Sequence record: MT446392.1
DNA from: Escherichia virus TH15
Reading direction: 5' to 3' (one strand)
DNA: 64,000 nucleotides
The notes under the pieces were generated by a model. That model made no database searches and had not been told where the DNA came from. It saw nothing but the letters and a program-made list of their open reading frames with translations. The position numbers and the translations under genes were made by a program. Of this stretch, positions 1 to 64,000 are shown piece after piece. The first letter of the stretch is position 1, and every line of letters starts with the position of its first letter.

Positions 1-1205
1 GATAGTGAATCGACAACGTTTTCAGGTTTAGTCGGGTCTTGACGTTCTTCTTGTACTTCACCTGTGATTAATGCAAACACTTCACCATCAATTGAATCCA
101 TCTTATAACAAACAGCTTTTGGGTTGCCGCTTATTGTGCTAAAACCAGCTTCAAACAATTTTTCACCAAACGTTGGAGAGTTAGGGTCATTATCAATCGG
201 AGCATCAGAAGATTTAGCTTTGTACACGCGGTCACGGCCAGAAACGTAAATCATGGAATCAGTCGTAGTAATTGCTTCAGCAATTGTTGAGATATAAGCA
301 GGGAGTCTTGCATACGTGCCAAATATTTCAATATCGAATCCGAGATTGATATCCGAACCAATTTTTGCAAATGTTATATCCTGAGAACTGAATCGAACAT
401 CATCAGCAGACCATCTTACGTCACTTGATTTACGACCGTAAAAAATTCGGTCATACCCGAGCACATAAGTTGTCGTATCTGATTGATAATAAATTGTGCG
501 CGATACGGGGTTGCCGATACGGTCATTAAACAATTTCACATAATACCAGTTCTGTCCTTTATCATTGGAGACTTTGACAGTTGTCTGGAATCGTTCAAAC
601 AAATACAACACGCCACCAAGTTCAGCAATCATCGTACGATTAACATCGTTACACACTGGCTGAATGCTACCCTGAATTTCGTGATATTGGTCTTCCTTTA
701 ATACATAGTTTGAAATTGAAGACAAATGAGAATATGCAGGAGTAAAGCTAAAATCTTCGGACATCAACGATGCCGTAATCGCATCATTATTAAAGTTAAT
801 ATAAGCCTGGTTGTTGTTTGCGAATTTTTCTTCAATGAATTTATTTGTTAATGTAAACTCACGCATGTGTTCAAATGTGTATGCGTTAGTTGCAAAGGTT
901 TCAAATTCTTCGGTATAAACCCAATCAGATTGCTCAAAACCCATTGCTGCAACGGCAACACGCATTTTGTAAAATGATACTGGACGAATAAAATCTTGTT
1001 CGAACCATTCATTGTCTGGAGTATAACCTAAATTCCTCCATAACAGATTTTCTTCTGGAATAGCAACACCATTTTCTTTTGTCGGAGCAATCTCAACAAA
1101 ATAATAAAAGTTGGCGCCAACATTATCCCATTTTATGCTAACCTGGTTAGCAGATAGTTTATCAATCCGTAAGCTGGTTACATAAGGGGCTTTAACACTC
1201 ATCAT
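1..1205 (-). CDS. 7: baseplate wedge protein gp7, N-terminal part (gene runs past window start)
   Basis: Minus-strand ORF from ATG at 1205 (SD aagga upstream) open to the window edge, hand-translated; N-terminus MMSVKAPYVTSLRIDKLSANQV resembles T4 gp7; lies downstream of gene 6 as in T4. Confidence 0.6.
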   Translation of the reverse strand, partial: MMSVKAPYVTSLRIDKLSANQVSIKWDNVGANFYYFVEIAPTKENGVAIPEENLLWRNLGYTPDNEWFEQDFIRPVSFYKMRVAVAAMGFEQSDWVYTEEFETFATNAYTFEHMREFTLTNKFIEEKFANNNQAYINFNNDAITASLMSEDFSFTPAYSHLSSISNYVLKEDQYHEIQGSIQPVCNDVNRTMIAELGGVLYLFERFQTTVKVSNDKGQNWYYVKLFNDRIGNPVSRTIYYQSDTTTYVLGYDRIFYGRKSSDVRWSADDVRFSSQDITFAKIGSDINLGFDIEIFGTYARLPAYISTIAEAITTTDSMIYVSGRDRVYKAKSSDAPIDNDPNSPTFGEKLFEAGFSTISGNPKAVCYKMDSIDGEVFALITGEVQEERQDPTKPENVVDSL

Positions 1206-1233
1206 GGTTTCCTTAAAAAGCCTCCGAAGAGGC

Positions 1234-3180
1234 TTATAGTGTAATTGGTTCGAGGTCAATCTTTGTATATTGGGGACGAAGGTCATTCTCAAATACAATC
1301 AGCGAACCATCTTGCGTGTATATATTATCTTGGTTAGGACTTGCATAAAGTTCGATTGATTGAACCTCAAAGCGGTCGGAGGTCAATCCAATCGCAGCGA
1401 TATCCCAAAAAATATAATCAGAATAATAGTCAATTTCGCCGATTGCGTAATAAACTGTTTGGTCAGCCGGAGCTTCCATTTTATTAAAGTCATCTTGTAG
1501 ATAAGGCTGGATGTTTACGTTTTCGATAACATCGCCTTGACGGAATGGACCAATTACCATTTTACCATCACCACGAGAATCTTTATCGGTTGCAACAATG
1601 CGAACGTTATAGGCTTCACCTGTGGTCGGAACAAATTCAAATTCACTTGATTCGACAGAACGGTTGCCATACTGGTTATAGTATTTAATGCCGGATTCTG
1701 GTGTCTTAAAGAAGTTCAGGACTTCACGCACCATCGAAATAGTTGCAGACGAACCAAGAATACTATGATCAGTATTATCAACATATGTGAGCATTTTTGA
1801 CTTAGCAAAACTTCTGTTAAAGATTTCGACTTCATCGATATAATAACGGTCAATTTGATTAATGATTTGCGCTTGCAACCATTGTTCAGATTCTTGTAAT
1901 TTGTTCAGCGCATAAGATACTTTGATATTATGTCTAAGGAACAAATAATCTGGAGAAATAACCGATGGTGTAATTGTTGATACGTTGAAATCCGCCAGGT
2001 AGTTCTGTATGTCCTCACGCTGCACTGCAGTGAGATATAGGCCCGATTTAGGCTTAACTGATATAAACGCATACCCAGGTTTATTGGCGTCCGTAAACGT
2101 CTGTACGGCTTGCACGATTGAGCCGAATCTTTCAGATACGAAGGTATCATAATCCGTTCCGGTGACAGCACGCATCTGCGCTTCACGTTTAACAACAGCC
2201 AGTTCACGGATTCGTTCGATATCTTCCTGGTCCCCGCCACCATCGGCACCGACATAATCAGGGTCGTCATTGTAGTTTTCGGTAATCTTATCCACTGTGA
2301 TATAAGACAACGTATCAGCATAACTGAAATCTACTGCACCGTTAGCATCCGCTCCTGATGTACGAAGATACTCAATAACAATTGTCGAATCTTGTACAGG
2401 TTTAAGACCGCCAATATAGTTGGCTTCCATAACGCCGCCGGCTACAGATTTAGTAGATTCACCTTCACCGAAGAAAAATTCCGTATAACCATCGATTGTT
2501 TCACGCATATAAAATATGGTGGAAGTCGAACCAGCGTGAACCATTGATTTGTTCGTCCAGTCAACCCACTCAACGCCGTTCACGTATAACTTAACTTCTT
2601 TGCGGTCGATATCCGGGTCACGAATAAGAATAGGTTGTTTCGGGTCATATAAAAGTTCTGTACGAATAATACGACCTTGTGCCAGAGATACAATCGGAAG
2701 GTATTGGTTGTTAATATCTTTAACTGCGATAACATTTTCAGTGGTAACAAAAACATAAGGGTCAGCTGATGTATCCCGAGCATAAGCCAGGAACTTAGTT
2801 CCACGAGGTATTTCAATATTCGATGGTTGCAGAGCATGGGAACACGTCAACATAACAGAAGTCTTTGCAGCTGAGCGAGAAGATGGAAGATAGCCATTAT
2901 CCTGTGCCGCCTGAACAACCGAAGACCTTAAGTTTGCAGTTCCGATGAATGTTTCATAAACCGCTGTATTAGCAAACTGCTGCATATACAATGTATTATA
3001 TGCAAGCATATCAATCAGGATGTTCATTCGCGAACCTACGAAATCATAATCCTTAAATTCATCCTGGCTTGATAACCAGTCGATGATGTTCTTTTTAATT
3101 TCTTCAAACGTAGCTCCCACAAATACTTTTGGGATAGCGTTAACGGTTCTTGTTAATTGGTAATTCGTAGGAGTAGCCAT
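1234..3180 (-). CDS. 6: baseplate wedge protein gp6
   Basis: 648-aa ORF (T4 gp6 about 660 aa); position between 5.4 and 7 in the conserved baseplate operon. Confidence 0.75.
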   Translation of the reverse strand: MATPTNYQLTRTVNAIPKVFVGATFEEIKKNIIDWLSSQDEFKDYDFVGSRMNILIDMLAYNTLYMQQFANTAVYETFIGTANLRSSVVQAAQDNGYLPSSRSAAKTSVMLTCSHALQPSNIEIPRGTKFLAYARDTSADPYVFVTTENVIAVKDINNQYLPIVSLAQGRIIRTELLYDPKQPILIRDPDIDRKEVKLYVNGVEWVDWTNKSMVHAGSTSTIFYMRETIDGYTEFFFGEGESTKSVAGGVMEANYIGGLKPVQDSTIVIEYLRTSGADANGAVDFSYADTLSYITVDKITENYNDDPDYVGADGGGDQEDIERIRELAVVKREAQMRAVTGTDYDTFVSERFGSIVQAVQTFTDANKPGYAFISVKPKSGLYLTAVQREDIQNYLADFNVSTITPSVISPDYLFLRHNIKVSYALNKLQESEQWLQAQIINQIDRYYIDEVEIFNRSFAKSKMLTYVDNTDHSILGSSATISMVREVLNFFKTPESGIKYYNQYGNRSVESSEFEFVPTTGEAYNVRIVATDKDSRGDGKMVIGPFRQGDVIENVNIQPYLQDDFNKMEAPADQTVYYAIGEIDYYSDYIFWDIAAIGLTSDRFEVQSIELYASPNQDNIYTQDGSLIVFENDLRPQYTKIDLEPITL

Positions 3181-3188
3181 TTTATTTC

Positions 3189-3482
3189 CTATTTTATAAA
3201 GACTTTTGATGAGGCTTGAGCCACAGTATCACCACATGAAATCGGGTCTGCCATCTGGACGGCCTTTTTGCCTGTAACATACACCTTTGATGTTCTAGGT
3301 TGGGTTACTCCACCATGGGTTTCATATGGTTTTTTAATTTCTGTATGTTCGGTAATAGGGTCCCCGGCAACTAACACAGGAATTCCCCCTGTGAATACTT
3401 TACCTTGGGTTGCATTGATTACAGTCGGCGGCCATGCTTCGTGACCTGCTGTAACACATTGATTAAAACTTAATCCAGCCAT
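3189..3482 (-). CDS. 5.4: PAAR-repeat baseplate spike-tip protein gp5.4
   Basis: 97-aa ORF immediately upstream of gene 6, same size and position as T4 gp5.4. Confidence 0.6.
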
Positions 3483-4004
3483 TTAATCCCTCGCGTATAC
3501 GTATGAACGCAATTTATCTGCACATCGGCTCCAGTTACCGACGATAGTTTTTGTGTAAACTTTTGTCATTGTCTTTCTTACTGGGGCCGGAGGTGGGTCT
3601 GTCTCGTTGCCTGCCCGACTATTACTACCACCAGAGTTCCCTGTGTCTCCTCCAGAGCTCTCTTCTTGAAAGTCATAGGTTAGGGTTACTGTGTATGAAA
3701 AGACCTTCTGGAGGCTCGCTGGGGCCCTCCAGAGATACAATTGAGTGCTCTTATCCACAGGAAGTTCTTCCCATGAAGCAGCAGTTTTGAATTCATCATC
3801 AAGCCGATATTTAAGTGCATCATCTGCAAATCCGAACACGGATTCATAAACACCATAAAGATGATTGCCCTCAACATTAACGCCAGGGGTGGCCTCATAT
3901 TCAGTTATATTTATTTCGACTAATGTTTCGTTTGTTTCTAATTGAGCTGTAAACGTAACATCGATTGAGGCTCCTTCCATGGAGTCTCCTAGGTCAGTGC
4001 TCAT
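3483..4004 (-). CDS. 5.1: hypothetical protein, gp5.1-like by position
   Basis: ORF 3483..4064; start placed at internal Met 21 (4004) because the longer start overlaps gene 5; Ser/Gly/Pro-rich C-terminus. Confidence 0.4.
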   Translation of the reverse strand: MSTDLGDSMEGASIDVTFTAQLETNETLVEINITEYEATPGVNVEGNHLYGVYESVFGFADDALKYRLDDEFKTAASWEELPVDKSTQLYLWRAPASLQKVFSYTVTLTYDFQEESSGGDTGNSGGSNSRAGNETDPPPAPVRKTMTKVYTKTIVGNWSRCADKLRSYVYARD

Positions 4005-4014
4005 TGGGGTTATA

Positions 4015-5757
4015 TTAGCCAATGTCAATCCTCGAACCATCAATAGTATATTGTCCAGATGCAATAGAACTCATTGAAGCCATAGTCTCGGACCAAGCAC
4101 CTGCACAAGTCCAAGATACAGTACCATTTACAGTCCAGTTTAAATTACCATTAGTCGTGCGAGTTTCATTACCTTCTACTAAGGTAGTCGCATCACCCTT
4201 AACAGTAACATCAGCATTTCCTTCAACAATAACAGTAACGTTGCCTTTAACTCTGAGTGTTCCATTACCTTCTACAGTTTTCTCTTCGTTACCACGAATA
4301 TGGATGGTTTCGTTTCCATCGGTCTGACGACGAACGTTAGCCATATTGTAATAGGTTTCATCACCGCCAACGTTGACTTTATTATTACCACCGACATAAG
4401 TACTCGAATCGCCCTGGGTCATATAATAACCATCGGCTACCGTCTTCGAAGTCTTACGACCATCTGGTGCAACTTCCTCGTAGGAGCCAGTCGGGTGAAT
4501 CAGTCGATAACGTTCTTGCCCTGGAGTGTTATCGAATTCCTGAATATGTCCGCCTTCGGTTTGCATTGTCTGCACATAAGGATATTCGCCCTTGTAACTT
4601 GATTCTGGCTCTTTAAATAGAATCCTCGTATCTTCTGGAGTCCACGGGTCGGCCGGGTCAGAATTTGTAGGGGCCGCAAAGGTTTGAATCATCCTATATG
4701 AACGCCCTTTAAATTCCATTTCTTTAGGGGCCATTATACCATATGATTCCATATTACCGGTAAGGATAATCATTGATACCCTTGATGCACGCCCTTTAGT
4801 TTGGTTAAACCATACTGAATTACGAGCTTCCTCAAATGCCTTTTTATAATCGCCTATTAACATTGCACTAAGCATTCCACGGAATTTAGCAAGTCCACCT
4901 AATCCCATTTGGAAAGCCATGTTTTCAAGAGCCATTTGTCTCGAACGGTTTTCTTTATTGTAAACCGGACCTACAACACTATGCCTACCTATATCACTTT
5001 GTACTTTCTTAAGGTCTTCCTGGAATAATTTGGAAGCCTCGTCCATTGATATTGCGCCAGGGTTACCTTTAACTTCACGGCCTATTTGATTAGATAATAT
5101 TTTGTTTATCTGATTCATATCTCTAATAGGTTGTGGTGTAATAAGGTGGCCAATCCCGACAGTCGGATAACCTTCGGTGTCCCAATATACTTTCAGACGA
5201 AGCCCCTCATCACGGTGAAGCATATTTTCAATTGTGAAATTAGGGTTATCGTCTGGCTTAACCTGACTTAAATCAAGACCATCAGGGTTAATACCCAAAT
5301 CAAGGTTTGAATCCTGGATTACGTTTGAAGTGGCATCATAACCAACTTCACCCCCTCGGTTAAGCGCTGCAGCATCATTACCGACATAAAGTGGGTATTG
5401 TCCTGTGGGGTCAGAGAAACCTTCGTTAGGATTTGCTTTTTGCCTTGAGGCTGAACCGTATGTACCAATGACAAGACCGTTGAGCTTCCACTTGTCTAAA
5501 AAGTGACCATACACCTGAGTCCCTGGTACCATACCAGTCATGGCAGTTTGAATTCCAGAAACCGACGCAGATGATGTTGGCATCAGCACAGACATCCATG
5601 GTAGGTCTTCAGTTCTGATACCTTTTACAGGCCCTTGTGATTTCTCATATGGATGCATACCCCATACACGAACACGGACTCTACCTTGCTGAAGCGGGTC
5701 CATTCGGTCTTCAACCACACCGACGAACCAGCTTACACTATCTGACATATTAATCAT
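4015..5757 (-). CDS. 5: baseplate hub / tail lysozyme gp5
   Basis: 580 aa; central lysozyme-like segment (GYPTVGIGHLI, cf. T4 lysozyme [10 protein letters not shown]) and C-terminal VxGxxTxxVEGN beta-helix repeats. Confidence 0.85.
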   Translation of the reverse strand: MINMSDSVSWFVGVVEDRMDPLQQGRVRVRVWGMHPYEKSQGPVKGIRTEDLPWMSVLMPTSSASVSGIQTAMTGMVPGTQVYGHFLDKWKLNGLVIGTYGSASRQKANPNEGFSDPTGQYPLYVGNDAAALNRGGEVGYDATSNVIQDSNLDLGINPDGLDLSQVKPDDNPNFTIENMLHRDEGLRLKVYWDTEGYPTVGIGHLITPQPIRDMNQINKILSNQIGREVKGNPGAISMDEASKLFQEDLKKVQSDIGRHSVVGPVYNKENRSRQMALENMAFQMGLGGLAKFRGMLSAMLIGDYKKAFEEARNSVWFNQTKGRASRVSMIILTGNMESYGIMAPKEMEFKGRSYRMIQTFAAPTNSDPADPWTPEDTRILFKEPESSYKGEYPYVQTMQTEGGHIQEFDNTPGQERYRLIHPTGSYEEVAPDGRKTSKTVADGYYMTQGDSSTYVGGNNKVNVGGDETYYNMANVRRQTDGNETIHIRGNEEKTVEGNGTLRVKGNVTVIVEGNADVTVKGDATTLVEGNETRTTNGNLNWTVNGTVSWTCAGAWSETMASMSSIASGQYTIDGSRIDIG

Positions 5758-6386
5758 AGCGACTTCTCCATCTCACGAATAAGCGCCGAAATAAAAGATT
5801 CGATATCGTTAGGGTCGATTATCTTTATTTCTCGTTTGTATTCATTTTTGCGAATAGCATCTTCATAGATATCCACTGCGGCTAATGGACCTTCGTATTG
5901 TGGGTATAATTTGTTTTTATCGCCTTTATCGTACCAGGTGTATGGATTATCAGGATAAGAAACAAGGTTCCAGAATTTTTCACCATCTTCATTTACATGA
6001 TAAAGAACCTGATTGCCCCCGACATTCGAATATTTCTGAATTGATGCTTGATAAGATGCTTCTTGGGTACAAAGCCAACCATAATACGGGTCATAGATAT
6101 CATTGAGCATAAGGAGAACCCAATAGAGCTGAGTGTTGCCGTATAGCTGATATGCTAATTCTTCCGGGCGCGGAGCTCCGGCAATGTAATAGGTTTTTGG
6201 TGTATAATTGGCCGCGACTCTATCAAAGTAAGCACGATAATTTCTGAAGATGTCTGTCATTGGAATGCTTAAGACGTCTTCTTTCGTTAATGATGCCGAG
6301 TTTTTTCTGATTGTTTTAGCATCATAATCAATTGGGTTAAAAAATGAAAAAAGCATAAAGCCTCCATTTATAAATAAGTATATCAA
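5754..6386 (-). CDS. 53: baseplate wedge protein gp53
   Basis: 210-aa ORF upstream of gene 5 and divergent from gene 4, as in T4; true start may be the internal Met at 6356. Confidence 0.55.
   Translation of the reverse strand: MIYLFINGGFMLFSFFNPIDYDAKTIRKNSASLTKEDVLSIPMTDIFRNYRAYFDRVAANYTPKTYYIAGAPRPEELAYQLYGNTQLYWVLLMLNDIYDPYYGWLCTQEASYQASIQKYSNVGGNQVLYHVNEDGEKFWNLVSYPDNPYTWYDKGDKNKLYPQYEGPLAAVDIYEDAIRKNEYKREIKIIDPNDIESFISALIREMEKSL
6369..6376 (+). promoter_or_regulatory. putative late promoter TATAAATA upstream of gene 4
   Basis: Exact TATAAATA about 29 nt upstream of the gene 4 ATG, in the divergent 53/4 intergenic region. Confidence 0.4.
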
Positions 6387-6404
6387 TATTTATTAGGAGG
6401 CTAT

Positions 6405-6854
6405 ATGGCGTACTCCGGGAAATTTAAGCCCACTAATATAGAAAAATATAAGGGCGACTGGAAGAAAATACAATACAGGTCAAGTTGGGAGGCTTGGTTG
6501 ATGAGATGGCTTGACAACCATCCGAACGTTGTTCAATGGGGTTCTGAGACTGTTATCATCCCTTACTTTAGCAATGCTGATGGTAAAAAGCGCAGGTATT
6601 ATATGGATTTCTGGGTTAAGTTTGATACAGGACAACAGTTCTTTTTCGAAGTTAAGCCATTAAAAGAAACAAGGCCTCCAGCCAAACCGGTTAATAATAC
6701 CGCCGCGAGTAAAAAGAGATTTATTAACGAGATGTACACCTGGAGCGTTAACTCTGACAAATGGAAAGCTGCACAAGCTACCGCGGATAAGATGGGTATA
6801 ACGTTCAGGATAATCACTGAAAACTCACTGAAAAAATTAGGATGGAAAGGATGA
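6405..6854 (+). CDS. 4: head completion protein gp4
   Basis: 149 aa (T4 gp4 150 aa); conserved position and divergent orientation relative to gene 53. Confidence 0.7.
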
Positions 6855-7675
6855 GTATTTTTACATTTATCAATGAATCTGCAGATAAACCGGGTCCGAA
6901 ACCCAGTAAATCCGAACAACAATGGGTTGAGATAGGGGTTGAATTTTATACAGCAAAAGAAAAGGGAATGACCTCGAAGAAGTTTGCTGAAGAGAAGGGA
7001 ATCAACTATTCAACCTTTACCAAAAGCATGTCAAGATATCATTCGAGAATTCAGACTGCTTATAAAGTATCCAAACTCAAAAAGAAACCTGCTGGTAAAC
7101 TTACAAAGGCTGAACGCCAGCTGATAATGGTGAATAGCTTTAGGAAGAGCATAAGAGATAAAATTGCTAACGAAGGTGCTGCAAGCAACACCAAATCTGC
7201 CAGATGGTTCGCTGAGACAATTAAGAAAGCTGTCAGAGGGCACGTAACGGCTAAACCTCAACCAGGTAAGATTTATGCTTATATCTATGATGCAAAGCAT
7301 AAGGATACTCTTCCGTACTGGGACAAATATCCATTAATCATTTATCTTGGGTTAGGTAAGCACAATTTGATGTATGGTTTGAACTTGCACTATATTCCAC
7401 CGAAGGCACGTCAAGAGTTCCTTGAGGAACTTCTTAAGCAATATGCTAATACTCCTACGATTACGAACAAGACTCATCTGAAGATTGATTGGTCAAAGGT
7501 GAAGGGATTTAAAGGGGCTGACCAGATGATTAAAGCATATATACCTGGTAATATAAAAGGCACTATCACTGAAATCAAGCCCAGCGACTGGGCAAATGTG
7601 GTATTACTCCCCCTCCAACAATTTATGTCGAAAGGCAAAAGATTCTCTTCACAAAAAGTATGGAGAAATTCATAA
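6842..7675 (+). CDS. 2: DNA end protector protein gp2
   Basis: 277 aa (T4 gp2 274 aa); position between genes 4 and 3. Confidence 0.7.
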
Positions 7676-7760
7676 TCTATTATCGGTCAGTGTTATTGGT
7701 AAGGACAAAAGGTCTAGAACCATTATAACACTGATTGGTTTAAAGCAAACAAGGTGCACT

Positions 7761-8360
7761 ATGTCAGGTTTATATAATCAAACTAACACGACTAACTTTA
7801 TATTAGAGGTAAGCGATTCAAACCTCACACAGACTTTTAAACTCAACGTTCAAGACGTTACCCTCCCAGGAGTTCACATCCCTGTTACAGATGTCCCGGG
7901 TGGAACACAAGGCATAAATCGCTCCAGTCTTCCTGGTAGTACAATAGAATTCGACCCGCTGATTGTTAACTTTCTGTGTGACAAAGACCTAAGGGCATGG
8001 CTTGATATCTATAAATGGATGCTCTCGCTTAACAACTACATCACACACGAATCAAAGGCATGGCATCCAAAGGGTCGTCCCGAAGCGGTCACGCTTCATA
8101 TCTTAGATAACAACAAGGACAAAATTGTCATGTCAATCCATTACTATGGAGCATGGCCGTCCGACCTGTCAGAGATTCAGTATTCATATAAAGAAGATTC
8201 TGACCCTGCTATCAACGCAACAGCAACTTTTAACTTTAAGTCTTTTGCTGTGGAAATTGATGGTATAATAATAGAAGGTAGACCACAGATTGATAGTAAT
8301 GCAGCAATGCAACAGGAAATCAGGTCTAAGTCAATGCATCCATCTATGAGAAACGTATGA
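7761..8360 (+). CDS. 3: tail completion / sheath stabiliser protein gp3
   Basis: ORF 7596..8360; start placed at Met 56 (MSGLYNQ..., 7761) after the end of gene 2; position as in T4. Confidence 0.6.
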   Translation: MSGLYNQTNTTNFILEVSDSNLTQTFKLNVQDVTLPGVHIPVTDVPGGTQGINRSSLPGSTIEFDPLIVNFLCDKDLRAWLDIYKWMLSLNNYITHESKAWHPKGRPEAVTLHILDNNKDKIVMSIHYYGAWPSDLSEIQYSYKEDSDPAINATATFNFKSFAVEIDGIIIEGRPQIDSNAAMQQEIRSKSMHPSMRNV

Positions 8361-9033
8361 AATTAATTGCGATTGTGGGTAAAAAACGCAGTGGTAAAGA
8401 TACGACTGCTGATTATGTTATTAGTCAAAACGGAACAAAGTGGCAACTTGCTGGTCCAATTAAAGAAGCGCTTTATAAAGCGTGGGTTCGTCAAGACCTG
8501 CCACACAATTTGACCCTGGAAAATTTTGATGGACAAGGTTATGACCGTGAAAAAACATTGATAATGAACAACACCGAAGCTCATATTCTTCTGGTTGATG
8601 CTCTTGAATGGTTAAAACAACAATATAATCTTGACCTTCCGAATCCAGATATGGTTCGTAAAATCATTGAATTTCACACACTAAATAATGTTGAGCCCTG
8701 GACAGTTAGACGTTTCATGCAGACCCTTGGAACTGACATCGTTTGTACAGAGTTCGACAGCATGTTTTGGATTAAAACTTTTGCATGCGATTATCTTGAC
8801 AACCTCTATTCTGGATATAAATATTACGTTGTCCCAGATGTTCGCCAAAAGAACGAACTTGATTCGCTTCGGGCGATGGGTGCTACAATAATCTTTGTAG
8901 AGCGCGATGAAGCAAATCATTCTACTGATACACACATTACGGAAGCTGGACTTCCACCACTAGCTAGTGACATTGTTATTAAAAACGATGGCACACTCGA
9001 AGAACTTTTTGATAAAATTAATAAGGTAATATA

Positions 9034-9034
<1 letters not shown>
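8357..9034 (+). CDS. 1: deoxynucleoside monophosphate kinase gp1
   Basis: 225 aa; N-terminal P-loop GKKRSGKDT; position between genes 3 and 57A as in T4. Confidence 0.8.
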
Positions 9035-9724
<690 letters not shown>

Positions 9725-9725
<1 letters not shown>

Positions 9726-9764
9726 TGTACAAATGAGTGTAGGTGCAGTATTATGTTCCTACAC
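9725..9764 (+). promoter_or_regulatory. early promoter cassette: -35 GTGTAC, -10 TATTAT bracketed by inverted repeat GTGTAGG/CCTACAC
   Basis: GTGTAC, 18-nt spacer, TATTAT; 7-bp inverted repeat flanks the -10; the ATG at 9753 lies inside the -10. Confidence 0.55.
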
Positions 9765-9785
9765 CAACGAACAAACGGAGTTAAA

Positions 9786-10118
9786 ATGAACATCAAGACT
9801 TATAACGAGTTTTTAGTCGAATCCGCCATCAATGAGACCAAATCAATTGATGATAGTGAAGGCTCTCTGAAATTTGGTTTATCCAAAAATGCAGATGGTG
9901 TTTTCTTTCAGATTGGTAATGAACGTTTTCAAACGTCCAAATATTCCAAAGCTGCAGTTGAAGCTGTCCTGAAATCTGGTGGCAAGTGGAAAGGCAAAGA
10001 AGGTACTAAAGAAATTGGTATCGCTGTTGACGGCGGTATGGCTTATTTCAAAATTGGTGATGAACAATTCATTATGTCTGCTCGCGGACGTAAAGAACTT
10101 GCAAAACTTTATAAATAA
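9786..10118 (+). CDS. internal-protein-like protein with capsid targeting sequence (MNIKTYNEFLVE)
   Basis: Start placed at Met 12 of ORF 9753..10118 (SD acggag); N-terminus matches the T4 IP capsid-targeting motif M-K-T-Y/F-x-E-F-x-x-E. Confidence 0.6.
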   Translation: MNIKTYNEFLVESAINETKSIDDSEGSLKFGLSKNADGVFFQIGNERFQTSKYSKAAVEAVLKSGGKWKGKEGTKEIGIAVDGGMAYFKIGDEQFIMSARGRKELAKLYK

Positions 10119-10126
10119 GGTTTCTT

Positions 10127-10399
10127 ATGAAAACTTTCAATGAATTTTTCAACGAGTCCCAACTGAATGAAGAAGTAAAAATTAGTAAATCAGTCAAAGC
10201 TATGATTGACAATATCAATCACCTGTATAGCATTGACTTAACTGACCATATAACAATTGGCAACAAACGCAACTTTTTCGCGTTTGACATTTCAGAACTT
10301 GACCAGAACCAAATTAATAACATTGAGCGTTTTGCCAATGATAAGGGTCTCCGCCACGAGACAGCTGGTTATAAAAAATATGCAATTTATCTAAAATAG
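10127..10399 (+). CDS. internal-protein-like protein with capsid targeting sequence (MKTFNEFFNE)
   Basis: 90 aa; CTS-type N-terminus. Confidence 0.6.
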   Translation: MKTFNEFFNESQLNEEVKISKSVKAMIDNINHLYSIDLTDHITIGNKRNFFAFDISELDQNQINNIERFANDKGLRHETAGYKKYAIYLK

Positions 10400-10407
10400 G
10401 ATTTCAA

Positions 10408-10707
10408 ATGCAAACTTTTCATGAATTTTTGGTAGAAAACAATTACCTGGCGGAAGCAAAAACCTGGCCTCTGGGCCTTCAGAAGAAAAACACCTACAAA
10501 TGGGTTGACTTCAAAGGCAAAGGCGACGCTGAAGACTTTGACCAGCTGCGTAAAAATGGTTATACCTTCCTTGACTCTAACTATAATAAAATTACCTCAT
10601 TTGGTCAGAAATCCAGCATCGCATATATTGAAACTGGTAAAAACACCCCTAAGAACATCACTGACGACTTCGCAGCTTATGGCGTGATTCGCGGTTCAAA
10701 AATGTAA
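10408..10707 (+). CDS. internal-protein-like protein with capsid targeting sequence (MQTFHEFLVE)
   Basis: 99 aa; CTS-type N-terminus. Confidence 0.6.
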   Translation: MQTFHEFLVENNYLAEAKTWPLGLQKKNTYKWVDFKGKGDAEDFDQLRKNGYTFLDSNYNKITSFGQKSSIAYIETGKNTPKNITDDFAAYGVIRGSKM

Positions 10708-10742
10708 TGTACATGATGGGATAACTGCAGTATAATTATCCC
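10707..10742 (+). promoter_or_regulatory. early promoter cassette: -35 ATGTAC, -10 TATAAT inside palindrome GGGATA...TATCCC
   Basis: -35-like hexamer, 18-nt spacer, TATAAT; GGGATA(n6)TATAAT-TATCCC palindrome; leader ATCAACTACTGGAG. Confidence 0.6.
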
Positions 10743-10762
10743 ATCAACTACTGGAGCTACTA

Positions 10763-11041
10763 ATGAAAACTTATCAAGAATTTATTAACGAATCAATTAG
10801 TCACCCGGATATGCTGGAAGACCTGAAAGGACATCTGATGGTTAAGGCCAAACCGGTTGATGGTGGCGCATTTGAGTTGTTTCTTGTTAAAGGCGAAAAC
10901 GGTCCTGATAACAAGAAAGTTTCAGCAATGATGTTGACTAAAGGTTACAAAGTCAGTTCTTCCTGGAATGCTCCATTCACTTACGCGGTAAGCCCTCGTG
11001 AACTGAAAAAAGTTAAAGCTGGACAATATACAAAAATTTAG
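10763..11041 (+). CDS. internal-protein-like protein with capsid targeting sequence (MKTYQEFINE)
   Basis: 92 aa; N-terminus matches the T4 IPI/IPII/IPIII targeting peptide. Confidence 0.65.
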   Translation: MKTYQEFINESISHPDMLEDLKGHLMVKAKPVDGGAFELFLVKGENGPDNKKVSAMMLTKGYKVSSSWNAPFTYAVSPRELKKVKAGQYTKI

Positions 11042-11076
11042 TGTACGTGATGGGATAGTTGCAGTATAATTATCCC
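11041..11076 (+). promoter_or_regulatory. early promoter cassette: -35 GTGTAC, -10 TATAAT inside palindrome GGGATA...TATCCC
   Basis: Near-identical copy (about 85 bp) of the cassette at 10707 including the first codons of the downstream gene. Confidence 0.6.
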
Positions 11077-11096
11077 ATCAACTACTGGAGCTACTA

Positions 11097-11351
11097 ATGA
11101 AAACTTATCAAGAATTTATTAACGAAGCCGCAGATGCAAAAGTTGAGTTTGCTTACGTTGGTTCCCCGCGCGGCAGTTTTTCTAATGAAGAATTCCGTCG
11201 TTCACTGGACAATTTCATGCAGTTAAGTGCTGAAGTATCGCATGATGGCCGTTATGACATCGTTACTATTAGCGGTTCTGAAGACCTTATCAAAAAGTGG
11301 TACAAGCAGAAAGATGTTGAGATGCGTTACTATCGTATCCCTAAAAAATAA
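11097..11351 (+). CDS. internal-protein-like protein with capsid targeting sequence (MKTYQEFINE)
   Basis: 84 aa; CTS-type N-terminus. Confidence 0.65.
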   Translation: MKTYQEFINEAADAKVEFAYVGSPRGSFSNEEFRRSLDNFMQLSAEVSHDGRYDIVTISGSEDLIKKWYKQKDVEMRYYRIPKK

Positions 11352-11386
11352 GTGTACATTTGAATGGGATAGCGTATAATTATCCC
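11352..11386 (+). promoter_or_regulatory. early promoter cassette: -35 GTGTAC, -10 TATAAT inside palindrome GGGATA...TATCCC
   Basis: GTGTAC, 17-nt spacer, TATAAT; palindrome; leader ATCAACTACTGAGGAG. Confidence 0.6.
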
Positions 11387-11408
11387 ATCAACTACTGAGG
11401 AGAATAAA

Positions 11409-11594
11409 ATGAAACGTTGCGAATTAATTAGAAATGTTACTGCCATTGTTGCTGTTACCGCTTTTGGTTTTAGCATGTTTGCTGGCTTTATGTTGAATAT
11501 GCTTTCAACTTCTGAGAATATAATCTCTTTAGTAGTGGCATTCTTAATTGGTTCAATCTCTTTTGTTATGGATAAAATCTCTAAAGGTGAGTAA
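11409..11594 (+). CDS. small hydrophobic protein (two predicted TM segments)
   Basis: 61-aa ORF behind a promoter cassette with SD. Confidence 0.45.
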   Translation: MKRCELIRNVTAIVAVTAFGFSMFAGFMLNMLSTSENIISLVVAFLIGSISFVMDKISKGE

Positions 11595-11595
11595 A

Positions 11596-11976
11596 ATGTA
11601 TAAAGTGTACGCGGATTATCAGGCAAACCCATCTGACAAACCAGAATGTCAAATTGGGTGGGCGCATGACACCCTGCTTGAAGCGGTAGATAACGCCCAG
11701 AAATTAGGATATAGTTACGTAGATATTGTTCAACCATCTGGAACGGTTATTACTCTTGAAGAATTCAAGAATATCAAAACAAACTTTTTACTCTTTGCTG
11801 GCGATAGCTATTATCCCCGGGGCGGTTATGCAGACCTAATCGCAAAAGCCGCTACCGAAGATGAACTGCGTGATATCATTAAAGAAAACGAGAATAAGCC
11901 TCAATATGGTTCTAACCGTTTTGACTGGTGGCAGATTGTTAATGCCAATACTCATACTATTGTTGATGAAGGTTGA
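11596..11976 (+). CDS. hypothetical protein
   Basis: ORF 11548..11976; start placed at Met 17 (MYKVYADY...) directly after the stop of the upstream ORF. Confidence 0.45.
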   Translation: MYKVYADYQANPSDKPECQIGWAHDTLLEAVDNAQKLGYSYVDIVQPSGTVITLEEFKNIKTNFLLFAGDSYYPRGGYADLIAKAATEDELRDIIKENENKPQYGSNRFDWWQIVNANTHTIVDEG

Positions 11977-12455
11977 TTATGAATATTAAATTTGGTCAGA
12001 CCATCCCTAAAGGTTATGTGATTGAAATTGAAACCTGGGAAAATGATGGTGACAACTATAAAACCCAGACAATATTTGGTGTAGAAGAACAAGAAATCCA
12101 GCAGTACAAATATATCCTGGAACTTTTTCAAGGCTCTCATTGTAACTATCCAGATAAATGTGGTAATTCAGAATGGGACGTAGTTAAAGACTTTCTTATC
12201 GCACACATTGAATCTGGTGTAAAATCTGGTCAATTAACTCCTGAATTCATTAACAAAACACTTTGTATTGAAAATCTGGAAAACCTGGTTGAAGGTGACA
12301 ACGGCCAGGAATTTGAATTATTGTGTTCTCTCCAGGAATTGCTGGGCGAGCCGGTGGAATATGATAGCGTTTTGCGCGTAGTTTCGTGGGTAAAATTATA
12401 CATCATCGAAGAAGAAATCCAAATACCAAACGTTAAAGCACTTAATATGCTTTAA
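11973..12455 (+). CDS. hypothetical protein
   Basis: 160-aa ORF, start overlaps upstream stop (possible start at 11979). Confidence 0.45.
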   Translation: MIMNIKFGQTIPKGYVIEIETWENDGDNYKTQTIFGVEEQEIQQYKYILELFQGSHCNYPDKCGNSEWDVVKDFLIAHIESGVKSGQLTPEFINKTLCIENLENLVEGDNGQEFELLCSLQELLGEPVEYDSVLRVVSWVKLYIIEEEIQIPNVKALNML

Positions 12456-12533
12456 GAGTTATGTGTTATTATTAATAAGTACCCTCTATTACCAAAGGTT
12501 CTTCCCTCAAAGAACCTCTCATAATAGAATTAA

Positions 12534-12607
12534 GGCCCTGTAGCTGGACGGTCAAGCGAGCGACTCATAATCGCTGGATGGTGGTTCGATTCCACCCAGG
12601 GCCACCA
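12534..12607 (+). tRNA. tRNA with anticodon CAU (Met, or Ile if lysidine-modified)
   Basis: Hand-folded cloverleaf: acceptor GGCCCTG/CAGGGCC, anticodon stem AGCGA/TCGCT with loop CTCATAA, T-arm GGTGG-TTCGATT-CCACC, encoded CCA. Confidence 0.7.
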
Positions 12608-12741
12608 AACTTATTTTAAATTATCATGGCGATAGGTATTGTAGATGCGGTTCGATTCCGTCCGGGGTAAGTGCCCTAGCATGCTTGGAGCATGAGTGAC
12701 TTAATATTGGTGGTTCGAGTCCACCCCGCTATGAACAAACA
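12608..12741 (+). other. tRNA-like remnants or small structured RNA: two T-arm-like hairpins without a complete cloverleaf
   Basis: GCGG-TTCGATT-CCGT (about 12647-12661) and GGTGG-TTCGAGT-CCACC (about 12709-12725); no matching acceptor strands found by hand. Confidence 0.3.
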
Positions 12742-12817
12742 CGAGGCATAGCTCAGAAGGAAGAGCAAGGACCTTCTAAGTCCTAGGTCGTAGGTTCGAT
12801 TCCTACTGTCTCGACCA
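12742..12817 (+). tRNA. tRNA-Arg (anticodon UCU)
   Basis: Hand-folded cloverleaf: acceptor CGAGGCA/TGTCTCG (one G-U), D-arm GCTC/GAGC with GG loop, anticodon loop CTTCTAA, T-arm GTAGG-TTCGATT-CCTAC, encoded CCA. Confidence 0.75.
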
Positions 12818-13132
12818 AACAAGAAACCGGGTCGCTACCGGTAAGTCGTCGGACTGAAGTTCCCTGTTTAAGGACTGACATTAATAAATCTTTATGTTTT
12901 GTTAATGACCCCTTATCTCACAGCTGAAACGGCGCACCTAATTATCGATTCGAGGAAATATCTTTGCCGTAAGCCGAGTGGCGTTTTTGACGGAACGTTC
13001 GGATATGGTCGAGATATGGCCTTTTAAAAATATTGAGTAGCGTCAACTACTTGATAACCGGGTTCGAATCCCGGCGTATCGTACAAACACTTGCCTAGCA
13101 GGTGGAACCCCGACAAGGTTACCCTAGGTTAA

Positions 13133-13161
13133 AGCCCCTCCCGAAAGGTTGGGGCTTTTTT
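13133..13161 (+). terminator. rho-independent terminator after the tRNA/RNA cluster
   Basis: Hairpin AGCCCC-(12 nt loop)-GGGGCT followed by TTTTTT. Confidence 0.6.
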
Positions 13162-13168
13162 ATAAATA
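13161..13168 (+). promoter_or_regulatory. possible late promoter TATAAATA
   Basis: Exact TATAAATA about 27 nt upstream of the ATG at 13195. Confidence 0.3.
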
Positions 13169-13194
13169 TAACGTACCCATAACTAAGGAAATTT

Positions 13195-13749
13195 ATGAAA
13201 CTTTTAAAATATCTAAGCTGGATTCTGTTAGTGCCACTGGATTTCATTTCAATGATTCTGGCTGTTATCCTTGCACCATTTGTAGTGCCGTTCCATAACA
13301 AAAAGACTGGTAAGCTTCCGTTCGGATTTGACTGGATGATGACATACGATAATCCAATTGATGGTGACCGTGGTCATGTTAAACGTTGGGAAAAAATCAG
13401 AAAATGGCCGTTAGGTGTTTACTTCCAGCGAGTGGCCTGGCTCTGGCGAAATAAAGCCTACAATTTTGCTTATCATAAGCTGGGTCGCGATTGCGATTCT
13501 AAATTCCATTATAAAGGTAATCCTGATGTTGAATCGGGCTCCCCGGATAAAGCTCACCATGGCTGGCTCTGGATGTGGAATGATAATGCATGGGGCGTGT
13601 TCGCTTCCGTACCTTATCTTAAAGTTGGTGGAATCACCTTTTATCTGCGCGTGTATTGCGGTTGGAAGCTCAAAAGTCTTCTGTCCCGTCCTATCCCGAA
13701 AGCTATGTTAGCCTTTCATATCAATCCCTTCCGTTTTTATAAGAACTAA
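13195..13749 (+). CDS. hypothetical membrane-anchored protein
   Basis: 184 aa; N-terminal hydrophobic segment; SD ctaaggaaa upstream. Confidence 0.5.
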   Translation: MKLLKYLSWILLVPLDFISMILAVILAPFVVPFHNKKTGKLPFGFDWMMTYDNPIDGDRGHVKRWEKIRKWPLGVYFQRVAWLWRNKAYNFAYHKLGRDCDSKFHYKGNPDVESGSPDKAHHGWLWMWNDNAWGVFASVPYLKVGGITFYLRVYCGWKLKSLLSRPIPKAMLAFHINPFRFYKN

Positions 13750-13752
13750 TCG

Positions 13753-13777
13753 AACCCGCTCCGGCGGGTTTATTTTT
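13753..13777 (+). terminator. rho-independent terminator
   Basis: AACCCGC-TCCG-GCGGGTT followed by T-tract. Confidence 0.6.
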
Positions 13778-13796
13778 AATATTTCTTCAAAAAGTA

Positions 13797-13826
13797 GTGT
13801 ACATCCGGATTGACCGGGTGCATAAT
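13797..13826 (+). promoter_or_regulatory. early promoter cassette: -35 GTGTAC, -10 CATAAT, ACTGAGTTAC-type leader
   Basis: GTGTAC, 18-nt spacer, CATAAT; leader GATTCCATACTGAGTTAC shared with cassettes at 14864, 33166 and 33755. Confidence 0.5.
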
Positions 13827-13876
13827 GATTCCATACTGAGTTACACACTGAATCACAAAAACTTTGGAGAAATAAA

Positions 13877-14302
13877 ATGAACTTTCTGACCCTGACCTCT
13901 GCATTCTCTGTTACCCGCATCACTAACAAAATGGTTGCTGATGAAGTATGTGAAATCTGCATTCGTGAAGATGCACTTATCCATCTGACTTCAACCCAAA
14001 TTGTTGCCATCGCCAAGTCCCTTAATTCTGAACTGAAGGTAAACACCAAACAGTCAAAAGAATCCATCATTGAATTAATCCAAGCTGAAATGATTGAATT
14101 CCCAATTGAAGAAGTTAAAGAAGAAAAAATCCAGTCCAAATCTGGTAACGCCCGTGACATTTGCTTCCAGGCATTTGCAGAAATTGATATGAATGATAAT
14201 GCAGCTCGTCGCGCTCTGATTGATGACCTGGTTACTACCCATGATATCAAAAAGACTGTTGTTCAGTCTTATGCTTCCAACTTCCGCAAAGCTCAAAAAT
14301 AA
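13877..14302 (+). CDS. hypothetical protein; C-terminal domain shared with the next gene (...VVQSYASNFRKAQK)
   Basis: 141 aa; C-terminal 45 aa paralogous to the C-terminus of 14386..14829. Confidence 0.5.
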   Translation: MNFLTLTSAFSVTRITNKMVADEVCEICIREDALIHLTSTQIVAIAKSLNSELKVNTKQSKESIIELIQAEMIEFPIEEVKEEKIQSKSGNARDICFQAFAEIDMNDNAARRALIDDLVTTHDIKKTVVQSYASNFRKAQK

Positions 14303-14313
14303 TTGAGAAAAGT

Positions 14314-14349
14314 GTTTTACTTCCAAGTGGGATAGTGTATAATTATCCC
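14314..14349 (+). promoter_or_regulatory. early promoter cassette: -35 GTTTTAC, -10 TATAAT inside palindrome GGGATA...TATCCC
   Basis: 17-nt spacer; palindrome flanks the -10. Confidence 0.55.
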
Positions 14350-14385
14350 ATACTGAGTTACCAAATAAACAAACGGGATAATAAA

Positions 14386-14829
14386 ATGAAAACTTCAAAA
14401 CTGGTTAAGTACGTTAAACTGGCATTAAACAACTCTTCTGAAGCTGAAGCGCAATCCGCAGCGCGTATGTTCTTCAAACGTCTGACAGCTGAAGGTATTT
14501 CATTTAACCCGGCAGTATTTGGTATCACTCGTGGCGAAGCTGCTAAACTGGCAACTCTGGCAGGTAAAATTTTTAAAGGTCTGAATGATGGACAGGTTAA
14601 ACCAGAAGTTAAACCTACTCCTAAAGCTGAACCAAAAGCTGAGTGTAAGGCACCTAAACGCTCCGGTATGAGCAACAAAGATTTATGCTATGATATGTTC
14701 AAAACTGTTAATATGTCTAATGGTGCTGCTCGCAGAGCTGTTATTGATATGATTGTGCGTGAGTTTGGATTCAACAAAGCATCAGTTCAATCTTATGCTT
14801 CCAACTTCCGCAAAGAATTTGAAATTTAA
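14386..14829 (+). CDS. hypothetical protein; C-terminal domain shared with the previous gene (...SVQSYASNFRKEFEI)
   Basis: Start placed at Met 18 of ORF 14335..14829 (MKTSKL..., SD gggataa); earlier ATG lies inside the promoter. Confidence 0.5.
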   Translation: MKTSKLVKYVKLALNNSSEAEAQSAARMFFKRLTAEGISFNPAVFGITRGEAAKLATLAGKIFKGLNDGQVKPEVKPTPKAEPKAECKAPKRSGMSNKDLCYDMFKTVNMSNGAARRAVIDMIVREFGFNKASVQSYASNFRKEFEI

Positions 14830-14836
14830 TTCAAAA

Positions 14837-14861
14837 AGGGGGTATACAAGCCCCCTGCTTT
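14837..14861 (+). terminator. hairpin terminator whose loop carries the -35 of the next promoter
   Basis: AGGGGG-TATACAAG-CCCCCT then GCTTT; loop contains GTATAC positioned 18 nt upstream of CATAAT (14866-14871). Confidence 0.5.
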
Positions 14862-14910
14862 AAGGCATAATGATTCCATACTGAGTTACCAAATAAAACT
14901 GGAGAATAAA

Positions 14911-15216
14911 ATGAAATTCATCATCAACCTGGCGCTTGTTGACTTTGATAAAACTGGTAATTTCGCATCTGCTGAAAATATGATTCGCAACACTAAGTTC
15001 AAAGTGCAAGTCCAGCAGGCGGTAGCAAAAGAGTTCTTTACTGATAAATTAACCCACGTTGTCAATCACCTGAATGTGCAAGTTAAATTCACTCGTAAAG
15101 CAGAAACTACAGTTGAATTTGATTTTGAATGTCGTTACCATGATGAATATGTTCGCCGCATCCTTAATATTGTATCTGATGAACTTTACTATGGTGTGCA
15201 GGAAAACAAAATCTAA
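14911..15216 (+). CDS. hypothetical protein
   Basis: 101-aa ORF behind a promoter cassette; SD ctggagaa. Confidence 0.5.
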   Translation: MKFIINLALVDFDKTGNFASAENMIRNTKFKVQVQQAVAKEFFTDKLTHVVNHLNVQVKFTRKAETTVEFDFECRYHDEYVRRILNIVSDELYYGVQENKI

Positions 15217-15220
15217 ATCA

Positions 15221-15256
15221 GTGTACGCTTTAACGGGAACATGATAGTATGTTCCC
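15221..15256 (+). promoter_or_regulatory. early promoter cassette: -35 GTGTAC, -10 TAGTAT bracketed by inverted repeat GGGAACAT/ATGTTCCC
   Basis: 18-nt spacer; 8-bp perfect inverted repeat around the -10. Confidence 0.55.
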
Positions 15257-15292
15257 TGGATAATAAAACATTAACCAACTGAAGGAAATACC

Positions 15293-15886
15293 ATGAATAC
15301 TTTAAAGAAACTTGTTGAATTCATCCGCTCCAAACTGGGTACTGCAATGGCACAAAACCTGTCTATTGAAGACCAATATACTAAAGCGGCAACAACCCTG
15401 ATTGACAAGATTACTGAGCTCCAGACTGCCCACGTTAAGTCTGTTAATGAAGAAAAACGCATCCGCGAGTTAGCGAATGAAAAAGACCAGCTCGCTGCTT
15501 CAAAAGAGCGTGAAATCCGTAAACTGATTGCTGATGGTGCTGATGTTCAGGTCCATGCTAAACTAGGTCTCCTGTATCGCCACACGGCTAAACAACTTCG
15601 TAAGAAGGCAGATGATTATGTTGAAATGCGTAATGAAATTAAATTGAAAGTTAAAGAGCTGGATGATTCTCGTCAGGAACTAGCTGTTAAACTGGAATAC
15701 ATCCGCGAAACTCGTAAGGTATCTGCCCTGGGTATTGCGACTGCAGATGATGTTGTTGAAATCGCTGCATTGACTAAGATTGATATTGAAGACACTCTGA
15801 TGCGTGTTGAAACCTTCAAAGGCCCACAGGTTGGTGTGGATACCACATCCGCTGACATTGAAGAATACATCAATTCACTTAAGTAA
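15293..15886 (+). CDS. hypothetical coiled-coil protein
   Basis: 197 aa, charged and helical composition. Confidence 0.5.
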
Positions 15887-15893
15887 GATAAAA

Positions 15894-15908
15894 GGGGGCT
15901 TTGCCCCC
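15894..15908 (+). terminator. GC-rich hairpin (weak terminator)
   Basis: GGGGGC-TTT-GCCCCC, no clear T-tract. Confidence 0.3.
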
Positions 15909-15929
15909 TAATTGGGAGAGGAGAATATT

Positions 15930-16484
15930 ATGACTTCATACGATAATCTTATATCAAATGTAGAATGGTTTGGCGGCAGTGGTCTTGCCACTGAAACTAA
16001 TACAGTTCTTTATAGAATCCGTGGTGACCTAGGTTATTCCAATGATTTCTTAAGAAGAACAACTAGTCGGGGCGATACTACCAAATTACCTTTTATTTTT
16101 GCTTTGGCTGAAGACCTTTCTTTCGCAGATGCCTTGGAAATTATTGACGTGAATCTGGGCATTCAACGAGTGGAATTCGCTGGACTACGTTATTCAGTGT
16201 ATGCATTAAACGACCCTAGCGATTATAGACAACTTATTGATGCAGACGATGATTATCATTTAGTGTGTTATTTGATGTTAGAAAATGGTGACCACTTTGG
16301 AATGGTTGACCGCCGTCCAACTTACTCTGATATTAAAAATTATGATAAAGATGAGCTTACTATTTTGGCTGCTGAGTATACATCAGAGAGTCGTAAGCAA
16401 CAACGGAAGCTTAATCGTTTTATTACTGAATGTCGTGAATATGCTAAAGGGGTTCAAAATGCGAACGCTATATCTGCCAAGTAA
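15930..16484 (+). CDS. hypothetical protein, C-terminal FITECR motif
   Basis: Start at ATG 15930 (track ORF begins at TTG 15912); SD gagaggag; C-terminal ...NRFITECREYAKG. Confidence 0.5.
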   Translation: MTSYDNLISNVEWFGGSGLATETNTVLYRIRGDLGYSNDFLRRTTSRGDTTKLPFIFALAEDLSFADALEIIDVNLGIQRVEFAGLRYSVYALNDPSDYRQLIDADDDYHLVCYLMLENGDHFGMVDRRPTYSDIKNYDKDELTILAAEYTSESRKQQRKLNRFITECREYAKGVQNANAISAK

Positions 16485-16818
16485 ACCAGAAAAATTTGTA
16501 TACGCGGACAAGATTGATAAAGACCTTATGCCTCCATTTGGAGCTTTGTCCATGTGCATCGTTGGGGTTATAATGATGGTGCTTTGTGGGGATATGGATA
16601 TCATTAGTGTCGGAGTCGCCTGGACACTAATAATCGCAACTCCTTTTATTACAGTCCTGAGTATGATTTTGATAAATGTGTGGCATCAAAATCATATGAA
16701 TAAAGGATATCGTGGACGAGTTAAAGAGTGGGAACAAAAATGTGTTTCCCTACAAAAAGAGCACAAAATTAAATGTGCAGAAGAATTTATCAAGGAGGTT
16801 CGCAATGGAACGGCCTAG
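16459..16818 (+). CDS. small membrane protein, C-terminal FIKEV motif
   Basis: Start at Met 59 of ORF 16285..16818 (MRTLYLP...), overlapping upstream stop; two hydrophobic segments. Confidence 0.45.
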   Translation: MRTLYLPSKPEKFVYADKIDKDLMPPFGALSMCIVGVIMMVLCGDMDIISVGVAWTLIIATPFITVLSMILINVWHQNHMNKGYRGRVKEWEQKCVSLQKEHKIKCAEEFIKEVRNGTA

Positions 16819-17158
16819 TCTTGCACTACATGTTTATCAATTGGCTGAATATGATATTGGTGCCAATTTATTATTAGGGATTGTTACCGCTATGCTCGGG
16901 GGCTTGGTTGGCCTGGTAATGACCACAGTTATGGCTGCAATCGAGGGAGTCATGCCTATTGAGATGGGCTTCTTTATGATAATTGCTCCGGCTGTTGTAG
17001 CCTATTTTATCCCGGTTGTGTATGATATCTGTCACACAAACACCTTGAATGCTCCCATCCGTAAGAGATACGCTTTGGCAATGGCTGAGTATAATAAGTT
17101 CCTGGACAAAACAAAACGTAATGAACTTGAAACCTTTATTAAGGAATGTAAATCATGA
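16805..17158 (+). CDS. small membrane protein, C-terminal FIKECKS motif
   Basis: Start at Met 32 of ORF 16712..17158 (MERPSLALH...); two hydrophobic segments; stop overlaps next ATG (ATGA). Confidence 0.45.
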   Translation: MERPSLALHVYQLAEYDIGANLLLGIVTAMLGGLVGLVMTTVMAAIEGVMPIEMGFFMIIAPAVVAYFIPVVYDICHTNTLNAPIRKRYALAMAEYNKFLDKTKRNELETFIKECKS

Positions 17159-17445
17159 ATAAAATTGAAATCGCTATCCCTAAGTATTATGATGAGAAAT
17201 CTGCAGAAAAAGCTATCTATTCTCTTCTAAATAAGACTTCTGAAATTGAAACACATTGTGAAGAAATCGCTGATGAATATGGCATTGAATTCAGCACCGG
17301 CGATTACGGCACAGGTCGTACATACCACCCAGTCGGTTATGAATGCTCTGAATGGTTTACCCATCATATTGAAGCCAATGGCGGTCGGGTTGAAAATGGT
17401 GTTGTTACCGTTGGTGCTTGGGTCTCCTCTTCTGAGATGTGTTAA
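17155..17445 (+). CDS. W-SSS-x-C family small protein, member 1 (ends ...GAWVSSSEMC)
   Basis: 96 aa; shares the EEIADxY N-terminal helix and W-V-S-S-S-E-x-C C-terminus with the four downstream ORFs. Confidence 0.55.
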   Translation: MNKIEIAIPKYYDEKSAEKAIYSLLNKTSEIETHCEEIADEYGIEFSTGDYGTGRTYHPVGYECSEWFTHHIEANGGRVENGVVTVGAWVSSSEMC

Positions 17446-17454
17446 GGAAATGGT

Positions 17455-17736
17455 ATGATGAACGATTACAGTAAAAATAAAGAACTGGCCAACGCAGTAA
17501 ACGAAATCCATAAAGCTATTCGGCGCGCCGAGGAAATTGCAGACAAATATGAGACTCATTTTAATATATACCCTGCTCGCGGTATGGGCGGTGACTATTA
17601 TTCTCCTGGCGCCTTGAAAGCTGACCTTGCTCATTGGGAAAACTACGGTGAAGCCCAATACGCCATTGTTAACCAACATGACTACACAACGGACCTTGAA
17701 AAAGGTGGTTGGGTTTCCTCTTCTTCTGAATGTTAA
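17455..17736 (+). CDS. W-SSS-x-C family small protein, member 2 (ends ...GGWVSSSSEC)
   Basis: 93 aa; tandem paralogue; stop followed by TAAGGAA SD of the next gene. Confidence 0.55.
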   Translation: MMNDYSKNKELANAVNEIHKAIRRAEEIADKYETHFNIYPARGMGGDYYSPGALKADLAHWENYGEAQYAIVNQHDYTTDLEKGGWVSSSSEC

Positions 17737-17744
17737 GGAATTAT

Positions 17745-17942
17745 ATGTCCCGTGAATTAGATTGTGCAATCCGTACTGCTGCGGCAGCTATTGAAAACGT
17801 TATCCAGATTTGCAAAGAAGAACGCGAAGAAGCTGATATCTATATTGACGGTCAGCGTAATCTGGAACAACATATTACGCTTTATAATGGTTGTATTACT
17901 ATTAGTGGTACCTCTTGGGTGTCCTCCTCTTACGAATGCTAA
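17745..17942 (+). CDS. W-SSS-x-C family small protein, member 3 (ends ...TSWVSSSYEC)
   Basis: Start at Met 6 of ORF 17730..17942 (SD aaggaa); tandem paralogue. Confidence 0.5.
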   Translation: MSRELDCAIRTAAAAIENVIQICKEEREEADIYIDGQRNLEQHITLYNGCITISGTSWVSSSYEC

Positions 17943-17950
17943 GGAAATAA

Positions 17951-18178
17951 ATGACTACTAAAACTGTTAAAGAAATTGAAGACCAAATCCGTGCACTAAT
18001 CTGTGAAGGTGAACAGCTGGCCGATAAAACTGGTGAATACTTTCATGTATATGCTGACAGTCTTCAACGATATATTCCTGCGGGCTGTCCAGAATATGAA
18101 GAATATGACTGGATTCGCGGTGATTATGGTATCCCAGAAGGTAAAGGTTTCTGGTACACCTCCTCTATGTCTTGCTAA
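17951..18178 (+). CDS. W-SSS-x-C family small protein, member 4 (ends ...FWYTSSMSC)
   Basis: 75 aa; tandem paralogue. Confidence 0.5.
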   Translation: MTTKTVKEIEDQIRALICEGEQLADKTGEYFHVYADSLQRYIPAGCPEYEEYDWIRGDYGIPEGKGFWYTSSMSC

Positions 18179-18187
18179 GGAATAAAA

Positions 18188-18412
18188 ATGTCTGATATTA
18201 ATGAATTAGAAAAAGCAGCTCTTGAACTGGCTGCGCTGTATAAGAAAGTTAAAGATATGGCTTCTGCTCAAGATTTCGGTATTGAGCTCGATGATTATGA
18301 TGGCGAAGTTCGTCTTGAAGACTGGTTGAACAGCTCTTGTTATGGTGAAGAAGCTGGTCGAACCTTCGTTGCTCACCCGGATGGTAAAATCTGGTACCCG
18401 AGCAGCTGCTAA
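18188..18412 (+). CDS. W-SSS-x-C family small protein, member 5 (ends ...KIWYPSSC)
   Basis: 74 aa; tandem paralogue, most divergent. Confidence 0.5.
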   Translation: MSDINELEKAALELAALYKKVKDMASAQDFGIELDDYDGEVRLEDWLNSSCYGEEAGRTFVAHPDGKIWYPSSC

Positions 18413-18456
18413 AATTATCACAAGGATGTGATAGGAGGACTTATGCACAAGATTTA

Positions 18457-18486
18457 GTATACAAGTCTAAAGAAACATAGTATCAT
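18457..18486 (+). promoter_or_regulatory. early promoter-like element: -35 GTATAC, -10 TATCAT
   Basis: 18-nt spacer; leader CTCGTCAACTAATGAGGAAA precedes the ATG at 18515. Confidence 0.4.
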
Positions 18487-18514
18487 TATCTCGTCAACTA
18501 ATGAGGAAATCAAT

Positions 18515-18745
18515 ATGTGGTATTACGCCCCAATGGCTGATGAGCCTGTGAAAATTAGTCGCGCTAAGTTTACAAAGATTTACGGCCTCGTTTATAAGAA
18601 GTCTGATTACGGTGTTCGTTTTGAAGATGCACACTGTATCAACGACCCTTATAATGAAGACCTCTATGGCAAATTGGTTCCTATCGTTAAGGGGTCCGCC
18701 TCTGAGATGATAGATGAATCTAATATCTCTGCTGCTGAAATTTAA
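18515..18745 (+). CDS. hypothetical protein
   Basis: 76-aa ORF with SD. Confidence 0.45.
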   Translation: MWYYAPMADEPVKISRAKFTKIYGLVYKKSDYGVRFEDAHCINDPYNEDLYGKLVPIVKGSASEMIDESNISAAEI

Positions 18746-18763
18746 GTTACTGAGGAAAATATT

Positions 18764-19723
18764 ATGATGTTAGTTATTGGCTCTCGCGCATTACATAACG
18801 CCGGTCTGATTGAAAGTAAGAAAATTGAAAACTCTGATTGGGATTTTATCGCTGACCAGGGTTCCTGGAACAGCTTTAAAACCCAGATGATGGGGCAGCA
18901 TGTTCATGTGGATAACCCAGATGTGCAAGCTTTTAAATGTATGCACAATGGTAAAGAAACTTATTTTGAAGCGTACATCGTCCGCGCACTGACAAGTGTT
19001 CGTGAGTTGACTGATGAGTTGCAAGAGGAAGATTTTACTTCCAGTTATCGTCTGCTCAAATATGCAAAGGCAAATATTCAGAAAGACCGTCTATCTGGTT
19101 TTTACTGGGCGACCCCTGATATTTGTCTGGCAATTAAATTGTCTCATCGTTACCTGAAGAACAATCCATTCTTCCTGAAGACAATGAGCCATATTAATTA
19201 CCTTCGTAATAAGGGTGTTGTTCTTAATGATGAACTACAAAAAATCATGCAACAACGACAGGCAGAAACACTGTCATATAGTCACCCTAAACTAGACGTG
19301 GGCAAGAAAACTTTCTTTAATGATACAATCTATACCCTTGACCATGACTCCATCCACGAGGCCGTGGCGCTTGCTGATAAGCCTGCATATAAGTTCTATA
19401 TGAAGGATGATTCAGAAGTCATGACCTCACGTGAAAAATTTGAAGCACTCCCTGATGTTATTAAACTGGCAGGGGTTTATGAAGAAGCATGTGTGCTCGC
19501 TCTGGAGCGTTCGCAGGTTCCTAACGAGTTTAGTATCCCGGCCAGTCATAGCTTCCATATGGCTCTGGAAAAAGTCTGCACCTCCATTACTTCTGGATGG
19601 TTTCGTGAGTATGCCTGGGAACATTACCAGGATGTGGTTAATATGTACAACACCCTGGGTCGCGAAGACTATGTTAAACGTTTCAAGGCTAACCAGCATT
19701 TAATTCGTCCTTTTTCAAAATAA
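18764..19723 (+). CDS. Pol-beta-superfamily nucleotidyltransferase-like protein (function unknown)
   Basis: 319 aa; N-terminal VIGSRA ... SDWDF ... ETYFEAYIV arrangement fits the hG[GS]-x(9-13)-D-x-[DE] minimal NTase signature. Confidence 0.4.
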   Translation: MMLVIGSRALHNAGLIESKKIENSDWDFIADQGSWNSFKTQMMGQHVHVDNPDVQAFKCMHNGKETYFEAYIVRALTSVRELTDELQEEDFTSSYRLLKYAKANIQKDRLSGFYWATPDICLAIKLSHRYLKNNPFFLKTMSHINYLRNKGVVLNDELQKIMQQRQAETLSYSHPKLDVGKKTFFNDTIYTLDHDSIHEAVALADKPAYKFYMKDDSEVMTSREKFEALPDVIKLAGVYEEACVLALERSQVPNEFSIPASHSFHMALEKVCTSITSGWFREYAWEHYQDVVNMYNTLGREDYVKRFKANQHLIRPFSK

Positions 19724-19725
19724 GT

Positions 19726-19755
19726 GTGTACAACCAAATGGGGCTATGACATAAT
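19726..19755 (+). promoter_or_regulatory. early promoter cassette: -35 GTGTAC, -10 CATAAT
   Basis: 18-nt spacer. Confidence 0.5.
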
Positions 19756-19782
19756 GGTCCCACAATCAATGAGGAAAATATT

Positions 19783-20469
19783 ATGAACGGTCCTAAAACT
19801 TTTAATAGTCAAGCTCGTGCAGTTGGTGGTTTTGCACATAACGTACAAAATGACCAAATCAAAAATGAACCAATGTTCTTTAACTGTGATTTGAGTTTTG
19901 CTTGGGATAATGGTGGTCCAATCACTCGTAGCTTTATTGCCAATCTCCCAATTGATTGGACTAATCAACATGTTGTGTTTGATTCACGTGCGCATATGTT
20001 AATGCCAGGTTGGTATCCAGCTATCCCTGGCTATCATCATGATGATGTTCCTCGTCCACCCATTCCAACAGGACAACATTTTATTACTGCAGGACAACCT
20101 GATTATGACAATCCTCGCTATTTGTCTGAACACATTCTTGGTCTTGTTAACGCTGATGTGTGCCCTACCCATTTTGCTACAGGCGAAGCCACCTTTAGTG
20201 AAATCCCAGAAGGTGAACTGATTTATCGCCAATGGCATAAAGAAGTTCTGGCTAAAATTGAATCAGGTGAATTAGAGCAATGGGAAGCTCCTGACCGCAC
20301 ACTCCTGCAGTTTAATTGTCATACCTGGCATACTGGTTCCCAGACAGTGCGCAATGGCTGGCGTTGGTTTGGTCGTGTATCTCGTAACACTGACCGTGTT
20401 AAAAATATTACCAATGAAATCCGCGTTAATGCCCAAGTATATCTGGAATTCCCTATGGAGGGATGGTAA
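19783..20469 (+). CDS. hypothetical protein
   Basis: 228-aa ORF with SD gaggaaaa. Confidence 0.5.
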   Translation: MNGPKTFNSQARAVGGFAHNVQNDQIKNEPMFFNCDLSFAWDNGGPITRSFIANLPIDWTNQHVVFDSRAHMLMPGWYPAIPGYHHDDVPRPPIPTGQHFITAGQPDYDNPRYLSEHILGLVNADVCPTHFATGEATFSEIPEGELIYRQWHKEVLAKIESGELEQWEAPDRTLLQFNCHTWHTGSQTVRNGWRWFGRVSRNTDRVKNITNEIRVNAQVYLEFPMEGW

Positions 20470-21044
20470 TGATGTATGAACCCGGTTGCATGGGTGATAT
20501 GAAAGGTCCACAAGGATGTGCAGGTATTCCAGTTCCAAGAGATGAATTTATGATTACCAAAAGATATTGGGCAAACCTTGATGATGGTGATGAAGGAATC
20601 AAGGTGGAAAACGTTGATTGGTCGCACTGTAACCGTCATATGAAAGAGCTTTTGATTGAGGAATATAAAATGAAGCACATCGTTAAAGGTTGGCAACCAG
20701 AACCACATAAAGAACAAACACCTGACCCATTGATTTGTTATAGTGAAAAATATGGTTTTCGTACATGGAGCGATGAATATGACAAGTTGGTGTGCTCCAG
20801 GTTCTATGTTTGGATGGGAATACTATTTTTTCCAATCCTGTGGTTTTTCCTGACAACGAAAAATGACTTGCCAATTTGCGTATTCGGGGCAGCAGTATCT
20901 GCGGCCATTGCAGGTATTATCGCATCATTTTTGTGGACCTCTGTTATTGAAGTACCTTTTCGTATTTCTAAAGTTAAAAAGGTATATGACAATATCACAA
21001 AGAAAAATACATTAAACTCTTTTATTGAGGAATGTCGTAAATGA
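20463..21044 (+). CDS. membrane protein, C-terminal FIEECRK motif
   Basis: 193 aa; two C-terminal hydrophobic segments; tail matches the FIxEC family at 15930-17158; stop overlaps next ATG. Confidence 0.5.
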   Translation: MVMMYEPGCMGDMKGPQGCAGIPVPRDEFMITKRYWANLDDGDEGIKVENVDWSHCNRHMKELLIEEYKMKHIVKGWQPEPHKEQTPDPLICYSEKYGFRTWSDEYDKLVCSRFYVWMGILFFPILWFFLTTKNDLPICVFGAAVSAAIAGIIASFLWTSVIEVPFRISKVKKVYDNITKKNTLNSFIEECRK

Positions 21045-21277
21045 GTATTGCAATTTATATTAAATCAGAGTCATGTGATTCTTACCTGTATTCCTATGAT
21101 AAAGGTACGCCCGAAGTTGAAATCAAAGATGATTTAGAAATTGACCTGGACTTGTTCCGCCCGATTTCTGAATACAGAGTTCAAACTTCTAGTAGTGAAT
21201 CGCCATCAACAGAAACACGTATTGAAATTATTATGGCCGAAATCTTTAAAAAATCTTGGGAACGTGATGATGAGTAA
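21041..21277 (+). CDS. hypothetical acidic small protein
   Basis: 78-aa ORF translationally coupled on both sides. Confidence 0.45.
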   Translation: MSIAIYIKSESCDSYLYSYDKGTPEVEIKDDLEIDLDLFRPISEYRVQTSSSESPSTETRIEIIMAEIFKKSWERDDE

Positions 21278-21728
21278 GAAAAACGTGGTGAAAGAATTAT
21301 CTGCTGGCATTATTTTCATGACTGAAGATAAAGAGTTATTCATGGGTCGTGTGACTGGTTCTCGCAAACCGGGTATGCCTGCACATAAATGGGATATCCC
21401 TAAGGGTCATGTTGAAGCCGGCGAATCCCCGATTGAAGCGGCTATGCGTGAATGTGAAGAAGAAACAGGCTTTACCCAGTATGACCCGGCATTCTTAAAA
21501 GACCTAGGCGAGTTCCGTTATTCAGATAACAAAAACCTTCACCTGTTTTTGTACACGGTCCCGGTCGAGCATGAGCAATTCAGACATAGTAAATGCTCCG
21601 CATATCATACATTCCCGGATGGTAGTTCGGTCCCAGAGTTTGATGCATTTGCTCTGATTAAACCGAGTCAATGGCAATACGTAATGGGTAAATCGATGTA
21701 TAAGGTTTTGACTCAAATTTTCGGATAA
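21267..21728 (+). CDS. nudE: Nudix hydrolase NudE
   Basis: Start at Met 43 of ORF 21141..21728; Nudix box GHVEAGESPIEAAMRECEEETGF; lies immediately upstream of e as T4 nudE (e.1). Confidence 0.75.
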   Translation: MMSKKNVVKELSAGIIFMTEDKELFMGRVTGSRKPGMPAHKWDIPKGHVEAGESPIEAAMRECEEETGFTQYDPAFLKDLGEFRYSDNKNLHLFLYTVPVEHEQFRHSKCSAYHTFPDGSSVPEFDAFALIKPSQWQYVMGKSMYKVLTQIFG

Positions 21729-21739
21729 TAAATACACAT

Positions 21740-22495
21740 ATGAATTATCTAAAAATATATGAATCTTTAATAGTATCTGCTATTAAAAGACCTCTTACAC
21801 AAGGATACACCGAAAAACATCATATTTTACCGAAATCGATGGGTGGTAATGATTCTATTGATAATTTAGTTACCCTTACCGCCCGTGAACATTTTATTGC
21901 ACACTTATTATTGGCAAGAATTTTTAAGAATCGCGAAATGTGGTCCGCTGCATATATGATGGCTTCAACAAGTCTAACTAACTCGGATAGACATAGATGC
22001 TCGTCACATTTATATGAATTATTGCGTAAACAAGCGTCGGTATATAATTCAGGTGAAAATTCTCCAAATTGGGGAATAAAACGTTCTGAAGAAACACGAT
22101 TAAAAATGTCAATTTCAAAAATGGGTATCAGGAATCCAATGTACGGTATTCCACAATGTTTGGAACACTCTCATAAAATTAGCCTTGGTGTTACCGAAGC
22201 TTTTAAAAATCCAGAAATGAAAGAACGCCACCGTCAAAGTGTTTCTGGAGAGAATAATGGGTTTTATGGAAAAAAACATTCCGAAAAAAGTTTGGAAAAA
22301 CAGCGGAATACAAAACGGAAAGGATTTCCTTGGGACAATTATTTGGAATTGTACCCAATTTGGGTTTCATTAAATTGCCCCAAGCATCCAACATTCACAA
22401 ATGAACTTGTTAAATTGGGATACCCCAAAAAGAAGCTTGTTCGAATAGTGGAAGAGTTTAAAAATGAATATATTCGAAATGCTACGCATAGATGA
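21740..22495 (+). CDS. HNH homing endonuclease
   Basis: 251 aa; N-terminal [11 protein letters not shown]...[20 protein letters not shown] is the typical HNH core; NUMOD-like basic repeats at the C-terminus; overlaps start of e by 32 nt. Confidence 0.7.
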
Positions 22496-22952
22496 AGGTT
22501 GTAAATTAGATTTGTATAAAGATACCGAGGGGTACTATACCATTGGTATCGGGCAACTGATAACTAAGAACCCATCGAAAGATGTTGCTCGTGCCGAGCT
22601 CGACAAGCTCATGGGTCGCGTCTGTAATGGTCGCATAACCCAGCACGAAGCTGAAACATTGTTTAACCGTTCGGTCGAAAAAGCTAAAGCCGGAATATTG
22701 AGGCATCCTGTCTTAAAACCTGTTTATGATGTACTGGATGAAGTTCGTCGTTGTGCACTCATTAATATGGTATTCCAGATGGGTGTTGCCGGGGTTGCTG
22801 GTTTTCCTAAGGGACTGCGATTGCTCAAGGCCAAATCGTGGGAAGCTGCTGCTAAGGAACTGGCGGACTCAAGATGGTATAAAGTCCAGACTCCAAACCG
22901 GGCCAAACGAGTTATTGAAACTTTCCGTACTGGAACTTTTGACGCTTATTAG
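22464..22952 (+). CDS. e: endolysin (T4 lysozyme homologue, gene e)
   Basis: 162 aa; [12 protein letters not shown]...[11 protein letters not shown]...[13 protein letters not shown]...[13 protein letters not shown] closely parallels T4 lysozyme. Confidence 0.9.
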
Positions 22953-22989
22953 TTTACATCTCCAAACGATAGGGTTATAATGACCCTAT
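22952..22989 (+). promoter_or_regulatory. early promoter cassette: -35 GTTTAC, -10 TATAAT bracketed by inverted repeat ATAGGGT/ACCCTAT
   Basis: 18-nt spacer; 7-bp inverted repeat around the -10; leader ATCAACTACGGAG. Confidence 0.55.
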
Positions 22990-23007
22990 CAACTACGGAG
23001 AACAAAC

Positions 23008-23424
23008 ATGACTCGCATTAATTTAACCCTGGTATCTGAACTTGCTGACCAACACCTTATGGCTGAATACCGCGAGCTTCCTCGCGTGTTTGGTGCTGTT
23101 CGTAAGCATGTGCAAAATGGTAAAAAGGTGTCTGACTTTAAAATCCCATCATCTTTTCTTTTAGGAACTGGTCATGTCACCTTCTTTTATGATAAGCTTT
23201 TGTTCCTTAAAAACCGTCATCAAGAACTTATTGCTGAATGTTTAAAGCGAGGGTTTAATATAAAAGATATTTCTACCCAAGATTTAAATGATATTCCTGA
23301 TGAATGGAAGAATGATTATCAACCATCAATCTGGTCAATTGAAATCAGTCAATCCAGACTGAATGAGAAAATTTCTCAAAAGCCTACCTGGTACAAATAC
23401 TATGGGAAAGCTGTGTACGCTTAA
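23008..23424 (+). CDS. denV: endonuclease V (pyrimidine dimer DNA glycosylase) DenV
   Basis: 138 aa; [34 protein letters not shown]... closely parallels T4 DenV, same length. Confidence 0.9.
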
Positions 23425-23442
23425 CTAAAAAGGTTGTATAAT
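23413..23442 (+). promoter_or_regulatory. early promoter cassette inside the 3' end of denV: -35 GTGTAC, -10 TATAAT
   Basis: 18-nt spacer; -10 overlaps the denV stop region; the ATG at 23434 lies inside the element. Confidence 0.45.
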
Positions 23443-23472
23443 GATTTTATCAACCAAACAATGGAATATAAA

Positions 23473-23736
23473 ATGAAAACTTATCAAGAATTTATTACTG
23501 AATCTGCCAAAGCTCCTGCTGGTTCCTTTAAAGTCCGTGCCTTCGCTGGTGATGCTGAAGACTTTGGCTCACTGAAGCGCAACGGTTATTCTTTCTTTGG
23601 TGGTGATGGTAAAGAAATTGTTACCTATGCAAAACGTCGCGAAATCGCATTCGTGGTTGCTGGTAAGAAAGTATCCCCAGAAGATATTGAAGTTGACTTT
23701 GAGACCTTTGGTATTGTTTCTGGCGGTAAAGCTTAA
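23473..23736 (+). CDS. internal-protein-like protein with capsid targeting sequence (MKTYQEFITE)
   Basis: Start at Met 14 of ORF 23434..23736; CTS-type N-terminus; position matches T4 ipII/ipIII near denV. Confidence 0.6.
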   Translation: MKTYQEFITESAKAPAGSFKVRAFAGDAEDFGSLKRNGYSFFGGDGKEIVTYAKRREIAFVVAGKKVSPEDIEVDFETFGIVSGGKA

Positions 23737-23738
23737 CT

Positions 23739-23767
23739 GTTTACTTTATGATGGGATAGTGTATAAT
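23739..23767 (+). promoter_or_regulatory. early promoter cassette whose -10 overlaps the start codon of the next gene
   Basis: -35 GTTTAC, 17-nt spacer, GGGATA, TATAAT; the ATG at 23766 is formed by the last two bases of TATAAT plus G. Confidence 0.5.
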
Positions 23768-24065
23768 GTTAACTTATCAAGAATTTATCACAGAAGCCAA
23801 AGTTCCTAAAGCATTTCAAATTGGGGTTCAAGGCAATTTAGACCAACAATATGTTGATGCTATTGTAGCAAGCCTCGGTAAACAAGGGGTGCAAGTGGAT
23901 TTGGTTGATTTTACCAAAGGCAATACTTTTAATATTGTTACATCTAAAGGTTCTTTAGCTAAAGTTAAAAAGGCCTTTGGCGTAGCACAAGCATACGAAA
24001 TCGACCATTCTGAATTCGAAAATAAAGGTCGCCAGAACACAATTAAAGGCTCTGGTTCTTTTTAA
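23766..24065 (+). CDS. internal-protein-like protein with capsid targeting sequence (MLTYQEFITE); leader deleted
   Basis: 99 aa; CTS N-terminus with K2L change; no SD, ATG inside the upstream -10. Confidence 0.5.
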   Translation: MLTYQEFITEAKVPKAFQIGVQGNLDQQYVDAIVASLGKQGVQVDLVDFTKGNTFNIVTSKGSLAKVKKAFGVAQAYEIDHSEFENKGRQNTIKGSGSF

Positions 24066-24229
24066 TAAAGGCAAACCGACCCTCTCCTCATGAACGTCGT
24101 GTCCTCTGAGTGATGGACCTTTCCCTACCTGTAATAAGGTCGAGCCCGAGTGCGGTAAGGGGTTTACATTCGGATACATGGATGAATTAATGTGCCAAGG
24201 AATGGCCCCAAAACCTTAAGAGAAACAAT

Positions 24230-24775
24230 ATGAGAACTTTTTTAACTGGACCTTATCTATCCCTGATGAATGCTTTTACCCACCATTCTGATGCTCGAAT
24301 AGAAGAACTTTGTAAGACCGATTGTTATATTCCTCCAATGGAAGTCTTGCTCAAAGAATACTGCACACTCCGTATGGATGGCGGGCGACAATCAGGTAAA
24401 TCTACTGCAGTAACTAATTTTGCTGCTAACTGGATTTATGACGGAGGTACAGTAATTGTCCTGTCTAATACCTCGGCTTATGCAAGAATTTCATCCGATT
24501 CTATCAAAAATGATTTTATTCGTTTTAGCGCGGAAGATATTCGTTACCGGCTTTTCCATGATTCATTACGTAGCTTTATCGGTAATAAAGGTTCTAAATT
24601 CCGTGGCCTTGCGCTTTCACGCGTATTGTATATAATTGATGAACCTATTAAAGCTCCTGATATGGACAAGATTTACGATATCCATATGAAAACTGTACAA
24701 CACTGCTGCCATGCTCATTGTTTTAAAACGGGTGAAACAGTTCGTCCTCAATTTTTTGTGATTGGAATGCAATGA
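24230..24775 (+). CDS. P-loop NTPase-like protein
   Basis: 181 aa; Walker A-like GGRQSGKST about residue 50. Confidence 0.45.
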   Translation: MRTFLTGPYLSLMNAFTHHSDARIEELCKTDCYIPPMEVLLKEYCTLRMDGGRQSGKSTAVTNFAANWIYDGGTVIVLSNTSAYARISSDSIKNDFIRFSAEDIRYRLFHDSLRSFIGNKGSKFRGLALSRVLYIIDEPIKAPDMDKIYDIHMKTVQHCCHAHCFKTGETVRPQFFVIGMQ

Positions 24776-25128
24776 TGAATACTATCGAAGTTTTTGAATA
24801 TTGTTATAGCAGCTCCGCTTGTAATAAAAAGGCCCTCGTAGAAAACTATGAGATATTCCATTTTAAACCTAAACGGTATCGTTTGACTAAAGGTCCATTC
24901 AAGGGACAACAGGTTCTCTGTACCGCACCAAATGAACGTCTGATGAATATCATTCCATATTTCAAAATGGAATTCATTGGCAGACGTTATAAAGGGCTAA
25001 TCACTCAAAGCCTGATGGCTTATGGCTCTGATCCGATTTTGATGGAACAAACCGAATTTAAAAAGTTTTATACAGGTTCAGCCGTTTTAGCTGAACCTAA
25101 AGGCTTTACGGTGGCCCATCATGGCTAA
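24772..25128 (+). CDS. hypothetical protein
   Basis: 118-aa ORF, start overlaps upstream stop. Confidence 0.45.
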   Translation: MMNTIEVFEYCYSSSACNKKALVENYEIFHFKPKRYRLTKGPFKGQQVLCTAPNERLMNIIPYFKMEFIGRRYKGLITQSLMAYGSDPILMEQTEFKKFYTGSAVLAEPKGFTVAHHG

Positions 25129-25339
25129 ATTGATTATCGAAGGTTCTGATGAAGCCTTGAAAAGATTCGTTGAATGGTTTAATGGCCCGGGCGAACAAGA
25201 CTTTCTGGAAGTCTGGGACGGTGGTCAATGGAATGGTAAAGAAATGGTTTACCCAACTACCTATATCTCCGTGCAAGGGTGGACTGACAGACTTCGTTTG
25301 GTAGAATATGATATCGCAACTGGCGAGGAAGTGAAATGA
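25121..25339 (+). CDS. hypothetical protein
   Basis: 72-aa ORF, translationally coupled. Confidence 0.45.
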   Translation: MAKLIIEGSDEALKRFVEWFNGPGEQDFLEVWDGGQWNGKEMVYPTTYISVQGWTDRLRLVEYDIATGEEVK

Positions 25340-25599
25340 TTGAAGATATCAAAGGTTACAAGCCACATACCGACGATAAAATCGGTAAAGTGAACGCTAT
25401 TAAAGATGCAGAAGTTCGTCTTGGATTGATGTTTGATGCTCTGATTGAAGAAGCATATATCTTGAAAGAAAATGAAACAGAGCAACAAACCAAAGAAGAT
25501 ATGGATGCAGTGCAGGCTCTTAAGTATGCTAAGCAACATCTAAAAGAAGCCAGCATGTGGGCATGTCGTGCAGTATTTCGACCCGAGGAAAAATACTAA
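25336..25599 (+). CDS. hypothetical protein
   Basis: 87-aa ORF, translationally coupled. Confidence 0.45.
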
Positions 25600-25904
25600 T
25601 GGCGCAGATTAATTCTGGTTTTGGTTATGAGTTATCAACCGCTTCTCATCGCCGCATAAATGATTCCAATCCGTTTGGATTCACATCGAAACAGCCAAAA
25701 ATTCAAAGTCTAGACGATTTCCAGGAAGTTATTCGTAAGGCCTTTCAGGACTACGGGAACTATCTTAAAGAAGATTCAAACGACTGTCTTGAAGAAGATG
25801 AAATTGCTTACTACGAGCAACGCCTTGAACAGCTTAAGAATTTGCACGCTGTTCGTGCCGAAGTCTCACAATCATTAAATAAGCTAATTCGTTTTAAAGA
25901 ATAG
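25599..25904 (+). CDS. hypothetical protein
   Basis: Start at Met 15 of ORF 25557..25904 (TAATG overlap with upstream stop). Confidence 0.4.
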
Positions 25905-25939
25905 TGTACAAGCAGGTTGAAATGAGTTATGATTATCCC
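25904..25939 (+). promoter_or_regulatory. early promoter cassette: -35 GTGTAC, -10 TATGAT, half palindrome TATCCC
   Basis: 18-nt spacer; leader ATCAAACAAAAGGAG precedes regB. Confidence 0.45.
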
Positions 25940-25960
25940 ATCAAACAAAAGGAGATAATC

Positions 25961-26419
25961 ATGACTACTATCGATTCAAGTGTTTACATTCGCCGCAATA
26001 AACTTCGTCGTATTTTTGAAACGGAGTTCCTCAAAATTAATAATGCTATCAACAAGGCTTGTAAAGAAGCAGGCCTTGAAGCATTCTTCATTAAGTACAG
26101 TCCACACCTGTTGGACCGTGCAATCCAACGTGAAATTGACGAACAATATGTTTTTGACTTGTTTGGAAAAATCACACCACATGTAAAAGAAATTGTTGAA
26201 TTCCTGGAGATGAAACCACTCCCGGAAGTTGAAGCACAAATTGACCCGAATGTGAACTACCGTCCACTTCGTCTGGAAATCACAGACAAGAACCTATGGT
26301 TAGGAATGACAGTTAACCCAGCTCTTCCTGGGAAGTCTCCAACCATGTGTTGTCGTATGGCGTTTGTTAACTCTAATCGTCTGGAAGGAAAAATTAGCAC
26401 AAAAGTGATTTATATCTAA
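25961..26419 (+). CDS. regB: endoribonuclease RegB
   Basis: Start at Met 20 of ORF 25904..26419; ...YIRRNKLRR...HLLDRAIQREIDE...RPLRLEITDKNLWLG... parallels T4 RegB. Confidence 0.85.
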   Translation: MTTIDSSVYIRRNKLRRIFETEFLKINNAINKACKEAGLEAFFIKYSPHLLDRAIQREIDEQYVFDLFGKITPHVKEIVEFLEMKPLPEVEAQIDPNVNYRPLRLEITDKNLWLGMTVNPALPGKSPTMCCRMAFVNSNRLEGKISTKVIYI

Positions 26420-26429
26420 TGGGGAATTC

Positions 26430-26972
26430 ATGAAAAAAGTAATAGCCACTTTACTATTGACAGTTAGTATGTCTGCCCATAGCGTAGAGCCTACTTTCAG
26501 TAATGAACAGATGGAAAATCTTCAATATGCGTATGCATTTGGAGAACAGTTCCAGAAAAATGGTAAGTACAAAGAAAATCCGCACCAACATAATGGTTTG
26601 GGATATATCATGGCTGGATTAACCTGGCAGGAAAGTTCTGCCGGGGTTAATACAGGATTAAATAAAGATAAGCATCATGCATATGGTATATTCCAAAATT
26701 ATCTTCCAACCGTGCGCGAGCGCGTAAAACAGGTTGGGTGGACAATGACAGATAAAGAAATAATCAAGATGATAAGCAAGAGAGAGAACAGTGCACGCTG
26801 GGCTTATATTGAGCTTTCATACTGGTTGAACATTCACAAGGGGGACATAAGAAAAACACTATCATCATATAACGCAGGGTGGAATGTGAAAGCTGGAAAT
26901 ACGTATGCTTCACAGGTCCTAGAAAAAGCTAACTACTTAAAATCACGAGGCCTATTAAAAACGGTGGATTAA
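26430..26972 (+). CDS. secreted protein, possible lytic transglycosylase (SLT-like)
   Basis: 180 aa; N-terminal signal peptide; QESSAG ... AYGIFQ resembles the SLT catalytic ES ... G-h-M-Q pattern. Confidence 0.4.
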   Translation: MKKVIATLLLTVSMSAHSVEPTFSNEQMENLQYAYAFGEQFQKNGKYKENPHQHNGLGYIMAGLTWQESSAGVNTGLNKDKHHAYGIFQNYLPTVRERVKQVGWTMTDKEIIKMISKRENSARWAYIELSYWLNIHKGDIRKTLSSYNAGWNVKAGNTYASQVLEKANYLKSRGLLKTVD

Positions 26973-27332
26973 ATGGTAAGAGTCATAACTTTAGCCATAG
27001 GGTTAGTATTCAGCACGGGAGGAATAGCTTCAGTACAGAGCGATGATAATAATAGCATCATAGAATATGCAACGAGGACGGCCAAAGATTATTGTGCATC
27101 AAGCAATGTGGATTGTGTAATCCAGTTTAGTGCCAAACTCACTGCTGCATATAAAGACGGTCAAAATGATGTTGAACACACTCTTATGAAAAAGAGTATT
27201 TTATCCAACAAATATGAAAAGAAACTATTTGAAATGGATTGTATTCTGTCGAGTGCCAAATATAAAGCGGCCTGCACCAGTATGGTTGACAGGTTAGTCG
27301 ATTCCTATAACAGAGGATTGAACTCTAAATGA
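26973..27332 (+). CDS. secreted Cys-containing protein
   Basis: 119 aa; N-terminal signal-like hydrophobic segment. Confidence 0.45.
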   Translation: MVRVITLAIGLVFSTGGIASVQSDDNNSIIEYATRTAKDYCASSNVDCVIQFSAKLTAAYKDGQNDVEHTLMKKSILSNKYEKKLFEMDCILSSAKYKAACTSMVDRLVDSYNRGLNSK

Positions 27333-27793
27333 TTGTTAACTATATTAAGGGCGATATTGTCGCCCTTTTTCTCGAAGGAAACATCATAGCTCATGGCTGT
27401 AATTGTTTCCATACAATGGGTTCAGGCGTTGCTGGCCAACTGGCAAAGGCTTACCCAAAAATTTTAGAAATGGATAAGACATCAACTGAATACGGTTCCC
27501 GAGAAAAACTCGGTGATATGTCTATCGTTTTTAAACATAAACCAACTGGATTTGGTATGTGCTATAACCTTTATACCCAGTATGAACCGGGTCCAAATCT
27601 GGATTATGGTGCTTTAGTAAATTGCATGATAGAATTAAATCGACAAGCAGAATCCCTTTTGTTCAAGCCTGTGATTTATATTCCCAGGATTGGATGTGGT
27701 ATTGCAGGTGGTGATTGGGATAAGGTTTCCCGGTTAATTGATATGTTTACTCCTGACATTGATTTGATAGTGGTGGATTATGAGTCAAACTAG
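27329..27793 (+). CDS. macrodomain protein (ADP-ribose binding/processing fold)
   Basis: 154 aa; GDIV...NIIAHGCNC...GSGVAGQLA... and C-terminal IPRIGCGIAGGDW match the conserved macrodomain motif layout. Confidence 0.5.
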   Translation: MIVNYIKGDIVALFLEGNIIAHGCNCFHTMGSGVAGQLAKAYPKILEMDKTSTEYGSREKLGDMSIVFKHKPTGFGMCYNLYTQYEPGPNLDYGALVNCMIELNRQAESLLFKPVIYIPRIGCGIAGGDWDKVSRLIDMFTPDIDLIVVDYESN

Positions 27794-27986
27794 TATTCTT
27801 AAAAATGCTCACTGTGAAAAGTGTAAATGGCCAGTTGTTTTTGCTTTATGCAACGATGAAATGATATGTGATTTTGATTATTGGTGCTATTGTTCTAATA
27901 AAGGGTGTGTGAATCATGCAGGCGCCGGTTTCTATTCCGGGTTTCAACCGTATCCAGACTTTGTAAAACAAGGTGAACCGAAATGA
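27780..27986 (+). CDS. Cys-rich small protein (putative zinc-binding)
   Basis: 68 aa with CxxC ... CxxxxxxC ... CxC ... C pattern. Confidence 0.45.
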   Translation: MSQTSILKNAHCEKCKWPVVFALCNDEMICDFDYWCYCSNKGCVNHAGAGFYSGFQPYPDFVKQGEPK

Positions 27987-28168
27987 GTTTAAGTATTAGT
28001 CAGAAAAGTAGATTGTTTGAGCTTATCCATGAGCTTTTGGACGAGCATACGGAAGCGAACGCTTTTTATGATGAATACGGCCCGATAGATGCCGAACATC
28101 AGGAAGAATTTGCTAATCGGTTTGATGAGAAAGAAAACGAATTAATTGCTTATGTGAATACTCTTTAA
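27983..28168 (+). CDS. hypothetical acidic small protein
   Basis: 61-aa ORF, translationally coupled. Confidence 0.4.
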   Translation: MSLSISQKSRLFELIHELLDEHTEANAFYDEYGPIDAEHQEEFANRFDEKENELIAYVNTL

Positions 28169-28177
28169 GAAGGTGAT

Positions 28178-28750
28178 ATGGCGAGTTTAATTTATCATTA
28201 CGCAGCAATGAATGCAGGCAAAACAGCTTCATTGCTGACTGCAGCTTATTCCTATAAAGAGCGTGGAATGAGTGTGCTTTTGCTAAAACCTGTTATTGAT
28301 AATCGGGACTCGGAATCTGAAATTAAATCACGTATTGGTATTAGCCAGGAAGCAAACCTGGTAACGGCCGACATGAACCTGTTTGAATTCTATAAATGGG
28401 CCGAGTCTCAAAAGGATATCCATTGTGTCCTGGTTGATGAAGCTCAATTTTTGTTACCAGAGCAAATTGACCAGTTAGCACGAGTGGTTGATAATTACAA
28501 TATCCCCGTTATGTGTTACGGGTTAAGAACAGATTTTCGGGGTCAATTATTTCCCGGTTCAGCCAGACTTCTGGCTATTTCGGATAAACTGGTTGAATTA
28601 AAGGGCGTCTGCCATTGCGGCCGGAAAGCAACCATGACCGCTCGAGTAATCGACGGTGCTGCTGTAAAGGACGGCGAGCAAGTGTTAGTCGGTGGGAATG
28701 AATCGTACGTATCTTTATGCAGGAAACATTGGCTCGAATTGACAAGCTGA
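28178..28750 (+). CDS. tk: thymidine kinase
   Basis: 190 aa; P-loop NAGKTASL, VDEAQF and C-terminal CxCG...C zinc motif typical of type II thymidine kinase. Confidence 0.85.
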   Translation: MASLIYHYAAMNAGKTASLLTAAYSYKERGMSVLLLKPVIDNRDSESEIKSRIGISQEANLVTADMNLFEFYKWAESQKDIHCVLVDEAQFLLPEQIDQLARVVDNYNIPVMCYGLRTDFRGQLFPGSARLLAISDKLVELKGVCHCGRKATMTARVIDGAAVKDGEQVLVGGNESYVSLCRKHWLELTS

Positions 28751-28757
28751 GGTCCTT

Positions 28758-29033
28758 ATGATATATAAGATTTGGACGTATATCTCTATTTTTGTTATTG
28801 CTGGAATTGCATTTATCCCCACACAAACAGATAGCGAGAGATATGAAAGGGAAATTGAAATAGTAGCAAGCACGTACCATTCTGTTAATAAAGAATGCCC
28901 GAATAAAAATGGAATAAATTTACAAAAAGCACATTATATGCTGACTGTTACTAGCCCAGTGCAAAGAATATGGGTTGATAGACATTTTTCTGATTTATTT
29001 GCAATATATTGTTTCAAGTTTAAAAGATTATAA
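28758..29033 (+). CDS. small membrane protein
   Basis: 91 aa with N-terminal TM segment. Confidence 0.45.
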   Translation: MIYKIWTYISIFVIAGIAFIPTQTDSERYEREIEIVASTYHSVNKECPNKNGINLQKAHYMLTVTSPVQRIWVDRHFSDLFAIYCFKFKRL

Positions 29034-29107
29034 ATACAGTTACTAACTAGTATTCCGCTATGTTAAGGCTGCAAAGCGTAATCATGACCAACAATAAGGA
29101 GTCCTTT

Positions 29108-29404
29108 ATGGACCTTATTCGAGGACTTTCTCTAAGTCTATTACTAATGGGCTGTTTAGGCCCAAATCTGTCCTCTGCTACAGATGGTAAATTTACCCAG
29201 TATGCAGATAGTGCGATGCAAATCTATTCGCAATTCAAAGAACCCAGCGTCGAGCAGTCCGAACAATTTTGGGCTTTTATTAAAACCGAATGGAACAATA
29301 AGAGTCAATGTGTAAATGAAATCACATGTCAAATTGATGGCCGGGCTGCTGCAGTCGAATACGCTAAATTAATGAAGGTAAAATTGGAAGATGAAATTCG
29401 ATGA
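29108..29404 (+). CDS. putative lipoprotein
   Basis: Start at Met 17 of ORF 29060..29404 (strong SD aaggag); signal peptide with lipobox-like LLMGC. Confidence 0.45.
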   Translation: MDLIRGLSLSLLLMGCLGPNLSSATDGKFTQYADSAMQIYSQFKEPSVEQSEQFWAFIKTEWNNKSQCVNEITCQIDGRAAAVEYAKLMKVKLEDEIR

Positions 29405-29774
29405 TTTCGTAACAGGTCGTGGGTCTGAGGTGGATTCATACATTGGGTGGCTATTAACCTCTTTAGCATATTTTAAGTCCGCCCATCTTGAAACCAAAAG
29501 TTACGCCCGCCATAAAGCTTATGATTTCTACTTCACAGAAATCCAAGGTCCACTCGACCAGTTCAGTGAGCAATGGTTAGGTTACAGCGGGAAACAATAC
29601 AAAGCTGCATTACCGTCCGCCTCGGACTTGCCGAAAGATACAATTTTGTTTTTAGATGAAATGATTAAAAGCTCGGAAAGAGTCTATAAAGTTGTACCCA
29701 AGGCTATTCAATCGACTCTGGACGATATCGTTGGAGTTTTCTTTCAGACTAAGTATCTGTTAACACTAGAGTAA
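29391..29774 (+). CDS. hypothetical protein
   Basis: 127-aa ORF, translationally coupled. Confidence 0.45.
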   Translation: MKFDDFVTGRGSEVDSYIGWLLTSLAYFKSAHLETKSYARHKAYDFYFTEIQGPLDQFSEQWLGYSGKQYKAALPSASDLPKDTILFLDEMIKSSERVYKVVPKAIQSTLDDIVGVFFQTKYLLTLE

Positions 29775-29781
29775 TTCAAAA

Positions 29782-29807
29782 GGTCTGCCTTCGGGTGGAC
29801 CTTTTTT
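29782..29807 (+). terminator. rho-independent terminator (UUCG-loop hairpin)
   Basis: GGTCTGCC-TTCG-GGTGGACC followed by TTTTTT. Confidence 0.55.
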
Positions 29808-29816
29808 CATTTAGGG

Positions 29817-29852
29817 GTTTACATCCTCATAAAAAGGGTGTACTATTATCCC
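29817..29852 (+). promoter_or_regulatory. early promoter cassette: -35 GTTTAC, -10 TACTAT, TATCCC half-site
   Basis: 18-nt spacer; leader ATCAACTACTGAGGAG. Confidence 0.5.
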
Positions 29853-29874
29853 ATCAACTACTGAGGAGAACACA

Positions 29875-30078
29875 ATGAGAATTAAAAATATCAAGATTGA
29901 TGCAGTTAATACTGGTGATGAGGTTGTTATCTATCTTAATGATTATGCAATCTTTATGGACAGTGCCACTGATGAAGAAGTGGTTGAACTCTTACAGAAA
30001 GCTCCATTTGAACTGTGTGAAGAAGATGCTACTCATCTTTCATCAGCAATTTTCTCATTATCATATGTGGTGGAATAA
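29875..30078 (+). CDS. hypothetical small protein
   Basis: 67-aa ORF behind a promoter cassette. Confidence 0.45.
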   Translation: MRIKNIKIDAVNTGDEVVIYLNDYAIFMDSATDEEVVELLQKAPFELCEEDATHLSSAIFSLSYVVE

Positions 30079-30314
30079 TGAAACTTACAAATACCATGGT
30101 TTCATTGGAATATGAAACCAATAATCATATTCTTGAAATTAAGATATTTGATGACAGAAGCATATTTGCTGATTACAGGGGGTACAGAATCCGCTTGGAA
30201 AAGGAACAGCTTAAAGATGTTGAGCTTTTTAAAGAAACATTAAAAAGTTGCGGGTGTAAACTGAAAAATACTCAAGTCCAAGAATTAATTTCTACCATTA
30301 TCAAATACTGGTGA
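30078..30314 (+). CDS. hypothetical small protein
   Basis: 78-aa ORF, translationally coupled. Confidence 0.45.
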   Translation: MKLTNTMVSLEYETNNHILEIKIFDDRSIFADYRGYRIRLEKEQLKDVELFKETLKSCGCKLKNTQVQELISTIIKYW

Positions 30315-30317
30315 TAT

Positions 30318-30500
30318 ATGATTACTTTAGAACAAATTGAAAAAATTATTAAACTCGCTCGCGATATTGAAATTGACTCATATGAACTAGCTGTTGAACA
30401 TTGCGAAGGATATTCATATTCTGGGATAGAGCAGTGCAAACGTGATTTAAATGGTTCTAAAGAAAAATTAGTCGCTTATCTAAACGAGTTGAAAGCATAA
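30318..30500 (+). CDS. hypothetical small protein
   Basis: 60-aa ORF. Confidence 0.4.
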   Translation: MITLEQIEKIIKLARDIEIDSYELAVEHCEGYSYSGIEQCKRDLNGSKEKLVAYLNELKA

Positions 30501-30757
30501 TGGCTGTTGGATTTGCAAAAGATGGTGCTGAACAGTTAGAGATGGAAGCGGTTGTACAAGCCGCTATCACCCATGCGAGAGCACAGGTTTCAGTTGAAAG
30601 GGAGTCTGCTAAATTCTGTTTTGACTGCGATGAAAAAATTCCTGAAGCGCGGAGACAAGCGATTAAAGGTGTGATATATTGTGTTGGTTGCCAATCAATG
30701 CATGATAAAGTTTTTAAACGTGAGCCACGTAACTGTTGGCATAGGAGCATGAGATGA
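30500..30757 (+). CDS. TraR/DksA-family C4 zinc-finger protein
   Basis: 85 aa; CFDCDEKIPEARRQAIKGVIYCVGCQ matches the C4-type zinc finger of the TraR/DksA family. Confidence 0.5.
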   Translation: MAVGFAKDGAEQLEMEAVVQAAITHARAQVSVERESAKFCFDCDEKIPEARRQAIKGVIYCVGCQSMHDKVFKREPRNCWHRSMR

Positions 30758-30848
30758 TTTACTATCTTGAACCTTGGGCTTGGTTAATAATGGCTGTAGG
30801 GCCTGTTTTAATTGGTTTATTCTTTTCATGGTTAGCGAGGAAACTGTA

Positions 30849-31064
30849 ATGTTATACGACCCTAGTGGTAATTCTGAAAATGGTGTGATTGTTCTGGAGC
30901 CTGAGCATCCGACTGGTGATGTATACCGTACCGTTGAAGTGTGTGAATGTAATTTCGTTGAAGGAAATACCGGTGGGATTTCCATTGAGCAAGATGATGA
31001 TGTTATTTACCTGGATGCAAGCCAAGTAGAAGCTCTTTATAGTATTTTAAAACATAACCGTTAA
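30849..31064 (+). CDS. hypothetical small protein
   Basis: Start at Met 26 of ORF 30774..31064 (SD gaggaaa); a 31-aa hydrophobic peptide ORF lies just upstream. Confidence 0.4.
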   Translation: MLYDPSGNSENGVIVLEPEHPTGDVYRTVEVCECNFVEGNTGGISIEQDDDVIYLDASQVEALYSILKHNR

Positions 31065-31076
31065 GAGGAAATTAAA

Positions 31077-31631
31077 ATGATTATTGAAAAATCTGGGTTG
31101 TTTGGTGACCTGACTGCCGATGTAATTGATAATGCAATCGTGCTTAAACAAGAAGATGATACAGTCGTTTTGACCATTCAAGATATTCAGAACCTGTACG
31201 AGTTGTCTGTTATTGATGCAGAGCAGTATATTCGAACTCGTAATCGTGTCTTTAAAATTAACGATGAAGTTGTGGCTTGGTTGTATCGAGGTGAAAATGG
31301 CTTTAATCTGGAAACCGAATGGGCTTGTTTATCCATTAAAAACCGTTCAGAATTTTTAGAGAAAATTTTTAAACTCTTCCAAGAAGAGTGTGTACCTGAG
31401 CTCGAATGGAAAATCCCCGGTTGTGATGCTATTATACATTCAAGCGAAACCTTTGAAGGTGATGAAGAAGGTGATTATAATACTGAATTCAGTGTCTACC
31501 AATATCAAGGTCGCGATATGTTATCTATCATCCAGACCCACGGTGGTGAAGCTGAAGTAGTATTCACTAAAGACGAATTAAAAGTTCTGGTAAAATACCT
31601 GAACACTGTTATCCCAACTATGAACCCTTAA
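31077..31631 (+). CDS. hypothetical protein
   Basis: 184-aa ORF with SD gaggaaa. Confidence 0.5.
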   Translation: MIIEKSGLFGDLTADVIDNAIVLKQEDDTVVLTIQDIQNLYELSVIDAEQYIRTRNRVFKINDEVVAWLYRGENGFNLETEWACLSIKNRSEFLEKIFKLFQEECVPELEWKIPGCDAIIHSSETFEGDEEGDYNTEFSVYQYQGRDMLSIIQTHGGEAEVVFTKDELKVLVKYLNTVIPTMNP

Positions 31632-31641
31632 GGAAAATATT

Positions 31642-32094
31642 ATGATTATCAATACAAACTCTTGGCACGCTAAATTACACGACCGTTTTTATGACCGTCA
31701 TTCTCGACCACACTCTTTGTGTGCTTACTTCTGGAAAATTGTATGGGCCTGTTTTGTTTGTGCAGGTTTTATTGGCAGTACAGTCTTCTGCTTAACTGTT
31801 GCAGGTGCTGGTGTATTGGAGCAGTTCTTTGTATTAAGTATTCCGGTTGGTTTAGGGCTAGGGTTTATTTTAGGACTGGCTACAATGGCTATTATTCTGG
31901 CGGTAGTATTTGGTTTAATGTATGGTCTAATGAATTTATGGTCCTGGTATGATTTACGTAAAGAAGAAAAAGAATGGGAACGAATTAAAGCTGGGCGTGA
32001 AGGCCGAGAAACTAAAGAAAACGTTTTCATTCAATATATCAAAGCTCGTAAATCTAAGATGTGCCCGGTAATCCATTTTGAGGCGAAGAAATGA
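31642..32094 (+). CDS. membrane protein
   Basis: 150 aa; multiple hydrophobic segments. Confidence 0.5.
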   Translation: MIINTNSWHAKLHDRFYDRHSRPHSLCAYFWKIVWACFVCAGFIGSTVFCLTVAGAGVLEQFFVLSIPVGLGLGFILGLATMAIILAVVFGLMYGLMNLWSWYDLRKEEKEWERIKAGREGRETKENVFIQYIKARKSKMCPVIHFEAKK

Positions 32095-33101
32095 GAACAG
32101 TTATGAAGGGCTATTTTGGCTCACATCTTTATGGAACAAGTACTCCGGAATCTGATGTTGATTTTAAAGAAATCTTTGTTCCACACCCACGTGACATTCT
32201 GTTAGGTACGGCTATGAACCATACCAACTTGAACACGAATAATACGGCATCCAAAAACACTAAAGACGATGTTGACCACGAGCTTTATAGTCTGAAATAT
32301 TTCTTTAAACTGGCGGCTGAAGGCGAAACTGTTGCTCTGGACATGATTCACACTCCGGCTAACCTGGTAGTCAAATCCGATTTACCAGATGTATGGAAGT
32401 TTATCCAAGACAACCGTTCACGGTTCTATACGACCAACATGAAAGCATATTTGGGGTACGTCCGTAAGCAAGCTTCAAAATATGGTGTTAAAGGTTCTAG
32501 ACTGGCTGCTTTACGTGGTGTACTGGCAATTGTTAACCAGATTCCTGAACAGTGGGTTGACTACCAAGAAGATGGTTCGACTAAACAACGTCGCACTAAA
32601 GTTGAAGATATTAAGCATCGTCTCCCAGAGAACGAATTCTGTGAATGGGTATTCCATAACCATGAGAAAACTGGCCCTCAAACGTTTTATACTGTTCTCG
32701 GTCGCAAATACCAAACTACTTTGTCATTAATCGAGCTTAAGCAATCTCTGAATAAACTTGATGCTGAATATGGTGAACGTGCTCGTAAGGCTGAAGCTAA
32801 CGAAGGTATTGACTGGAAAGCTCTGAGCCACGCTTATCGTGCTGGATATCAGTTGAAGGAAATTTATATGACCGGTGACCTTCAATATCCTTTACGAACA
32901 GCCCCATTTATCCTTGAAATCAAACAAGGGCTACATGCTTTTAAAGATGTACAGGCTGAACTTGAAGCTATCGTTGATGAAGTCGAAACTAATGCCATCT
33001 GGGCTGCTAAGAACGGTATGCCCGATAAGGTAGACATGAAGTTCTGGGACAAGTTTGTTGAAGAGGTATATCTTGACAACCACAATTCCTATTATTGTTA
33101 A
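32091..33101 (+). CDS. nucleotidyltransferase (Pol-beta superfamily) domain protein
   Basis: 336 aa; N-terminal GSHLYGTSTPESDVDF is a clear G[GS]-x(9-13)-D-x-D NTase signature. Confidence 0.5.
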   Translation: MRTVMKGYFGSHLYGTSTPESDVDFKEIFVPHPRDILLGTAMNHTNLNTNNTASKNTKDDVDHELYSLKYFFKLAAEGETVALDMIHTPANLVVKSDLPDVWKFIQDNRSRFYTTNMKAYLGYVRKQASKYGVKGSRLAALRGVLAIVNQIPEQWVDYQEDGSTKQRRTKVEDIKHRLPENEFCEWVFHNHEKTGPQTFYTVLGRKYQTTLSLIELKQSLNKLDAEYGERARKAEANEGIDWKALSHAYRAGYQLKEIYMTGDLQYPLRTAPFILEIKQGLHAFKDVQAELEAIVDEVETNAIWAAKNGMPDKVDMKFWDKFVEEVYLDNHNSYYC

Positions 33102-33107
33102 ATTCTA

Positions 33108-33134
33108 AGGACCCTTCGGGGTCCTTTTTTATTT
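33108..33134 (+). terminator. rho-independent terminator (UUCG-loop hairpin)
   Basis: AGGACCC-TTCG-GGGTCCT followed by TTTTTT. Confidence 0.7.
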
Positions 33135-33143
33135 TAAAAAGTA

Positions 33144-33173
33144 GTGTACAACAAGATGGTCATGAGGCATAAT
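33144..33173 (+). promoter_or_regulatory. early promoter cassette: -35 GTGTAC, -10 CATAAT, ACTGAGTTACC leader
   Basis: 18-nt spacer; leader GATTCCATACTGAGTTACCAAATAAAAACGGGAG. Confidence 0.55.
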
Positions 33174-33213
33174 GATTCCATACTGAGTTACCAAATAAAA
33201 ACGGGAGAATAAA

Positions 33214-33420
33214 ATGTTAGAATTAATCAAAGCTGCTGGTGAAAAAGGTCTGATGGTTAACACTCGTGACCCTGAACAACGTCAAGCATTTGGTGAGTTA
33301 AAAGCCAAAGGTCTGGTTAAAGCATCCCTTGGTATTGGTAATGCTTTGCGTGTGACTTTGACCCCTGCAGGTAAAGCAATGTTCTTCCCTAAACCATTAC
33401 CAAAACGTCGTCGCAAGTGA
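33214..33420 (+). CDS. hypothetical basic small protein
   Basis: 68-aa ORF behind a promoter cassette. Confidence 0.45.
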   Translation: MLELIKAAGEKGLMVNTRDPEQRQAFGELKAKGLVKASLGIGNALRVTLTPAGKAMFFPKPLPKRRRK

Positions 33421-33426
33421 GGAATT

Positions 33427-33729
33427 ATGAAAAAGTATGAAATTGACATGATTGATGCATGTCTTAAATCTGCTGACCATTTTAAGTTGAAAATGCACAA
33501 GTTAAGAGGAATGGTCAAAACTCCAGAAGAGAAGAAACGTTATGCTCTGAAGGAGAAATGTAAAGCTCTTATCATGATGGATAAGATGCAAATGGTCGCC
33601 GCAGAAGCCCACAGGACAAGAAAAGCAGAGGCCCTTGGTGTTTATATGGCTGAACAGATTCATCGCGCACAGCAAGCCGTTAAGAGCGCCTGGTTCAGTG
33701 GCAGTGATGGTGAAAGAACTTTTAATTAA
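33427..33729 (+). CDS. hypothetical protein
   Basis: 100-aa ORF with SD. Confidence 0.45.
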   Translation: MKKYEIDMIDACLKSADHFKLKMHKLRGMVKTPEEKKRYALKEKCKALIMMDKMQMVAAEAHRTRKAEALGVYMAEQIHRAQQAVKSAWFSGSDGERTFN

Positions 33730-33731
33730 AT

Positions 33732-33761
33732 GTGTACACCAGTATGGGAGCGTGACATAAT
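33732..33761 (+). promoter_or_regulatory. early promoter cassette: -35 GTGTAC, -10 CATAAT, ACTGAGTTACC leader
   Basis: 18-nt spacer; same leader class as 33144. Confidence 0.55.
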
Positions 33762-33799
33762 GTTCCTATACTGAGTTACCAAACAAACGGGAGAATAAA

Positions 33800-34324
33800 A
33801 TGGAAGCCAAATCAATCTTTAATCTGATTAATTACAATAATGGTAATTTTAAATCAGAAGCACAAAGCAAGTTCTTTAATGATGTTGCTTGTGCAGGTGA
33901 GATTACAGTATCAGGCGGTCAAACTTATAAAAACGCCTGGAACTGGATTGTAAATGTTGATTCAGTTGGTATTGTTGATGTGTATAAAAACACCAACAAA
34001 AACCGCTCTTTGTTCTGGTCAAGAGAGACTAATGCTGAGTATCAGGCAACAAGAGCAAAGAAAAATATGCCTACTGAATCTGATGTACAGAACATCAAAT
34101 CAGATATCCAATATTATGATGGTCTGATTGCTGAACAACAAGCAGTGCTTGATAAGTTCAATGAAATCAAAGCATGTAAAGAGATTCCTGAATTCATGAG
34201 GGAATCAGTTAATGAACAATACAATCTCACTTCAGAGCGTATTGAAACCTATACCAAACAAAGAGCAGAGCGCCAGGTACTCCTTCAGAAGTTTGAAGAG
34301 CGTTTAAAGACGGTTCTCGCATAA
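33800..34324 (+). CDS. hypothetical protein
   Basis: 174-aa ORF with SD gggagaa. Confidence 0.5.
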   Translation: MEAKSIFNLINYNNGNFKSEAQSKFFNDVACAGEITVSGGQTYKNAWNWIVNVDSVGIVDVYKNTNKNRSLFWSRETNAEYQATRAKKNMPTESDVQNIKSDIQYYDGLIAEQQAVLDKFNEIKACKEIPEFMRESVNEQYNLTSERIETYTKQRAERQVLLQKFEERLKTVLA

Positions 34325-34387
34325 ACGCTTTATACCAAGGATGGTATAATGGTTCTGACCTTTGATTAATCTATTGAGGAAAATAAT

Positions 34388-34801
34388 ATGTCACAAGCAA
34401 TTAATGAAATTCGTTCTGAAGTTAAAAAAGCAGTTAAATTTAACAGTATTCCGAGCACTAAAGATGTGGTTTTAAATGTTTTATATATGATGTGGAATAA
34501 GTTCAATGTTTGTACTAATTCTGCTGAATTCACTAAAATCTTTAATAAAACAACGGGCTTGCTTACATTAGAAGACCGAGTCATGAAATCTCTTCATCGT
34601 TCAGGTATGTTGTCTCGTGCTAATGCCAAAATTTTACTTAAAAATTATAATAAAGGTTATGACCTTTATGGTCGTGCGATTAGCACCATGACATTTGATG
34701 AAGTGGTCAAAGACCTTCATACTAACCAACGCCGTTTATTGGCATTAGGTGCTCGTTTAGCAAGCGGTCAAGATAAACAAATGACCTTTAAAAACCAATA
34801 A
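34388..34801 (+). CDS. hypothetical protein
   Basis: 137-aa ORF with SD gaggaaa. Confidence 0.5.
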   Translation: MSQAINEIRSEVKKAVKFNSIPSTKDVVLNVLYMMWNKFNVCTNSAEFTKIFNKTTGLLTLEDRVMKSLHRSGMLSRANAKILLKNYNKGYDLYGRAISTMTFDEVVKDLHTNQRRLLALGARLASGQDKQMTFKNQ

Positions 34802-34910
34802 TTCTTTAGATTATAAACTATTTAATGTTATTAAAGGTCAAAATGAAGGCGAATACAGTATTTCTTCTTTTAGTGGATGTCAATACGAAAACTGGAAATT
34901 CCATCTTCGT

Positions 34911-35237
34911 TTGGCTTTGTCTGAACTCGAACATCATGGGGTTCTTACCTTCTATGATGTTAAAACTGGAGGCGTCCAGCGTATTAAACTATGTCAAATT
35001 AAAGACCGAGTTGTAGTTGATAGTCCTTCAGAACAAGCTCCTAAAATGGAACCTGTTCCAGTGCGAAGCAATGAAAAATATTCAGAGCAAATTGAGCTTT
35101 TCACTAAACAGATTGAAGAGCTTAACATCACCATCCAGCAGCAAGATGATGAAATTTTCCGTCTGTCAGGACTGAATAATGCAGCGAAAGCCGAACGTCA
35201 GAAACTGATGAACGTTATTAAATTGCTTAAGGATTAA
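34911..35237 (+). CDS. hypothetical coiled-coil protein (start uncertain, possible frameshift)
   Basis: Track ORF begins at TTG 34911; the frame is open from about 34785 without an ATG, while an overlapping frame carries ATGs at 34825 and 34843. Confidence 0.3.
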   Translation: MALSELEHHGVLTFYDVKTGGVQRIKLCQIKDRVVVDSPSEQAPKMEPVPVRSNEKYSEQIELFTKQIEELNITIQQQDDEIFRLSGLNNAAKAERQKLMNVIKLLKD

Positions 35238-35321
35238 TTATGGAATGGCTTGCTGTTCTTGGTTATGTATTCGTTGCCACAGGTATTCTGTGGCTGATAT
35301 TCTCAAATATTGTAGGTTAAT

Positions 35322-35537
35322 ATGGAAATTGTAGGTTTTATTCTCCTTTACTTTATGTTAGGATTCATGACGACCATTATCATTCATAAATCGGGTGATT
35401 GGAATCCAATCGAAATTGAATCAAGTTATGATGCAGTATTCATTACACTAGTATGGCCTCTGCTTTGGTTTGCTTTGGCAATTATGATGGTGTTTTGGCC
35501 TATTGCTAAATTCTATGAAAAATTATTTGGACTATGA
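35322..35537 (+). CDS. small membrane protein
   Basis: 71 aa, two hydrophobic segments. Confidence 0.5.
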   Translation: MEIVGFILLYFMLGFMTTIIIHKSGDWNPIEIESSYDAVFITLVWPLLWFALAIMMVFWPIAKFYEKLFGL

Positions 35538-35538
35538 T

Positions 35539-36438
35539 ATGAAAATTAAAACTCGCGCTGAATATGCTAGTAGTTATGAACCACATGACGGTCGTGTGAC
35601 TCGTCTTATCGCAATGAATTCTTTGGTTAACTTTGGCAAAATCAAATCAGGTTCTGCTACCCAGGGGTATGGTCAACGTATTGTAAGAATTAACTCTCTG
35701 AATGATTACTGCCGCCGCCCAGCGTTTTTGTTTGGTGCCACGGTTCGTAAGAGTATCAAGGAAATTCTGGCCGGCGGATTTCGTATTCGCAAAGCTCCGG
35801 TTAACATCAAGAACTATAATTTTAACTCTGACAACTTGATTATCAATATCAAGAATGATGGTGTACAGATTAAGTTCAAACCAACTACCAAGGGCGATGT
35901 TGCTCTTTGTCATAACTTTAAAGAGGTTATGGGTATTGCGCTGTTTTATATGCGCCATGCTGTTGAATCGTACACGTTTGATGAAGATACAAATTATATC
36001 CACCAAACGGAAAAATTCCTCAAAACTATAGTCATTGATATTAAATTAACTAAAGAATATCTTTTGTCTTATGCTCCTTATCAAGAGAAAAATGAACCAG
36101 AAGAGGAAAAGGAACCAGAAATGGAACGTATCCCTACCGCATCATATGGCCCAGCATTTGCAGGTCAGTTTAAATCTTACGACCAGACTAAAATTTCACC
36201 ACTGGAAGTTAAAAATATGTATCAATGGAAAATCCAGCCAAACAGCTCTCTTGAAATCTTTAACCCACCAATGAAGCCTATTGAGAGCTATCATGCTGAT
36301 GCTATCCGGGAATCAGTTAACCGCTTAAATGGTCTGATTGAAGATGAGAAAAAGGGTATCCAGGATGTTCTGAATCGCATCAAGAATATGGAAAAACAAC
36401 GCAATAAATTGCAAGCGGCAATCAAAGCATTAAAATAA
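35539..36438 (+). CDS. hypothetical protein
   Basis: Start at Met 13 of ORF 35503..36438, directly after the upstream stop. Confidence 0.5.
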   Translation: MKIKTRAEYASSYEPHDGRVTRLIAMNSLVNFGKIKSGSATQGYGQRIVRINSLNDYCRRPAFLFGATVRKSIKEILAGGFRIRKAPVNIKNYNFNSDNLIINIKNDGVQIKFKPTTKGDVALCHNFKEVMGIALFYMRHAVESYTFDEDTNYIHQTEKFLKTIVIDIKLTKEYLLSYAPYQEKNEPEEEKEPEMERIPTASYGPAFAGQFKSYDQTKISPLEVKNMYQWKIQPNSSLEIFNPPMKPIESYHADAIRESVNRLNGLIEDEKKGIQDVLNRIKNMEKQRNKLQAAIKALK

Positions 36439-36496
36439 TGTTTACTTCCAAGGATGGAGGGAGTATAATGAATTCCTACTTTATGAGGAGAACACT

Positions 36497-37489
36497 ATGA
36501 CACGTAATGAATATATCCAGGCCTTTAACTCAACTATCGACACAAAAGTAAAACCATTAATAGGTGAATCGGCTATCCTTTTAATTATCAATTTCTGGTT
36601 AAATCAGATTGACTCGACAATTGTTGCATCTGGACGCTTCAAGAAAGACATTGCAACTATTGCGAGTCGTGCTGGTAACGATGATATCAAGAAAACTTTT
36701 AAAAGTTCCCGAGTCCTGGCATACCTGGTTAATAAAGACCTTCTTAACAAGTTTGGTGTTGAATCCAGACGTGGTAAAGGTACAATTGGATATCATTGGT
36801 TTGGCGATGTTGAAAAATACTATCTTGATAAACAAGGCTATACTGCTTCTGAATTCGCAAATTGTTGGGCTCGTGAATTCAGAGATAACAAAATGTCTAT
36901 CATCAAATCAGCGACAAAATTGATGGGTGGTGATTTTCGCACTATCTCCCATTTGGCTGAGCACATGATAAATGTTAAAGATTCTGGTGAAAACCAGGTA
37001 ATTATTGCAGTTAAGTATGAATTCTTTACGCCAGTGGCTACTCCAGAAAATGTCAAAAAGTACCTTGATGTTGCCTGTACGCTTACTCATCAGCTGCAGT
37101 GTGCACTTAATTATATGCGCACTGTTGAAAAAATTAAAGTAGACCCTATCACCAGTGCTCATGGTTGGAAAGGTTGGAAAATTGTGGTGACATTACGCGA
37201 AGTTAAATGTGCAAAGCAACCAACTGTTGCAGAAATCTATAAAAAGAAAAGTGAGGAAATTATGAATGCTCCGCATGAAGTTACTACCCTTGAAGACCTG
37301 ATTGATAACCTGAATAATGAGCCAGTGAAACAAAAAGCGCCTGAAATTGTTGCCCTGGAAACAGCGTATAATGAAGCTCTTGCTGTTAATAAAAAGGCAA
37401 CTGAAGACTATACAAAAGCCAAGCGACTTTGGGAAGAATCAACCAATCGTCTGGATAAACTGGAACAGGCTCTGGAGCTGTTGAAATGA
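36497..37489 (+). CDS. hypothetical protein
   Basis: 330-aa ORF with SD gaggag. Confidence 0.5.
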   Translation: MTRNEYIQAFNSTIDTKVKPLIGESAILLIINFWLNQIDSTIVASGRFKKDIATIASRAGNDDIKKTFKSSRVLAYLVNKDLLNKFGVESRRGKGTIGYHWFGDVEKYYLDKQGYTASEFANCWAREFRDNKMSIIKSATKLMGGDFRTISHLAEHMINVKDSGENQVIIAVKYEFFTPVATPENVKKYLDVACTLTHQLQCALNYMRTVEKIKVDPITSAHGWKGWKIVVTLREVKCAKQPTVAEIYKKKSEEIMNAPHEVTTLEDLIDNLNNEPVKQKAPEIVALETAYNEALAVNKKATEDYTKAKRLWEESTNRLDKLEQALELLK

Positions 37490-37803
37490 AAAATCGTTTA
37501 AGAGAAGATATTGCTGCAGCCTCTAATACAGATTTATTGAAATTTATTAAAGAAGCCGAGCTCGATGAAATTAAATTGAATGGAAAAATTCATGGCTGTG
37601 ATGATTATAGCCGAGATATTCCTGATTGGAATGCTATTATTAAAATTGTCGAACGTCGTGAAAAAGCTTCTAAGAACGTTCCTAACTGTCCTATGTGTGG
37701 AACTGAACAAGTCCAGTTGATTCAATGGCGACATAATCCGCTTCAGTATAAATGTCGCATGTGTAAACACAAATTTGAGAGAGATGAAAATGGCAAAGCG
37801 TAA
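37486..37803 (+). CDS. zinc-ribbon protein
   Basis: 105 aa; CPMCG ... CRMC pair near the C-terminus. Confidence 0.45.
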
Positions 37804-38035
37804 AGAATATGTTGAGACCGCCGAAAGGGTGGTCCGTGAATTAACTCTGGCCTATTATAAAGAACACGGCAAATTTCCGGATAGTTATTCGGTATTGAAA
37901 TCCGCTTTAACCCGTTCGTATAATAATATCCTTACTGAAGTGCATGATATCAGAAATGCACACCTTAAAGAAACTGGAACAGAGCTTGACCGCTCTGAAG
38001 TATTCAAACAAGTATTAGGAATTCAAGATGTTTAA
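37790..38035 (+). CDS. hypothetical protein
   Basis: Start at Met 6 of ORF 37775..38035. Confidence 0.4.
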
Positions 38036-38291
38036 AGTATATGGCTATGATTCAAACATTCATCGTTGTGTTTTCTGCGACAATGCAAAACGTCTACTTG
38101 ACGTTAAAAAACAGCCTTACGAATTCATCAACGTGATGCCTGAAAAAGGTGTGTTTGATGATGAGAAGATTGCTCAACTCCTGGCTGCACTTGGTCGCGA
38201 ATCCCAAATTGGTTTGACTATGCCACAAGTGTTTGCTCCTGACGGAAGTCATATTGGTGGCTTCGACCAACTGCGAGAATATTTCAAATGA
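38028..38291 (+). CDS. nrdC: thioredoxin / glutaredoxin NrdC
   Basis: 87 aa; [24 protein letters not shown]...[25 protein letters not shown] closely parallels T4 NrdC including the CxxC site. Confidence 0.9.
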
Positions 38292-38477
38292 TTGAATTAA
38301 TGTTGGGTGTTTTGTATCTTATCATTGGTATTGGTTATGCTAAGACCCTAGCTAAATTAGATGATTTCGGTGCAGGTGATTTTTGTTGGTGGCTGACGTC
38401 TATGATTTGTTGGCCTTTATTTCTGGTTGGTGCTTCATTCTGGAACTTTAAATGATTGACGAATTTATGGTGGAATT

Positions 38478-38786
38478 ATGATTGGATTAAATGAACAGAC
38501 TATTTTTCTAGGTGATGGTACCGAAGATGACCTAGAATATAAACTCTATGAATACATGGTAGCCCTGGCGAAAGAAGAAGGTATTGACTTTGCTGTGGCT
38601 AATCCATATGGCGAGAACACCGTTGTAATCGGTGGCACTGCTTATGAAGTCCAATGGCAATACGTTGGGCTTGAATCTGAAGAATATGAAGAAGATAAGC
38701 ATGGCGATTGGCATCCGGTTGGTCCTTGGTATTGGGACGACGGCGAGCCTGATTTTGAAGTAAGTAGTTATTGGTGTGACCGTTAA
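38478..38786 (+). CDS. hypothetical acidic protein
   Basis: 102-aa ORF. Confidence 0.45.
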   Translation: MIGLNEQTIFLGDGTEDDLEYKLYEYMVALAKEEGIDFAVANPYGENTVVIGGTAYEVQWQYVGLESEEYEEDKHGDWHPVGPWYWDDGEPDFEVSSYWCDR

Positions 38787-38832
38787 GCCATGGTATACCG
38801 CTCGATGGGAAACTGTCGAGCCAGAGGAACCG

Positions 38833-38862
38833 GTTTACAACGGTTTCGAAACAGAGTATAAT
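38833..38862 (+). promoter_or_regulatory. early promoter cassette: -35 GTTTAC, -10 TATAAT, palindromic spacer GGTTTCGAAAC
   Basis: 18-nt spacer. Confidence 0.5.
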
Positions 38863-38902
38863 GAACCTTCAAACAATGATTTAATCGATATGGAGTTTGG
38901 AT

Positions 38903-39076
38903 ATGAGTACCAAAATTGAAGTTGGCCGTCACAAAGGCCGTTTAATTGAACATTCTCTTTACGAGTTGTCGGATTCTCGTAAGTTACCTGATGAAGAATC
39001 TGCTTTAATTTTTGCCGCGGCAGATTATATTCATTGGCTTGAAGCCCAACTTCGCTTTTCTGATGAGGTCTTTTAA
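38903..39076 (+). CDS. hypothetical small protein (57 aa, below the ORF-track cutoff)
   Basis: Hand-translated MSTKIEVGRHKGRLIEHSLYEL...; stop overlaps next ATG (TAATG). Confidence 0.35.
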   Translation: MSTKIEVGRHKGRLIEHSLYELSDSRKLPDEESALIFAAADYIHWLEAQLRFSDEVF

Positions 39077-39345
39077 TGTTTTTAGAAATTGTTAATATTC
39101 ATGCTGCTCAATCAGGTTTTATGAAAGAGCTTCAAGACGCGGGATTTAAAAATGGTGATGTTATCCAGGCGTTAAGACAACGTTTTGACCCTGATGTTGA
39201 ATGTAATGTTTGGGACGTTGTTGAAGCAGATGAATACCTTTTTGATACCATAGAAATTGAAGGGTCATGGACCTGTATCACTGAGTATATGATAATTGAT
39301 AATGGTAACGTTGAATGCCATTATCCTTGTTTTAGGATTGTTTAA
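39076..39345 (+). CDS. hypothetical small protein
   Basis: 89-aa ORF, translationally coupled. Confidence 0.45.
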   Translation: MFLEIVNIHAAQSGFMKELQDAGFKNGDVIQALRQRFDPDVECNVWDVVEADEYLFDTIEIEGSWTCITEYMIIDNGNVECHYPCFRIV

Positions 39346-39521
39346 TGAAAACTAAATTAGTCTATACTGAAAAATTAAATGGTGCCAAGGTCTGGAAACT
39401 TCTTATCAAAGGAAGTCCTACCGACCAGTTTATGGCCACCTGTGTGGGATTGTATACTCGTCCTACCAAAAAGATGATTCGTCAATTTAAACGGTTGCAT
39501 CGCTCTTTCTATAATATTTAA
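39345..39521 (+). CDS. hypothetical basic small protein (58 aa, below the ORF-track cutoff)
   Basis: Hand-translated MKTKLVYTEKLNGAKVWKLL...; TAATG coupling to the upstream ORF. Confidence 0.35.
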   Translation: MKTKLVYTEKLNGAKVWKLLIKGSPTDQFMATCVGLYTRPTKKMIRQFKRLHRSFYNI

Positions 39522-39557
39522 TAAATACCCTTATCTAATAATGGTAGGGGTTAAATT

Positions 39558-40634
39558 ATGCAAGATTATGGCCATTGGTCTGTATTTGAAGAAGTTGACA
39601 TTAAAAATTATATTGGGTTTGTGTACGTGATTACATTTGAAGACGGTCGCAAATATGTTGGTGCTAAAAAGATTTGGAAACGAATCAAAGCAGCTCCATG
39701 CACATTCAAGCGCGGTCCCAAAAAAGGTTTTGAAGAATCTGATTGGAAAACCTACACATCCTCATCAAATGAGTTAAACTCAATTCTGGAAAATGGTATA
39801 AAGCCAAAAGAAATGATTATCATGGGTTGGTATCCAACTTGGGGTAAAACACTTATGGCTGAAATGGAAATGCAACTAGCTAATGATGTTTTGCGAGACC
39901 CAATGTGGCTCAACAAACAGATTGGTGGTCATTTCAACCCCAACTGTTTTGATGATTTGACTCAAGATGATATTGCTCGATGGATTGAATTTGACAAAGG
40001 CAATGAACATGTTAATTGGCCTGTGATGTATAAAATGGGTCAGAAAACTAAATATGTTAAACCTGACGAAGTTGAAAATTATTTGGCGAAGGGTTGGCAG
40101 TTTGGGCGTTCTCGTTCAGAAAAGCATGGAATAATTACCAATTGTTCTTCGTATAAAATTTGGGATTACCAGACTGATACGGAAGTTGAAGTCGTTAACC
40201 AAACCGAGTTCGCGCAAGAAAATGAAATCTCTGCAAGTCATTTAACCAGACTGTTACAGGGTGATTTAGACCTAATTCAGGAACGTTGGGGCTTACCTCC
40301 GACCATTGCACGACAAAGATACAAATTTGCTTTGGCTGATGATAGTGTAAAATTTATATCGAACGCTGATGTTGAACAATATTTTGGTGTTGGTCGCGGT
40401 GGTTGTGCAAAAATATTAAAAGATGGAAAAATTAAAAAGTTGGTCGTGGAAGACAAAAAATCGCATAAAGCAAAACTTGCAACCATGGATTTAGTCAAAA
40501 CAGTTCGACATGAAAAAGTTTCACAAATGGAATTAAACTTTTTCAAAGATATGGTTAATCCGCTATCTCAAACTGAAAGAGATAACTTAACAGTATGGCT
40601 CGAAAGCTATATACAGTATTTAAAAAACAACTGA
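39558..40634 (+). CDS. possible GIY-YIG-type (Seg-like) endonuclease
   Basis: 358 aa; N-terminal YIGFVYVITFEDGRKYVGAKK resembles the GIY-(10 aa)-YIG module; remainder unassigned. Confidence 0.35.
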   Translation: MQDYGHWSVFEEVDIKNYIGFVYVITFEDGRKYVGAKKIWKRIKAAPCTFKRGPKKGFEESDWKTYTSSSNELNSILENGIKPKEMIIMGWYPTWGKTLMAEMEMQLANDVLRDPMWLNKQIGGHFNPNCFDDLTQDDIARWIEFDKGNEHVNWPVMYKMGQKTKYVKPDEVENYLAKGWQFGRSRSEKHGIITNCSSYKIWDYQTDTEVEVVNQTEFAQENEISASHLTRLLQGDLDLIQERWGLPPTIARQRYKFALADDSVKFISNADVEQYFGVGRGGCAKILKDGKIKKLVVEDKKSHKAKLATMDLVKTVRHEKVSQMELNFFKDMVNPLSQTERDNLTVWLESYIQYLKNN

Positions 40635-40772
40635 GGAAATCGCTCAAATGATTAATTTTTATGGCTACATATTTTATGCTTTAGCTGAATCTATGAATGA
40701 TATTATCCGCCGCATGGGTGACGAGTATCCTTCTCAATGGCTATTCCTCGTAACCAATACAGGACCTTTCTA

Positions 40773-40988
40773 ATGAATAATTTTCGCAATGCGGCGGCAG
40801 ATATCCTGGCAAACATAACGCTTGTGTTGTTCATCGTTTGTCTGCTTATTCTGGCTATCCCGTTTGGTTTGCTGTTTGTTATCATCGGTTGGTTAAGCAC
40901 TAATCCTGGCCTCGAAAGCTCTGAATTCAACAAAAGAATCCAGGCTATTCATAATACCATTGCAAAAATGCTGAAGGTGAAAGAATGA
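40773..40988 (+). CDS. small membrane protein
   Basis: Start at Met 13 of ORF 40737..40988, coupled (TAATG) to a 41-aa upstream ORF at about 40648-40772. Confidence 0.4.
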   Translation: MNNFRNAAADILANITLVLFIVCLLILAIPFGLLFVIIGWLSTNPGLESSEFNKRIQAIHNTIAKMLKVKE

Positions 40989-41284
40989 AACGTTTTGAAG
41001 AATATGTAGCTACTAATTGGACCGCATGGGACAAGTTCGGTGATGAATGGTACTTCCATGACTGTGACTTGGACCCGAAATTCTTTGCTGATAAAGAAGA
41101 AGACCTTAAAGATATCTATGCTCTATCTGAGATTCATGGAATCAAACCGACGGTTTATTTCTCTTTCGACGACACTGGTTTCCTTGTACAGGTTTATGTC
41201 CCGTATGCAACCGCCAGCGATGAAGAAGTTATTAAAACCTGGAACTACCAAGGAGTGATTTCCTGTGGGCCAAAACTCGACTAA
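40985..41284 (+). CDS. hypothetical protein
   Basis: 99-aa ORF, translationally coupled. Confidence 0.45.
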   Translation: MKRFEEYVATNWTAWDKFGDEWYFHDCDLDPKFFADKEEDLKDIYALSEIHGIKPTVYFSFDDTGFLVQVYVPYATASDEEVIKTWNYQGVISCGPKLD

Positions 41285-41582
41285 GATTGAAATCTATGGT
41301 ATCCCCGAAGAAGTCGGTCGATGCCCTGGTTGTATGCACGTCAGGAGCCTTCTGGGCTCCTTAAACCTTCCTTATACATTCTATTCAGTCCTTAACAAAC
41401 AAGGCTCTGAAATCGCTTATGACAGGCCATTAATCGTGTCTTTGGCTAAGCGTGCTGGATATCCTACCCTTAACATTCGTTACCCAGTGATTTTTGTCAA
41501 TGATGAAAAAATGACCAATATTCCTGCCTTTAAAACAAAACTGATATCCCTGGGGTATGACCAGGACTTAATTGAAGATTAA
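41265..41582 (+). CDS. thioredoxin-fold (glutaredoxin-like) protein
   Basis: 105 aa; CPGC motif near the N-terminus in an NrdC-like context. Confidence 0.4.
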   Translation: MGQNSTKIEIYGIPEEVGRCPGCMHVRSLLGSLNLPYTFYSVLNKQGSEIAYDRPLIVSLAKRAGYPTLNIRYPVIFVNDEKMTNIPAFKTKLISLGYDQDLIED

Positions 41583-41584
41583 AA

Positions 41585-41618
41585 AGGGGTGTACAAGCCC
41601 CTTTGAATGATGTATCAT
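41585..41618 (+). promoter_or_regulatory. overlapping terminator hairpin and early promoter (-35 GTGTAC in the hairpin loop, -10 TATCAT)
   Basis: AGGGG-TGTACAAG-CCCCT hairpin; GTGTAC, 18-nt spacer, TATCAT; ATGAT/ATCAT inverted repeat around the -10. Confidence 0.5.
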
Positions 41619-41649
41619 TATCCCATCAACTACTGATGAGGAAAACAAA

Positions 41650-41832
41650 ATGGTTATTCAAGATAAAGAAATTAAAGTTGACCGGTATTATTCTGTAAAT
41701 GGCTATCCTGTACAGGTAACCAAAGTGACTGACCAAGATGTATGGTATCGTCCTTTGAAATGGCCTGATGCTCCGTTGATGGTGTGTGACCGTAGCTTGT
41801 TCAATACAGTTGCAAAAGGACCTAAATTATGA
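41650..41832 (+). CDS. hypothetical small protein
   Basis: 60-aa ORF with SD gaggaaa. Confidence 0.45.
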   Translation: MVIQDKEIKVDRYYSVNGYPVQVTKVTDQDVWYRPLKWPDAPLMVCDRSLFNTVAKGPKL

Positions 41833-42077
41833 GCCTTAAATTGCACGCAATGAAAAATATCATTACCCTTAATCTGGATGATGAGCGTCTGATTTTTCTC
41901 ACCATCACTGATAAGAATATTGAAATTGCAAATGGTCCTAAGACTTATTGTTGCCCAGTAAAAAATTGGAAGCATGTAACCTTTTTGTCCCTGGGCGAAC
42001 GTCTGGAAGACCTTAAGTTGGATTTGGGTATCAAAGATATCCAGTATATCAAAAATCTTATTGACGCTAACTGCTGA
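41829..42077 (+). CDS. hypothetical small protein
   Basis: 82-aa ORF, translationally coupled. Confidence 0.45.
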   Translation: MSLKLHAMKNIITLNLDDERLIFLTITDKNIEIANGPKTYCCPVKNWKHVTFLSLGERLEDLKLDLGIKDIQYIKNLIDANC

Positions 42078-42084
42078 GGTAACT

Positions 42085-42378
42085 ATGGGTAAAACTATTC
42101 GTCGCAAAGAATTGTCTGTAAAAGATTTTTATTATTCAGGGCGTCGTCAGGCGCGCTGTGGTGTAAGTCAGGAACAAGTTGAAGAAAATATCTTCCGTTC
42201 AGACAAATGGAAGCGTATGCGTGGTGTTGATTCAGAAGTTAAGAATGAGATGAATCGTCAACTGCGTAAAGAAGTTCGTCAGTTGAAAAAAGATGTGTAC
42301 GTTGAGGATGATTTTGATTATAATACTTCTCATCGTGTTGCAAAGCGTAAATCAAATGAATGTTACCGTTATAGCTGA
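42085..42378 (+). CDS. hypothetical basic protein
   Basis: Start at Met 9 of ORF 42061..42378 (SD gaggt). Confidence 0.45.
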   Translation: MGKTIRRKELSVKDFYYSGRRQARCGVSQEQVEENIFRSDKWKRMRGVDSEVKNEMNRQLRKEVRQLKKDVYVEDDFDYNTSHRVAKRKSNECYRYS

Positions 42379-42517
42379 GGAAAATATGAATATCAAACGA
42401 ATGTTTTTTAAGCAGGGGTTATACACTTTAAATGCTACTCCAAAGGGTGATACAACTAAGTGGTCAGTAAATGACTGGATTAAATTCATTGATGAAAATG
42501 GCAATTGGAAAATTTAA

Positions 42518-42715
42518 ATGAATCCTGAATCTAAATTATCACAGCGAATTGCCGAATCTCGTCGTCAGTTCTTTGAAAATATGATGGCCCAAGGTATTGA
42601 TGACGAAGTTTTTCTGAACTGGTTTTGGAATCACAAATATTCAAGCTGTTCAGGAGCAATATTAATATCCGTCGCATTGATGTATGAAGGATGGAAAGCC
42701 GCTAAAGCGCAGTAA
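42518..42715 (+). CDS. hypothetical small protein
   Basis: 65-aa ORF. Confidence 0.4.
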   Translation: MNPESKLSQRIAESRRQFFENMMAQGIDDEVFLNWFWNHKYSSCSGAILISVALMYEGWKAAKAQ

Positions 42716-42723
42716 AAACCAAC

Positions 42724-42745
42724 GGGGTCATGGTATAATGACCCC
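42724..42745 (+). promoter_or_regulatory. -10 TATAAT inside perfect palindrome GGGGTCAT...ATGACCCC
   Basis: 8-bp inverted repeat arms flank the -10; no good -35 seen. Confidence 0.4.
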
Positions 42746-42782
42746 AAGGATAATAAAATTTTAATTGAATGAGGAATATATC

Positions 42783-43109
42783 ATGACTGCATCTATCACT
42801 AACACCATCGCTAATTTCGCATTTGCTAAAGTCAACACTCTGATGAAATCTGGTTTCGTTACTCCTGAGATTCTGGACCAGTGGGAAGGTGATGTACAGA
42901 AGTTGATTATTGCAGAAGGTCAGACAATGGGTAAAGCACGTATTCGTGAAAGCCTTGTTCAGTATATCCTGAATGAATTTGATGTAGTAGCGTTTGGTCT
43001 GCCGCTCCCACGTGAAAACAAAGAAGTTTCTGACAAAGCCATCAAGCGCATGAATTCCCAGCGCAAGAAAGGTTTTGTTGACCTGAAAATTGTTAAGGGC
43101 GAGAAATGA
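42783..43109 (+). CDS. hypothetical protein
   Basis: Start at Met 7 of ORF 42765..43109 (SD gaggaa). Confidence 0.45.
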   Translation: MTASITNTIANFAFAKVNTLMKSGFVTPEILDQWEGDVQKLIIAEGQTMGKARIRESLVQYILNEFDVVAFGLPLPRENKEVSDKAIKRMNSQRKKGFVDLKIVKGEK

Positions 43110-43372
43110 TTAAAATTAAACTCTCTCATTATGAGAAAAACCTGGAAATGATTACTATGAAAGAAGAACTCCTAAATGATATCCGCTTTACGGGTTACGC
43201 AGTTCAATTTAATGATGTTGGTGTCCTCCAGATTGAAGGCGACCACTTTATTATTGAATATGAATTCAAGCAGTATTGGTTGTATGCCAAAGATGAAGTT
43301 GGCGGGATTGATTATGTTGACCAGTTTGATAAGCTTGATGATGTTTTAGAAGCTGCCCAATTGGTGCACTGA
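43106..43372 (+). CDS. hypothetical small protein
   Basis: 88-aa ORF, translationally coupled. Confidence 0.45.
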   Translation: MIKIKLSHYEKNLEMITMKEELLNDIRFTGYAVQFNDVGVLQIEGDHFIIEYEFKQYWLYAKDEVGGIDYVDQFDKLDDVLEAAQLVH

Positions 43373-43638
43373 TGCACATCAATCATACAATGATATCCGT
43401 CCAGGACCTGGGAACGTTTTGGGTGGATGAATTCATGAAAATAACATTCTTCCCACACGCAGAAGGGTATGGCTCCTGGGAATCTCATATCAGCATGTTG
43501 AATGAAGGTCAATACCGCAACGAGCATGACCGGCTGATGGAATTCATTAGTGATGCTGAGGTTATCCCTTATATTGACATCCACGAATTTAAGGCAATTA
43601 TGGAGAAGGTCTTCCAGGCTTACTGTTTACTTCGCTAA
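43372..43638 (+). CDS. hypothetical small protein
   Basis: 88-aa ORF, translationally coupled. Confidence 0.45.
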   Translation: MHINHTMISVQDLGTFWVDEFMKITFFPHAEGYGSWESHISMLNEGQYRNEHDRLMEFISDAEVIPYIDIHEFKAIMEKVFQAYCLLR

Positions 43639-43686
43639 CGCTTTGTATCAAGGATGATATAATATTCATATACTAAGTGAGGCGAT

Positions 43687-44244
43687 ATGAACGAAATTAA
43701 ATTAACCAAGAATAACTATGTAAATAATAAAGAGCTTCTGAAAGCTATTTCGGAGTGGAAACAGAAGCTGAATGCGAACACCGACCCAAATAAAATTATT
43801 CGCCAGAACGATGTTATTGGTCTGGCAATTATGCTTATAGCCGAAGGTCTTAGCAAACGTTTCAACTTTTCAGGATATACCCAATCTTGGAAGCAGGAAA
43901 TGATAGCGGACGGAATTGAGGCCGCAATAAAAGGTCTTCATAACTTCGACGAAACAAAATACGATAATCCACATGCTTACATAACAATGGCTTGCTTCAA
44001 TGCTTTCGTTCAGCGTATCAAAAAAGAACGTAAAGAAATGGCAAAGAAATATAGCTACTTCGTCCATAACGTGTACGATTCACGTGACGACGATATGGTG
44101 GCTCTGGCTGACGAAACATTTATCCAGGACATCTATGACAAAATGACACAGTACGAATCCTCCTTAGTTAAAGCGCCAGGGTCTGATAAGAGCGCCAAAG
44201 ATAAAGAAGGTGATTTGGATTTTTTATATGGAACATCAATTTGA
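43687..44244 (+). CDS. 55: late-transcription sigma factor gp55
   Basis: 185 aa; ...NYVNNKELL...[40 protein letters not shown]... closely parallels T4 gp55, same length. Confidence 0.9.
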
Positions 44245-44461
44245 TATTACCGATTTTTTAGATAAAATCGAGGAAGACTTTACAGCGCTCCCATATTTCA
44301 TTAAACTTTATCTGCGAGACATAAAAGGTCTTCCAATTGATATCGACCCTTTAAACGTCCGGAATCTGGAATTTACTTCACCGGATAATAACGTTGATTA
44401 CCGTTATCATGTGGATAATGCTAATCTATATTTTACAATTGAGTTAACTCCCAAGGATTAA
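44228..44461 (+). CDS. hypothetical small protein
   Basis: Start at Met 7 of ORF 44210..44461, overlapping the end of gene 55. Confidence 0.4.
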
Positions 44462-44462
44462 T

Positions 44463-44774
44463 ATGCAAGCTCCAGATATTTCTCAACTGACCGATAAGCA
44501 GATTGAAGAAGCACAGGAACGTCTCGAAGAAGCGAACGCACTCGAAGCTACCAGCCAGGCAGCAAAGATTCTGAAAAAGAATGCTCGTGAAATTGAACGC
44601 CTGAATAAGCATGCTCAAGGGGCAGTGCTGGAAAACAATTTTGAAGCATACAAATATGCTTTAGTTAAACTGCGTGGAATTTACCGCCAACCAGTTACGG
44701 AAGACCTGATTAAGTTGATGTGGGAAACTACTCGCAAGCAAATTTGGGAAATCGTAAATGGCATTAGTAAATAA
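44463..44774 (+). CDS. hypothetical protein
   Basis: 103-aa ORF. Confidence 0.45.
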   Translation: MQAPDISQLTDKQIEEAQERLEEANALEATSQAAKILKKNAREIERLNKHAQGAVLENNFEAYKYALVKLRGIYRQPVTEDLIKLMWETTRKQIWEIVNGISK

Positions 44775-44958
44775 ACCTTTTAAACGGCTTCTTGTTGGAG
44801 CCGCTTTCAGACTTCGCTCATATGGTAATATCTGTATTAAGCAGACTGAAACCGAATACAAAATGATTGGCCAGTATTCTGACGGTATTTTTCAGATTGA
44901 GCCAGTAGCGAAGGTGTGGGTTGATTCACATCAACTTAAGAAATGGTGGCAAAGGTGA
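44758..44958 (+). CDS. hypothetical small protein
   Basis: 66-aa ORF. Confidence 0.4.
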   Translation: MALVNKPFKRLLVGAAFRLRSYGNICIKQTETEYKMIGQYSDGIFQIEPVAKVWVDSHQLKKWWQR

Positions 44959-45214
44959 TAACATGGACGGCGGGCTAATGAAAGACGAACATCCAGATTT
45001 TTAAGAGGTCATATGAATGACGAGTACGAAAAAGTTTAAGAGACTACGTTATGATGAATTCGACGGATTTTGATAAGATTAAATCTGACAAAAATGAGAT
45101 GATGCTTCAATTTGAAGCCGCTCGTATTAAAGCAGAAAATGAAGGTACTATTACCTATAAACCCATCAAGTTCAAGTCTTCTCATGAACCTCTGTATGGT
45201 GTATTAATTGGAAA

Positions 45215-45237
45215 GGAAGCCTAGTGCTTCCTTTTTT
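45215..45237 (+). terminator. rho-independent terminator
   Basis: GGAAGC-CTAGT-GCTTCC followed by TTTTTT. Confidence 0.65.
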
Positions 45238-45264
45238 GCTTTATAGTCGGGATGATAAAATGAA
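45232..45264 (+). promoter_or_regulatory. possible MotA-type middle promoter (TTTGCTTTA box, about 12-nt spacer, TAAAAT)
   Basis: MotA-box-like TGCTTTA overlapping the terminator T-tract, -10-like GATAAAAT downstream. Confidence 0.3.
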
Positions 45265-45281
45265 CCAACTGAGGAGAACAT

Positions 45282-45425
45282 ATGGAATTATTTTTAGGAT
45301 ATGTCGTGTTATTCATGGCATTCTACACATTCACACGAACTTGTTGGATAGGATTCTTTTCTACTCCTGACGGGTTCATCTCATTAATTTTATTTTGCAT
45401 TGCGATAACGGCGCTTGGCTTATGA
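45282..45425 (+). CDS. small hydrophobic peptide (47 aa, below the ORF-track cutoff)
   Basis: Hand-translated MELFLGYVVLFMAFYTF...; strong SD gaggagaa; stop overlaps gene 47 start (ATGA). Confidence 0.4.
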   Translation: MELFLGYVVLFMAFYTFTRTCWIGFFSTPDGFISLILFCIAITALGL

Positions 45426-46441
45426 AAATTTTAAATTTAGGTGATTGGCACTTAGGTGTCAAAGCTGACGACCCATGGGCTCAAAACATTCAACGCGATG
45501 GTATTTTACAGGCGATTGCATATTCCAAGGCAAATGGGATTAAAGTCTGGATTCAATATGGTGATATTTTTGACGTCCGTAAGGCCGTAACGCATAAGAC
45601 GATGGAATTCAGCCGCGAGATTATGGAACTCCTTCGTGAAGCAGGAATTACTATGCACACGATAGTCGGGAACCATGACATGAATCTGAAGAATAAGATT
45701 CATCCTAATGCTATCACTGAACTCCTGAATAAGTATGACCATGTTAAAATCTACGACAAGCCAACGACTGTTGATTTTGACGGTTGTCAGATTGATATGA
45801 TTCCATGGATGTGTGACGAGAACGCGACTGACATTCATCAACACATCAAAACTTCTGGTGCCGAATATTGCATCGGTCATTGGGAATTAACTGGGTTTTA
45901 TTTCTATAAAGGATTGAAATCTCACGGACTTGAGCCTGATTTCCTTAAGAAGTACAAGCAAGTTTGGTCTGGTCACTTTCACACCATTTCAGAAGCTGCA
46001 AACGTTAAGTACATCGGTACACCATGGACATTAACAGCAGGTGATGAGAATGACCCGCGCGGATTCTGGGAATTTGATACCGAAACCGAAGAGATGAAAT
46101 TTATTCCGAATGAAACCACCTGGCATCGGAAGATTTTCTATCCAAACGAAACTATTAACTACGACGACTTCAAAGACTTATCAGTCCGTGTTATTGTAGA
46201 AAAAGTCGATAAAGACCTGACCAAGTTCGAATCTGAATTAGAAAAGCGTGTGCATGAATTGCGTGTTGTCAATAAGGTTGATAACAGTGTTGATACATCA
46301 GATTCCGAAGAAGAGTTAGACATAAAACGCTTAACTGATATGATGGCAGAATATATCGATGCATTACCTGATGCCAATGAGAAAGAATCAAAAGCTCTCA
46401 AAGCATTGGCCAACAAATTATATCTTGAGGTGCAACCGTGA
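45422..46441 (+). CDS. 47: recombination nuclease subunit gp47 (Mre11/SbcD-like)
   Basis: Start at Met 10 of ORF 45395..46441 gives 339 aa as in T4 gp47; N-terminal LNLGDWHLG metallophosphoesterase motif. Confidence 0.85.
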   Translation: MKILNLGDWHLGVKADDPWAQNIQRDGILQAIAYSKANGIKVWIQYGDIFDVRKAVTHKTMEFSREIMELLREAGITMHTIVGNHDMNLKNKIHPNAITELLNKYDHVKIYDKPTTVDFDGCQIDMIPWMCDENATDIHQHIKTSGAEYCIGHWELTGFYFYKGLKSHGLEPDFLKKYKQVWSGHFHTISEAANVKYIGTPWTLTAGDENDPRGFWEFDTETEEMKFIPNETTWHRKIFYPNETINYDDFKDLSVRVIVEKVDKDLTKFESELEKRVHELRVVNKVDNSVDTSDSEEELDIKRLTDMMAEYIDALPDANEKESKALKALANKLYLEVQP

Positions 46442-46701
46442 GACTTTATGATTTTAATGAAGCGGGACTTGAACATATCCGCGAATGTGATGTGGTTGAC
46501 GATGATAACCAACCGAATACGATTAAGTATTGGTTTGAAGCCATTACTGACCGGGAAACCGGCCAACTTATCAAAGTCTATGTAGTCACTGATTGGGCTG
46601 TAGAATTTAGCTTTAATGTAATGGAAGATGATACTCCAGAGACATTAATTCATATGGCTGAATCATGTATCAAGGATGCTTATTACGATGAAGACTTTTA
46701 A
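46438..46701 (+). CDS. hypothetical acidic small protein
   Basis: 87-aa ORF between genes 47 and 46. Confidence 0.45.
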   Translation: MRLYDFNEAGLEHIRECDVVDDDNQPNTIKYWFEAITDRETGQLIKVYVVTDWAVEFSFNVMEDDTPETLIHMAESCIKDAYYDEDF

Positions 46702-48370
46702 GCTAAAGAAAGTTATCTATAAAAATATCATGTCAGTTGGAGCGCAAGCAATTACGGTTCAACTTGATAAAGTCCAGAAAACTCTGGTGACCGGTAAGAA
46801 CGGTGCAGGTAAATCAACCTTCCTTGAAGCCGTTACATTTGCATTGTTTGGTAAGCCTTTTCGTGATGTTAAGAAAGGGCAGTTGATTAACTCGAGCAAC
46901 AAAAAAGATATGCTCGTTGAATTGTGGATGGAATATGATGGAAAAGAATACTATATCAAGCGTGGGCAAAAACCCAATGTTTTTGAAATCTCTTGTGGCG
47001 GTGAACGTCTTGATGAATCTGCCAGCAGTAAAGACTTCCAAGCAGAATTTGAACAGCTTATCGGAATGTCATACGCCAGTTTCAAACAGATTGTCGTGCT
47101 CGGCACAGCTGGATATACCCCTTTCATGGGCCTATCCACTCCTGCAAGAAGAAAACTTGTCGAAGACCTGTTAGAGGTTTCTGTACTGGCGGATATGGAT
47201 AAGCTGAACAAATCTCTTATCCGTGAAGTCAACAGTCAAATCCAGGTGATTGATGTTCAGCATGATGGTGTTGTGCAACAGATTAAAATCTACCAGGACA
47301 ACGTTGAAAAGCAGAAAAAATTATCAGGTGATAATCTGCTGCGGTTGCAAACGATGTATGATGATTTGGCTTCAGAAGCTCGTGATATCAAATCAACGAT
47401 TGATGAAGCAACGACAAGATTGACCGAGATTATTTTGGGCGAAGACCCTGAACAGGAACTGACGAAAGTCAAGCAAGAATCGTTCCTGATTAAATCGAAA
47501 ATCGATAGCTTCCGTAAAGTAATCGGTTTGTACGAGAAAGGCGGTTGTTGCCAAACGTGTTTGAGTCAATTGTCGCCAGGAGACTCCATAGTCCCCAGGA
47601 TTGAGACAAAGATTGAAGAGTATAATCGTGAGTCTGATAGCCATAAAGCTCTCCAGGCCTCCATTCAGGAGCGATTTGATGCGTACGCTGAAGCAAGACA
47701 AAACCAACGTACAATAGCTCAAGAGATTCAAACTAAGAAACAAACATTAATCCAGACTGTGGATAAAGCTAAAAAGGTTAAGACGTTAATTGAACAAGCT
47801 AAGTCTGAATTCATTGACCATGCCGATGATATTAAAACGCTTCAAGACCAGCTTGATAAAATAGTCAAACAGAAATCTGACCTTGTTATGGAAAAATATC
47901 AACGTGGTATCTTAACTGATATGTTGAAAGATTCTGGAATCAAAGGCGCGATTATTAAGAAATATATTCCTATCTTTAATAAGCAAATTAATGCTTATCT
48001 GAAAGTTATGGAAGCTGATTATAGTTTTACGCTTGATGAAGAATTCAACGAAACAATTAAATCTCGTGGGCGTGAAGACTTTAGCTATGCATCATTTAGC
48101 CAGGGTGAAAAAGCTCGTATCGATATTGCATTGTTGTTTACATGGCGTGATATTGCTGCGAAAGTATCTGGTGTGCAAATTAGTACGTTGATTCTGGATG
48201 AGGTCATGGATTCAGCCACTGACGCCGAAGGCATCAAAGCTATCCAGGCAATTATCAATAAATTAGAAGGTCAAAACGTGTTTATCATTAGCCATCGTGA
48301 ACACGACCCAGAAGCATATGGGCAGCATCTTCAAATGAAAAAAGTTGGTCGATTTACTGTTCTGGAATGA
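46688..48370 (+). CDS. 46: recombination nuclease ATPase subunit gp46 (Rad50/SbcC-like)
   Basis: Start at Met 5 of ORF 46676..48370 gives 560 aa as in T4 gp46; Walker A GKNGAGKST; closely parallels T4 gp46. Confidence 0.9.
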   Translation: MKTFKLKKVIYKNIMSVGAQAITVQLDKVQKTLVTGKNGAGKSTFLEAVTFALFGKPFRDVKKGQLINSSNKKDMLVELWMEYDGKEYYIKRGQKPNVFEISCGGERLDESASSKDFQAEFEQLIGMSYASFKQIVVLGTAGYTPFMGLSTPARRKLVEDLLEVSVLADMDKLNKSLIREVNSQIQVIDVQHDGVVQQIKIYQDNVEKQKKLSGDNLLRLQTMYDDLASEARDIKSTIDEATTRLTEIILGEDPEQELTKVKQESFLIKSKIDSFRKVIGLYEKGGCCQTCLSQLSPGDSIVPRIETKIEEYNRESDSHKALQASIQERFDAYAEARQNQRTIAQEIQTKKQTLIQTVDKAKKVKTLIEQAKSEFIDHADDIKTLQDQLDKIVKQKSDLVMEKYQRGILTDMLKDSGIKGAIIKKYIPIFNKQINAYLKVMEADYSFTLDEEFNETIKSRGREDFSYASFSQGEKARIDIALLFTWRDIAAKVSGVQISTLILDEVMDSATDAEGIKAIQAIINKLEGQNVFIISHREHDPEAYGQHLQMKKVGRFTVLE

Positions 48371-48375
48371 GCCTC

Positions 48376-49092
48376 TTATTGAGGCTTCATTTTGCAGTTA
48401 TCAAAATGCCAACGTTTCATATTAGCTGGTGTACCGACTACATTACAGTGTGGACACTGAATTTTGGGGTCCACCTTTTTCTTCCGGTTTGGATTGGATT
48501 TGCAGAATTGTCGGTGAGTGGATATAACACACTTTTTACCTTCAATACCACAAAATTCACAAGTTAAAATTTCATGTTTAGCTTGTTTTAATCCTACTGA
48601 AATTTTTTGCTTTCGTTCTTCTGAAATAGTATGAACAACCTTGTTTGGACCTTTGGAACAGTTATCAAAATGCCAACGATTCATATTGCCAACGAGACCG
48701 GTTTTTCCACAATGTGGACATTCAACTCTCGGTTTTAATTTGGCAGATTCTGACATTTTCTTTCTGGTTTCATCGGAGAAAATTTTATTTTGTTGAGCTT
48801 CCAAGTTTTTACGACGAAGCCATCCAAATAATTTGTTTTTGCTTCTGTCGGTGTTTGGTGCAGAAACTGTCATCATGCGTGCGGCATAGACCAAAGAAGC
48901 ATTATTTGGATGCATTTTGACCAACAGTTGATGACAAACGAAATGTTCCTCGGGAGTTAAATCAACAAGATTTGAAGCGTCGTCTGCCCCACCCATACAA
49001 CGGGGTATAATGTGATGACTTTCAGAGTATGTGGTTAATTTGCGATTCAATGCTCTGCTAATAAGCTTTTGGTAAATGATGTTATAATTCAT
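48376..49092 (-). CDS. HNH homing endonuclease with repeated C-terminal zinc-finger-like motifs
   Basis: Start at Met 68 of minus ORF 48376..49293: MNYNIIYQKLISRA...ESHHIIPRCMGG is the typical HNH start; three CPHCG...NMxRWHFDNC-type repeats follow. Confidence 0.7.
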   Translation of the reverse strand: MNYNIIYQKLISRALNRKLTTYSESHHIIPRCMGGADDASNLVDLTPEEHFVCHQLLVKMHPNNASLVYAARMMTVSAPNTDRSKNKLFGWLRRKNLEAQQNKIFSDETRKKMSESAKLKPRVECPHCGKTGLVGNMNRWHFDNCSKGPNKVVHTISEERKQKISVGLKQAKHEILTCEFCGIEGKKCVISTHRQFCKSNPNRKKKVDPKIQCPHCNVVGTPANMKRWHFDNCKMKPQ

Positions 49093-49329
49093 ATCAGACC
49101 CTTGTTTGATACTGCAACGGATAATATTATTTATGAGCAATTTTTTAACCGGGCAGCATTTACTGGCTGTCCCCGAAATTAAACGATATGTGTTAGTTAA
49201 TACCTTTTCGAAAGATGAACACCTAGTTACTGAACGTGACTTACAAAACGCTTTCGGTGAAGAATATGTTAAAATAATCGCGAACAGACACAAAGCCTGG
49301 TTCGCATATGAATACTTTGATTAATTGAA

Positions 49330-49755
49330 TTGAATAGAGAGAATATTATGAACAACGTAACTGCTAAAGATATCCAAGTTAAAACCATCCGCACCGACGC
49401 TAACCCACATAACCAAAACCGCATCCGTAAATCCTGGGTCCTGGCATGTGATGAAGTATCTGCCACCCGTCTGAAATCACTTCCTCAAGAAGTTAAATTT
49501 ATGTTGTATGGTGTTATTGATACTGATGTATCTGATAAGTGGATTGAACTGATGCAACGTCATTACACCGAATCTCTGGCAGCTGGTGCTAAACTGGTTA
49601 TCGACCGTGACGGCTCCGAACGTCTAGAAGATGATTACTGTGTTGACTTCGATGACCACCTGGTCCAAGCTGGTTCTATTATTGCTGCGCAACTTCCAGA
49701 GTATATTGAATCTCTTCCGGAAGCTATCCGCAAACAAATGGCAGTTGTTGCGTGA
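49330..49755 (+). CDS. hypothetical protein (position corresponds to T4 rpbA/45.2)
   Basis: 141-aa ORF upstream of the gene 45 cluster. Confidence 0.4.
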   Translation: MNRENIMNNVTAKDIQVKTIRTDANPHNQNRIRKSWVLACDEVSATRLKSLPQEVKFMLYGVIDTDVSDKWIELMQRHYTESLAAGAKLVIDRDGSERLEDDYCVDFDDHLVQAGSIIAAQLPEYIESLPEAIRKQMAVVA

Positions 49756-50639
49756 ATTTGATTTATAAAATAACCTTTATAACAAGGGAACAAAATAACG
49801 AATTCCCTTGTTATTATATTGGTTCAAAGGTTGATGCGACATTTAACGGTCAAAATATTCTCGACAAAAATAATAAAATTTATACAGGTTCTCCGAATTC
49901 AAAATACACTAAGCTGTATAATGAATTGATTGATAGAGGTGACTATATTGTTACTATCATTGGAGAAACAAAGCAGGACCCAAGAAAAATAGAAAATATT
50001 TTTCAAATGTCAGTTAAAGCTGTAACCAATGAGAAGTACTTTAATAAAACGTATGCTCACGACCAAAGCCGGTATGATGCTCCTGGATATGCTCCATACC
50101 GAAACTTGAAAACAGGTAAAGTCGTTAAATTGCATCCATCTGAACTTACATCTGATTATGTTGGTGTTCGTAAAGACTGCTCAATTTCGGATAAGCACAT
50201 TCAAGCAATTAAAGACTTTCAAAAAGAATATTGGACTGCCGAAGCTCGACAAGCAAGGTCTATTGAAGTCAAAAATCGTTATAAAGATGCCGAGTATGCT
50301 TTAAAATTCAAAGTTATAATGAATACATCTGAAGTATACGAAAAATATTTAAAATCAATTACTGAATATTGGAATAATTCAGATAATAGAATAAAGGCTT
50401 CAAAACGAGCAACTGAAAGAAATGCTAGTCCTGAGTTTAAAGAAAAATTTAGGAAATCCAAAGCAAGGGGAACCTGGTTGCAGTATGAAGATGAACTTAA
50501 AACATTGTGGAATGCTTTAGGTCAACCGGGGTATATTAAGTTTAGAAAACACGCCATTGAACATGGGTTTAATGATGAAAATTATCAGGGTGCAATCCGG
50601 TCCTGGTCAAATTATTATGTTAATAGGAAAATGAAATGA
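49752..50639 (+). CDS. GIY-YIG homing endonuclease (Seg-like)
   Basis: 295 aa; N-terminal LIYKITFITREQNNEFPCYYIGSK is a GIY-(13 aa)-YIG module; lysine-rich repeats follow. Confidence 0.6.
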   Translation: MNLIYKITFITREQNNEFPCYYIGSKVDATFNGQNILDKNNKIYTGSPNSKYTKLYNELIDRGDYIVTIIGETKQDPRKIENIFQMSVKAVTNEKYFNKTYAHDQSRYDAPGYAPYRNLKTGKVVKLHPSELTSDYVGVRKDCSISDKHIQAIKDFQKEYWTAEARQARSIEVKNRYKDAEYALKFKVIMNTSEVYEKYLKSITEYWNNSDNRIKASKRATERNASPEFKEKFRKSKARGTWLQYEDELKTLWNALGQPGYIKFRKHAIEHGFNDENYQGAIRSWSNYYVNRKMK

Positions 50640-51331
50640 AATTTAGTCGTGACACCATCGCAGTTCTGAAAAACTTCACCTCCATCTACTCTGGCATTAT
50701 GCTTAAGCCGGGTAATACCATCTTGACTCGTTCCGTAACTGGAGCGTCATATGGCGAAGCCGAAATCAATGATACAATTGACTTTGAAGCTGCGATTTAT
50801 GACCTGAACGGCTTCTTAAGTATCCTGGGCCTGGTAACTGACCAAGCTGAAGTATCTCTAGCTGAAGACGCATCAAACATCATTATCAAAGACCAACGTT
50901 CAACGATTCACTGGCCTGCAGCAGACCCGAGCACTATCGTGTTCCCTGCTAAGAAGATTCCTTTCCCGGTAGCTAAGGTTATCTTCGACCTGAAAGGCAG
51001 TGACCTGCAGCAGCTTCTGCGTGTGGCTGGTGGTTTGTCTCTGGATACTTTTGCAATCACCAACAAAGACGGTAAGATTGTTATCCATGGTTATAACCAG
51101 CTCGAAGATAAAGAATTAGCGCGTCCATTGTATTCCCTGGTGTGTGGTGATTACGAAGGTGATGCAGCGTTTAAATTTATCATTAACAAACTGAACATGA
51201 AAATGATTCCGGCTGATTACCGTGTTATGCTTTGGGCGAAAGATGATAAATTTGCTACGAAGTTTGAAGGCACACAAGCAAGTTATGTGATTGCAATGGA
51301 ACAAGGCTCTAGCCACGAATTCCAAGATTAA
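50636..51331 (+). CDS. 45: sliding clamp gp45
   Basis: 231 aa; MKFSRDTIAVLKNFTSIYSGIMLKPG...IHWPAADPSTIVFP... closely parallels T4 gp45. Confidence 0.9.
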   Translation: MKFSRDTIAVLKNFTSIYSGIMLKPGNTILTRSVTGASYGEAEINDTIDFEAAIYDLNGFLSILGLVTDQAEVSLAEDASNIIIKDQRSTIHWPAADPSTIVFPAKKIPFPVAKVIFDLKGSDLQQLLRVAGGLSLDTFAITNKDGKIVIHGYNQLEDKELARPLYSLVCGDYEGDAAFKFIINKLNMKMIPADYRVMLWAKDDKFATKFEGTQASYVIAMEQGSSHEFQD

Positions 51332-51385
51332 TAAATGGGGCTTCGGCCCCATGGAGTATTGAGTAGAAACTAATGAGGAAAATAT

Positions 51386-52345
51386 ATGTTAACGGTTAAT
51401 GACAAAGAATTCATGTGGGAACAAAAATACCGCCCAGGTACATTATCAGAGTGTATTCTGCCGGCTCATGATAAAGAAACATTAGAGGCGATTGTTAAAA
51501 AAGGTTTGATTCCTAACTTGATTCTGGTCAGTAGTTCCCCTGGTACTGGTAAGACAACAGTTGCGAAAGCTATGTGCGCGGATACGAATTCTGATATGCT
51601 GTTTGTTAACGGCTCCGATTGCCGAATTGACTTTGTGCGTAATGAATTGACTCGCTTTGCATCATCCAAATCAATCGAAGGACGCCGTAAGGTAATCGTG
51701 ATTGACGAGTTCGACCGCGCGGGTCTGGCGGAATCCCAGCGACACCTCCGTAGTTTCATGGAAGCTTATTCAAGCAACTGTTCTATCATTATGACCGCGA
51801 ACAACATCGATGGTATCATCACTCCATTGCAGTCCCGTTGTCGTGTGATTAAATTCGGTGAGTCAACCGATGAAGACCGCACCTCCATGCTTAAGCAGAT
51901 GATTCATCGTTCAGTGGCTATCTGTAAGAACGAAGGTGTTGAAATCGAAGACCTGAAAGTTGTTGCTGCCCTGGTTAAGCATAACTTCCCGGACTTGCGT
52001 AAGACAATTAACGAGCTTGACCGTTACTCTGCGAAGGGTGTTATCGATTCTGGTATCTTAAGTATCGTGACAAATAATCGCACTCCAATCGATGATGTGA
52101 TTGATGCCCTTAAAGACCGTAACTTTAAAGTTCTTCGTGGTCTGGCACCGAAATTTGCAAACGATTATTCAAACTTCATTGCCAAGCTCGCTGATGAAAT
52201 GTATGGCAAACTGACTGGTGCAAGCATCATCCGTATGTATGAAATTGTGGGTGAGAACAATCAGTATCACGGGCTGGCAGCGAACACCGAAGTTCACCTG
52301 ACCTACTTGTTTGCTCAACTGGCTGGGGAAATGAAATGGCTGTAA
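51386..52345 (+). CDS. 44: clamp loader large subunit gp44
   Basis: 319 aa as in T4 gp44; Walker A SSPGTGKTT; conserved position. Confidence 0.85.
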   Translation: MLTVNDKEFMWEQKYRPGTLSECILPAHDKETLEAIVKKGLIPNLILVSSSPGTGKTTVAKAMCADTNSDMLFVNGSDCRIDFVRNELTRFASSKSIEGRRKVIVIDEFDRAGLAESQRHLRSFMEAYSSNCSIIMTANNIDGIITPLQSRCRVIKFGESTDEDRTSMLKQMIHRSVAICKNEGVEIEDLKVVAALVKHNFPDLRKTINELDRYSAKGVIDSGILSIVTNNRTPIDDVIDALKDRNFKVLRGLAPKFANDYSNFIAKLADEMYGKLTGASIIRMYEIVGENNQYHGLAANTEVHLTYLFAQLAGEMKWL

Positions 52346-52914
52346 GTCTCTTTGATGATGACGTTCAATTAAACGAACATGAGGTTGCGTGGAAATCACG
52401 CGACTTTAACAAAATTCAGGAATTGTCTGATTCATACAAAGAGAAAGCCGAAAATGAATTGTTTGCGATTCTTAATGATGTCACCGTGAGTAAAAAGCCT
52501 CGGTGTCTGATTCAATCGGAAAACTATAATAAATTTTGGTTGGACAATGCCCTGAGCCAACATGTTGATTGTATTATGCAGGTCAATGTGATGAACTTAA
52601 TCGGGGCCGGGTTAACAGACCAGCAGCATTACAATTATCTGTTGCATGCAGTTCCACAAGGCAAGCGTTATGGCAAATGGGCGAAGGCTGAGCCGGATGT
52701 AGTCAGCGTCCAGCTTGTGTTAAAGCTTTTAATGAAATATTATACAATTAATGCAGATGATGCTTTGATGTATATGGAAACATTGAAAGTCAAAGGTAGT
52801 CTTAAAGATGTTTTGAAAAAGACAAAGGGTCTGGTGACGGATGAATTCTTAAAGACCGTTACCAGTAATGTGAAAGAACAAAAAGAAATTAAAAAACAAA
52901 TATTGGAATGGTAA
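52336..52914 (+). CDS. 62: clamp loader small subunit gp62
   Basis: 192 aa (T4 gp62 about 187 aa); overlaps the gene 44 stop; conserved position. Confidence 0.8.
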   Translation: MAVSLFDDDVQLNEHEVAWKSRDFNKIQELSDSYKEKAENELFAILNDVTVSKKPRCLIQSENYNKFWLDNALSQHVDCIMQVNVMNLIGAGLTDQQHYNYLLHAVPQGKRYGKWAKAEPDVVSVQLVLKLLMKYYTINADDALMYMETLKVKGSLKDVLKKTKGLVTDEFLKTVTSNVKEQKEIKKQILEW

Positions 52915-52915
52915 A

Positions 52916-53284
52916 ATGATTGAAATTACATTAAAGCAACCTGAAGACTTCCTGAAAGTTAAAGAAACTCTGACCCGTATGGGCATCGCAAATAATAAAG
53001 ACCGTGTGCTGTACCAGAGCTGTCACATCCTCCAAAAGCAAGGTCGTTACTATATTGTTCACTTCAAAGAAATGCTGCGCATGGATGGCCGCCAGGTGGA
53101 TATTGATGGCGAAGACTATCAGCGCCGTGATTCCATCGCTCAACTGCTCGAAGACTGGGGCTTAATCGCTATCAAAGAAGAAGAGCATAATGAATTGTTC
53201 GCAGTAACAAATAACTTCCGTGTTATCTCATTCAAACAAAAAGACGACTGGAAGCTCGTGGCCAAATATACAATTGGAAATTAA
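52916..53284 (+). CDS. regA: translational repressor RegA
   Basis: 122 aa; MIEITLKQPEDFLKVKETLTRMGIANNKDRVLYQSCHILQK... closely parallels T4 RegA, same length. Confidence 0.9.
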   Translation: MIEITLKQPEDFLKVKETLTRMGIANNKDRVLYQSCHILQKQGRYYIVHFKEMLRMDGRQVDIDGEDYQRRDSIAQLLEDWGLIAIKEEEHNELFAVTNNFRVISFKQKDDWKLVAKYTIGN

Positions 53285-53285
53285 T

Positions 53286-53504
53286 ATGAATACTGAAATT
53301 AAACAAGAATTGATGAATGACATTAAAGTTGCTTATGGATTGACTGAAGACCAGACCGTATTTGACCTTGATGAAGATTTACAGCTAGAATTCCAAAAAG
53401 AATTTGAAAGGGCTGTTAATCCAAACTGCAAAGTTTTCCAAGCCGTTATTAAAACTATTACATCCGAAGGCGTAAGGTATACTCGTCATGCGGTAGAAAT
53501 TTAA
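53286..53504 (+). CDS. hypothetical small protein
   Basis: Start at Met 23 of ORF 53220..53504, right after the regA stop. Confidence 0.4.
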   Translation: MNTEIKQELMNDIKVAYGLTEDQTVFDLDEDLQLEFQKEFERAVNPNCKVFQAVIKTITSEGVRYTRHAVEI

Positions 53505-53509
53505 AGCAA

Positions 53510-53529
53510 AGGGACTTCGGTCCCTTTTG
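53510..53529 (+). terminator. UUCG-loop hairpin / weak terminator upstream of gene 43
   Basis: AGGGAC-TTCG-GTCCCT followed by TTTGT; then TAGTATAAT -10-like element at 53531-53538. Confidence 0.45.
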
Positions 53530-53589
53530 TAGTATAATAGCGTCAAGTCATAAAACAAAAGTCAATCACTCGACTATAAAGGAAACCAA

Positions 53590-55113
53590 ATGCAAGAATT
53601 TTATTTAACTATCGAACAAATCGGTGACAACCTGCTCGAACGGTACATTGACAAGAATGGTCATGAACGTGTTCGTGAAATCCCTTATGCTCCATGCTTG
53701 TTTATGCATGCTCGCGAAGACCAGGCTGCAAAGTATACAGACATCTATAATAAAGGTTGTGTGAAAAAAGAATTCGATTCCATGCGTGATGCATCCCAGT
53801 GGATGAAGCGCATGAACGATATGGGCCTCGAAGCTATGGGTATGGACGATTTCAAACTCGCGTACCTGAGCGACCGTTACCCACATGAAATCAAATACGA
53901 TTCAAGTAAAATCCGTGTGGCTAACTTCGATATCGAGGTGACATCTCCTGATGGGTTCCCTGAGCCGTCTGAAGCACGTCACCCTATCGATGCCCTGACG
54001 CACTATGATTCGGTAGACGATAAATTCTATGTCTTTGACCTTTTGAGCTCGCCATACGCCACTGTGGAGCAATGGTCTATTGATATTGCTGCTAAGCTGC
54101 AGGAAGATGGCGGTGATGAAGTCCCCGAAGAAATCCTGGAAAAAATTGTTTATATGGCTTTCGATTCAGAAGAAGAAATGCTCCAGCAGTATTTGGTATT
54201 CTGGAACGAGAAAACTCCGGTTATGTTAACTGGTTGGAACATCGAGAAATTTGATATTCCGTATATCTACAACCGCATTAAAAATGTATTTGGTGAAGCT
54301 ACGGCCAAACGTCTGAGCCCACATCGTCGTACAAAAGTTAAAGTCATTAACAACGGCTTTGGTGAAGAACAAGAAATCATTCAGATTCTGGGTATCTCTG
54401 TTCTGGATTATCTGGACCTGTACAAAAAGTTCAGCTTCACAAACCAACCGTCTTACTCGTTGGACTATGTTGCGGAATCTGAGCTGGGTGTTGGTAAACT
54501 TCCGTATGATGGCCCGATTTCTAAATTACGTGAATCCAATCACCAGCGATACATCAGCTATAACATCATTGACGTTTATCGTGTTGTGCAGATTGACCGT
54601 AAGCGACAGTTCATTAACCTGAGCCAATCGATGGGTTATTATGCAAAGATGCAGATTCAGTCTGTATTCAGCCCAATCAAAACTTGGGATGCGATTATCT
54701 TTAACAGTCTGAAGACTCAAAACAAGGTTATCCCTGAAACCAAATCACATGTTCGTCAATCGTTCCCTGGTGCATTTGTTAAGGAACCGATTCCGAACGC
54801 ATACAAATATGTAATGAGCTGTGACTTAACATCTCTGTATCCGAGCATCATCCGACAGATTAACATCAGTCCAGAAACGATTGCCGGGTCATTTGCACCA
54901 GCCCAGATGCACGAATACATCGCAGGAACTGCTGACCGTCCATCTGATGCATTTAGTTGTGCGCCAAATGGTATGATGTATTTTAAAGATGTTGCGGGTA
55001 TTATTCCGACAGAAGTTGAGAAAGTTTTTAATCAACGAAAAACCGAAAAGAAAAAGATGTTGGCGGCACAACGTAATAGTGAATTGATTAAAGAAATTTT
55101 ACATGGAAAATAA
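53590..55113 (+). CDS. 43: DNA polymerase gp43, N-terminal segment (exonuclease and N-terminal domains)
   Basis: 507-aa ORF ending in a stop; contains B-family polymerase N-terminal and 3'-5' exonuclease regions (e.g. FDIEV); continues in ORF 55791..56966. Confidence 0.85.
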   Translation: MQEFYLTIEQIGDNLLERYIDKNGHERVREIPYAPCLFMHAREDQAAKYTDIYNKGCVKKEFDSMRDASQWMKRMNDMGLEAMGMDDFKLAYLSDRYPHEIKYDSSKIRVANFDIEVTSPDGFPEPSEARHPIDALTHYDSVDDKFYVFDLLSSPYATVEQWSIDIAAKLQEDGGDEVPEEILEKIVYMAFDSEEEMLQQYLVFWNEKTPVMLTGWNIEKFDIPYIYNRIKNVFGEATAKRLSPHRRTKVKVINNGFGEEQEIIQILGISVLDYLDLYKKFSFTNQPSYSLDYVAESELGVGKLPYDGPISKLRESNHQRYISYNIIDVYRVVQIDRKRQFINLSQSMGYYAKMQIQSVFSPIKTWDAIIFNSLKTQNKVIPETKSHVRQSFPGAFVKEPIPNAYKYVMSCDLTSLYPSIIRQINISPETIAGSFAPAQMHEYIAGTADRPSDAFSCAPNGMMYFKDVAGIIPTEVEKVFNQRKTEKKKMLAAQRNSELIKEILHGK

Positions 55114-55801
55114 ATTGCATTTTGTGTATAAAATTACAAATAACATTAATGGTAAAATTTACATCGGTGTTCACAGCACCGATGATATTAATGATGGATA
55201 TTTGGGCAAAGGTACTTTAATTCAGAAAGCTATTAAAAAATATGGGAAATCTAATTTTAAAAAGGAAATTTTGGAATTTTTCGAGGACCGCACTTCAGCC
55301 TTTGACAAAGAGCGAGAGCTTGTAACCAGAGAATTTGTCAGTTTGACAACAAACTATAATTTAAAAACTGGCGGCGAAGGTGGTGCAATGTATGGTAAAA
55401 CCAATCCGATGTATGGTCGAACATATAGGAAGTCGGAATCAGAGAAGACCCAAATTTCGTTGCGATTTAAAAATGTTCCCAAAACCAACCAGCACAAACA
55501 AAACCTATCCAATTCATTACTCGGTAAACCCAGACCGGACATCGCTGAGAGACAGCGCGGATTGTTACCCTGGAATGTTAATTCTATTCGCAATAACAAA
55601 ACCAGACTAAGAAAATTCGCCGACCTGGATATTATTTTCGATTATTGGTCTAGTCATAAATGTGGTGTTAAAGCATTAGCGAATTGGTATCAACTGGCGA
55701 CGTATAATGAATTAGCATCCGTTATGCGATTCATTAAAAAGTATGGTGACCCGCGACTGAATGGTGATTGGAAAAAATTTAAGGCTGACTATGAATATTG
55801 A
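55103..55801 (+). CDS. GIY-YIG homing endonuclease inserted within gene 43
   Basis: 232 aa; HFVYKITNNINGKIYIGVHS is a GIY-(10 aa)-YIG module; MYGKTNPMYGRT repeats; overlaps both polymerase ORFs by about 11 nt. Confidence 0.75.
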   Translation: MENKLHFVYKITNNINGKIYIGVHSTDDINDGYLGKGTLIQKAIKKYGKSNFKKEILEFFEDRTSAFDKERELVTREFVSLTTNYNLKTGGEGGAMYGKTNPMYGRTYRKSESEKTQISLRFKNVPKTNQHKQNLSNSLLGKPRPDIAERQRGLLPWNVNSIRNNKTRLRKFADLDIIFDYWSSHKCGVKALANWYQLATYNELASVMRFIKKYGDPRLNGDWKKFKADYEY

Positions 55802-56966
55802 TTATAATGCTGATTTTACAGAAGAACAAATCGAATACTTAAAAACTTTGTCTAAAGATGAATTGGAACACCATTTATACAATTCTCAAATGGCTGAAGT
55901 AGCTGCAAACACCGCGCAGATTAACCGTAAACTGCTTATCAATAGCTGTTATGGTGCTCTGGGCAATATCTGGTTCCGTTACTTTGACCTGCGAAATGCA
56001 ACTGCGATTACATCTTTCGGGCAACTTGCATTGCAGTGGATTGAGCGTAAAGTTAACGAATACTTCGATAGTGTTTGTGGTACAAGTGGTGAGACTTACG
56101 TATTCTATGGCGATACTGACTCCATTTATATCCAGTGCGATAACCTGATTAAAAAGGTTGGTGGTGAATCTAAATTCCGCGATACAAACCACCTGGTTGA
56201 CTTCATGGACAAGTTTGCAAAAGACCGTCTGGAACCGGCAATTGATAAAGCTTTCCGTGAACTGGCCGAATACATGAACAATAAACAGCACCTTATGTTT
56301 ATGGACCGTGAAGCGATTGCATGTCCTCCGCTGGGTTCTAAAGGCGTGGGTGGATTCTGGACGGCGAAGAAGCGTTATGCGTTGAACGTGTATGATATGG
56401 AAGGCACACGATATGCTGTTCCGAAACTGAAAATTATGGGTCTGGAAACTCAAAAGTCGAGCACTCCAAAAGCATGTCAGAAAGCTCTGAAAGAATGTAT
56501 CCGTCGCATGCTGCAAGAAGGTGAAGAATCTCTGCAGACATACTTCAAGGAATTCAATAAGGAATTTAATGAGCTTAACTACATGACCATCGCAGGTGTA
56601 TCATCGGTTAACAACATCCAGAAATATAATGAGGGCGGTTTCCCTGGATTTAAGTGCCCGGCTCATATCAAAGGTGTGCTTGCATATATGCGTGCAACTA
56701 AAGGGCTGAAGACTGTTCCGCAAATCATGGAAGGGGAAAAGGTGTATGTGCTTCCTCTTAAAGTTGGTAATCCGTTTGGCGAAACCGTGATTGCGTGGCC
56801 ATCAGGGATTGAACTCCCGATTGAAATTCGTGACCAAGTCTTGCAGTGGATGGACTACAACACACTGTTCCAGAAGACTTTTGTTAAGCCATTGACAGGG
56901 TTCTCTGAAGCAGCTAAGGTTGATTACGAGAAAAAAGCATCTCTTTTTGATATGTTTGATTTTTAA
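55791..56966 (+). CDS. 43: DNA polymerase gp43, C-terminal segment (palm/thumb, motif C YGDTDS)
   Basis: Start at Met 11 of ORF 55761..56966; INSCYGALGN and YGDTDSIY polymerase motifs. Confidence 0.85.
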   Translation: MNIDYNADFTEEQIEYLKTLSKDELEHHLYNSQMAEVAANTAQINRKLLINSCYGALGNIWFRYFDLRNATAITSFGQLALQWIERKVNEYFDSVCGTSGETYVFYGDTDSIYIQCDNLIKKVGGESKFRDTNHLVDFMDKFAKDRLEPAIDKAFRELAEYMNNKQHLMFMDREAIACPPLGSKGVGGFWTAKKRYALNVYDMEGTRYAVPKLKIMGLETQKSSTPKACQKALKECIRRMLQEGEESLQTYFKEFNKEFNELNYMTIAGVSSVNNIQKYNEGGFPGFKCPAHIKGVLAYMRATKGLKTVPQIMEGEKVYVLPLKVGNPFGETVIAWPSGIELPIEIRDQVLQWMDYNTLFQKTFVKPLTGFSEAAKVDYEKKASLFDMFDF

Positions 56967-57038
56967 GTGTTTACAATGGCAAAGGATTGCCGTATGATTA
57001 CTCCATCAATTACTGATGATTAACTTAAGGATATTAAA

Positions 57039-57281
57039 ATGGAAACATTAATTGCGGGTACTGTTGTTCTTGGTGCTGGTTCTTTCTTCTTGGCTGCACT
57101 GACCTATTTTCTACCGTGGATTATCGCGCTACTGCGTGGAACCAAAAGTAATTGCGGAATCTTCTTTGTTAACCTTCTGTTAGGTTGGACAATGGTTGGG
57201 TGGTTTATTGCGTTTATTTGGGCACTCGTTGCTGAACGTAAATCAAACGCACAGTTAATTATCATCAAGGAAACCAAATGA
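57039..57281 (+). CDS. imm: superinfection immunity membrane protein Imm
   Basis: 80 aa with two TM helices, downstream of gene 43 as in T4. Confidence 0.6.
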   Translation: METLIAGTVVLGAGSFFLAALTYFLPWIIALLRGTKSNCGIFFVNLLLGWTMVGWFIAFIWALVAERKSNAQLIIIKETK

Positions 57282-57421
57282 AGATAATTACAATTATTGT
57301 ACTGATTGCATTTTTTAGTATGTCAATCTATTGGGCAATAATGACTCCGCATATGATTCCAACTTTAATTTTGGGTTGGATATTTTTGGGACTCCAAGCC
57401 CGTTATGAATGTTTTAATTGA
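57278..57421 (+). CDS. small hydrophobic peptide (47 aa, imm.1-like by position)
   Basis: Hand-translated MKIITIIVLIAFFSMSIYWAIM...; ATGA overlap with imm. Confidence 0.4.
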   Translation: MKIITIIVLIAFFSMSIYWAIMTPHMIPTLILGWIFLGLQARYECFN

Positions 57422-57431
57422 GGAAAATACA

Positions 57432-57935
57432 ATGAAAAAGTTAGCTATCGCAGCTGTTATGCTGCTATCTGGTTGTGCTTACCAGGGTGATGTAGTTAAT
57501 GTCAGTGAAATTGGTAAAGCGCGAATTGCTGCAGACCGTCAGGTGCATAATGGTTCCTTTGATTTCAAAGGTGGTACTGGGCTTATCTACAAACGCGACA
57601 ATAGTCAGTGTGGAAATAACTGCGCGAAATATGCTCAACAAGAAATTGAGTACAAACGCGAGCAAGCTGCGAAGCATGATGAAGTAATCGCTAAATTAGA
57701 AGCAGAAACTAAGCGACAAAATGACTTGGATACTGTTAACCAGATTTCACAGGTCTGCATGTCTTACATCAATATGCAGATAAACATCATGCGCGCGGAA
57801 GCTTATCAGGCAGCGGAGACTGGTTCTCCAAAAGCCAATGAGTATCGCGATATGTATCAGCGTTCTGCTCAAAATCGTCTGAGCTATATTAATAAATGTG
57901 TGGCTAAAGAGAAAGCCCGCCAAGGTATTAACTAA
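57432..57935 (+). CDS. lipoprotein (candidate superinfection-exclusion factor)
   Basis: Start at Met 10 of ORF 57405..57935; signal peptide plus lipobox LLSGC; occupies the interval where T4 has genes 42 and beta-gt. Confidence 0.5.
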   Translation: MKKLAIAAVMLLSGCAYQGDVVNVSEIGKARIAADRQVHNGSFDFKGGTGLIYKRDNSQCGNNCAKYAQQEIEYKREQAAKHDEVIAKLEAETKRQNDLDTVNQISQVCMSYINMQINIMRAEAYQAAETGSPKANEYRDMYQRSAQNRLSYINKCVAKEKARQGIN

Positions 57936-57942
57936 CATTAAT

Positions 57943-57969
57943 TGCTCTAAAAATACAGTGATATAATTA
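57943..57969 (+). promoter_or_regulatory. possible MotA-type middle promoter upstream of uvsX
   Basis: MotA-box-like TTGCTCTA, about 13 nt, then TATAAT (57964-57969). Confidence 0.3.
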
Positions 57970-58020
57970 TCCTATCTTAAACCTGTGAGAAAAATATAAT
58001 GGTGCCTATGGAAAAAATGA

Positions 58021-59199
58021 ATGTCTATTGCAGATTTGAAATCCCGTTTGATTAAAGCTTCTACATCCAAAATGACCGCGACTCTTACCAAGTCCAAGTT
58101 TTTTAATGATAAAGATGTAGTTCGTACAAAAATCCCGATGCTGAACATTGCAATCAGCGGTGCACTAGATGGTGGTATGCAGTCAGGTTTGACTATTTTT
58201 GCTGGTCCGTCAAAACACTTTAAATCCAATATGGGTTTAACGATGGTCTCTGCATATATGAACAAATACCCCGAAGCAATCTGTTTGTTCTATGATTCAG
58301 AATTTGGTATCACAGAAGCCTATCTGCGTGCAATGAAAGTAGACCCGGAACGTGTTATTCATACACCAATCCAGTCGGTTGAACAATTGAAAGTTGATAT
58401 GGTTAACCAGCTTGAAGCAATTGAGCGTGGTGAAAAAGTCATTATCTTTATTGACTCAATCGGTAACATGGCGTCGAAAAAAGAAACAGAAGATGCGATG
58501 AACGAAAAAGTCGTTGGTGATATGACTCGCGCTAAATCCCTGAAATCTCTGTTCCGTATTGTTACCCCATATTTTAGTATCAAGGATATTCCTTGTGTCG
58601 CGGTTAACCATACAATTGAGACGATTGAGATGTATAGCAAAACCGTTATGACCGGTGGTACAGGTGTTATGTATTCTGCGGACACCGTATTCATTATCGG
58701 CAAACGCCAGATTAAAGAAACCGGTAAAGAGCTTGAAGGTTTCCAATTTGTACTGAACGCCGAAAAATCTCGTATGGTCAAAGAGAAAAGTAAATTCTTC
58801 ATTGATGTAAAATTCGATGGTGGTATTGACCCGTATTCTGGCCTGCTTGATATGGCAATGGAAATTGGATTTGTGGTGAAGCCGAAAGTTGGTTGGTATA
58901 ACCGTGAATATCTTGATGTTGAGACCGGTGAAATGGTCCGCGAAGAAAAATCATGGCGAGCAAAAGATACTAACTGCACTGAATTCTGGGGCCCGCTGTT
59001 CAAGCACGAACCTTTCCGTGATGCAATCAAACGTCATTACCAACTGGGTGCAATCGATAGCAATGCTGTTGTTGATGCCGAAGTTGATGAGCTTATTAGT
59101 TCGAAAGTTGAAAAATACTCTGCACCAGAAGGCAAATCAAAACCATCTGCGGCAGACATCGAAAACGATTTAGATATGATGGAAGACCTTGATGAGTGA
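58021..59199 (+). CDS. uvsX: recombinase UvsX (RecA-like)
   Basis: 392 aa; ...LKSRLIKASTSKMTA...KIPMLNIAISGALDGGMQSGLTIFAGPSKHFKSN... closely parallels T4 UvsX. Confidence 0.9.
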   Translation: MSIADLKSRLIKASTSKMTATLTKSKFFNDKDVVRTKIPMLNIAISGALDGGMQSGLTIFAGPSKHFKSNMGLTMVSAYMNKYPEAICLFYDSEFGITEAYLRAMKVDPERVIHTPIQSVEQLKVDMVNQLEAIERGEKVIIFIDSIGNMASKKETEDAMNEKVVGDMTRAKSLKSLFRIVTPYFSIKDIPCVAVNHTIETIEMYSKTVMTGGTGVMYSADTVFIIGKRQIKETGKELEGFQFVLNAEKSRMVKEKSKFFIDVKFDGGIDPYSGLLDMAMEIGFVVKPKVGWYNREYLDVETGEMVREEKSWRAKDTNCTEFWGPLFKHEPFRDAIKRHYQLGAIDSNAVVDAEVDELISSKVEKYSAPEGKSKPSAADIENDLDMMEDLDE

Positions 59200-59533
59200 T
59201 ATCGATTTATCTGATTTAGATAATTTCGAGAAAGATGCGGAGGGAGCTAAGGCTCCTTCTGTGCCTTACTACGAAAAAAGTTTGGAGATTATCCGGCAAT
59301 CCATGGGAACTGTACGACAGGAAATTCTGTTATCACTTCCCGATGGGTCCAGTCACATCGTGTACGTAACCGGAATTAAAATTGAACCATCTGGAAAAGT
59401 TTCAGTTGATTTCGGCACCCCTTCTGAAGACCGCAAAGCGGAGCTTGCAGTGCATGTAGAAAAGTGTGTTACAATGCAAATACAAGATGAAATTGATAAG
59501 ATTAAAATGAAAAAGAGGTGGTGGAAGTGGTAG
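59189..59533 (+). CDS. 40: gp40-like protein
   Basis: 114-aa ORF between uvsX and gene 41 as in T4. Confidence 0.5.
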   Translation: MMSDIDLSDLDNFEKDAEGAKAPSVPYYEKSLEIIRQSMGTVRQEILLSLPDGSSHIVYVTGIKIEPSGKVSVDFGTPSEDRKAELAVHVEKCVTMQIQDEIDKIKMKKRWWKW

Positions 59534-60957
59534 AAACTATTTTATCCCAGCTACTCTTTAACAAGGAATATTTTGTTAAAGTCTGGCCATATCTGAATAA
59601 TACATATTTTGAAAAGGGTCCTGCGAAGACCCTTTTTAATACGATTAACGAACATGTAAAAGAATATCAAGCAGTGCCAACTAAGACTGCACTTGATATC
59701 GCGCTCGACGGTTCTGACCTTTCTGAAGTTGAATATGAAGGCACAAAGAAACTCTTAGGAGTCCTGGCCGATACTCCAGAAGACCAGGAATGGTTGGTCA
59801 GAGAAACCGAGAAGTATGTACAGAAGTCTGCGATGTTCAATGCCACATCCAGGATTATCGAAATCCAGAGTAATGCCGAACTTCCGAAAGATAAGCGTGA
59901 TAAACGAATCCCGGATATCGGGGCTATCCCTGACATTATGCGCGATGCATTGTCTATTTGTTTTGACTCTGCTCTGGGCCATGACTGGTTAAACGATTAC
60001 GAAGCTCGATTCCAGACTTATCTGAACAAATCGAAGAAAGTTCCGTTCCGTATTAACATCCTGAATAAAATTACGAAGGGTGGAGTTGAGTACGGTACAG
60101 AGAACGTTTTACTAGCCGGGACAAACGTCGGGAAATCCCTTGGACTCTGTTCATTAGCCGCTGACTATCTTCAGACTGGTCATAACGTTCTTTATATAAG
60201 CATGGAAATGGCTGAAGAAGTATGTGCCAAACGTATTGATGCCAACTTGCTGGATGTGTCTCTGGATGATATTGATGAAGGTCATATATCATGGGCGGAA
60301 TATAAAGCTAAGATGGAAAAATGGCGTGCTTCCGGGACTCTCGGGACTCTGAAGATAAAACAATATCCAACTGGGGGCGCGCATGCGGATACCTTCCGTG
60401 CATTACTGAACGAGTACAAACTGAAGCAAGGATTTGTACCAGATGTGATTATTGTTGACTACCTGGCAATCTGCGCAAGCTCAAGACTGAAAACGTTTAC
60501 CGAAAACAGTTACGGCCTGATTAAGATGGTTGCAGAAGAACTTCGTGGTCTGGCGGTCGAGAAAAATGTGGTCCTATGGACCGCGGCGCAGACAACCAGG
60601 GGCGCGAACGTTGCAGCTGAGATTGATATGGCTGACATCGCAGAATCCTTTGGTATTGCTCACACGGCTGACTTTATGTTGGGTGTTGTTGAGACCGAAG
60701 AATTCGCTCAAATGGGACTGCAGTTAATCAAACAGCTTAAGTCTCGTTATGGCGATAAGAACTACTATAATAAATTCAAGATGGGTGTTAAGAAAGGTAA
60801 TCAACGCTGGTATGAGGTTGATGATGATTCAGCTCCTAAACAAGGCCCTACGGTGAAAGAAGCCACTGGTGAGATGAATCGTCAGGCTGAAATGAATAGA
60901 CAAACCAGGGTCAACAGGAGCGACCTGGATGACCTTGCCGCTCAAATGAAATTTTAA
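59518..60957 (+). CDS. 41: replicative DNA helicase gp41
   Basis: 479 aa with GTG start (59518 or 59527); ...LFNKEYFVKVWPYLNNTYFE...GTNVGKSLGLCSLAADYLQTGHNVLYISMEMAEE... closely parallels T4 gp41. Confidence 0.9.
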   Translation: MVEVVETILSQLLFNKEYFVKVWPYLNNTYFEKGPAKTLFNTINEHVKEYQAVPTKTALDIALDGSDLSEVEYEGTKKLLGVLADTPEDQEWLVRETEKYVQKSAMFNATSRIIEIQSNAELPKDKRDKRIPDIGAIPDIMRDALSICFDSALGHDWLNDYEARFQTYLNKSKKVPFRINILNKITKGGVEYGTENVLLAGTNVGKSLGLCSLAADYLQTGHNVLYISMEMAEEVCAKRIDANLLDVSLDDIDEGHISWAEYKAKMEKWRASGTLGTLKIKQYPTGGAHADTFRALLNEYKLKQGFVPDVIIVDYLAICASSRLKTFTENSYGLIKMVAEELRGLAVEKNVVLWTAAQTTRGANVAAEIDMADIAESFGIAHTADFMLGVVETEEFAQMGLQLIKQLKSRYGDKNYYNKFKMGVKKGNQRWYEVDDDSAPKQGPTVKEATGEMNRQAEMNRQTRVNRSDLDDLAAQMKF

Positions 60958-60968
60958 AATATTTTAAA

Positions 60969-60989
60969 AGGGGCTTACAGCCCCTTTTT
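60969..60989 (+). terminator. rho-independent terminator after gene 41
   Basis: AGGGGC-TTACA-GCCCCT followed by TTTTTC. Confidence 0.65.
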
Positions 60990-61002
60990 CTTATGTTATA
61001 AT
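60973..61002 (+). promoter_or_regulatory. early promoter overlapping the terminator loop (-35 GCTTAC, -10 TATAAT)
   Basis: 18-nt spacer; leader GACCCTATCAACTACTGGAG. Confidence 0.45.
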
Positions 61003-61028
61003 GACCCTATCAACTACTGGAGAATAAA

Positions 61029-61346
61029 ATGAAAACTATTGATTGCAAAGCGGAATACAAAGTTTATTATCATGGCTCAAGCTCTAATGCTGGAATCCAA
61101 AATATGCTTTGCCCTCCTGATGCAACTGGTGTTCTGTCAGAAGTTGGGCGCAAGAAAAATTTAGGGCGTGTGTTTTTTACTGAAGATATTGGTTTGGCAC
61201 GTATCTATGCAGGAAGAGCAGCTCGTTCAGTGGGAGGAGAACCCCGTCTTTATCGTGTGATTGCACCTGTTGATGTGGTTTGTTTAAATGATACTAAAGG
61301 CGCAACAGTTTATCACGCAGACTGGGCGTTTTGTGAGGAAATCTAA
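61029..61346 (+). CDS. small protein with ADP-ribosyltransferase-fold-like H-G-S motif (tentative)
   Basis: 105 aa; KVYYHGSSSNAGIQNML...GRVFFTEDIGLARIYA resembles the H-G-S ... aromatic ... acidic layout of PARP/Tpt1-type folds. Confidence 0.3.
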   Translation: MKTIDCKAEYKVYYHGSSSNAGIQNMLCPPDATGVLSEVGRKKNLGRVFFTEDIGLARIYAGRAARSVGGEPRLYRVIAPVDVVCLNDTKGATVYHADWAFCEEI

Positions 61347-61559
61347 ATGTATAAATTAGAGAACGTAGTGTTTATTGGTTGGTTTGAAAATGGTAATATG
61401 TTTACCAAAGAAACCGCGCTGGATGTTAGTGACCAAAAAATGATTGAATGGGTTACGGTGCAGTATGCAGAGGTGAATAATGCGCTGGTGAAAGCCTTTG
61501 TTAATGACAATAAAGTTTTTGAATGTGATTATCGTATCCACTTATCTGAGGAAATCTAA
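61347..61559 (+). CDS. hypothetical small protein, paralogue of 61560..61901
   Basis: 70 aa; shares the ...NNALVKAFVNDNKVFECD block with the next ORF; junction GAGGAAATCTAAATG on both sides. Confidence 0.45.
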   Translation: MYKLENVVFIGWFENGNMFTKETALDVSDQKMIEWVTVQYAEVNNALVKAFVNDNKVFECDYRIHLSEEI

Positions 61560-61901
61560 ATGGCTTTTAATCCAGAAGACCGCGTAAAAGTAACAATCAA
61601 AGTGAGTGCTGTTGGCGTTCCATCTTTTGAGCGCTCAAGTATGTTCCATCCCGCAGGTATTCACTGGTATGTTCAGAAGACTGCTGATAACTATAATGCG
61701 CTTGTTGAAGCTTTTGTTGATGACAAGCTAATTCATAAAGTAGACATGCGTAAGGGTACCGCATTGCGTAATCTGATTTTGACCGTTGAAGCGCAACTGT
61801 TAAATGAAGAAATCTGCCTTACTGATATTGAAGCAGCTCTTCATATTGCACGTGCTGAATATTACAACTTGACCGGTTTTTCAGTTGAAGGCGAAAAATA
61901 A
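61560..61901 (+). CDS. hypothetical protein, paralogue of 61347..61559
   Basis: 113 aa; shares the ...YNALVEAFVDDKLIHKVD block. Confidence 0.45.
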   Translation: MAFNPEDRVKVTIKVSAVGVPSFERSSMFHPAGIHWYVQKTADNYNALVEAFVDDKLIHKVDMRKGTALRNLILTVEAQLLNEEICLTDIEAALHIARAEYYNLTGFSVEGEK

Positions 61902-61936
61902 GTGTACAACAAAGGGATAATGCAGTATATTATCCC
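61902..61936 (+). promoter_or_regulatory. early promoter cassette: -35 GTGTAC, -10 TATATT inside palindrome GGGATAA...TATCCC
   Basis: 18-nt spacer; leader ATCAACTACTGAGGAG. Confidence 0.55.
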
Positions 61937-61959
61937 TATCAACTACTGAGGAGATTGAA

Positions 61960-62253
61960 ATGAAAAAGTTATTAATCGCGGCAATTCTTACCGTAGCATC
62001 ATGTGGTACAGCTCCTGTAACCGCTGGACTTGATAAAGACCTTTGTGAGTGGTCTATGACTGCTGACCAGACTGATGTTGAACATCAGATTTATGCTGAT
62101 ATCATGAATATTACTAAACGTGACCGCCCAGATATGGTTAAAGAAGTATCTGACCAACTGGCTTCTGGCGACGTTATGCAGTATAACTATGTTCTGTATT
62201 GCGATGCTTCATTTGACAACAGCAAGATTGTTCAATGGGTTACAGGTGAATAA
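61960..62253 (+). CDS. putative lipoprotein
   Basis: 97 aa; signal peptide with lipobox TVASC. Confidence 0.5.
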   Translation: MKKLLIAAILTVASCGTAPVTAGLDKDLCEWSMTADQTDVEHQIYADIMNITKRDRPDMVKEVSDQLASGDVMQYNYVLYCDASFDNSKIVQWVTGE

Positions 62254-62254
62254 A

Positions 62255-62695
62255 ATGATTAACAGAAATTTAGTTATCAAAAAACTTCGTTGTAAAAATC
62301 AAAATGCACAGGCATACAGGATGTTTTGGAGCGACGACCCCATCCAATACCTGGGTTATTTTCTTGTTGATAGTGATAATAGAATTACGTTTGCTCATAA
62401 ACTTCTTAACAAAGAATTAAACCATTGGCAAGAACTTATTGCGGTCAAGTCTAAATTATTTTCGCGCAATACAATGCACCAATTGGTTTATTTTTTCGCT
62501 GATGGTATTCCTGACAAGGTTGAATTTGATGGGTTTGAATTTAAAGACATCAACCCTGATAATGAATTGAATGACAGTATTGTTAATATGGGTATCCCGG
62601 GTAAGTACATCAAAAACAGTCTTTTGAAACTTCTGGAAACTCCTGTATATTCAGTTGACGACCAAATTTTTAATGCCTTCATGAAGCGAGATTAA
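62255..62695 (+). CDS. hypothetical protein, C-terminal DDQIFNAFMKRD tail
   Basis: Start at Met 46 of ORF 62120..62695, directly after the upstream stop; C-terminal tail shared with the next gene. Confidence 0.45.
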   Translation: MINRNLVIKKLRCKNQNAQAYRMFWSDDPIQYLGYFLVDSDNRITFAHKLLNKELNHWQELIAVKSKLFSRNTMHQLVYFFADGIPDKVEFDGFEFKDINPDNELNDSIVNMGIPGKYIKNSLLKLLETPVYSVDDQIFNAFMKRD

Positions 62696-62696
62696 T

Positions 62697-63056
62697 ATGA
62701 GTTATTATAATTTTCTGAATTTTGAACTGGTGAGCAATAATGATGGTAATGCCCGTTATGAATTTCGTGAGCCTCGGTTTAATCAGGCGATTGGTTATAT
62801 TATCGTTAAAGATGATGTTATCATAAAGGCTCGCTCATTTATGGTAATGAGTGGACCTTATGAAGATACTCGTGGCTATCCATTTGATAAAAAGAATGTA
62901 CGCGATTGTGCAGCATGGATAACCGGAAACCCTGAAATTGGGGTCATGATATCTACTGAAGCAAATGACATTCTGGAAGGGGCTTGGGTTAAAGCTCAAG
63001 AACTGCCTACTGATATTGATGACCAGATTTTTAATGCCTTCATGAAGCGAGGTTAA
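62697..63056 (+). CDS. hypothetical protein, C-terminal DDQIFNAFMKRG tail
   Basis: 119 aa; the last 12 codons plus stop/start junction are near-identical to those of the preceding gene. Confidence 0.45.
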   Translation: MSYYNFLNFELVSNNDGNARYEFREPRFNQAIGYIIVKDDVIIKARSFMVMSGPYEDTRGYPFDKKNVRDCAAWITGNPEIGVMISTEANDILEGAWVKAQELPTDIDDQIFNAFMKRG

Positions 63057-63057
63057 T

Positions 63058-63279
63058 ATGTTTGTTTTGACCCAATTCTCTAAAGCAATATATAGTTACT
63101 CTTGTCAGTGGGAAGTCTTTATTGATACTCCTTCGCCTAAGTATGGTGTTTTTGGACGAGTAACTACACAAGCTTACGTTGCGCGACCGACTAAACGTCA
63201 GATTCGTAAGCTTAAAAAGGCACATCGTCAATTGATTAAAAGAAGGGAACAATATGAGTGCAATGTGTACGGGCTCTAA
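63058..63279 (+). CDS. hypothetical basic small protein
   Basis: 73-aa ORF, translationally coupled. Confidence 0.4.
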   Translation: MFVLTQFSKAIYSYSCQWEVFIDTPSPKYGVFGRVTTQAYVARPTKRQIRKLKKAHRQLIKRREQYECNVYGL

Positions 63280-63445
63280 GATTTCGGTCTTCCAGATTTT
63301 TGAAGAATATGAAATCGTGTCGCAAGACCAAGAAGCAATCCATGTTATCGCTGATGATGGTGTTACCTGGATTATTCCATTGTATCATGAAGACACTTAT
63401 GAAGTGACTGATGCAAATGGTGATAAAGCTATCTTCGTTGTATAA
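63254..63445 (+). CDS. hypothetical small protein
   Basis: 63-aa ORF. Confidence 0.4.
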   Translation: MSAMCTGSKISVFQIFEEYEIVSQDQEAIHVIADDGVTWIIPLYHEDTYEVTDANGDKAIFVV

Positions 63446-63447
63446 AT
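63440..63447 (+). promoter_or_regulatory. putative late promoter TATAAATA
   Basis: Exact TATAAATA about 17 nt upstream of the ATG at 63464. Confidence 0.4.
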
Positions 63448-63463
63448 AGCGGAAAGGGGGTGT

Positions 63464-63631
63464 TATGAAAACATTCAAAGATTTTATAAACGAAGATATG
63501 GTTGCAGGTGATGCAGGTGGAAACCCAACTAATATCGCAACAGGTACCACTTCCGGGGCAGTTGTCAATAAAGGCCCTGAACAAATCCCATCAAAAAAGC
63601 GTAAGAATAAAGACGATAAACCTACAGTATA
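63464..63631 (+). CDS. small protein with capsid-targeting-type N-terminus (MKTFKDFINE; 55 aa, below the ORF-track cutoff)
   Basis: Hand-translated MKTFKDFINEDMVAGDAGGNPTNIATGTTSGAVVNKGPEQIPSKKRKNKDDKPTV; SD aaaggggg; preceded by a late-promoter motif. Confidence 0.45.
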
Positions 63632-63664
63632 ATGGTCCTTCGGGGCCATTGAAATGAGGAAACT

Positions 63665-64000
63665 ATGTCATATATTGATAGAGAATTTGCAATCAGAGCT
63701 TTATCGTATCAACCACGTTATAGAGAAGTCACCGGGAGCACATTTAAGGCAAACTGTCGTTGTAAGGTTTGCGGTGACTCCCAGAAAGATTCACACAAGG
63801 CCCGATTCTGGGCGTATACCAATCCGTCTGATGGTGCGGTTTACGTGAAATGTTTTAACTGTGACTACTCCACGCATATAAGCAAATACATAAAAGAGTT
63901 TGAGCCGGATTTGCACCGGGAATATATGGTTGAGAAGTACAAGGAAAACGCCTTCGGTCGACAACGTAATGAAGTTGCAGAAGCTCCGAAAGAACAAGAA
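63665..64000 (+). CDS. 61: DNA primase gp61, N-terminal part (gene runs past window end)
   Basis: Hand-translated open frame from ATG 63665 to the window edge: ...CRCKVCGDSQKDSHKARFWAY...VKCFNCDYSTHISKYIKEFEPDLHREY... resembles the T4 gp61 zinc-binding N-terminus. Confidence 0.75.
   Translation, partial: MSYIDREFAIRALSYQPRYREVTGSTFKANCRCKVCGDSQKDSHKARFWAYTNPSDGAVYVKCFNCDYSTHISKYIKEFEPDLHREYMVEKYKENAFGRQRNEVAEAPKEQE

Follow-up and report, generated by a model that had tools for sequence, protein, structure and literature searches.

Why two adjacent genes of a coliphage should end in the same short sequence, and should pass to the following start codon in the same manner, is the question raised by a locus of Escherichia virus TH15 (record MT446392.1), which we analyzed within a window comprising a stretch of 64,000 nucleotides. 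The window derives from a T4-like coliphage of the Gaprivervirus group, and the locus, which lies between sp and primase gene 61, is 95 to 99% identical to those of TH54, PSD2001, VR20, and SP18. Genes are arranged in the order gene 41 helicase (59518-60957), a 105-aa open reading frame (ORF), dmd, a 113-aa dmd paralog, sp, the two genes under study (A and B), a 73-aa DUF7279 gene, a 63-aa gene, 61.1, and gene 61 primase. The corresponding interval of T4 carries dmd (anti-RnlA), 61.4/tifA (anti-ToxN), and 61.2/adfA (anti-DarT) and has been named an anti-TA island (PMC9391042, PMC11257639). We consider it likely that A and B are tandem, diverged paralogs of AdfA and that the coding tail which they share doubles as a recombination junction for the gain and loss of gene copies. 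The features on which this argument turns are as follows.

61960..62253, plus strand: sp (spackle), Pfam T4_Spackle E=1.4e-43; conserved left flank of the variable slot
62255..62695, plus strand: gene A, 146 aa, phrog_8539; ends ...SVDDQIFNAFMKRD
62655-62699, plus strand: junction copy 1, TTGACGACCAAATTTTTAATGCCTTCATGAAGCGAGATTAATATG; codons (S)VDDQIFNAFMKRD at 62657-62692, stop TAA at 62693-62695, gene B ATG at 62697-62699
62697..63056, plus strand: gene B, 119 aa, phrog_4122 E=2e-52; ends ...DIDDQIFNAFMKRG
62700..63060, plus strand: cassette of 361 bp (B body and one tail), which relatives have or lack as a whole
63016-63060, plus strand: junction copy 2, TTGATGACCAGATTTTTAATGCCTTCATGAAGCGAGGTTAATATG; codons (D)IDDQIFNAFMKRG at 63018-63053, stop TAA at 63054-63056, ATG of the 73-aa gene at 63058-63060
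63058..63279, plus strand: 73-aa gene, Pfam DUF7279 E=3e-20; one of four alternative partners downstream of the junction

The two copies of the repeat are identical at 42 of 45 nt and are spaced 361 nt start to start. The sequence itself, a pattern search, and a repeat finder agreed on both, confirming the preliminary description of two adjacent genes with a common 45-nt end; the coordinates given there (62652-62699 and 63012-63060) were 3 to 4 nt too generous on the 5' side and otherwise correct. The pattern search located no further copy in the 64-kb window, and none arose in 100 dinucleotide shuffles of it, ruling out chance or low complexity as the origin of the repeat. In each copy, the last 12 to 13 codons of one ORF are followed by TAA, a single base, and the next ORF's ATG; coding sequence accounts for 38 to 39 of the 45 nt and the stop/start overlap for the remainder. 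The encoded peptide, (S)(V/I)DDQIFNAFM(K/N)R(G/D), leads into an SD-stop-start signal, GAGrTTAATATG, with the final 12 nt, GAG(G/A)TTAATATG, combining an SD-like GAGG with the stop and the start that follows. Copy 1 has GAGA upstream of the next ATG, whereas copy 2 has the SD-like GAGG.

Gene bodies and their relation to AdfA

The preliminary description referred to the two proteins as otherwise different. This holds at the BLAST level, since BLASTP aligns A with B over the last 27 residues only, but is qualified by tests at the profile level. Cross-matches of the window proteins in PHROG and Pfam were likewise confined to the tail: the tail of A matched the PHROG family of B and vice versa, both matched that of AdfA, and the B tail matched the final 17 profile positions of Pfam AdfA (T4 gp61.2; PF23813), scoring 21.4 bits (residues 103-119 against profile positions 195-211), below the 27-bit gathering cutoff. 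No Pfam AdfA match was obtained for A at E<=1. NCBIfam yielded no matches, even for a true AdfA, and word-indexed homolog searches returned close relatives only, or, with a profile of the tail alone, mostly fragments. The tail-only alignments and the lack of an NCBIfam match are what one would expect if A and B were unrelated proteins of independent origin, each of which captured a common 3' end in the slot.

We nevertheless regard independent origins as highly improbable, given the behavior of the proteins' relatives and of profiles from which the tail had been trimmed. T2-type B (P0051) aligns with Pfam AdfA over about 100 residues at 32.4 bits, above the 27-bit cutoff (residues 21-118 against profile positions 112-211), and two other B relatives score 26.1 bits (P0054, residues 35-120) and 26.0 bits (P0053). 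Window B is itself clearly homologous to T2-type B after removal of the tail (BLASTP, 41% identity, E=6e-24). In tail-trimmed hhalign comparisons, B matched the C-terminal half of AdfA with p=9e-5 and the N-terminal half with p=3e-4, and A matched B with p=2e-3 and AdfA with p=0.02-0.04, the alignments on which homology of A is based being shallow (Neff about 2). After trimming of the tail, the profiles of A, of B, and of the two halves of AdfA are collinear over the same elements, a "GYIIVKDxxI" hairpin, an "F-x-x-x-N-h-x-x-x-A" helix, and the strand that follows. A divergent A relative, A2 (P0043), aligned pairwise with residues 127-188 of T4 AdfA at E=5e-3. AlphaFold models of A and B have a common core topology of beta-meander, helix, and strand, the tail forming a short terminal helix. 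In the AF2 model of A, an N-terminal beta-meander core (pLDDT 75-86) is followed by a low-confidence linker of about 30 residues (104-133, pLDDT below 50) and the tail helix (134-143). The B model is of low confidence (pLDDT 52); its best non-self BFVD match in Foldseek was an A-family protein (E=7.7e-3, probability 0.98).

To judge from the profile alignments, B has a single domain homologous to the C-terminal half of AdfA, and A is probably a diverged single-domain paralog of the same family, its homology inferred from weaker statistics. The earlier reading, in which unrelated bodies merely share a junction, was accordingly abandoned for B, a homolog of the AdfA C-terminal half, and has become doubtful for A, a weaker match to the same family. 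AdfA, with 208 to 216 aa, has the appearance of a fusion of two such domains; A and B, with one domain each, fall below the Pfam cutoff, and the full-length two-half architecture of about 210 aa is found in neither. They do end, at the extreme C terminus, in the AdfA-type motif (V/I)DDQIFNAFM(N/K)R(G/D), and the window locus occupies the AdfA-type position, with sp immediately preceding and 61.1/61 downstream. The slot, the C-terminal peptide, and the stop/start junction of AdfA are thus all as in A and B, and sp lay directly upstream of an AdfA-family gene in every relative examined.

Binding and neutralization of the DarT1 toxin have been reported for AdfA alone, and T2 is treated in the literature as lacking adfA (PMC11257639). 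T2 (L005, 1673-1684 and 1685-2041) carries B, a half-size AdfA homolog, a close relative of which passes the Pfam AdfA cutoff. Between sp and B, T2 also retains a 14-nt remnant of a tail (TAGAGGTTAGTATG), evidently the ribosome-binding site of B. In some complete Tequatrovirus genomes, B is reduced to a 33-aa 3' remnant with the tail intact (P0046-P0048).

The tail as peptide and translational signal

When 1.84e9 representative proteins were searched exhaustively with a profile, the tail was recovered in only about nine clusters, all of A, B, or AdfA type; they comprise A, the divergent A2, four B subtypes, and AdfA. Junction DNA was found in phages at 753 places in 557 records, including T4, T2, and RB68, and the AdfA of RB69 carries the same C-terminal peptide. 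Over 40 unique sequence contexts, conservation sets in abruptly three codons before DDQIFNAFM, and positions upstream of the tail show up to 10 different residues each. The codons for tail residues D, D, Q, I, N, A, and F exist in synonymous alternatives (GAC/GAT, CAA/CAG, ATT/ATA, GCC/GCT/GCA, and TTT/TTC); after the M, the residues are N or K and then R or K, with G or D as the last. Amino acid invariance over the 40 contexts was partly built in by the search pattern, and independent support for it comes from the junction-DNA record search, the tail profile search, and Pfam AdfA scoring. Viral and metagenome scans also returned several internal, nonterminal DQIFNAFM matches in unrelated proteins. 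Since variation within the tail is synonymous, the selected object would be the peptide and not a DNA site, and the idea that the repeat is a dedicated DNA recombination site did not survive this finding. From its pattern of variation, the repeat is best described as a conserved C-terminal peptide joined to a translational-coupling signal, that is, a peptide kept together with a ribosome-binding and start signal; across the alignments, the tail ranks as the most conserved part of the AdfA family.

A 10-nt perfect palindrome, CTTCATGAAG, is centered on the Met codon of both window tails (62677-62686 and 63038-63047). It arises from the derived codons TTC and AAG in Gaprivervirus tails, is missing from the tails of T4, RB69, and JS10, and may be coincidental.

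Conservation of the tail might also be attributed to a regulatory element in DNA or RNA, either an RNA structure or a MotA-dependent middle promoter (Mot box plus -10 TAATAT) from which primase and the downstream genes would be transcribed. The sequence of Tequatrovirus tails, TAATGCTTTT-N12-TAATAT, departs by a single base from the published consensus wwwTGCTTtA-N11-13-TataAT (PMC1524935), and the annotation of phage Lutter marks both tails as 27-nt "promoter" features. We find such an element very unlikely as the explanation: the GCTT core is present in Tequatrovirus tails only and hinges on the third base of the Ala codon, which varies freely among GCT, GCC, and GCA, and the core is mismatched in RB69 (GCAT) and in the window (GCCT). 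The window does have a -10 TAATAT at the right spacing, its core being read as GCCT or CCTT with one mismatch in either register, but this hexamer overlaps the stop and start, so that transcription from it would start within the following gene. The original T4 records annotate no promoter here, and no experimental record of a promoter at the tail was found in the literature and records searched. A middle promoter was rejected as the cause of cross-genus conservation because one base of its core is a synonymous position that varies freely; it could be a Tequatrovirus-specific addition only. RNA folding gave no structure that was either stable or conserved (z = +1.8, +1.1, -1.4, and +1.1), and RNA structure at the junction was discarded since the folds were no more stable than those of shuffles. 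A promoter scan found no sigma-70 promoter common to both copies, the sole nearby site (62624-62651) lying upstream of copy 1 and being unrepeated, and no terminator-like site was found at either copy.

Gain and loss of cassettes among relatives

The preliminary description proposed a search of relatives for the same junction flanking different gene bodies, and the outcome was positive. The tail follows any of three gene bodies (A, B, and AdfA) and precedes any of four genes, and 9 of the 12 possible combinations were seen. The arrangements are as follows.

T4: sp-AdfA-tail-61.1
T2: sp-B-tail-61.1
RB68, CrRp10, slur04, Lutter, L023, L038, L039, and L049: AdfA-tail-B-tail-61.1
Window, SP18, VR20, VR25, and PSD2001: A-tail-B-tail-73aa
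VR26 and Dhakavirus relatives: A-tail-73aa
JS10: A-tail-63aa
RB69 and relatives: AdfA-tail-65aa
L045: A-tail-B-tail-63aa

The 73-aa gene directly follows the tail in the window, VR26, and the Dhakavirus relatives. Alignment of the window with VR26, the JS98-type phage L017, and JS10 left a gap of exactly one 361-bp unit, bounded by the repeat, and alignment of RB68 with T4 showed T4 to be short by exactly one "tail + B" unit; natural relatives in two genera thus differ by exactly one repeat unit. The tail variants of T4 AdfA (GAT GAC ... AGA) are those of the B tail in RB68. The single tail of VR26 is A-type right up to TAATATG, from which its arrangement may be the ancestral state and not a deletion product.

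In JS10 (L006, approximately 2055-2062, compared with window 63054-63256), the 73-aa DUF7279 gene has been lost by deletion between two AATATG microhomologies, one in the stop/start of the tail and the other just before the ATG of the 63-aa gene, a gene-precise illegitimate deletion. In the window, the 73-aa and 63-aa ORFs, read in different frames, share 26 nt (63254-63279), and the 63-aa homolog in L045 appears truncated, at 45 aa.

Tail DNA groups by phage genus and not by gene body. All Tequatrovirus tails read GCT TTT ATG AAT A(G/A)A, and all Gaprivervirus tails read GC(C/T) TT(C/T) ATG AA(G/A) CGA, which includes an N-to-K replacement. Tails on different bodies in one genome differ at a mean of 2.3 of 36 nt, whereas tails on the same body in different genera differ at 4.75 (range, 3 to 7). 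The two tails of the window have 8 of 10 synonymous codon choices in common, including the rare GCC and CGA (p=0.005-0.036). That tail codons follow genus rather than body argues for exchange within or at the tail. In T4, segments at this same locus have been amplified and deleted experimentally via homologies of 6 to 10 bp (PMC9391042), so a repeat of 45 nt would be an ample substrate. The proposal that the repeat is a recombination junction is therefore retained in part: one-unit indels and genus-wise tail codons speak for it, but the tail is not a dedicated DNA site and the bodies that it joins are not unrelated.

It could be argued that conservation acts purely at the protein level, the tail being the C-terminal motif and ribosome-binding site of old paralogs and the indels having arisen by ordinary exchange in flanking genes. 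Tail substitutions are synonymous, the conservation boundary is sharp, and the tail is family-wide, all of which suit such an account, as does the downstream flank in Tequatrovirus, where 61.1 is nearly identical too and crossovers need not fall inside the tail. We hold it to be unlikely as a full account. Independent descent predicts that B tails should be alike across genera, yet each resembles the co-resident A or AdfA tail, and the likeness extends to the nonsynonymous N-to-K change and the rare GCC and CGA codons. Moreover, the right flank of window copy 1 and the left flank of copy 2 are both B body; because the B body lies between the two copies, the tail alone is left as homology for the exact one-unit indel relative to VR26. 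Conservation of the protein explains why the tail exists and does not explain the genus-wise covariation of its codons or the exact one-unit indels.

We return to the interpretation in which the coding tail of AdfA paralogs also serves as a junction. Tandem, extremely diverged single-domain paralogs of AdfA (anti-DarT factor A), A and B, would occupy a variable slot between sp and primase. The last tail codons, the stop, and the next ATG (GAGGTTAATATG) would provide the downstream gene with its ribosome-binding site and start. As the sole good DNA homology between bodies, the tail would offer a crossover point to the very active homologous recombination of the phage; tail-to-tail exchange would delete or insert a body together with one tail while preserving both reading frames and the downstream start, and the same exchange would homogenize co-resident tails. 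With ORFs kept in frame and the downstream start retained, the products should be viable and the events recurrent. Exchange might proceed by gene conversion, by unequal crossing-over, or by excision and reinsertion of a "B + tail" circle; how the crossover takes place (unequal exchange or mini-circle) and in which direction each event ran are matters that we infer. Unequal exchange should yield tandem B-B amplification as its reciprocal product; no such tandem was found in any collection covered by the viral and metagenome scans.

One record, DCP80 (L031), contains four junction copies and was considered as a candidate amplification but set aside as uninformative, being a gapped draft with an N run directly after copy 2. 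Although labeled a "complete genome," it is a 141-kb scaffold in which unrelated genes (modA) follow the N run (region of L031 4435-4474); with the N run placed after the second junction, the multiple copies are assembly artifacts.

A further possibility assigns the tail a function of its own, as a short linear docking motif, an amphipathic helix on a flexible linker, that tethers swappable anti-toxin "heads" (AdfA, A, and B) to a common partner, with the gp45 sliding clamp or another replisome hub as the favored candidate, and that serves as a recombination handle besides. We view this as distinctly unlikely. The models place an acidic/aromatic, probably helical segment at the terminus, beyond a flexible linker, as docking motifs typically are. 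The tail QIFNAF and the end of this phage's gp43, SLFDMFDF, follow a common pattern, h-F-(D/N)-x-F, which is a resemblance only, and the gp55-like protein of this phage ends DLDFLYG..; in RB69 and T4, the corresponding ends are clamp-binding peptides, of a hydrophobic/aromatic kind and at the extreme C terminus. DarT attacks single-stranded DNA at replication forks.

Parallels, implications, and neighboring features

The ingredients of the arrangement (the AdfA family, T4 short-homology recombination, and modular shuffling of the promoter-early stem-loop [PeSL] type) are known. PeSLs are mobile regulatory cassettes for modular shuffling in T4-type phages (PMC2839356, PMC4122927). As with PeSLs, short repeats flank an ORF in one phage and occur as a single copy in a close relative, here the window versus VR26 and L017 and RB68 versus T4; PeSLs too lie in hyperplastic regions, and homologous exchange from repeat to repeat, possibly via a mini-circle and keeping viable gene boundaries, has been proposed for them (PMC2839356). 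PeSLs are, however, intergenic, are about 100 bp long, and consist of a sigma-70 early promoter and a terminator stem-loop, whereas the present repeat is 45 nt long, lies inside coding sequence, and has neither a stem-loop nor a repeated sigma-70 promoter, on which grounds its identification as a PeSL was rejected. Its signal is translational (SD-stop-start), in contrast to the transcriptional signal of a PeSL, and by analogy the junction may be seen as a coding counterpart of PeSL shuffling cassettes.

Short-homology recombination in T4, known from dmd-tifA amplifications and compensating deletions, concerns the same phage group and the same locus, and in those events direct repeats bound the amplified or deleted segments, with one copy left at the junction (PMC9391042). 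The loss of the 73-aa gene from JS10 between AATATG repeats is of this type. The T4 repeats are fortuitous, of 6 to 10 bp, and differ from event to event, whereas the homology here extends over 45 nt and is a conserved part of the genes, so the same breakpoints would recur across genera. There is a likeness also to concerted evolution of tandem paralogs by gene conversion, in that co-resident tails share lineage-specific synonymous and nonsynonymous states; homogenization is nevertheless confined to the terminal 45-nt patch, and the rest has diverged beyond BLAST detection. No description of a coding tail and coupling signal as the recurrent breakpoint of an anti-defense paralog cassette was found in the literature searched.

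The locus falls within the T-even "anti-toxin island" (dmd, tifA, and adfA). Should A and B indeed be paralogs within the AdfA family, they would become candidate inhibitors of other DarT variants or of other toxins, and phages described as lacking adfA, such as T2, would still possess a half-size relative. The PeSL idea would be extended, in that modular shuffling in T4-type phages could use a coding tail and a translational-coupling signal and leave reading frames and start intact. Recurrent gain and loss of the 361-bp unit is predicted in phage stocks, and an invariant peptide of 11 to 13 residues on proteins that have diverged beyond recognition points to a shared interaction.

Several minor observations concern the surrounding region. 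PeSL-like composites, in which stem-loops overlap sigma-70-like promoter matches, are present at 60966-61002 (after gene 41) and 61903-61937 (before sp); they lead into an identical 15-mer, CCCTATCAACTACTG (61005-61019 and 61934-61948), and bracket the block of the 105-aa ORF, dmd, and the 113-aa gene. A second gene-end junction repeat, GAGGAAATCTAAATG, at 61329-61349 and 61542-61562, ends the 105-aa ORF (..CEEI) and dmd (..SEEI). The 113-aa gene that follows is a dmd paralog (Pfam Dmd E=1.7e-3), with a 34-nt repeat at 85% identity (61477-61510 versus 61693-61726). SP18 does not have this paralog, its dmd being fused to a similar gene-end sequence, GAAAAATAAGTG, and JS10 has a different gene after the GAGGAAATCTAAATG-type junction. 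Gene 43, for DNA polymerase, is split in the window (53590-56966) into an N-terminal part of 507 aa (53590-55113), containing the exonuclease and the start of the polymerase domain, and a C-terminal part of 401 aa (55761-56966), between which a 232-aa GIY-YIG (SegE-like) endonuclease ORF (55103-55801) overlaps both.
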